Below, one piece after another: positions 1-30,330 of a DNA stretch of 30,330 nt. Location of the stretch: assembly GCA_000182565.2 (NCBI GenBank), contig KQ257472.1. One strand, written 5' to 3'. The notes beneath the pieces are model-generated. The model made no database searches. It was given only the letters and a program-made list of their open reading frames with translations, and was not told the DNA's origin. Both the position numbers and the translations under genes were made by a program. The DNA is from Spizellomyces punctatus DAOM BR117 (Eukaryota). The first letter of the stretch is position 1, and the number at the start of each line of letters is the position of its first letter.

Positions 1-1035
1 GCAACCAAACCTTTGCATCGACGTTCCAGCAATCTGGTTCGGAAAGAGTTTTTCACTTTAATTTAAAGTACGTTTCACAAAATGTTTTCCACCTTCCTTA
101 AAAGGAAACTATCGATGTTAAAATTACCCAAAAAGATTTTTTTTTCGGCATCGGAACCAAAGCGGCCCGTTTCCATCGTTTCAAAGCCATGGTTAAAAAG
201 TTGTTTGTTTACATAAGTCAAATGTAGATGGGGATGGGGTGTGCTATATTGGATATTCCAGAACCGGAGCTTCCGGACAGAGCAGAAAAGGAGCAAGAGC
301 CGCAAGAAAGAGGCAAGGAAACCACAATCGAGCACAAGTCTCAAAAATATGTCGTTTGAAAACAGATTATTGCATGGATGTATTTTATCTTGCTTTCTAT
401 TTCATGGTTCAGAGCTTTTCCTTTGCTGTTAGAGATGAAAAAAAAGGATCCACAAGGCCCTAACCAATCCCTTGAACCTATCCGATGGGAACTCTATGGA
501 TCCTTGAACACTGTGAAATGAAATTGCTAATCCCGTGTGTGGTCGGAGTTTCACTTGCAACAAAAAAATCTGTCAAAAAGGAAGAACGAACAAAAGCAAG
601 AACCACTCATCAGGCATCAGAGTGTCGACCAGATCGATTGCTGCAATGTACACCAGCTCCTTTCCGCCGTGTTTTGACAGTTGAGACCAAAAAAGAAAAA
701 GGTTTCCAGTCGCTGGGAACGGAAGCCTCGTTTTGGTGTGGACTTTTAAAGTTTTTGGCAGCTCCGCAGAACACCCGCGTGGCTGATGGAAAATTGTTTG
801 GCAGAAACAGTGTTCTAAAGTGGAGATGTGCTCCAGCCATTGCAAATAATCCCCAACCTCCACATGACACGGATCAAAACGACATGAGCATATGAATTAC
901 ATATTTCCATCAACCACGATCACGATGATCAAAGGGATATAACTTTTTTTTTATTTCTCAAACGAAACTACATTTATACAACGATATCCTGTTTCCACCA
1001 CATTTCAAAATCTGTACAGTGTAGTGTGGTCACAT

Positions 1036-1463
1036 TTACTGGTTGAGTTTGCTAATGAACGAATCAAAAACACCACAAAATTAGCTCACCACCAAAACAT
1101 TGTAATATACAATTCTCTCAAACTCACTCTTTGACATCAGACTTTGCGCGATCGGCACGACCTTCCGCTTCTTTGGAGTCGTTGCCCGTGATGGCGCCCC
1201 ACGTCTGCTTGGCCCATCCAGTGATGCCCTCGCCAGCAGCTTCAGCTCGATTTTGAGCTTTTGCACTCTCGTTTTCAGCGTTACCCTTTAGGTTTTGCGC
1301 TTTGCCCTCAGCTATAATAATCAAAAGCGTTAGATAAACATTTCCCGTCAAAACAAAATTTGAAATGTGTACCTTGCCATTGCTCGTTGCCGGTCACATT
1401 GCCAAGAGTTTCCTTTGCGGAACCAGCGGCCTTGTCAGTGATTCCAGATTGACGAGAAGCCAT
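1036..1463 (-). CDS. CsbD-like / LEA-type small hydrophilic stress-response protein (96 aa, 3 exons)
   Basis: Manual splicing: exons 1463-1373, 1311-1128, 1051-1036 with GT..AG introns (GTACAC..TATAG; GTGAGT..GCTAAT..CATTAG), 291 nt in frame. Protein MASRQSGITDKAAGSAKETLGNVTGNEQWQAEGKAQNLKGNAENESAKAQNRAEAAGEGITGWAKQTWGAITGNDSKEAEGRADRAKSDVKDKLNQ has two CsbD-like G.AKE..G..TGN....AEG repeats. Confidence 0.85.
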
Positions 1464-1651
1464 TTTGAATGTTTTTGGTAGATTGGTAAAGAGTGTTGGT
1501 TGTTTTGAAAAGTTACAAGTCTTTTGAATGCGAATGAAATTATGTGGAAATCTGAGGCAAGCCCGTTCCTTTTATGCTTTTTCTTTGAATCGTTGCCCTC
1601 CATTGCCAATGTCCCTTCAGAAACAGGTTGCAGAGCGAAACAGACTCTAAG

Positions 1652-1688
1652 CCTGACGTCAGGGATCAACTGATGACGTGATGACGCG
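1652..1688. promoter_or_regulatory. Cluster of CRE/ATF-type sites upstream of the CsbD-like gene
   Basis: Perfect 12-bp palindrome CCTGACGTCAGG (1652-1663; core TGACGTCA), then TGACGT (1674-1679) and TGACG (1682-1686), about 190-225 nt upstream of the ATG at 1463. Confidence 0.55.
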
Positions 1689-2660
1689 CCCCGCCTTGCT
1701 AATCCCACTTTCCCCTTCCGCCCCACCAAAATCCCGTCATTGTCAAACACTTTTTACAGTCATTCAACGTAGAAAAGAAAAAGCTACGCATGACGAAAGT
1801 CTTTAGGGCGATGGGCGGTGCATGCTTACCTAAAATCATTGGGGCGTGAAAATAGCGAAAATGCCAAACTGCCTTTGGCACGCCATTATGGTGTGCTTTT
1901 GCGCGACAGATACACTCTTCTTCTTTGTTCCTTGGCGGAAGGGTACTTGTCACAACAAACCCTTTTACGCGCAAACTGCGTGCTCCCCATTTGTGTCCAT
2001 CCCAACAACCCTCGTGATTGGGGATTCATTGCCCGCCCCCTATTAACCATACCTTTTTTTGATGAGAGGATCGCCAGGTGATGGAGAGGTCTAACGATAA
2101 CTGTTTTCCTGAGAACCTTATGTGCTATTAGAATCCCACCTCTACGTTGTTGGACAAGCTGTAGGATATGCGTGTCAAACTCTTATTGAATTTCAATCAC
2201 GGTTGACAATGTACTTGCACATCCACAAGTTCACCTCTGCGACGAGGAGGCATAGCAGCTCATAGCAAAACTTTCGAGTTTCGGGTTTGAACAGGCTCAT
2301 CCCATCCAACAGTGCCCAAAGCCATAGCGATACAAAATGCTATGGATGTCGCTATCGCATCCTGTCAAAGCAGTAATGGATGACATCGCCAAAAGAATGC
2401 GTTCAGGTCAAAGAACACCTGCACAGTCACGCTTGCCCAGAACCAGTGGCAAAAAGAGCGCAATGCGAGCGCAATTCCAATGCTTATATTGACCCCATTC
2501 ATTTTACATCTTCACAGCCTCGCCCATGCAGCAGAATGGCCCTAGTCTCCAATCAATCATCTCGCAGCTCATGTATGCTGATATCGCTAAAAGCGCCCAT
2601 CACTTTTTTCAAAATATTGTCACGCCTCCATCTCTCATGCCGATTCCGAAAACTTGCCAA

Positions 2661-5600
2661 CTACGCAGGAAAGGTTTTCAATATATAGTTGAACAGCGTT
2701 AGGATCTTGCCTCGATCGCCGTCCATGATATCTAAAAGGAATTTACAGGTTAATATCGTGTGTTGGACCACGAAAAAAAAAATGCCACATGGACAAAATG
2801 GGTCAACCCACCTTGAGGAGAACAGAAACCAGTCGATATTCCCTTCTTGGTCAAGAAATTGAGTGCTACCGCAATGTTATCGATTTTATGGACAGGCAAC
2901 ATGGCGCGCTTATTGTACTTCCCAACAGACTCGCCCGTGCAGTCCTGAAATTTAAAACATTAGTTGCATGAACCGAACGGAGTTTGGTCCGCGCATGTTT
3001 TTACCTCTAGTGCATAAATCAGATTTAATCCATTCCCAAGTGCAGAGTATAGGTTATCAACTTGGATGTCATGTGCGACTAGGTGCTTGTTCAACCATTC
3101 CAGACCGCCCTGATGTATTTATATGGTGTGAGCATTTGCAAGCACACATCCAGCATGATCCGGACCGCCCACCTTTTCAATGGCCTTGTCATCTCCACTA
3201 ACACTCGATTCCTTTCGCTTAAAGTTCTGTAACCGCCAGGTCAAGGTCAATACCTGAGAGAACTGCACTGCAACAGCCCGCATCTACATACCAGCGCTGG
3301 GCCGTTAAATAAATCTGTATGAGACGGAGAACGGCCCGCAGCTGCTACTCGACGTGTGGTCGGAGATACCACAGCCGGTTCCTTTTGATGCAGAAATATG
3401 CGTAATATGAGTTTCAATATACTGAGCACAATGATAAAAATTACTTACAGCCTGTGTATCCTGGTCCCCTGGACGAGTCTGAAGCGGAGCTGGGAGCACC
3501 TACACATACAAGGCGATCAGGAACAGGTAGAGATTTCACGTCTTTGAAACGCTCCAAAATGCTTACTTCTTCCGGAGGCGGCGTACCAGCACCGTCCGCT
3601 ACATGTTCTTCAGCAATATGGTCATCCTGTGACAGTGACCGTGGAAATGCTGGCGGTCCGCTCCTCCCAGTGACCGCAGCGGCCAACGCTCCCAGGGCCC
3701 CATGGTTGGTAGCAAAGAGGCCAGGAATTCTCCGCGGTTTGGGAGAAGGAGCCTCCCCGTGATCCTCAACTGCCGTCGAAGACGGTTCTTCATGGCCAGG
3801 AACGGAATCCGTAGCCGAAACCGTTGACACCACAGACATTGGACGCTCACTCGCCATTGAGGTAGGTCGTTGAGCAGTGCCCGGTGGCATCGGTCGTACC
3901 TCAGCCGGAACCTCGTCAAAGTGCGTACTCTTACGGGTAGCGCCCGGTTTGGGAGGCACATTAGGAAGGGGTGGCGATGGACTATGGTCATCTGCCGTGC
4001 TCTTCCGCATTGGGCTATGTGAAGGAACTGGCCTTGGTGGGCGGCGTGGGACTGGTGCTGGAGGTTCAATCGTCCCGACCGGAGGCGAGCCTGGGGATTG
4101 TGGCTCGTCGTAGGTACCTCTCCTAATGGGGGTGGAAGGAGCTACTCGCGGTGGAAATCGACCGATGGATTCCTCTGACGGTGTATCCTGATGGACACTG
4201 CGACGGTCTCCGGCTTCGGAATACATGCTCGTCGGACGGCCAGCACTGGCGCCGGAATCAGAATACATACTCATCCGATTCCCTCGGCCACTTGCAATGC
4301 TAGCAGTCTCATCTGCTTCTGAAGCCGTCTCATCGCCAGTCTTTTGGTTGCCTCGCATCACAGAAGCGAGCGCGCTCATGGCAGAATTGCCCTGAGGCTT
4401 TTTAGGCCTTGAGGGTACAGCTGGAGGTCTCTCTGGACCTCCTGCCGGAGCTTCGGTGTACCCGTCATCGCTAGCGTGTTGTTCTCCAGATTGAGCAATC
4501 TGGTCTGTAACGCCAGGTAGACTAGCACCGATAGACCCAGGTCGGCTATGGGTCGGCTTGGAAGATCGGGAACTTGTGGAACTCTGTGATTTCTCATGTC
4601 CGCGCGTAGAGTCTTCATATGGCTCTTCTTCACGGGCTTGTACAGGAGGCCGTGCTGCTGGGCGAGGAGGGACTGCAACGGGTGGATGATCCACTTCTGC
4701 GCCTGCCTCCTCAGAAGGGTGCGAAGGCTCCTGTTACACATCACAACGGTTAAGGCTGGAAATCATTCGTAGATTAATCAGCAGGACACTTACCGTAGAT
4801 TCCGAAGCGTGAGGCTCATGCTCTCCGGTCTCGTCATCCTTTCCGCTCTTTTTGCCTTTCTTTGGTCTGGACTTTGTCAAGTGACTGAGCATACCGCGAA
4901 TCCCCATCTTTGGTGACTTTTGCCCCTTATGTTTGTCCTTTTCCTTCCCGGCGACATTCTGGTCAGACACAGATGAGCTCATCTGCTGGGGCGGCGCCAG
5001 GCTCTGTTCTGGCATGGAAGTCACAGTTGGAACCCGTGCAGGCGCTGCTGGCGGCTGCTGGCCAGGCACAACTGCAGCAGGCGGTATTGCATGTGTTTCT
5101 GCGGGTTCATCCTCCATCTGTGGATAGTCCTGTTCTGACTGCACGTCTTGAGGCTCCTGAGTCACTTCTCGCGTCAGGGAACGAGGGTTATACTGATCAT
5201 CGTCACTCCCGGCTTCATCTTGCGCTGAGTATTGAACAGCAGGACGGTTGAATTTTGGCGGGGGTCCCGAAAGCATACGATTAAGGTTGGATACAAATCC
5301 CGTACGGCCGTCCCCTGGCGGATTTCCACCCTCGGTCTCTTCCACGTCCATTTCTTCGGCCTCATCTGGCGTCAAGTCCGTTAGTGACTGACGGGACTTT
5401 GCAACCGGTGATCGCTCGATCGGCGGAGGCAGACGCGAAGTAGTAGAGGGGCCCTGATTAACGGCGATGCTTTTTGGTCGGGGCTTCGTCAGTGGTGGCG
5501 GCTGCGGTGGCGGCACAGCTTCTGAGGCAGAATATGGTCGTGACACCGCAGTATCTGCCGCGGGTCGAGGAACAACGGGTGGTGGTGACGGATTTGTCTT

Positions 5601-6436
5601 AACCTGTGTCGCAGTCCTCTGAGGTGCCGAAACTGGATGGGGACGGGGAGCGGTTGCTGAAGGCTGCAAAAATGAACGGACAATCATGATCAGCGAACTG
5701 CATATTGGAAACGATACAAATTACACATCACGCACCTGAGAAGTGGTGGACTGCGTTACTTCAAGCTTATTGGTTACACGCTGAATCCTTGCGCTTAAAC
5801 GGTCCTCTGTTGCGGCGTTCGCAGTTTCGATCATGCCCAAATATGTATCATGGACGTCATTACGGAAAGTTGTAGTGATAAAGTCATTCAACAGAGCGTC
5901 GAGTCCTCCAACAAGGTCCATTCGATGAGCAATCTCTTGCAGAGCTTGTCGGCATGATTCTACAGCACCTTCACCTACACGCGTCGTTCAAAGATTCAAG
6001 GTTTAGAGCGCGTTCCTTCCATTGCATATTGATTAACGACAGCACCTAAATCATCAGAATTTGCATCGTCTGCTCCATCTGCCTCATATACAAAGCGAAC
6101 TTCGTCCAGCACAATGTTCACCAATTTATCTAATTCTCGTCGTAGAGCTGCATCCGCCCTTCCAACTGCATCTCTAAAAGAGGTCTTCAACGAACGAACC
6201 AGACGATCATCGACAATATGTGTGGTGTTTTCAGTGAGCCCAGTCAGTGCGCGCCCATACGATTCCACGTCGTCCGTTGCAGCATAGGCTGACCGTATGA
6301 GAGCAGACGAAGGATTTTTCTCATGAGCTTCATAGCTTGCAACGACTTTCTTCAGCCGCTCCGTAGCAGCGGACAATTGGGCGCTTGGGTACCTTGACGC
6401 TACGTTTGAAAAATATGCAAATTGCAGGTCAGCCAT
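2661..6436 (-). CDS. Multi-exon proline-rich cytoskeletal adaptor: N-terminal helical region, CPI motif, many PxxPxR/K motifs, C-terminal calponin-homology (CH) domain
   Basis: ORFs 5996-6463, 5721-5921, 4734-5687 and 3441-4694 appear to be exons of one gene; the probable start is MADLQF (ATG at 6436). The last exons (3109-3005, 2944-2812, 2731-2661) splice to GGLEWLNKHLVAHDIQVDNLYSALGNGLNLIYALEDCTGESVGKYNKRAMLPVHKIDNIAVALNFLTKKGISTGFCSPQDIMDGDRGKILTLFNYILKTFPA*, an actinin/filamin-type CH pattern. Not every upstream junction was verified. Confidence 0.8.
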
Positions 6437-7394
6437 GTGTGTCAACTGGTCCTCGCGCTCCACATCCCTCCGATCGCACTGAGCTCAGACCCACAAAGGG
6501 TTTATACCTTGTAGTGACATGTCCCTATTCTTGTCCGCAGGTGCGTTTTATAGTTGTGCCAAGTTTCCCGGATGGCGCGGCGCATAAACACACGAGACGT
6601 AAAGGGCGATCCGCTCACACAGTCGAAAGTTGTCATGCAAAAGCAAATAATGGCGAACCGCAGATTTCTCCAAGTGTAGTCCTGTACACTTGACAGTTCT
6701 GGCAAGCGTTCTAAAGATAGCCTAACTTGGATGGGCAGCGGGCCTGCTGTTGAAGCGCTTGGGCGGCCAACTGCACGGCGCATCACGTGCCCCAGTCGTG
6801 TGTAACCTAGCTAAGCCTGCTGCTCCATCAGTTATTTAAGGTTAATGGCAATAACAAACATGTTGTTTGGGTTTGGCAGCAACCAGCTCGGATAAAGCCT
6901 GACTACTATCTGGCTTAATTACACATATGACACATTAGGGTTGGTCTAACTGGGTAACTAGTGTCCACCACCACAAGACAAATCCTACAAAGGCCGGGGT
7001 CCGAAGCGTTCCGGTCAGAGAACGTTCAGATACTAGTTGAATGAGTGATGCGCGTGGCAACGGCAAAATGTTCCACTGATTAGATGTACGCACGAGCAAT
7101 CATTGCAATCATCATGGCCGCAAATCGATATGTTTTGTTTATCTCCATGATGGTGCCACAATACATGTGGTTAATTCACAAGAGGACTAAAGAAGGGGAT
7201 ATGGTTGGCTCCTTTAGACATGTTCCTTCCTACTTGTGTCAATGATTCTCCAATTACAAGGCTGCCTTATCAGATGGCACTGGTGGAAACAACATGATTG
7301 AATAAGCTCCTGATTTTTTCAGTTTTTTTAATTTCTAAACGTGTCTCTATGATACATGTAATCCCAGACCCCCTTTTCTACCGACCCACATCAT

Positions 7395-9786
7395 CTACCA
7401 TTGCCCATCGAATCCCATGAAGCCACTCAAGAGAAAGACGGGGAAATATCGCTTCTTCTCTAAAGTCGAACACCAGTTCCACGCCGAGGTCAATCTTCCA
7501 TCAATGCATGAACCAGCGTCTAAAAACAGTAGCACATTGAAGATCCATATTGAATCAGTAATGGTTAGGTAACAAACACTTACCAAAGAAGTTATCCGCA
7601 CCACTTCCGTCAAAGGCATGTCGAAAGAAGTCCGCGAGTATCTCCTTCCGTAATCTTTCCGTCCCTCCAAACTGTCCGTCAATGTAACCCTTTATGCCGG
7701 GATTCTTGACCAGATCTTCCAACTGCCCCAAACAATTGCAAATTGGCAAAAGAATGCGGTAAACTTGGGTGTATTTGTCGATAAACATGAGCGCATTTGG
7801 AACATTCTAATAGAGCACATATCGATGTAACCGATTAGATACATATGGATAGCGAGTACGAGGTTTGCATATACTCACATGATCTCCCAAATGGATCACT
7901 GATGACCCAACCCAGTAGCCCACCCTCTTCTGTGCACGATGCAAAATCGTGTGCATCATCCGCGACACCCTTGGGGCGGCCTGCACGCGATTCAATCCCT
8001 GGCCGGTATCTCTCAGGCGGTAGCCGTTTTCATCGCTCAACAGATCCTGCTCAGCAAGGCTCCAGAGCATAAACATATCGTGCATAATCTCTCTCCACAG
8101 TGTCAAGGACTGCAATACATAGTGGTATTGCTTGCCATGATCGTGTGAAAGCCGCGCACCTCCTCGCCCCGATCTAATCGCCAGGGAAAACCCTTGCTCT
8201 TCCTTTTCAGCATCAAAATATTTTTGCAGGTACGATATCATCTTATCACAAGGGTCCCTATTAACGCGTAGGAAAGCATGATTGTCGCCAATGGAATATA
8301 GACATTGTCGGATGAGGTCCGGCTTCAATTCACTACTTCCATATTTTCGCGCCAGCTGCTCAATGGCGCGCTCTTTCATTTTGATTTCCGACTGAACTTG
8401 ATGCCGGCTTTTCCCTTCAGACAGAATCTCCTGTGTTGCTATCGCGATCAGATCGTCTTCCAGAACTCTCAATCCATTCAGCTCGCTGAGGACCGTGTAC
8501 ACAGTCTTTATAGGTTTAACACAGGTAAACTCCAGCATATCTTTTACTTCAGGGATTTGCGAGTCTTGCAGCAGGTAAACAAGCTTCCCGTAAGTAGTTC
8601 GCATCTTCTCCGGATTCATGATCTTATGCCGCCGCCCTAGCTCGAAGCTAATTGTAACAAAACATGGGGTGAGGGGTTATGATACTGAGCCACAAAAACA
8701 TGCCCTTCCTTACATTTCCTGGAAGAACTCGGCATTACTTCCGAAATCTCTATCTTGGAAAAGTTCTTGTCCAACTTTGTAATCAGCCGCCAACACAAGA
8801 CCCGATAATATGGCACAAAGTTCTTTGATTTGCGACACAATCCGCTTGCTTTTGCTTCCATAACTTAGGATATCGATACGGTCTGTATACTCAGACACGC
8901 TCAGTGCAGCTTCCAACAAACGAAGGTATTTGCGCTCGTCCAAGGTTAACCGTAATGGTATAAACTTTGCTCTCTCCAAGAACCAGTCACCAACGGGCGC
9001 CTTCGCGGTTGGCTGTTCGCCCATCAATTTGAAATCGTCGCTGAGTTCCTCATCTTCCTGGTTTTCGCCGTTGGCCGTTACAGCTGGTTCTGCCTGAATT
9101 TTAAGATATTTTAGGGCGGTATGGATGATCCCCGTCCCTGGACTCTTTGTCACGCATTATTGATGAATCCTCTTCAGCCCGGCAATTTCCCCTCTCAGTT
9201 TCCCTACCCACCTCTGCTTTTCCATTCGATCGCTTCGCTTTCTTCTGGGGGGTTGTCGATTGCAAGGATTTTGTGCTGTGTCGCTTTCGATTTCCCTTGC
9301 GGTGCTGTGAGTGGAAGCAAACTTCGCAGTAATTGTCCGCACACTGCTCGCAAAACACCGACGCAGGTTGATCTGCAGTTGTACAAGACCATCAGCCTGT
9401 CAAGCAGAAAATAGTCTGCTAAAAGCTGGAGAACAAAACCAACCTTCACACTCTACGCAATATCCGACAGGCGCCGACTTGTTTTTCCCTCGCCCATTTT
9501 CAGAGTCACTTCCGCTGGCACTTGCTTCCGCATCAGTGTCCTCCCCTACTCCATTCTGTGAATCTGGTCCAAGTCTCTCGACTTGACCGTCCAAAATGTC
9601 CCCCAGACTGACGGAACCCTGCGCCGTTGTGTTGCTCTCGTCACTAACGGCAATGTCCATGGGCGAATCACCACCGATATTATTGGCTGGGAGGGGGGAA
9701 TATAAAGGTGTGGAAGGAGGAGAGGGTCTTACAACCCAGGATGCGTCTGTGGCGTGTGCGGAATCTTGTAACGTTTGTCTGCTCAT
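7395..9786 (-). CDS. UPF0652/DUF2009 family protein with N-terminal B-box-type zinc finger
   Basis: Family motifs: ERAKFIPLRLTLDERKYLRLLEAALSVSEYTDRID, MNPEKMRTTYGKL, GARLSHDHGKQYHYVLQSLTLW, WVGSSVIHLGD, DFFRHAFDGSGADNFF..AGSCIDGRLTSAWNWCS, GFMGFDGQW*. Spliced CVECEDQPASVFCEQCADNYCEVCFHSQHRKGNRKRH is a B-box. The start codon is uncertain (9786 or 9885). Confidence 0.85.
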
Positions 9787-9951
9787 CAGGTTAGGGCAGA
9801 GTTCCGACTCGACACTCCTCCAACCTGCAGTGCAATGGGGAACTGGGCCAGAAAACAAAAAAAGCTCAACAGAGCTTGTAGACATGGGCGGCACAGTCAC
9901 AGCAACTGCGCGCGCTAGTGACAAAGGTAAATGATAGACAAAAAGTATGTT

Positions 9952-10011
9952 GTTCATTGCATTTATTGTCGACGATCACAAAAAAGTATTTACAAGTGTA
10001 ATAAATCAATT
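9952..10011 (+). repeat. Copy 1 of a bipartite direct repeat flanking the histone pair (lies in the H3 3' region)
   Basis: GTTCATTGCATTTATTGTCG (9952-9971) ... AATAAATCAATT (10000-10011); matches 11512-11572 in the same orientation. Contains a minus-strand AATAAA (9962-9967), the probable H3 poly(A) signal. Confidence 0.7.
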
Positions 10012-10036
10012 CTCTTGCTTCCCGGAGTAACTACAT

Positions 10037-10070
10037 AACACCAAGGTAGCGTTCAACAAACGCTAGTGTT
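10037..10070 (-). other. Stem-loop in the histone H3 3'UTR
   Basis: On the minus strand: AACAC-TAGCGTT-TGTTG-AACGCTA-(CCTTG bulge)-GTGTT. The upper stem (10065-10047) begins 32 nt after the stop codon. Confidence 0.65.
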
Positions 10071-10097
10071 CCAGGTTGGGGTGTAATTGTAACGCGT

Positions 10098-11453
<1,356 letters not shown>

Positions 11454-11487
11454 GCATTCTCACTCCCTCAAGATATCAAATACAGAA

Positions 11488-11515
11488 GAACGGCGTTTGT
11501 CAACGCCAATAGTTC
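11488..11515 (+). other. Stem-loop in the histone H4 3'UTR (6-bp stem, 4-nt loop)
   Basis: GAAC-GGCGTT-TGTC-AACGCC-(AATA bulge)-GTTC. The upper stem (11492-11507) begins 38 nt after the stop codon. Confidence 0.65.
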
Positions 11516-11572
11516 ATTGCATTATTGTCGTGCTCTTCCTTGTACATATGAGTTTAAGCGAATAAATCAATT
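11512..11572 (+). repeat. Copy 2 of the bipartite direct repeat (H4 3' region), containing the probable H4 poly(A) signal
   Basis: GTTCATTGCATTATTGTCG (11512-11530) ... AATAAATCAATT (11561-11572). Confidence 0.7.
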
Positions 11573-11899
11573 GATTGATAACAACTCGTTGTCTCCATTA
11601 TAATTGTCAATACCTGCTCTGCATGCGCAGTTTTCTCCTGTCCTCCAAATGGCGGGCATGCATTCATTGCAAAAAGGGGTTTGGTTGAAGAGTTGATGAT
11701 CACGTGATCCGGTCCAGGACATTCGCGTGAGAGTGCGCAAGATCGTTCTCAGAATTCAACCAGTTACATACCCGACGTCCACTTGCTGGAGACGTAGATC
11801 AACAGTGTGAGCACAGTCCGGGAGCTTCCCGTGCCCCGTCACATTCCTTCCGCAGTTCCACACGCGTAGCCCCGTCTGGGACGCGCATTGGCATCTCGT

Positions 11900-14800
11900 A
11901 TGGTCATGGCGATGACAGCGACGGCGGCTCCTCCTCTACTCCCGCAGTGGAGGTCAGAATCACCGGGACCGGATTGCGCAACACTCCGTCACCGCCTGGA
12001 AAAGCTGGGCTACAAGGAATATCTCCCACCAGATGCTGTCCCTTTGGTTAGAAAGTTACTTGCAGATTTGGTAGTGACGACCGAGACGTGCCGAAAGTCA
12101 AAGATAGAAACAGACAAGTGGAAGGCCGATGCGGCTGCAATCCAGGCTCAGGTAAGCTAAAGCGTGATTTAAACATCATGACGACTTTATTGGATCTCCA
12201 CAAGAAAGCTATGGATTTGTTGTGCTTTTGTACTTTCCAACCTTCCCGCGTTGTAATCGCATCACTTTATGACTTCCTAGGTGTCACCTTTACGGAGTGA
12301 GATATCTCGGCTCACAGCGGAGAATAATCACCTTCACCACGATATAGTACGATTGGCCGACGAGCGTGATGCCCGTGAGAAGCGAACAGCGCAAGCAGCG
12401 CGCCGTTTCGAGTCGCAAACAGCAGATCTGAGATTCGTGGCATCACAGTATGCGCACCGTGTCGAGGTCGAGCAACAGCGGGTGGAGGAAGCACGTGCGA
12501 AGACAGAAGAGGCACTCGCAAAGCTGGGGCTATTTGAGAAGGCGATTGCCGAAAGCAAGGTTAACGCAAAGAGCACTGGCAAAGGGAAAGGGGACGCAGC
12601 TGCGAGAGCGGAAAAGCTGTTTCAAAGACTGCAGAAGATTGATATTGAGACTGGCCTTGAGCCACTTCAAAATCCCCCGGTGCACTTTCCTCCCCCTGAT
12701 CCAATGATCGCGGATATGGTCAAGCTGGCGGAGGGTCGCATTGCAAATCTGGGAAAAGCCATGGACCTGCTATCCGCCAAAAACCTGGATCTGGAAAATG
12801 AGGTACTCATTTGTCATTTTACCCCTGGGATCAACCTCCACACCACTGACTCTGCATTTTACCAGCTCGACCTCATTCGAAAGAAACTTGAAAATCGAGA
12901 GCAAGAGATGGAGCGGCTTGGTGCTCAGCTCGAGATTGCACGTGCGCAGCAGTTTAGTACCGTCCCGCTGAGCAGCGGTACCCGGGAAGGAGGCGTAGAC
13001 GGGAAAGTGCAGAACATTCAGGATCTTAACGTTGCAAGACAGCGGATCGAGCAATTGGAGATGCAGTTAGAATATCTGCAGGAGCACGTGGAGGGACTTG
13101 AAAAAGAAATCAGTGCTCATGATGAAGAGAAACAGAATTTGTACGCTACTCTTGATGCAGAAAAGCAATCTCTCGCCCAACAATTAGCCCGTGAACGTGA
13201 CCGAACGAAAGGCTTAATGAATAGTGTGGACAAGCTTGAACGCATGGTTGAGCAAAACGATGTTATTCGAGAAAAAGGCATCCGACAGGACGCCAAGAAA
13301 AGACGGAGCATGAGCCCCGAAAAGCAGAAGCCCGAATCTGACTCTGCGGAGGAGACTTCTGGTGTGACGGCCAAGGCAAATGCAAATGAGGAGCGACGTC
13401 AGGTTAAGAGGTTACAAGATGAGGTCGAAGCCCTCAAAAACGAAAATGCGCGATTATCGGAATATATGCGAACTCGGCCACCAGAACAGGTTATACCGCC
13501 AGTTTCCGGGGACAGTACTCGACGTCAGGAAGAGCGGGATCCAAGTTTGCCTCAGCAAATCCAGAAGCTTAAGGACGAGAAAGCTTCGCTCACTATCCGA
13601 TTAAGGGAAACTGAAGCACAGAAGTGGGCTTTAGAGACCGATTTCAAATCGTTACAAGGACAGGTATATGGATATCCAATTCGCGCAAGAAACCTATATG
13701 CCATTGCTGATGTATTTACGGCAGATTGAGCATGCAAGTAAACTGGAAAGTGAACTGGTCTCTTTAAGAACTCGCGCGCAAGTGCTGCAGAGAGAGTTGG
13801 CCACTCAGCAAATTGAGTGCAATCAAACGACCAGGAACCTGGAAGTGGCCGAGAAGATAAAGGACGAGGTGAGCAGTAGCAAAGAATTCGGTTCTAATAC
13901 TTGACTTTTTTTTCGACAATCTGATGACCTTCGCATAACTAAATAGGCTCTAGCCAACCAAACGCGACTTGCAACTAGTCTGGATGCCGTACAGCGAGAG
14001 CGTGACGATTTAATTCTTGTGCTACAGAAATTCGAGATGCAACTGACTGATGTGCAAAGCTGCGTCGAGATCGTCACGGCTGATCGCGACAACATTGCGG
14101 CACTTTATACCCAGGTTGGCACTCTTCAGAGACGTTGCGAGTATCTTGTCACTTACGACTGGAACTCATCGGAACTTTGTAGGTCACAGAAGAATTACAC
14201 CTACTTCGCAGCAATCCCTCTCTCCAAGTGCCAAAGGGTCAGGTCCCTCCTCCACGACCAACTGCACCTCCCGAACCTTCTGCCCCAGTGCTATCACCCG
14301 AAACTGGAGAGCCGCAACGCACTGTAGACTTTGCGCAATGGACTGACAGTCAACAAAAAATACGTCAGCTTGAAGAAGAGGTGCAGCAGCTACAGCAAGA
14401 CCTTAAGGCCGCGGTGCATCGGCAACGAGAGATTGGCACTGGAGCTGATGATGTAGTACAGCATCTTCATGGGGAGTGTGAAAGGTGTGTGCCCATTCAT
14501 CGTTACTGCAGCAATTTCCGCGTGCTTTCGATTAATATGCATATGACTCTTAGCTTACGGGCTGCGCTGGCGATAAAGGAACGTGATAATGCGGAACTCC
14601 AAGACCGTTTGCGAACTGCTGAGAAGCTAGGGGAGAACATGCAGCTGGACGCGGAAGACCTTCGACGACGAGAAGAAGCTCTGCGTAGCCGGATTTCTGA
14701 AATGGAGGCAGAACGCGATCGCGGGGTAAGTTCTGCATCTCCCATATGGCGGCATCACGTCCTGCTCTCAGCGAAATATCGAGAAGATTTAACAAAGCTT

Positions 14801-17209
14801 TTATCCAAATTAGAGCTTCCAAGTACGAGATTTCCGCTCAAAGGTTACTGATCTCGAACTGCGGTTGTCGCGGGCGACAGCAGAATGCGAACGTTTCCGG
14901 AAAGAAATGGAAATGCAAGCCCGTCAGTTAGCGGAGCAGCGGCAACTTCTAGTGGAGGTTGACGGTGAAAGGGACAAAGACAGAGCTGAGATGGATCGAA
15001 AGTGTGAACGAATTGTCGAATTGGAGGGCATTGTCTCAAATCTGCAAAACGGAACGCTGGCTGCGGAACAAGATATTGGAAATCTTCGCGAACAGGTCGA
15101 TCTCCTGAACCATCACCTAAATGAGCGGGATGCAGAAGTCGGGGCGCTTAGAACAAAGGTTGAAAATTTAATAGGCGACCGCGATCGATGGGCGGCAGAA
15201 GCACAGCGCAACGGCGAAGAGGCGCGCAATGTGGGTATGGACCTCGCGGCGTTGACAAGAGAGAATCAAATGTTAAACGGAGAGCTAGCGGAGGTCGCGA
15301 GCGACCGAGAAAGACTACGAGCGGAACTAGCGGAGACTGAAAGACAAGTGCAGCTTCTTGACGAGCTTGTTCAGGCGAAGGATCAGGAGCGGGAACGCCT
15401 CTTTGCTGCATACAGAAAGCTTGTGGCTGAACATGAGCGGCTTGATGTGGGTGTGCGCCTGGCGGGAGAGGAGAGCAATAACATGAGAATGGAGGTCATC
15501 CTGAGGGACAAGAGAGTACAGCAACTACAAAAAGCTCTAGATGAAGCGGCTGGAGAGGTCACAAAGTATAAGATTGACTTGGCCGCGTTCGAAAAACAGT
15601 GCAATAATCTGTCAAGGTCACTGGCGACGGCAGAGCGGGCCATTCGCCATCTAGAGTCGGACAAGCAGCGCCTGCTCAGAGATATCGCGGCAGCCCGCGA
15701 TTTAGCCCTTTCCCTTGAGCGTCATAAGGAAGAGCTGCAAAAGCAGCTTACCAGTGTGACGCTAGAGTGCGAGCGCATGCAGGCGTTAATAAAGAAGCTG
15801 GAAACAGATCGTGAAGCAACAGGGGCACAGATCCGCGCGGAAAGGTTGAAATCGGAGCGGCTAGAACATCTTGTCGCCATGGAGAGAACCCGTCAGTTTC
15901 AGACAGAAAAGGCTGCCAAAGATTATCAGGAATCAAAGGGGACGCTGGAGGATCAATTGCAACAGGTCAATCAGCAGCAAGCGCTGTCGCTACAGGCAAT
16001 GAGCAGTGACATGAAGGAAGCTCAAGCAGCGCGCGACAGTCTCAAGAAGCAGATATCCCAATTAGAGGGTGACTTGGCACGCACAAGAGAAGGTATGTCA
16101 CCCGTTGCCCTCACTCATTCACCAGTCGCAGACCCAACGTACTGACTCATCTGCTTCATAGCGCTTTCACAATCCGAAGACCGCTGTCATAAACTATCTT
16201 TGGAGGTCGCTGAATTAAAGGAACAAGTGGCGAATAAACAGATGGTGATGGAAGATCTCATGCGCGTGCATGAGGTACGTCGGCAAACCTCCTTTGGGCA
16301 CCATGTGCAAATTGAACTAAAGATTCAATACATACAGGCAAGTGAACCGGGCGGAGTGCGAGGCAAGAGTGATCTAGAAAGAAGGATCATGACTGAATTG
16401 GAGAACACAAAGCGACAGCTGAAGAAATATGAGGTACAGCGCCTGCACAATCACAAAGACTGTAAGATAGTAAGGGTCATTAAATCCGGTATTTAATAGG
16501 CACAAATCGCCCAACGTTTCCGCACCCCAGAAAAGATTTCTCCGGTCAGTGCGAAGACTTCTGATAATGACCCTGGTCTAGAACAATCTCCACACCCGCG
16601 TGGTATCTCATTGCCATCAGGGAATGACGCGGAAGCTGGGAGTAGTTCCCCCAATTCTCGCTCCGAAGGCAGCGCCTTGGACGACTCTACGGAAGAGGAT
16701 CCTGTGGTTGAAGGTAATTAAATTGCCGGATAGTTGTCGGTGGGCATTGCGCATGACCCGTTGATATTTGCTACCAGAAATGCTTGCCAAATTCGAGGCC
16801 GAGCGGCGCCACACAGGCAAGAGGAGTATCAGCCCCGGCAAGAGTTCCTCGCCTACCCCATCAGAAGCGCGGAAAAGTCCCTTGGTCTCCAGCGGCAAGC
16901 ATTCATCCAATTTGTCAACACCAGCGTCAACTACGAGCACGACCCCAACGTCAGCTGCAAAGAGTGTCGTCTCCCCGAGGCATAGGACACCTCCGCCACC
17001 CATATCGAGAAGCGGGACAACTTCACCTGCACGAGATGAAGAGCGCCAGAAACGTTTGGACGAGAGCCGAAGGTTATTGGAGACAATTGTACAGGTATGA
17101 TCAACCAGAAGCAAGAATAGTCGTGTATTTTGATTTGGTATCGACTCAACATACTGGATGACCATTCCAGGTTAAGGATGCATTACAAAGTCCTGGGAGT
17201 GGAAGATAG
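11900..17209 (+). CDS. CEP135: Centriolar/basal-body coiled-coil protein CEP135/Bld10 orthologue (multi-exon)
   Basis: The N-terminus LRHRLEKLGYKEYLPPDAVPLVRKLLADLVVTTETCRK...PLRSEISRLTAENNHLH matches the conserved CEP135 N-terminal signature (LR.RLD.LGY......PLVEKL..DLV.TTE...PY..EN.RL..ENN.LH). Long coiled-coil exons follow (12281-13729, 14865-16145), then an S/T/P-rich tail. Probable last exon 17171-17209 (VKDALQSPGSGR*); if that intron is not spliced the stop is at 17100. The start is one of the ATGs at 11900, 11906 or 11912. Confidence 0.88.
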
Positions 17210-17399
17210 GGTGAATTGGAAATTGTATAGTTATTTGCGCTGTTGGCCGTTTGTTTATATAATTTATATCTCTTGGTCAAATAATGGAAACCAAACCAAG
17301 AAAAGGGCTACTGATATTATGCGACCATCGTGATCGAATGAAGTCGAAAATGAAACCAAACTGCAAACTGCGATGAGCCATGCGAATCATGAACCTCAG

Positions 17400-19595
17400 T
17401 TAAAATTTCTTCCCAACACGACTGCTCTTCATCGACACCGTCTTGCGCAATCCCTTAAACTTTCTAGCCTCATTTCTACTCATCCGGTTTCTATCCCTAG
17501 TTCCTTTTCCACCTTCCCAAAATCCACTACCGGCATTCTTCACGGTCTCCTTGCCGCATTTACAGACACCCTCTTTGGTATACGGCTGCTCGCGCGAACA
17601 GAATCCGCACACCATACGGGTAGCCCAAGCCATTTCGTGCTTATCGGCTTTCCCTTCTTCGTGACAAATATCGCATGGATAAACTTTGCTGCAGCAAGGA
17701 AAGCGAAACCACCGATAAGATTTCTTGTAGTGAGAGCATGTACCGTTTTTGGGGAGCGGGGTGTTTGGGATAAAGATCTGGGCTGGGTCCTTTGCGGCCG
17801 TTTTGATCCTATTGGATTTCTTGGGAGGTAGCGATGCGTTTCCTAGCGTAAGAAACTTTACTTGGTCAACCTGCAGCGTCATTTTTGTGTGGCATGTCGT
17901 GCACGACATTGTAGTCGGATGGTTCCGAACAAGAGCTTTAAACCCGTGGCCGTTTGGTTGTGGACGGGCGCATGAGTCGCAGGTTGCGATATAATTCGAA
18001 GGGAGAAGGTCAAAAGGGATGCACATGTCCAGGTCAATGTACCCGATGGACAGTGATCCTGGATGGAGCATTTCAGATCGATATAAAAGTCCGAGAGTCG
18101 TCTTGCATTGTGGACAAGGAGTGTAGCGCGGTGTAGTAGTGAGGTTATGGACGTCGACTGACGTTTTGCAGCGAGTACAGCGGACTGCAATGTTGAGGGA
18201 TGTACATTCGAGAAGGGAGATGCTGGTAAGATGGATGTCGGGAAAGCGGATTTGTGTTCCTCTGTGACTTGACGGTGGTGGTGGTGTCGGTATTGCGGAG
18301 AGATAGGTGGATATTTTCTCGCTTAGATCAATAGAATCTCCGGGATATGATTGGTCCGGGTCGTTTTGCAACTGCCCGGCGTCAGTTCCTTCCTCTTCTG
18401 GCACTCTACTGCCGATATGCCGACGATCACGCTGACTTTCTTCATCCTCGTCGGATCCCCCCGCGGAAGAGGGGCTACTGGTTGATGCGTCGTCGTCCCC
18501 GACACGTTGTCCGTAATATCCATCTCCCGGCCCCGCCGATGGTACATCCTCAGCAAAGGTCACCGTCCCGTTGGTTAAACCAGAAGCAATCCTCTCTCGT
18601 CCTTCGTTTCTCACGAATACTATCCTGCCTGTAGGTTCATCGGGCATTACCAACAGCTGTTCCAGGTTCCTGTCCAACCAGTTAATCATCTGCAGTAAAC
18701 GTATCCTCGAGGCTGTAGCCTTTCTCATCCACGCCTTCTCAACGTTACGGCGTAAGGGGAATGGGATCTCAGGATTGATGACAGTTATGTGCGATGGGGT
18801 AGTCGGATACGTCGCGGGAATTCCAATGTGTAATAGGAGAATAGCTAAATCAAATGGGAAATCTGGATCGGTGGGAACCATGCCAATTTGAACAATGGTT
18901 TCCTGCGCTGTCTCTGATATGATATGGTATCCAGCCTCCCGAAATCGGCGCTCAAGCTGGTGTAAGTCCACCTGACGAGTGAGGTGGGCTTTGTCGACTG
19001 GGTCCGATGTTTCATTTAGCCGTGCTTCGAGGTCTTTCGGGGTCGGTCTTGCAACTGCAGGTGGAGGTTTTGCATTCTTTTTAGCAGAGGTATTCTTCGA
19101 GTTCAAAGTTTGAGACGCAGCAGGGTTGCTCCGATCGCCTTCCTTGGGAGAGGCTGTATTCACGACAGGTGCTTTTTTTGGAGTGGTTTTGGAAATTGGC
19201 TTTCTCTGCCTTCTCCTATTTTTCGCAATTTTCAATGTTGCAGATCTCGCTTCCGATAATGCACCTGTTTGTGACACTGGTTGAGGTTCAATTTGACTGT
19301 TCCCATCATGTGTGCTTATGTCGTGGTGGTTGATTGCGGTGATTGGAGATGGTTCCTGGTCGTGGCTATTTCTTTTTATTTCACGCGGGCGTCGTGTACT
19401 CTTACTCTTTCTCTCGCTCTGAACTGTGCCCTGCTTTTGCTCGACCGTCACATGCAAGAATTTGCAGTTCTCCCCAGTACGGCAGCCACCAGAAGATTTA
19501 AAGAAACGACACTTTGGTACAGTACGAGGACGAAGTGTAGGCGCAGGGCTATACTGGGGTAGCTGGGGAACAGTAGATATTTGGTCGGTGGACAT
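17400..19595 (-). CDS. CCCH zinc finger + RWD-like region + Cys-rich region + CHY zinc finger protein (intronless)
   Basis: CRFFKSSGGCRTGENCKFLH (CCCH); PTDPDFPFDL...IPATYP (RWD/UBC-like); several CxxC pairs; GTCSHYKKSYRWFRFPCCSKVYPCDICHEE...MVCGFCSREQ (CHY); basic C-terminus GFWEGGKGTRDRNRMSR. The probable start is MSTDQ at 19595, although the ORF stays open to 19775. Confidence 0.85.
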   Translation of the reverse strand: MSTDQISTVPQLPQYSPAPTLRPRTVPKCRFFKSSGGCRTGENCKFLHVTVEQKQGTVQSERKSKSTRRPREIKRNSHDQEPSPITAINHHDISTHDGNSQIEPQPVSQTGALSEARSATLKIAKNRRRQRKPISKTTPKKAPVVNTASPKEGDRSNPAASQTLNSKNTSAKKNAKPPPAVARPTPKDLEARLNETSDPVDKAHLTRQVDLHQLERRFREAGYHIISETAQETIVQIGMVPTDPDFPFDLAILLLHIGIPATYPTTPSHITVINPEIPFPLRRNVEKAWMRKATASRIRLLQMINWLDRNLEQLLVMPDEPTGRIVFVRNEGRERIASGLTNGTVTFAEDVPSAGPGDGYYGQRVGDDDASTSSPSSAGGSDEDEESQRDRRHIGSRVPEEEGTDAGQLQNDPDQSYPGDSIDLSEKISTYLSAIPTPPPPSSHRGTQIRFPDIHLTSISLLECTSLNIAVRCTRCKTSVDVHNLTTTPRYTPCPQCKTTLGLLYRSEMLHPGSLSIGYIDLDMCIPFDLLPSNYIATCDSCARPQPNGHGFKALVRNHPTTMSCTTCHTKMTLQVDQVKFLTLGNASLPPKKSNRIKTAAKDPAQIFIPNTPLPKNGTCSHYKKSYRWFRFPCCSKVYPCDICHEEGKADKHEMAWATRMVCGFCSREQPYTKEGVCKCGKETVKNAGSGFWEGGKGTRDRNRMSRNEARKFKGLRKTVSMKSSRVGKKF

Positions 19596-19836
19596 GCCGT
19601 TGGTGTTGGCTGCAAGGAACAAGGTTGGAATGTTTTGGGGACGAAGTGTTCTCGGTTGGGTTTTAAAATGGTGATGACATACAAGGGTGGGACAGCCATG
19701 GCAGACTGCAACATGACTGTCCCACCGAGGACTTGTTTGCATTTCTGACATTCCGTTTAACGATGTTGATATCATTTAAACATCCAAAAAGCTTTTTTGA
19801 TAAACTGCTTGAAAGTCGATAATTTATTCTTTGATT

Positions 19837-20292
19837 TCACAATTTTGGTACAAGGAGTAACAGTTCATCCTCACTAATGCCATCTGCATTTCCAGTACCA
19901 AGACCTTCGTTTTCGAACTCTTCATCGATAATCTTGGTTACGTCGACAAGGGCTTTAGCACCCACCAAGTCCGCAATGAAAATAAGCGAGCGGATAACAT
20001 CATCGGGTATGTTAGGCTGGGCTTGCTTGGATCTGGCCCATATTTTATCCACGACTGCATGTGGGATGCCAACTGAAAATCCTGCCGAGAATAGTGAAGG
20101 TGCCACTGCAGCTCCTGCAGATGTCGTGTTTGCAGCTCCTGCCATTGCTTCCGCTGTAAAGAATAAGCATTCCGTCAATATCAGCTCTTTTTGGATAAAT
20201 ATATGGACCAACTAACCTGCTGGCCACTGTGGTGTTGGCCCATCTCCGACAGAGGTGATTCTTGTCCCATCATTCATTCCGTTCTCTTCCAT
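19837..20292 (-). CDS. Small (130 aa) hypothetical protein with a possible histone-fold (CENP-X/MHF2- or TAF10-like) C-terminal half
   Basis: Exon 20292-20217, intron GTTAGT..CTTTACAG, exon 20153-19837: 393 nt in frame, with AATAAA shortly after the stop. The fold assignment rests on a visual helix pattern only. Confidence 0.6.
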
Positions 20293-22208
20293 GGTGAATA
20301 GTGGAGAAACCAACCTGGAAGACCGAGAGCCTTTCACGTAATGAACATTCATGAAGTTACACGTGATTCAGGCAATTGATTTCACAGCCACCCACATGTT
20401 CACTAGTTTACACAAGATTTCTTCAAACAGACTGCCCAATCACTTATGGGACATTAATGAACGCATAGCCCGCGGCTTGGTTGAAAATATACTACGAGAT
20501 CATTGCATCTGTTGATCTTAGCAGTAAGGCTCTTGTTTGTGAACATCAAGCACCCAAAACAATTTTCGGGTGGTCTATATGTCAGTGAAAAGCAAATGAA
20601 ATAGCGAATCTTTGGGCATCAGCATAGAAATTACAGAAAGGAAAGACTACAAAAGAAATATACCCAAAGCAATTCCCCAAGTTGAGCTTGAACTGGCAAA
20701 AGCTTCGAGAAAACACAGATACCGATTTTGCTGACAGCCTGGTAGTTCATCCTTTGTACAGTCTGCATGCCGATAATAGAATGATTGCTAATCCATTGCC
20801 AGGTTACCGGGCAAACATAGCTCGAGATGTTTCAATCTTCCATTCACTAGACTATACTCGGTACTTGATAGGCGGTGGAGGTGAAAAGTCTGCATAATGG
20901 TGGAAACCCTCATCTGATAATGCGTTTGAGAGTCCGTCCGCCACCGTTGGATACACCTCCTGACCAAACTTATCGAACGCACTGGAGACCGTGATAATAG
21001 ATTTTCTCTGGTGGCTTGCGAAACTGAATTCCAGTTGGGTTGACTGAACTTGGCATGCCAAGGGCCTAGGTTCCTGGTGCTCCACTGCTTTTGCCCGACG
21101 CTATCGCTACCGGTTCCACCTCAGCTGGGACGACTCGAAAGAGAGGATGTTATGACGATCAAATCTTTTTCAGCAAATGTCACAACGTCTGAATTTACGA
21201 CCAGTAGTTTACTATGGCCATGTAGTGCTTCGAATGGATGCCGCTCAGTGGTTGGTGCCGTACGTTGCTCAAGATCCATTGGTAAGTGTAAAGTATGAGG
21301 TGTGCAATGTCCAGTTGAAAACATGCCGCGGTGATCGGAAGACTAATTGGCTTCAGACATTATGTCAGGTTCATCTATTTAGCACCCAGCAACCCTGACC
21401 GTACGTCTAAGACTACGCAAGATTTTGCTTTGTCGATACGCTTTGTGAAACTTGAGCTATCCGCAGAAACAACATGTCGGAGATTGATGCCTTATCCATG
21501 TACGAGTTACGATTTATTTATATCATCACAGGTGTGACCGATGTCGACAACATCCGTCACATTCTCTCTACCGATGATTGCTTCTTCGTATGTTTCAATT
21601 CACGCGAAAGCAGTACCTGAGAGTGGGCAACTTGATGCTGATGCTTGGATGAACCAATAAAGGAAGCCCCAAAGCAACTAACAGTATTTTCGTGAGCAGG
21701 GATAACCAATGACTCGCTTGCTATTCCACATTGGCAAAATTACATTACCCCCTGTGAAACAAAATCGCTTAAGTCAAAAGGAAATTGATGCTAGAGCCGT
21801 GTATTGACCTCATTATCTGAATGGCCTATTGACTGTCAAGATTGTGCATTAAGCAAAGACAGTCGCATGCCAGCGGCACTAACCCTATACAGTGACATTT
21901 AAACCTTGCGGCCGACTGCCAGTGCTCAGTCAACCAGGGGTTCCTCTGCTTGTCTCTGGTTGTACATTCAACATTCAAGCATTGTGACTGCATCTAAATC
22001 CAAGTAGGATGCAGGGATATTGAGGGTAGAGCGAGGATGACGACGGCCTGGCTTAACCTTAAAATTAGTTTGATGACTTAAACCAAGAGACAGCCGCCCA
22101 ATGCGCAGATTCACGAATACCTTATTAGGCATCTAATCGCCACAAGAATCCGACCGGTGAGTCATCTCTTCCCGTCATCGTTTTGGTTTGGCTCTGGGAT
22201 CGCAAACG

Positions 22209-24527
22209 ATGGCAACGATAAAGACAAATGGCAAGTATCTATGACGCACTTTGGGCCATTCACCTAGCAGCCCATGCCGAGTTTTTGCCTGAATTATCCT
22301 CTGACAAAGTTGGATATCAACAGGTAGCGACGAACACATCGCTGTGTCCCGCTTTAGGGAGTTTCTCAGAATAAAAACTGTACAGCCGAAACCTGACTAT
22401 GAAGGGTGTACCGCCTTTCTAAGTAGTATGGCCAAGGAGCTGGGCCTGGACTTCCACACTGTTGAGGTAGGTCGGTCTTTTATAGCCGTATCGGCGCTGG
22501 CGTACGCGCACGCTTTTGGAAGGACGGCTACTGAAATTGTCTTTGACCGCAGTGTGTCAAAGGGAAGCCCACTTGCATATTCACATGGGTCGGAACAGAT
22601 CCCTCGCTACCTTCTCTCATGCTCAACTGCCATTCGGACGTAGTACCGGTTAGCGAGGTAAGTAGCGTCGCGTGAATGGCGATCTGACCCGATGAATCTC
22701 ATCCGTGGAATGCAGGATAAGTGGACTCACGACCCATTTGCAGCCGACAAGCTAGAGAATGGAGATATAATTGCGCGAGGGTATACCACTTGATCCCCGT
22801 ACGCCTAACAAACTTCAATGACTGAGCGTGTTTGCGCTTCCCAGTGCCCAGGACATGAAATGTGTGGGCATACAATATCTTGAAGCGATAAGGATACTGA
22901 AGCACCAGAACAAGCGTCCTCTCCGCACAGGTATCGGCCAGGTCCTTGTGAAGCTAATATTATCTGTGTTGATGAATCCATGTCTCTGCTCCATTTTTCC
23001 ATCTCAGTCCACGTCACGTTTGTCCCCGGTAATTTTCACATCCAATGAGACTGGTCACTTCATGGAAATGCAGTACATGATCTCATGAATTGTGCTGCGA
23101 CTGTACAGATGAAGAGATTGGCGGCATCGAGGGAATGAAACTGTTCGTGAAAACCGACGAGTTTAAAAAGTTGAATGTTGGTTTCGCGTTAGACGAAGGT
23201 GAGGGAGGATGCAAGGTGCATTATCAACCGGCTTTAACGCATGCCATTCACAGGGCTGGCCAATCCGGGAAACGCATATAAACTCTTTTATGGAGAGAGG
23301 GCACCATGGTGGTTAACACTCAAGGCAAAGGTACTCCGATGACGGTTTATTTTAATACGCATCCCCTCGGTTAGTAACAATGGCGAACGTTAAAGGGCGG
23401 CGCGGGTCATGGAAGCCAGTTTATTGAGCCGTCCGCTACGCTCCGCCTGGTAAGCGCAAAAGATATCGTTTGCGTGTACCATCTCGTTCTGATCAGTACC
23501 CATAGTTGAAGGTGCTTAACAAGTTCATTGCGTTCCGCGAAGCTGAGAATATAAGGCTGCGGTACGGAAGGAAAGAAAATGGCGAGGGATACAAGCTCGG
23601 GGATGTGACCACGACGAATATTACAATATTAAAGGTATCCAGCAAATGCATCGTTGTTCGACATTTGCACCATCCCTTCTTCATGGTGTTTACGTCACGC
23701 ATTTACAGGCCGGCGTCCAGGTATAATATTATTTGGGTTGCATTTTAGGCATCCTATGGTGACCTTTTTTATCTTGGTTTTGGCGCCTCTCAGCATAACG
23801 TTGTACCAGAAGCAGCGCAAGCAGGTAGAACATTTGTACAGTGGTGTCTCAGCTAGCAATTCTTAATGTTTGAAATAGGCATCGACATCCGCATTGCTAC
23901 GACCGTTGATTTGCACGCATTCAAGCGACAGATCGAGGAATGGTGCTCGGAGGATGGGTACGCCTTTATCGCTAATTGTCCAGCATTTATGCATTTTTCC
24001 ATAACTGCTTCGACTAGGATTGAGATCGAATGGGTCAACACATTTTGGAGCAATGCGTGTACTCTGACGGACGACACGAATGTATGGTGGCGAATTGTAA
24101 AGGGCGTCGCAGATAAGAGGTTGTGAATGTCTTCTTCGCGTAATCCACCGGGCGTCCACCGGCGGAGAATGATACTCACCTGTCCTCACAAATGACAGAA
24201 ATATAAAACTCGAACCCGAGATTTTCCCTGCAGCGACCGGTATGTTGAAAGACACAGAGGCTTGAATTTCCGTGAGGGTTTACATTTAGCGATTCCACAG
24301 ACTCACGCTACATTCGGGAAGTCGGCATTCCTGCATTTGGAATCTCACCAATGCGTAACACTCCAGTGCTACTGTAAGCAACCAAATCGTTATTTTTTCT
24401 GCCTACCGCTAACACGTGTGTTATGGATAGTCATGATCATGATGAGTATCTCAATGAGAAGGTCTTCCTTGAGGGGGTGGAATTTTACGTCGATCTTATT
24501 GAAGCTTACTGGAATGTTCGCGGATAG
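22209..24527 (+). CDS. ACY1: Aminoacylase-1 (peptidase M20A, N-acyl-L-amino-acid amidohydrolase), about 17 exons
   Basis: Spliced motifs: [119 protein letters not shown]. Stop TAG at 24525-24527. The start is ATG 22209 (GC donor) or ATG 22228 (GT donor). Confidence 0.93.
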
Positions 24528-25489
24528 AAACCTACGAATTTCTTATAGTTCTGTAGATGCGACATTCGTCCGGTGAGATGGAATTGCATAGAGCCAGGTA
24601 GAATGTTAGGTATAACTCTCATTTCTTCCCCTACAAGTGGAGAGGATTAGAAACTTTACCTAACATAACCGAGCGGCGGATAAATATGGGGTCAGGATTA
24701 CGCACTTATTATTTCTTGCTATGCACGCCACCTCGAATAGTGTATTGCCCTATGAAAAGTCATATTGTACACGTACATGCACATCTTCACTTGAATTGTC
24801 TTCCTGTCTTCAGAAGAGCCAACGTGAAATCTTCTCTGCTCCCCATACTTATGGGTCTTATTTAGCGTTCTATACAGCCATTTAACAACTGAACCCTTCT
24901 CACATTTTGTGTTCCCTTATTAGGTGTAGGATGAGCCAGAAGGAACCGAGGAGGGGACAAACTATGCACTCTTGAGGAGTGAATTGCACGGAGGTTTCTT
25001 ACCAGGTGTCTCCTGCGCAACATCTGGAGAAGCTTGTCGCAGGATAAAGTGAGAACTCTACTGTTCTAGAGCAAACTGTCAGCCATGGATAGGTGGATCC
25101 GCAGTAGATGGCGATTGACGAGCAAGAAAATGTCCATACTCGTGGGTAAGAACGCAGATATATTGACATTGCAAAAATGCTAGGTATTTATAAGGTAGCC
25201 CTTACATAGGGTACATATGAAGCCCGCAAATATGGAAATAATAGCGTATCTCGATATTTCACTTTTCTTGAGAGGCATCCTTGGAAACCGCTTGTTCACC
25301 TTGGATGGAGTGATAACGAATAAAGCAATTGATTTTTTCCTGCTGTTGCAAGAATATTTCCAAGGTAAATATTGCTCAATAGCTCGAATGCGTACAGCTT
25401 CCTTTGTTGATGGGCTTGACTGTTGATGACCATCACGTTACCTCGAAGGGCTACATGAAATGGCGTTTCATATCTCAAACTCTGTGATT

Positions 25490-26480
25490 AAGCACGCCAT
25501 GTCACAGTTAGGTACCTTGTTGCCAGAAACAGTTTCTTTGCAGATGGCTTGAAGAATCCTTTGTATGTTTGCTCTTCGTTCGTCAAGTCTTCCCAGTCCA
25601 CTTCCAGGAGCTTATTTGCAGAGTCGACGATGTCCTCATGTACGGGAACAGCCGTTGGATCAACTTCAATTGGCCGTGGTACCCTCCCAAATTCCAGAAG
25701 AGTTCCCGACTAGTTCTCACGATGTCGATTTGCTCCATATTGGACTTTCCCAGGCTAGCCTATAATGACTTCCCGCAAATCCACAGTGACGGATTGCATC
25801 GCAAAGGGGACATTGAGATCGCAGGTTCTCTAGATTGCTGTTGGCGGCGTTCCCATCGCGGTGATCCACTATGAAGCCTTTTCCTCCGCAAGATGATTGG
25901 TACAGGCAGTGAGTACACGTGTTATTGTCCCTCTCCAGCACCTGGCGACGTCGAGCTCGCCAGGCCGTTGAACGAACGGGAAGGGTCCTATTCCCCCAGG
26001 TTCGAGTAACTGAGAGGTGAAAAGCTCCAGCGGGGTCCATGAAGGCGAGTCAAGATTGAATCCACTTTTTGTTGTTGAGATGGAAGCTAGCTGGTGCAAG
26101 TAGTGAGAACTTTAGAGACGACGGTAAACACAACAAGCCTCTCTGACATGATATGATGCCATCACCTTGAATTCGGCTGGCCAGGTTAGTACTATCCAGT
26201 CGTGTAAACTCCTGTTAAGTCCAATCCGTCTGTCATCGTACATACTCTACAGGCCTCTGAAAAAATTTGAAATTTCACAGTGCTTGGGTGAAAGCTGCTA
26301 CCTCAATTCTGGGTAGTATTTCTCAAAGTACGGCTGGACGGACATCGCCGTCCAAAAGTAATCGCCGGATGTAAAATAAACAAAAGGCTGCTCGTTTGCC
26401 GACCCACCCCTTCCACAGACGGCTGTCACATTTTTCCTCCTTTCATATAAATCCGTTTGAAACGGAAGTTCTACGCTCAT
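25490..26480 (-). pseudogene. Frameshifted HNH-endonuclease-like gene
   Basis: WRARRRQVLERDNNTCTHC...IVDHRDGNAANSNLENLRSQCPLCDAIRHCG is an HNH core with two CxxC pairs. Protein-like sequence continues only after frame changes near 25755 (LGKSNMEQIDIVRTSRELFW) and 25683 (VPRPIEVDPTAVPVHEDIVDSANKLLEVDWEDLTNEEQTYKGFF), with no room for introns. Including ORF 26298-26480 as exon 1 is tentative. Confidence 0.65.
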
Positions 26481-26807
26481 GGAAGCTCATTGATTGCATT
26501 ACAGTTGTAAAATGATCCACGTGTAGCTTACGAGTATTCGCTAACCTTTACAATGGTCTCGACTTGCTGATTTACATCTGGTCTCGGAAATCATCCAAGT
26601 TAAGCCCATGTCTCGATCTTTCTTTGCTGGCAATCTTACAATCACATTGCATGCACAATGGGTTTGCACCACTGTTTAAAGGCCTGTGTTTTCTTCTACA
26701 CATTGGTCAAGGTCGCCGCCGTAGCAAGCCCCTAGTGTACATCATAGTATTCTGAACCCCTTTAAATTTTTAGATATATATTACCGTAAAACCATACACT
26801 TAAAGAG

Positions 26808-28634
26808 TTATATTCGGTGGGCCTTCGGACCACCCGCATACCGCCGTCCAAACTGAAGTGGTCTAATGGTTTTCGCTGTTCCGACGGTGATGTGCCCCAC
26901 TTCATCGTCGAGAGTATGGATAGTCTCTCCAATTGAGGAATGATGGTCTAAAGCATTCCATATGTCTGGTGACTCGGCATTGCACATATTCGCCAGCTTC
27001 AATCGCAAGTGGTCCGATTGGCTCGACACCTGTATCATCGCCGCCAGATCAAAGTGGACACGACTGCATAATGCCAATCGTGAAGGCACTTTGTCATCTT
27101 GATACGCCATAAAGTAAAGTCCCATACCACAGGTCAGGGTTGCTATGCCTAGGGTAGCCAGGATAACGATGCTTGATTTCCCTAGCAGAACTGCACTACC
27201 AGAACCAGAAGTTGTCACGGTGCATGTACTGACTGCCACAGCCCCGGTGATAGACAGTGCTTGTTTCATCAGCATTATGTTCAGCATATCCATCCCGGGC
27301 TCACCCAAGCTGAGTGACAGGCCTCCGTCGCTGCTGGACAACCATGATAGAAGGGGCGGTACCGCGTTGGGGGCAGTTCTGCTCAGAGGCTTTGTGTCAT
27401 TCATCGTTGTGTACCAATCAGATAGCACCACAACGAAGTCGTCGTTCGGCACGACTGGTATTCCTGTATCCGTTATCTCACCAACGCCAACTACTGCGGG
27501 GGATATTCCGTTGCTACTGGCGCTGTACTGAATGGCAGCTTGTCCGACTGTTATCTCTGCTTTAACGGCACACATGAGTCGACTGATACTGCCACCGCAC
27601 AAATCTCCATCGTAAAGCTCCTGGTTGAGTATATAAAGCCCTTCCGCCATGGGTTGCGGTACAGTAGCCAATGTAACTCCTCCCTCAACGTGCAGGTTTA
27701 CGTTGGGCAACGCAATAGGACCTGCTTCGAGCTGGGCATCGGCATAAAGATTCCTCCATTCACTCGCAGTTCCAGCTCCGCAAAAGCAAGTGGAATTCAC
27801 GGACATCAAAAGAGATGTACCGTGGACAACGTAGTCTGCGCCGAAGCCTGTAAGCGTGGGACCAATTACACCAACTGAGAAAGGATACCCGTCCACTCTC
27901 GTGTGGCCCATGGCTGTGCTTGTGGTATACTCCGTTGCTCCAGTGGCATATTCGTACCCAGGTATCCTTGTAATGCCCCTTGGAGACCCGTCCACTGCTG
28001 GGATGTAGCAGACGCTGGTTCTGACGTCAACGGAGTCCTGCAAGTTAGCACCAACTCCTGCTACTATGGCAAGTACGTGAAGCGACTCCAGTAGAATCTG
28101 CAGCCATGCAATGTATGTCAACTTCTTCCGTAGTTCACTACGATATGATAGCGACGACAGGAACGAGGACCGTTGTAGCACACCGGTGTGCAGATAACCC
28201 ACCACTGTTAAGCTGCCTTTGCCAACTGATATCCTCCGCCCAGACCAACATCTAATGGATTGATCCACCAACCGATTAGGCAAGGATGAATACAGCAGCA
28301 CGGAAATCTCGGTCAGTACGATTACAATCCACTCGCCGGAATGAGCAGATACAGGCAATACGAAGCCGGTGGAGTTGGCGATAATCAAGATGACGGCAAT
28401 TATTGTCCCTGCACACCATCGATAGATCCAAAGGGGACCCATGAGAGCCGTTGGCCTCCCTTGCTTCTCTAAAGGCATACCATTTTGTGGTTGCCAGCTT
28501 TGAATAGACGTTCGGGATCTACCACCCAGAGGCAAAGACGGGCTTTTCGTATCGTTTTCTTGGTCGTCCAGAATAGCAAGGGACACCTTGCTCCCGATAC
28601 GCTTCGTAAGGCCATCTTTTGTTACTTGCTCCAT
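26808..28634 (-). CDS. Intronless multipass membrane protein (about 608 aa): roughly 3 N-terminal TM helices, a large Cys-containing luminal/extracellular domain, a C-terminal TM and a cytoplasmic tail
   Basis: Long ORF with first ATG at 28634. Hydrophobic segments IYRWCAGTIIAVILIIA, WIVIVLTEISVLLY, IAWLQILLESLHVLAIVAGVG and IVILATLGIATLTCGMGLYFMAY; N-glycosylation sequons NST and NDT in the large loop. Confidence 0.75.
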   Translation of the reverse strand: MEQVTKDGLTKRIGSKVSLAILDDQENDTKSPSLPLGGRSRTSIQSWQPQNGMPLEKQGRPTALMGPLWIYRWCAGTIIAVILIIANSTGFVLPVSAHSGEWIVIVLTEISVLLYSSLPNRLVDQSIRCWSGRRISVGKGSLTVVGYLHTGVLQRSSFLSSLSYRSELRKKLTYIAWLQILLESLHVLAIVAGVGANLQDSVDVRTSVCYIPAVDGSPRGITRIPGYEYATGATEYTTSTAMGHTRVDGYPFSVGVIGPTLTGFGADYVVHGTSLLMSVNSTCFCGAGTASEWRNLYADAQLEAGPIALPNVNLHVEGGVTLATVPQPMAEGLYILNQELYDGDLCGGSISRLMCAVKAEITVGQAAIQYSASSNGISPAVVGVGEITDTGIPVVPNDDFVVVLSDWYTTMNDTKPLSRTAPNAVPPLLSWLSSSDGGLSLSLGEPGMDMLNIMLMKQALSITGAVAVSTCTVTTSGSGSAVLLGKSSIVILATLGIATLTCGMGLYFMAYQDDKVPSRLALCSRVHFDLAAMIQVSSQSDHLRLKLANMCNAESPDIWNALDHHSSIGETIHTLDDEVGHITVGTAKTIRPLQFGRRYAGGPKAHRI

Positions 28635-30138
28635 TCTTGCAGACGTGCACCTGCTTGTGAGCAAATCAAGACTAATGGCCTCGCCAAGTTCCCTGACTAT
28701 AAGGATGCGTGAAGTATTCCGACATACCTGCCCCAAGGGACAAGACTTGGGTTCTTATTGGGGGTACTGATGATCGACAATATTCCTGATCCTCGGTATT
28801 TAGGAATAGAGGTGATATTTCTGGTATGGGAATTCCAGTAACACAGCCTGATCGAAGCTTTCCGTTTCCGCCGGTCTAGGGGTTGTCCCTATGTCCTTGA
28901 CAAGAGCAAAAGGATCCGCCTACCGTGTTGTTAAAACGACCGTGCCAATCGGAGTTAAATTGAATACTATAATGGAGACATCGCGCCTCAAACCTGGCTC
29001 AAAAGTCTTACTAACACCTTGGTTAATATTGTTCTTAGCAAGATTTTGCCCAAACATGTTGGGCCATGGCAATCTTCAGGCTGGCTGAGCATAAATACGG
29101 TATGGACAATCTGGGGGGACTTGGGGGTTTGGAGCGTTTGCGGAGCTTCCCTATGATCTCGTGTTCTCATATGGTTCTGCATGAAGTTCCAGTTCCCGAC
29201 AATTGCAGGCAAGACCTTACTGGCAGGTATGACCTCTCCCGAAAAATATTCTCAAATGGTATTAATGAGAAATCTACGAACATGAATATAGCTTCTTCAA
29301 TGGGAGGGTACAGGGCTCGGTCGCATAATGTTAGATGGGGTTGAACATTGAGGTCTCCAAACGCATGTTTGCAAGAAGTTTAGAGGTTCCAAATACTATT
29401 GGGGGACAGAACAGCCCGTCATCAAAGTTCGTAGCTACTTTAAACGCCTCGGTTATAGTGCGGCGGTTGCTACTGCTCACCTCGTCGTCAGAACGTACAA
29501 AACAGGACTAGGGTCGTGATGGTAAACGTCCAATGATGCTCAGATCATAGAGCTGCCTTTCCTCCCGACTTTCTTGTAGCGTCGCATGTACCAGCCCGTT
29601 TTTCTTGATAGGCCACCATACGCATAGTGGTTGATGACAAAGCTTATGCTTTGCGTGCATGGCGCAACGAATGTGAGCACTCAATGCCATACTTGGAATC
29701 AACAGAGGACTGCGTGTTGCTTGGATGAGTTTGCAATCACCCATCTAAGTTCTTGACAATACCGTTGTGGGTTTTGAAGGGCGTCGTGTCCCAGCACCCA
29801 AGGGCTCGGACAGTTCCACTCGCTTTACAGATCAGATCTACGCTTACCTCTATAAGATTTTGCCAACCGACCAAGCGAGCCGAATGCTACAGTCGTCGGT
29901 AAGACATTCCGGAAAACTATCAAGTTCATGACTGCTCGAAATCTGTACCCGGAGCGATGGCATCGCTCGCTTTGCTGGCTGTAGCAACACTGTCCACGAA
30001 GGTCGCTTTTGTAACTCCTCCGTATGCTTTATGTCACAGTAGTTGGCCATTACCTGGCGACCCAGAGCATTGGGTTAGGAACTCCAGGAAACAGGAATAC
30101 TAACAAGAGTTGCCTTGCATTAATCCTTTTCGGGCGTC

Positions 30139-30212
30139 CCCTAACCCTAACGTTGGATTCAATTTGGCGCAATGTCTGGATATCTGTGCTGATAACCCTA
30201 ACCCTAATCCTA
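30139..30212 (+). repeat. Two short interstitial telomeric (CCCTAA)n tracts (telo-boxes) with interspersed E2F-like sites
   Basis: CCCTAACCCTAAC (30139-30151) and TAACCCTAACCCTAATCCTA (30193-30212); TTTGGCGC at 30163-30170; TGGCGCCGAA at about 30219-30228. Confidence 0.55.
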
Positions 30213-30330
30213 CGTCCATGGCGCCGAATATTTATCCTGTCTGATGTCTTTATCATATTGTGATTGCTTTTCGTTGGTTTCTGGTATGAAGCGATACAGG
30301 ATCGGCTCGCCACACGCCACCGTATGTGTG

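What the first reader, a model, noticed from the sequence alone, without database searches (positions are those of the whole stretch)
4860..4889. Capping-protein-interaction (CPI) motif in an uncharacterised proline-rich protein
Seen: LSHLTKSRPK followed by a basic tract (KGKKSGK). Known: LxHxTxxRPK is the CPI consensus of CARMIL, CD2AP/CIN85, CKIP-1, CapZIP and FAM21, which allosterically regulate actin capping protein. The downstream proline of the extended consensus is absent here. Inference: this is a capping-protein regulator with a domain layout unlike those families, of interest in a lineage with actin-driven zoospore crawling and cellularisation.
Basis: partly seen in the sequence, partly recalled or inferred. 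Interest (0 to 1): 0.7.

Follow-up and report, generated by a model that had tools for sequence, protein, structure and literature searches.

The report
Chytrid CARMIL-derived capping-protein regulator
A conserved short motif in an unstudied chytrid fungal protein very probably binds the actin capping protein, and the protein looks like a cut-down descendant of CARMIL, a regulator that fungi were thought to lack.

Summary
The motif is real: LSHLTKSRPK, minus strand 4889-4860, inside exon 4 of an 11-exon gene whose product equals Spizellomyces punctatus SPPG_08642 (1047 aa). Alone it is near genome-wide chance (2 true six-frame matches, 1.6 expected). It is, however, the best-conserved 10-mer of a 730-aa disordered region in 13 chytrid orthologues, and 37 of 40 relatives spanning the site keep it. 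The missing downstream proline is also missing in 3 fish and amphibian CARMIL1 proteins and 8 of 33 Bsp1 motifs. Layout: helical domain, proline-rich linker carrying the motif, one C-terminal CH1-type domain. Two Gonapodya relatives share the C-terminal blocks and carry CARMIL PH-linker-LRR (E 2.5e-22 to 4K17). The helical domain's best full-length structural match is the CARMIL dimerisation domain (Z 10, not significant alone; no sequence match). So this is probably a PH-LRR-less CARMIL derivative, although the papers read say fungi lack CARMIL. The motif overlaps a basic-hydrophobic, membrane-binding-like helix, which is the main rival reading. Binding and dimerisation are untested, and no RNA read covered the motif exon.

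The parts
2661..6520 (-). Whole gene, 11 coding exons (6520-6508, 6399-6046, 5974-5736, 5663-4794, 4730-3567, 3499-3449, 3381-3292, 3226-3173, 3109-3005, 2944-2812, 2731-2661); 1047 aa = SPPG_08642
   Evidence: All introns GT-AG, 60-108 nt; translation identical to P0001; last two introns and a poly(A) end near 2464 seen in RNA run X7
5742..6382 (-). N-terminal helical domain (aa 11-200), candidate CARMIL helical dimerisation (HD) domain
   Evidence: Block pLDDT mostly 75-95, long helices; aligns to 9EC0_B 674-875, Z 10.0, rmsd 3.6, 192 residues; relative P0085: Z 7.5, rmsd 5.1, 178 of 190; no sequence-profile match
5469..5489 (-). TKPRPKS block (aa 261-267), a partial second T-K-x-R-P-K; less conserved, role unknown
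5250..5288 (-). NLNRMLSGPPPKF block (aa 328-340), conserved short helix in the disordered region
   Evidence: not found in the Gonapodya proteins
4845..4922 (-). Basic-hydrophobic block plus CPI-like motif (aa 450-475)
   Evidence: Highest BH-like window of the protein, 0.77 on a recalled scale; predicted helix 457-465 at low confidence; hydrophobic moment 0.56
4860..4889 (-). CPI-like motif LSHLTKSRPK (aa 461-470)
4350..4382 (-). AMSALASVMRG block (aa 609-619), shared with the Gonapodya CARMIL-like proteins
3660..3746 (-). RRIPG...HGALGALAAAV block (aa 821-849), conserved, ligand unknown
2667..3297 (-). Conserved pre-CH segment and a single C-terminal calponin-homology domain of the CH1 (alpha-actinin) type (aa 926-1046)
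   Evidence: PF00307 E 3.8e-11; best structure 3LUE_K alpha-actinin CH1, Z 18.6, rmsd 1.8

Best explanation
This is a chytrid actin regulator descended from CARMIL by loss of the PH and LRR domains. The N-terminal helical domain is the CARMIL dimerisation domain and forms an antiparallel dimer (inferred). The motif wraps round the stalk of capping protein, its Arg in the beta Ser41/Asp44/Tyr64 pocket, and recruits or loosens capping protein at barbed ends (inferred from known CPI chemistry). The overlapping basic-hydrophobic helix holds the site at acidic membranes (inferred). PxxP tracts bind SH3 proteins such as myosin-I, and the CH1-type domain gives weak F-actin binding, strengthened by dimerisation (both inferred). 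Shown here: gene structure, expression of the 3' end, conservation, domain layout, and CARMIL PH-linker-LRR in Gonapodya relatives. Separate odds: the motif binds capping protein about 0.8; CARMIL descent about 0.7.
For: Motif: 9 of 10 positions invariant in 13 orthologues; kept in 37 of 40 family proteins that span the site. The K-x-R pair whose double Ala mutation abolishes CARMIL1 binding (bioRxiv 2020.02.06.936211) is in all 13. The motif plus basic tail matches the CPI of newt CARMIL1 P0158 at 9 of 14 positions, and all 3 CARMIL1 retrieved also lack the last proline. Variants seen (S/T at 2, H/S at 3, L/M at 4, S/G/A/D at 7, P/A at 9) recur in the 33 published Bsp1 motifs. The genome encodes both capping protein subunits, with beta S41, D44, D63, Y64, D67 in register (residues named in PMC2897767). 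Descent: Gonapodya P0043's best PDB hits are CARMIL1 4K17 (E 2.5e-22) and 9EC0, and its only non-Gonapodya database hits are three LRRC16A proteins. Its only match in this genome is this gene. It shares, in the same order, the basic-hydrophobic block, AMSALA, an MPxGA block (found in other family members, not in this protein), pre-CH and CH. Two models from different family members align over almost their whole length on the HD range of 9EC0, a fold that PMC13004031 says has no close structural homologue.
Against: No sequence-profile similarity between the N-terminal domain and vertebrate or Gonapodya HD regions (hhalign E 0.1 and 0.58, no better than shuffles). Z 10.0 and 7.5 are below the roughly 13 the tool asks for helical bundles; an F-BAR ties at Z 7.5. 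The Gonapodya proteins themselves lack the CPI at this site, as do Lobulomyces and Clydaea. The CH tree does not place Gonapodya as sister of the family (open fork; monophyly merely not rejected, p-AU 0.23), and the same CH type sits on a Chromosphaera SH3-SAM-PH protein, so this CH module shuffles. His is replaced in 12 of 36 sites. A CPI-like stretch of yeast Inp51 failed to bind capping protein (PMC10651396). RNA depth over the motif was zero in a 3'-biased run.
Confidence: 0.6

Rival explanations
1. The motif is a true CPI, but the protein was assembled independently of CARMIL (a BAR-like helical domain, a newly evolved CPI and a mobile C-terminal CH module); Gonapodya CARMIL gained similar C-terminal parts separately.
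For: No HD sequence match; F-BAR ties structurally; the same CH type occurs on an unrelated Chromosphaera scaffold; Gonapodya is not sister to the family in the free CH tree; CPI families are otherwise unrelated to one another.
Against: Collinear short blocks shared with Gonapodya score above nearly all of 300 shuffles (blocks were picked by eye, so biased); reciprocal best match; near full-length match on exactly the HD range in two models.
Confidence: 0.2
2. The block is only a membrane-binding basic-hydrophobic helix, like the CARMIL MB domain; the CPI look is coincidental and it does not bind capping protein.
For: The upstream half (basic cluster, Gly, two hydrophobic pairs) closely resembles the MB stretch of fish CARMIL1 P0159 and P0160. 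Gonapodya, Lobulomyces, Clydaea, Synchytrium and P0046 have only this half at the same place. It is the top BH-like window. His is variable.
Against: BH membrane binding is largely independent of exact sequence (PMC5491179), yet T, K, R, P/A and K are fixed here. Pro or Ala after Arg is the CPI pattern and adds nothing to membrane binding. Synchytrium, which lacks the motif here, has a separate Bsp1-like CPI upstream, as if the function must be kept somewhere.
Confidence: 0.12
3. The block is a conserved docking site for some other partner (kinase, importin, tubulin or another cytoskeletal protein).
For: The protein has several other equally conserved blocks of unknown ligand; basic tracts can act as nuclear signals (general knowledge).
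Against: An exact six-of-six CPI core match in a protein that has an actin-type CH domain and CARMIL-like relatives.
Confidence: 0.08

Closest known systems
CARMIL (LRRC16A/CARMIL1; PDB 4K17, 9EC0)
   Same: Probable HD at the start of a long disordered, proline-rich half; CPI of the T-K-x-R-P-K-basic type without the last proline; a basic-hydrophobic stretch next to the CPI; Gonapodya relatives have the PH-linker-LRR.
   Different: No PH, LRR or CSI in this protein. The basic-hydrophobic stretch precedes and overlaps the CPI instead of following CPI-CSI. A C-terminal CH domain is added. HD homology rests on structure only.
Bsp1 (dikaryan CPI protein) and Aim21
   Same: Fungal disordered protein with a CPI whose first half has the same residue choices.
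   Different: RPK plus basic tail rather than R-A-R-G-P-x-R-x-x-P; CH instead of ADF/gelsolin domains; the only Pfam match in the chytrid family members scanned is CH; Bsp1 is reported as dikarya-only.
CD2AP/CIN85, CKIP-1, CapZIP, FAM21
   Same: Same CPI core consensus.
   Different: No SH3, PH or CAP-ZIP_m domain found in this protein.
Alpha-actinin / spectrin / filamin CH1
   Same: Closest solved structures and sequences of the CH domain.
   Different: Single and C-terminal, no CH2; forms its own clade (100/100) with other C-terminal CH domains.

Membership tests
CPI motif | Core LxHxTxxRPK | tested here: met
   His kept in 11 of 13 orthologues and 24 of 36 wider sites
CPI motif | Final proline, RPK(x)6P | tested here: not met
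   0 of 36 sites; also absent in 3 of 3 CARMIL1 retrieved and 8 of 33 Bsp1 motifs (counted by eye)
CPI motif | Lies in a disordered region and is conserved within the family | tested here: met
   pLDDT below 50 on both sides; top conserved 10-mer
CPI motif | Capping protein with an intact CPI pocket in the same organism | tested here: met
   necessary only, since twinfilin uses an overlapping site
CPI motif | Arg-dependent binding to capping protein, allosteric effect on capping | not testable with these tools
   Needs a binding assay
CARMIL | N-terminal PH, linker and LRR domains | tested here: not met
   The protein starts with the helical domain and the upstream gene is DUF2009; met in Gonapodya P0043
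CARMIL | Helical dimerisation (HD) domain | tested here: inconclusive
   Structure Z 10.0 and 7.5 on the HD range; Foldseek TMq 0.48, E 1.3; no sequence match; dimer not modelled
CARMIL | CSI motif (vertebrates and higher invertebrates only) | tested here: not met
   Not in P0001 by inspection; protist CARMILs also lack it
CARMIL | Basic-hydrophobic membrane-binding stretch beside the CPI | tested here: inconclusive
   BH-like score 0.77 on a recalled scale; order differs from CARMIL1; lipid binding untested
CARMIL | Proline-rich region with PxxP motifs | tested here: met
   23 PxxP, 6 of class II form; low specificity
Bsp1 | R-A-R-G-P-x-R-x-x-P tail and ADF/gelsolin C-terminus | tested here: not met
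Alpha-actinin-type actin-binding domain | Tandem CH1-CH2 | tested here: not met
   One CH domain, ending at the stop codon

The most novel reading that the evidence does not exclude
Chytridiomycetes keep a streamlined CARMIL in which the membrane-binding helix and the CPI have merged into one 20-residue element sharing the CPI leucine, so that membrane binding and capping-protein binding exclude each other and act as a switch. The HD dimer with a CH1 domain on each arm doubles as an actin cross-linker that carries capping protein. With full-length Gonapodya CARMIL at one end, the family would record the stepwise loss of CARMIL in fungi and give a precedent for the proposed CARMIL origin of Bsp1.
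Probability: 0.25. Interest if true: 0.8.

Novelty: new variant of a known kind. Interest (0 to 1): 0.62.

Why it matters
Two papers read here state that fungi have no CARMIL (PMC5491179, PMC10881157), and I found no CPI protein named for chytrids apart from twinfilin. If right, this supplies the missing capping-protein regulator of chytrids, which keep an animal-like actin toolkit. It shows that a CARMIL lineage survived in early-diverging fungi, both full length (Gonapodya) and stripped of PH-LRR. It offers a natural test of what CARMIL does without its LRR core and with membrane and capping-protein sites fused. It is directly testable with a short peptide, and in S. punctatus, which is transformable (recalled).

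Tried and rejected
Pfam on single exons: nothing for the motif exon, only a weak CH hit. ESM Atlas on the motif exon: no hit above 0.82. Bbc1, Bsp1 and FAM21 identity: no matching Pfam domain. Own-genome searches for CARMIL_C, Carm_PH, PH_2nd_LRR and CAP-ZIP_m rang nowhere, controls included, so they do not show absence. Vertebrate CARMIL1 gave only a weak LRR hit, E 1e-3. hhalign and hmmsearch of the N-terminal domain against vertebrate HD, Gonapodya HD, P0070 and P0047: no significant match. Two metagenome scans for bridging relatives found none. No RNA holder was listed; the one raw RNA run laid (about 6% of it read) is 3'-biased and gave no depth on the motif. Literature searches with no description of this family: locus tags, 0 papers; CARMIL + Gonapodya, 0 papers.

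Full report
Observation. The 30 bases read LSHLTKSRPK on the minus strand. They sit inside an 870-nt exon of an 11-exon gene at 6520-2661, whose spliced product is identical to P0001, named SPPG_08642 of Spizellomyces punctatus by the database. RNA run X7 shows the gene is transcribed: 17 and 4 reads join the last two introns and 35 reads carry a poly(A) end near 2464. The library is 3'-biased and depth over 4752-4898 was zero, so inclusion of the motif exon is not tested. The motif alone is weak evidence: 1.6 six-frame matches are expected in this genome and 2 occur, the second antisense to a longer frame.

Conservation. A profile search gave 13 chytrid proteins. In their alignment GMLSxLTKSRPK is invariant and His is kept in 11 of 13. 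It is the best-conserved 10-mer of the disordered region (0.98; mean 0.51; CH domain mean 0.77). A full HMM scan gave 548 proteins at E <= 0.001, of which the best 150 were listed. I inspected 44 family members. 36 match a pattern for the site and one more, Nowakowskiella P0034, has a Thr-to-Ser variant. Four are fragments that do not span it. Three lack it: Lobulomyces, Clydaea and Synchytrium, the last with a separate Bsp1-like CPI upstream. That is 37 of 40. Two cautions: the pattern itself demanded Lys and Arg, so their 36-of-36 count is circular, and the search profile contained the motif. Named carriers include Spizellomyces, Powellomyces, Geranomyces, Gaertneriomyces, Rhizophlyctis, Borealophlyctis, Chytriomyces, Dinochytrium, Physocladia, Batrachochytrium, Gorgonomyces, Terramyces, Polychytrium and Caulochytrium.

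Is it a CPI? All six core residues of LxHxTxxRPK(x)6P (PMC5491179, passages) match; the last proline is in 0 of 36 sites. That proline is also missing in the 3 fish and amphibian CARMIL1 proteins retrieved, whose RPK or RPR is likewise followed by a basic tract; the newt motif matches ours at 9 of 14 positions. It is missing in 8 of 33 Bsp1 motifs, and His in 5 of 33 (supplement 2 of PMC10881157, counted by eye). The K-x-R pair whose double mutation abolishes CARMIL1 binding (bioRxiv 2020.02.06.936211, passages) is present. The genome has both capping protein subunits, and the beta residues that hold the CPI arginine and its neighbours (S41, D44, D63, Y64, D67; PMC2897767, passages) are in register. 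Against: yeast Inp51 has a CPI-like stretch that did not bind (PMC10651396, section 6), and His is replaced in 12 of 36 sites.

The overlapping helix. The conserved block starts upstream of the motif: a lysine cluster, a glycine, then two hydrophobic pairs, the last of which is the CPI leucine. This half resembles the membrane-binding stretch of fish CARMIL1. It is the top basic-hydrophobic window of the protein on a scale I recalled (0.77), and it is all that Gonapodya, Lobulomyces, Clydaea and Synchytrium have at this place. Such stretches are described as largely sequence-independent, so the fixed T-K-x-R-[PA]-K needs another reason. I read the block as both: a membrane helix fused to a CPI. 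In CARMIL1, capping protein binding lowers membrane association of the adjacent domain (PMC13208823, passages), which makes a switch plausible but not shown.

The rest of the protein. AlphaFold2 gives a helical domain at 11-200, disorder to about 937 and one CH domain. The CH is of the alpha-actinin CH1 type (Z 18.6; PF00307). Among CH hits was Gonapodya prolifera P0043, 1573 aa. Its first 640 residues match CARMIL1 best (4K17 E 2.5e-22, including the linker signature). The Atlas places them near Carm_PH/CARMIL_C clusters, and a database search returned only the two Gonapodya proteins and three LRRC16A proteins. P0043's only match in this genome is this gene's CH exons. It shares, in order, the basic-hydrophobic block, AMSALA (7.3 bits, 0 of 300 shuffles as high), an MPxGA block found in other family members, pre-CH and CH, but not the LNRML or RIPG blocks and not the CPI (blocks chosen by eye). 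Our N-terminal domain aligns to 9EC0 residues 674-875, the HD (Z 10.0, rmsd 3.6, 192 residues; rank 40 of 50 rows, and the two N-terminal rows above it were a 90-residue designed barrel and an rmsd 17.8 match). A model of the Cladochytrium fragment P0085 again lands on the HD (Z 7.5, rmsd 5.1, 178 of 190, rank 19) and has the highest TM-score of the listed Foldseek rows (0.48, E 1.3). PMC13004031 (section 7 part 1) describes the HD as three long kinked helices forming an antiparallel dimer with no close structural homologue.

Evidence against descent is real. These Z values are below the tool's bar for helical bundles and an F-BAR ties. There is no sequence-profile link to any HD. The C-terminal CH domains form a clade of their own (100/100), but it includes a Chromosphaera SH3-SAM-PH protein and does not resolve Gonapodya as the family's sister (p-AU 0.23). 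I put descent from CARMIL at about 0.7. The protein should not be filed as a CARMIL, since PH and LRR are absent; it works like one and probably derives from one.

Mechanism. Shown: structure of the gene, conservation and layout. Inferred: HD-type dimerisation; CPI binding to the capping protein stalk; membrane contact through the overlapping helix; SH3 partners through 23 PxxP sites; weak F-actin binding by the lone CH1. Whether it recruits capping protein, like Bsp1, or loosens it, like CARMIL, cannot be told from sequence.

What is in print. PMC5491179 says fungal genomes appear to lack CARMIL homologues. PMC10881157 (section 10) found none in fungi, limits Bsp1 to dikarya and lists CARMIL divergence as one possible origin of Bsp1; its Figure 5A is an image I could not see, and its two text supplements do not mention chytrids or CARMIL. 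The chytrid actin survey (bioRxiv 2020.06.12.142943, passages) lists CapZ and twinfilin but has no occurrence of CARMIL or CPI in its main text; its supplements are closed and might bear on this. Searches found no description of this family; the library lacks most subscription papers. The Atlas also lists fungal PF25353 (PH_2nd_LRR) clusters near the Gonapodya protein, so CARMIL-like PH-LRR proteins may be wider spread in fungi; I did not test this.

Verdict. A real, strongly conserved CPI-like motif in an undescribed chytrid family, probably a PH-LRR-less, CH-bearing CARMIL derivative. New variant of a known kind; interest 0.62; binding is the open step.

Noticed in passing
P0043, P0068 (Gonapodya): Full-length CARMIL-like proteins (PH, linker, LRR, helical region, C-terminal CH) in a fungus, with no CPI match; Pfam reports only CH for them.
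   Followed up: partly
P0028 (Synchytrium), residues about 285-302: A separate CPI of the Bsp1 type upstream of a basic-hydrophobic block that lacks the family's CPI; may be the ancestral arrangement.
   Followed up: partly
P0070 and P0047 (unnamed): Helical N-terminus, a CPI-like motif and a C-terminal CH of the same clade; P0047 also has a WH2-like stretch before the CH (by eye, consensus recalled). Possible bridging forms; the one scan for relatives of P0070 found none.
   Followed up: partly
window 7807-9156 (-) and upstream: Upstream neighbour is a DUF2009 non-canonical E2 gene. In B. dendrobatidis a 1543-aa model (P0164) joins the orthologue to a DUF2009 protein in the opposite order, so adjacency seems kept but order swapped; probably a gene-model fusion.
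   Followed up: partly
P0067 (Chromosphaera): SH3-SAM-PH scaffold ending in the same C-terminal CH subtype; this solo CH clade may be an unrecognised mobile module.
   Followed up: partly
Atlas rows 7, 8, 11: Ascomycete and mucoromycete PF25353 (PH_2nd_LRR) clusters score 0.91-0.92 against the Gonapodya CARMIL-like region.
   Followed up: no
window 17400-19775 (-): 791-aa single frame with a CCCH finger and a CHY zinc finger.
   Followed up: no
window 12281-16145 (+): Long coiled-coil gene with only sub-threshold Pfam hits.
   Followed up: no
window about 1127-1462 (-): Short two-exon gene for a small, Ala/Gly/Lys-rich protein that looks like a stress-response (CsbD/LEA-like) protein by eye.
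   Followed up: no
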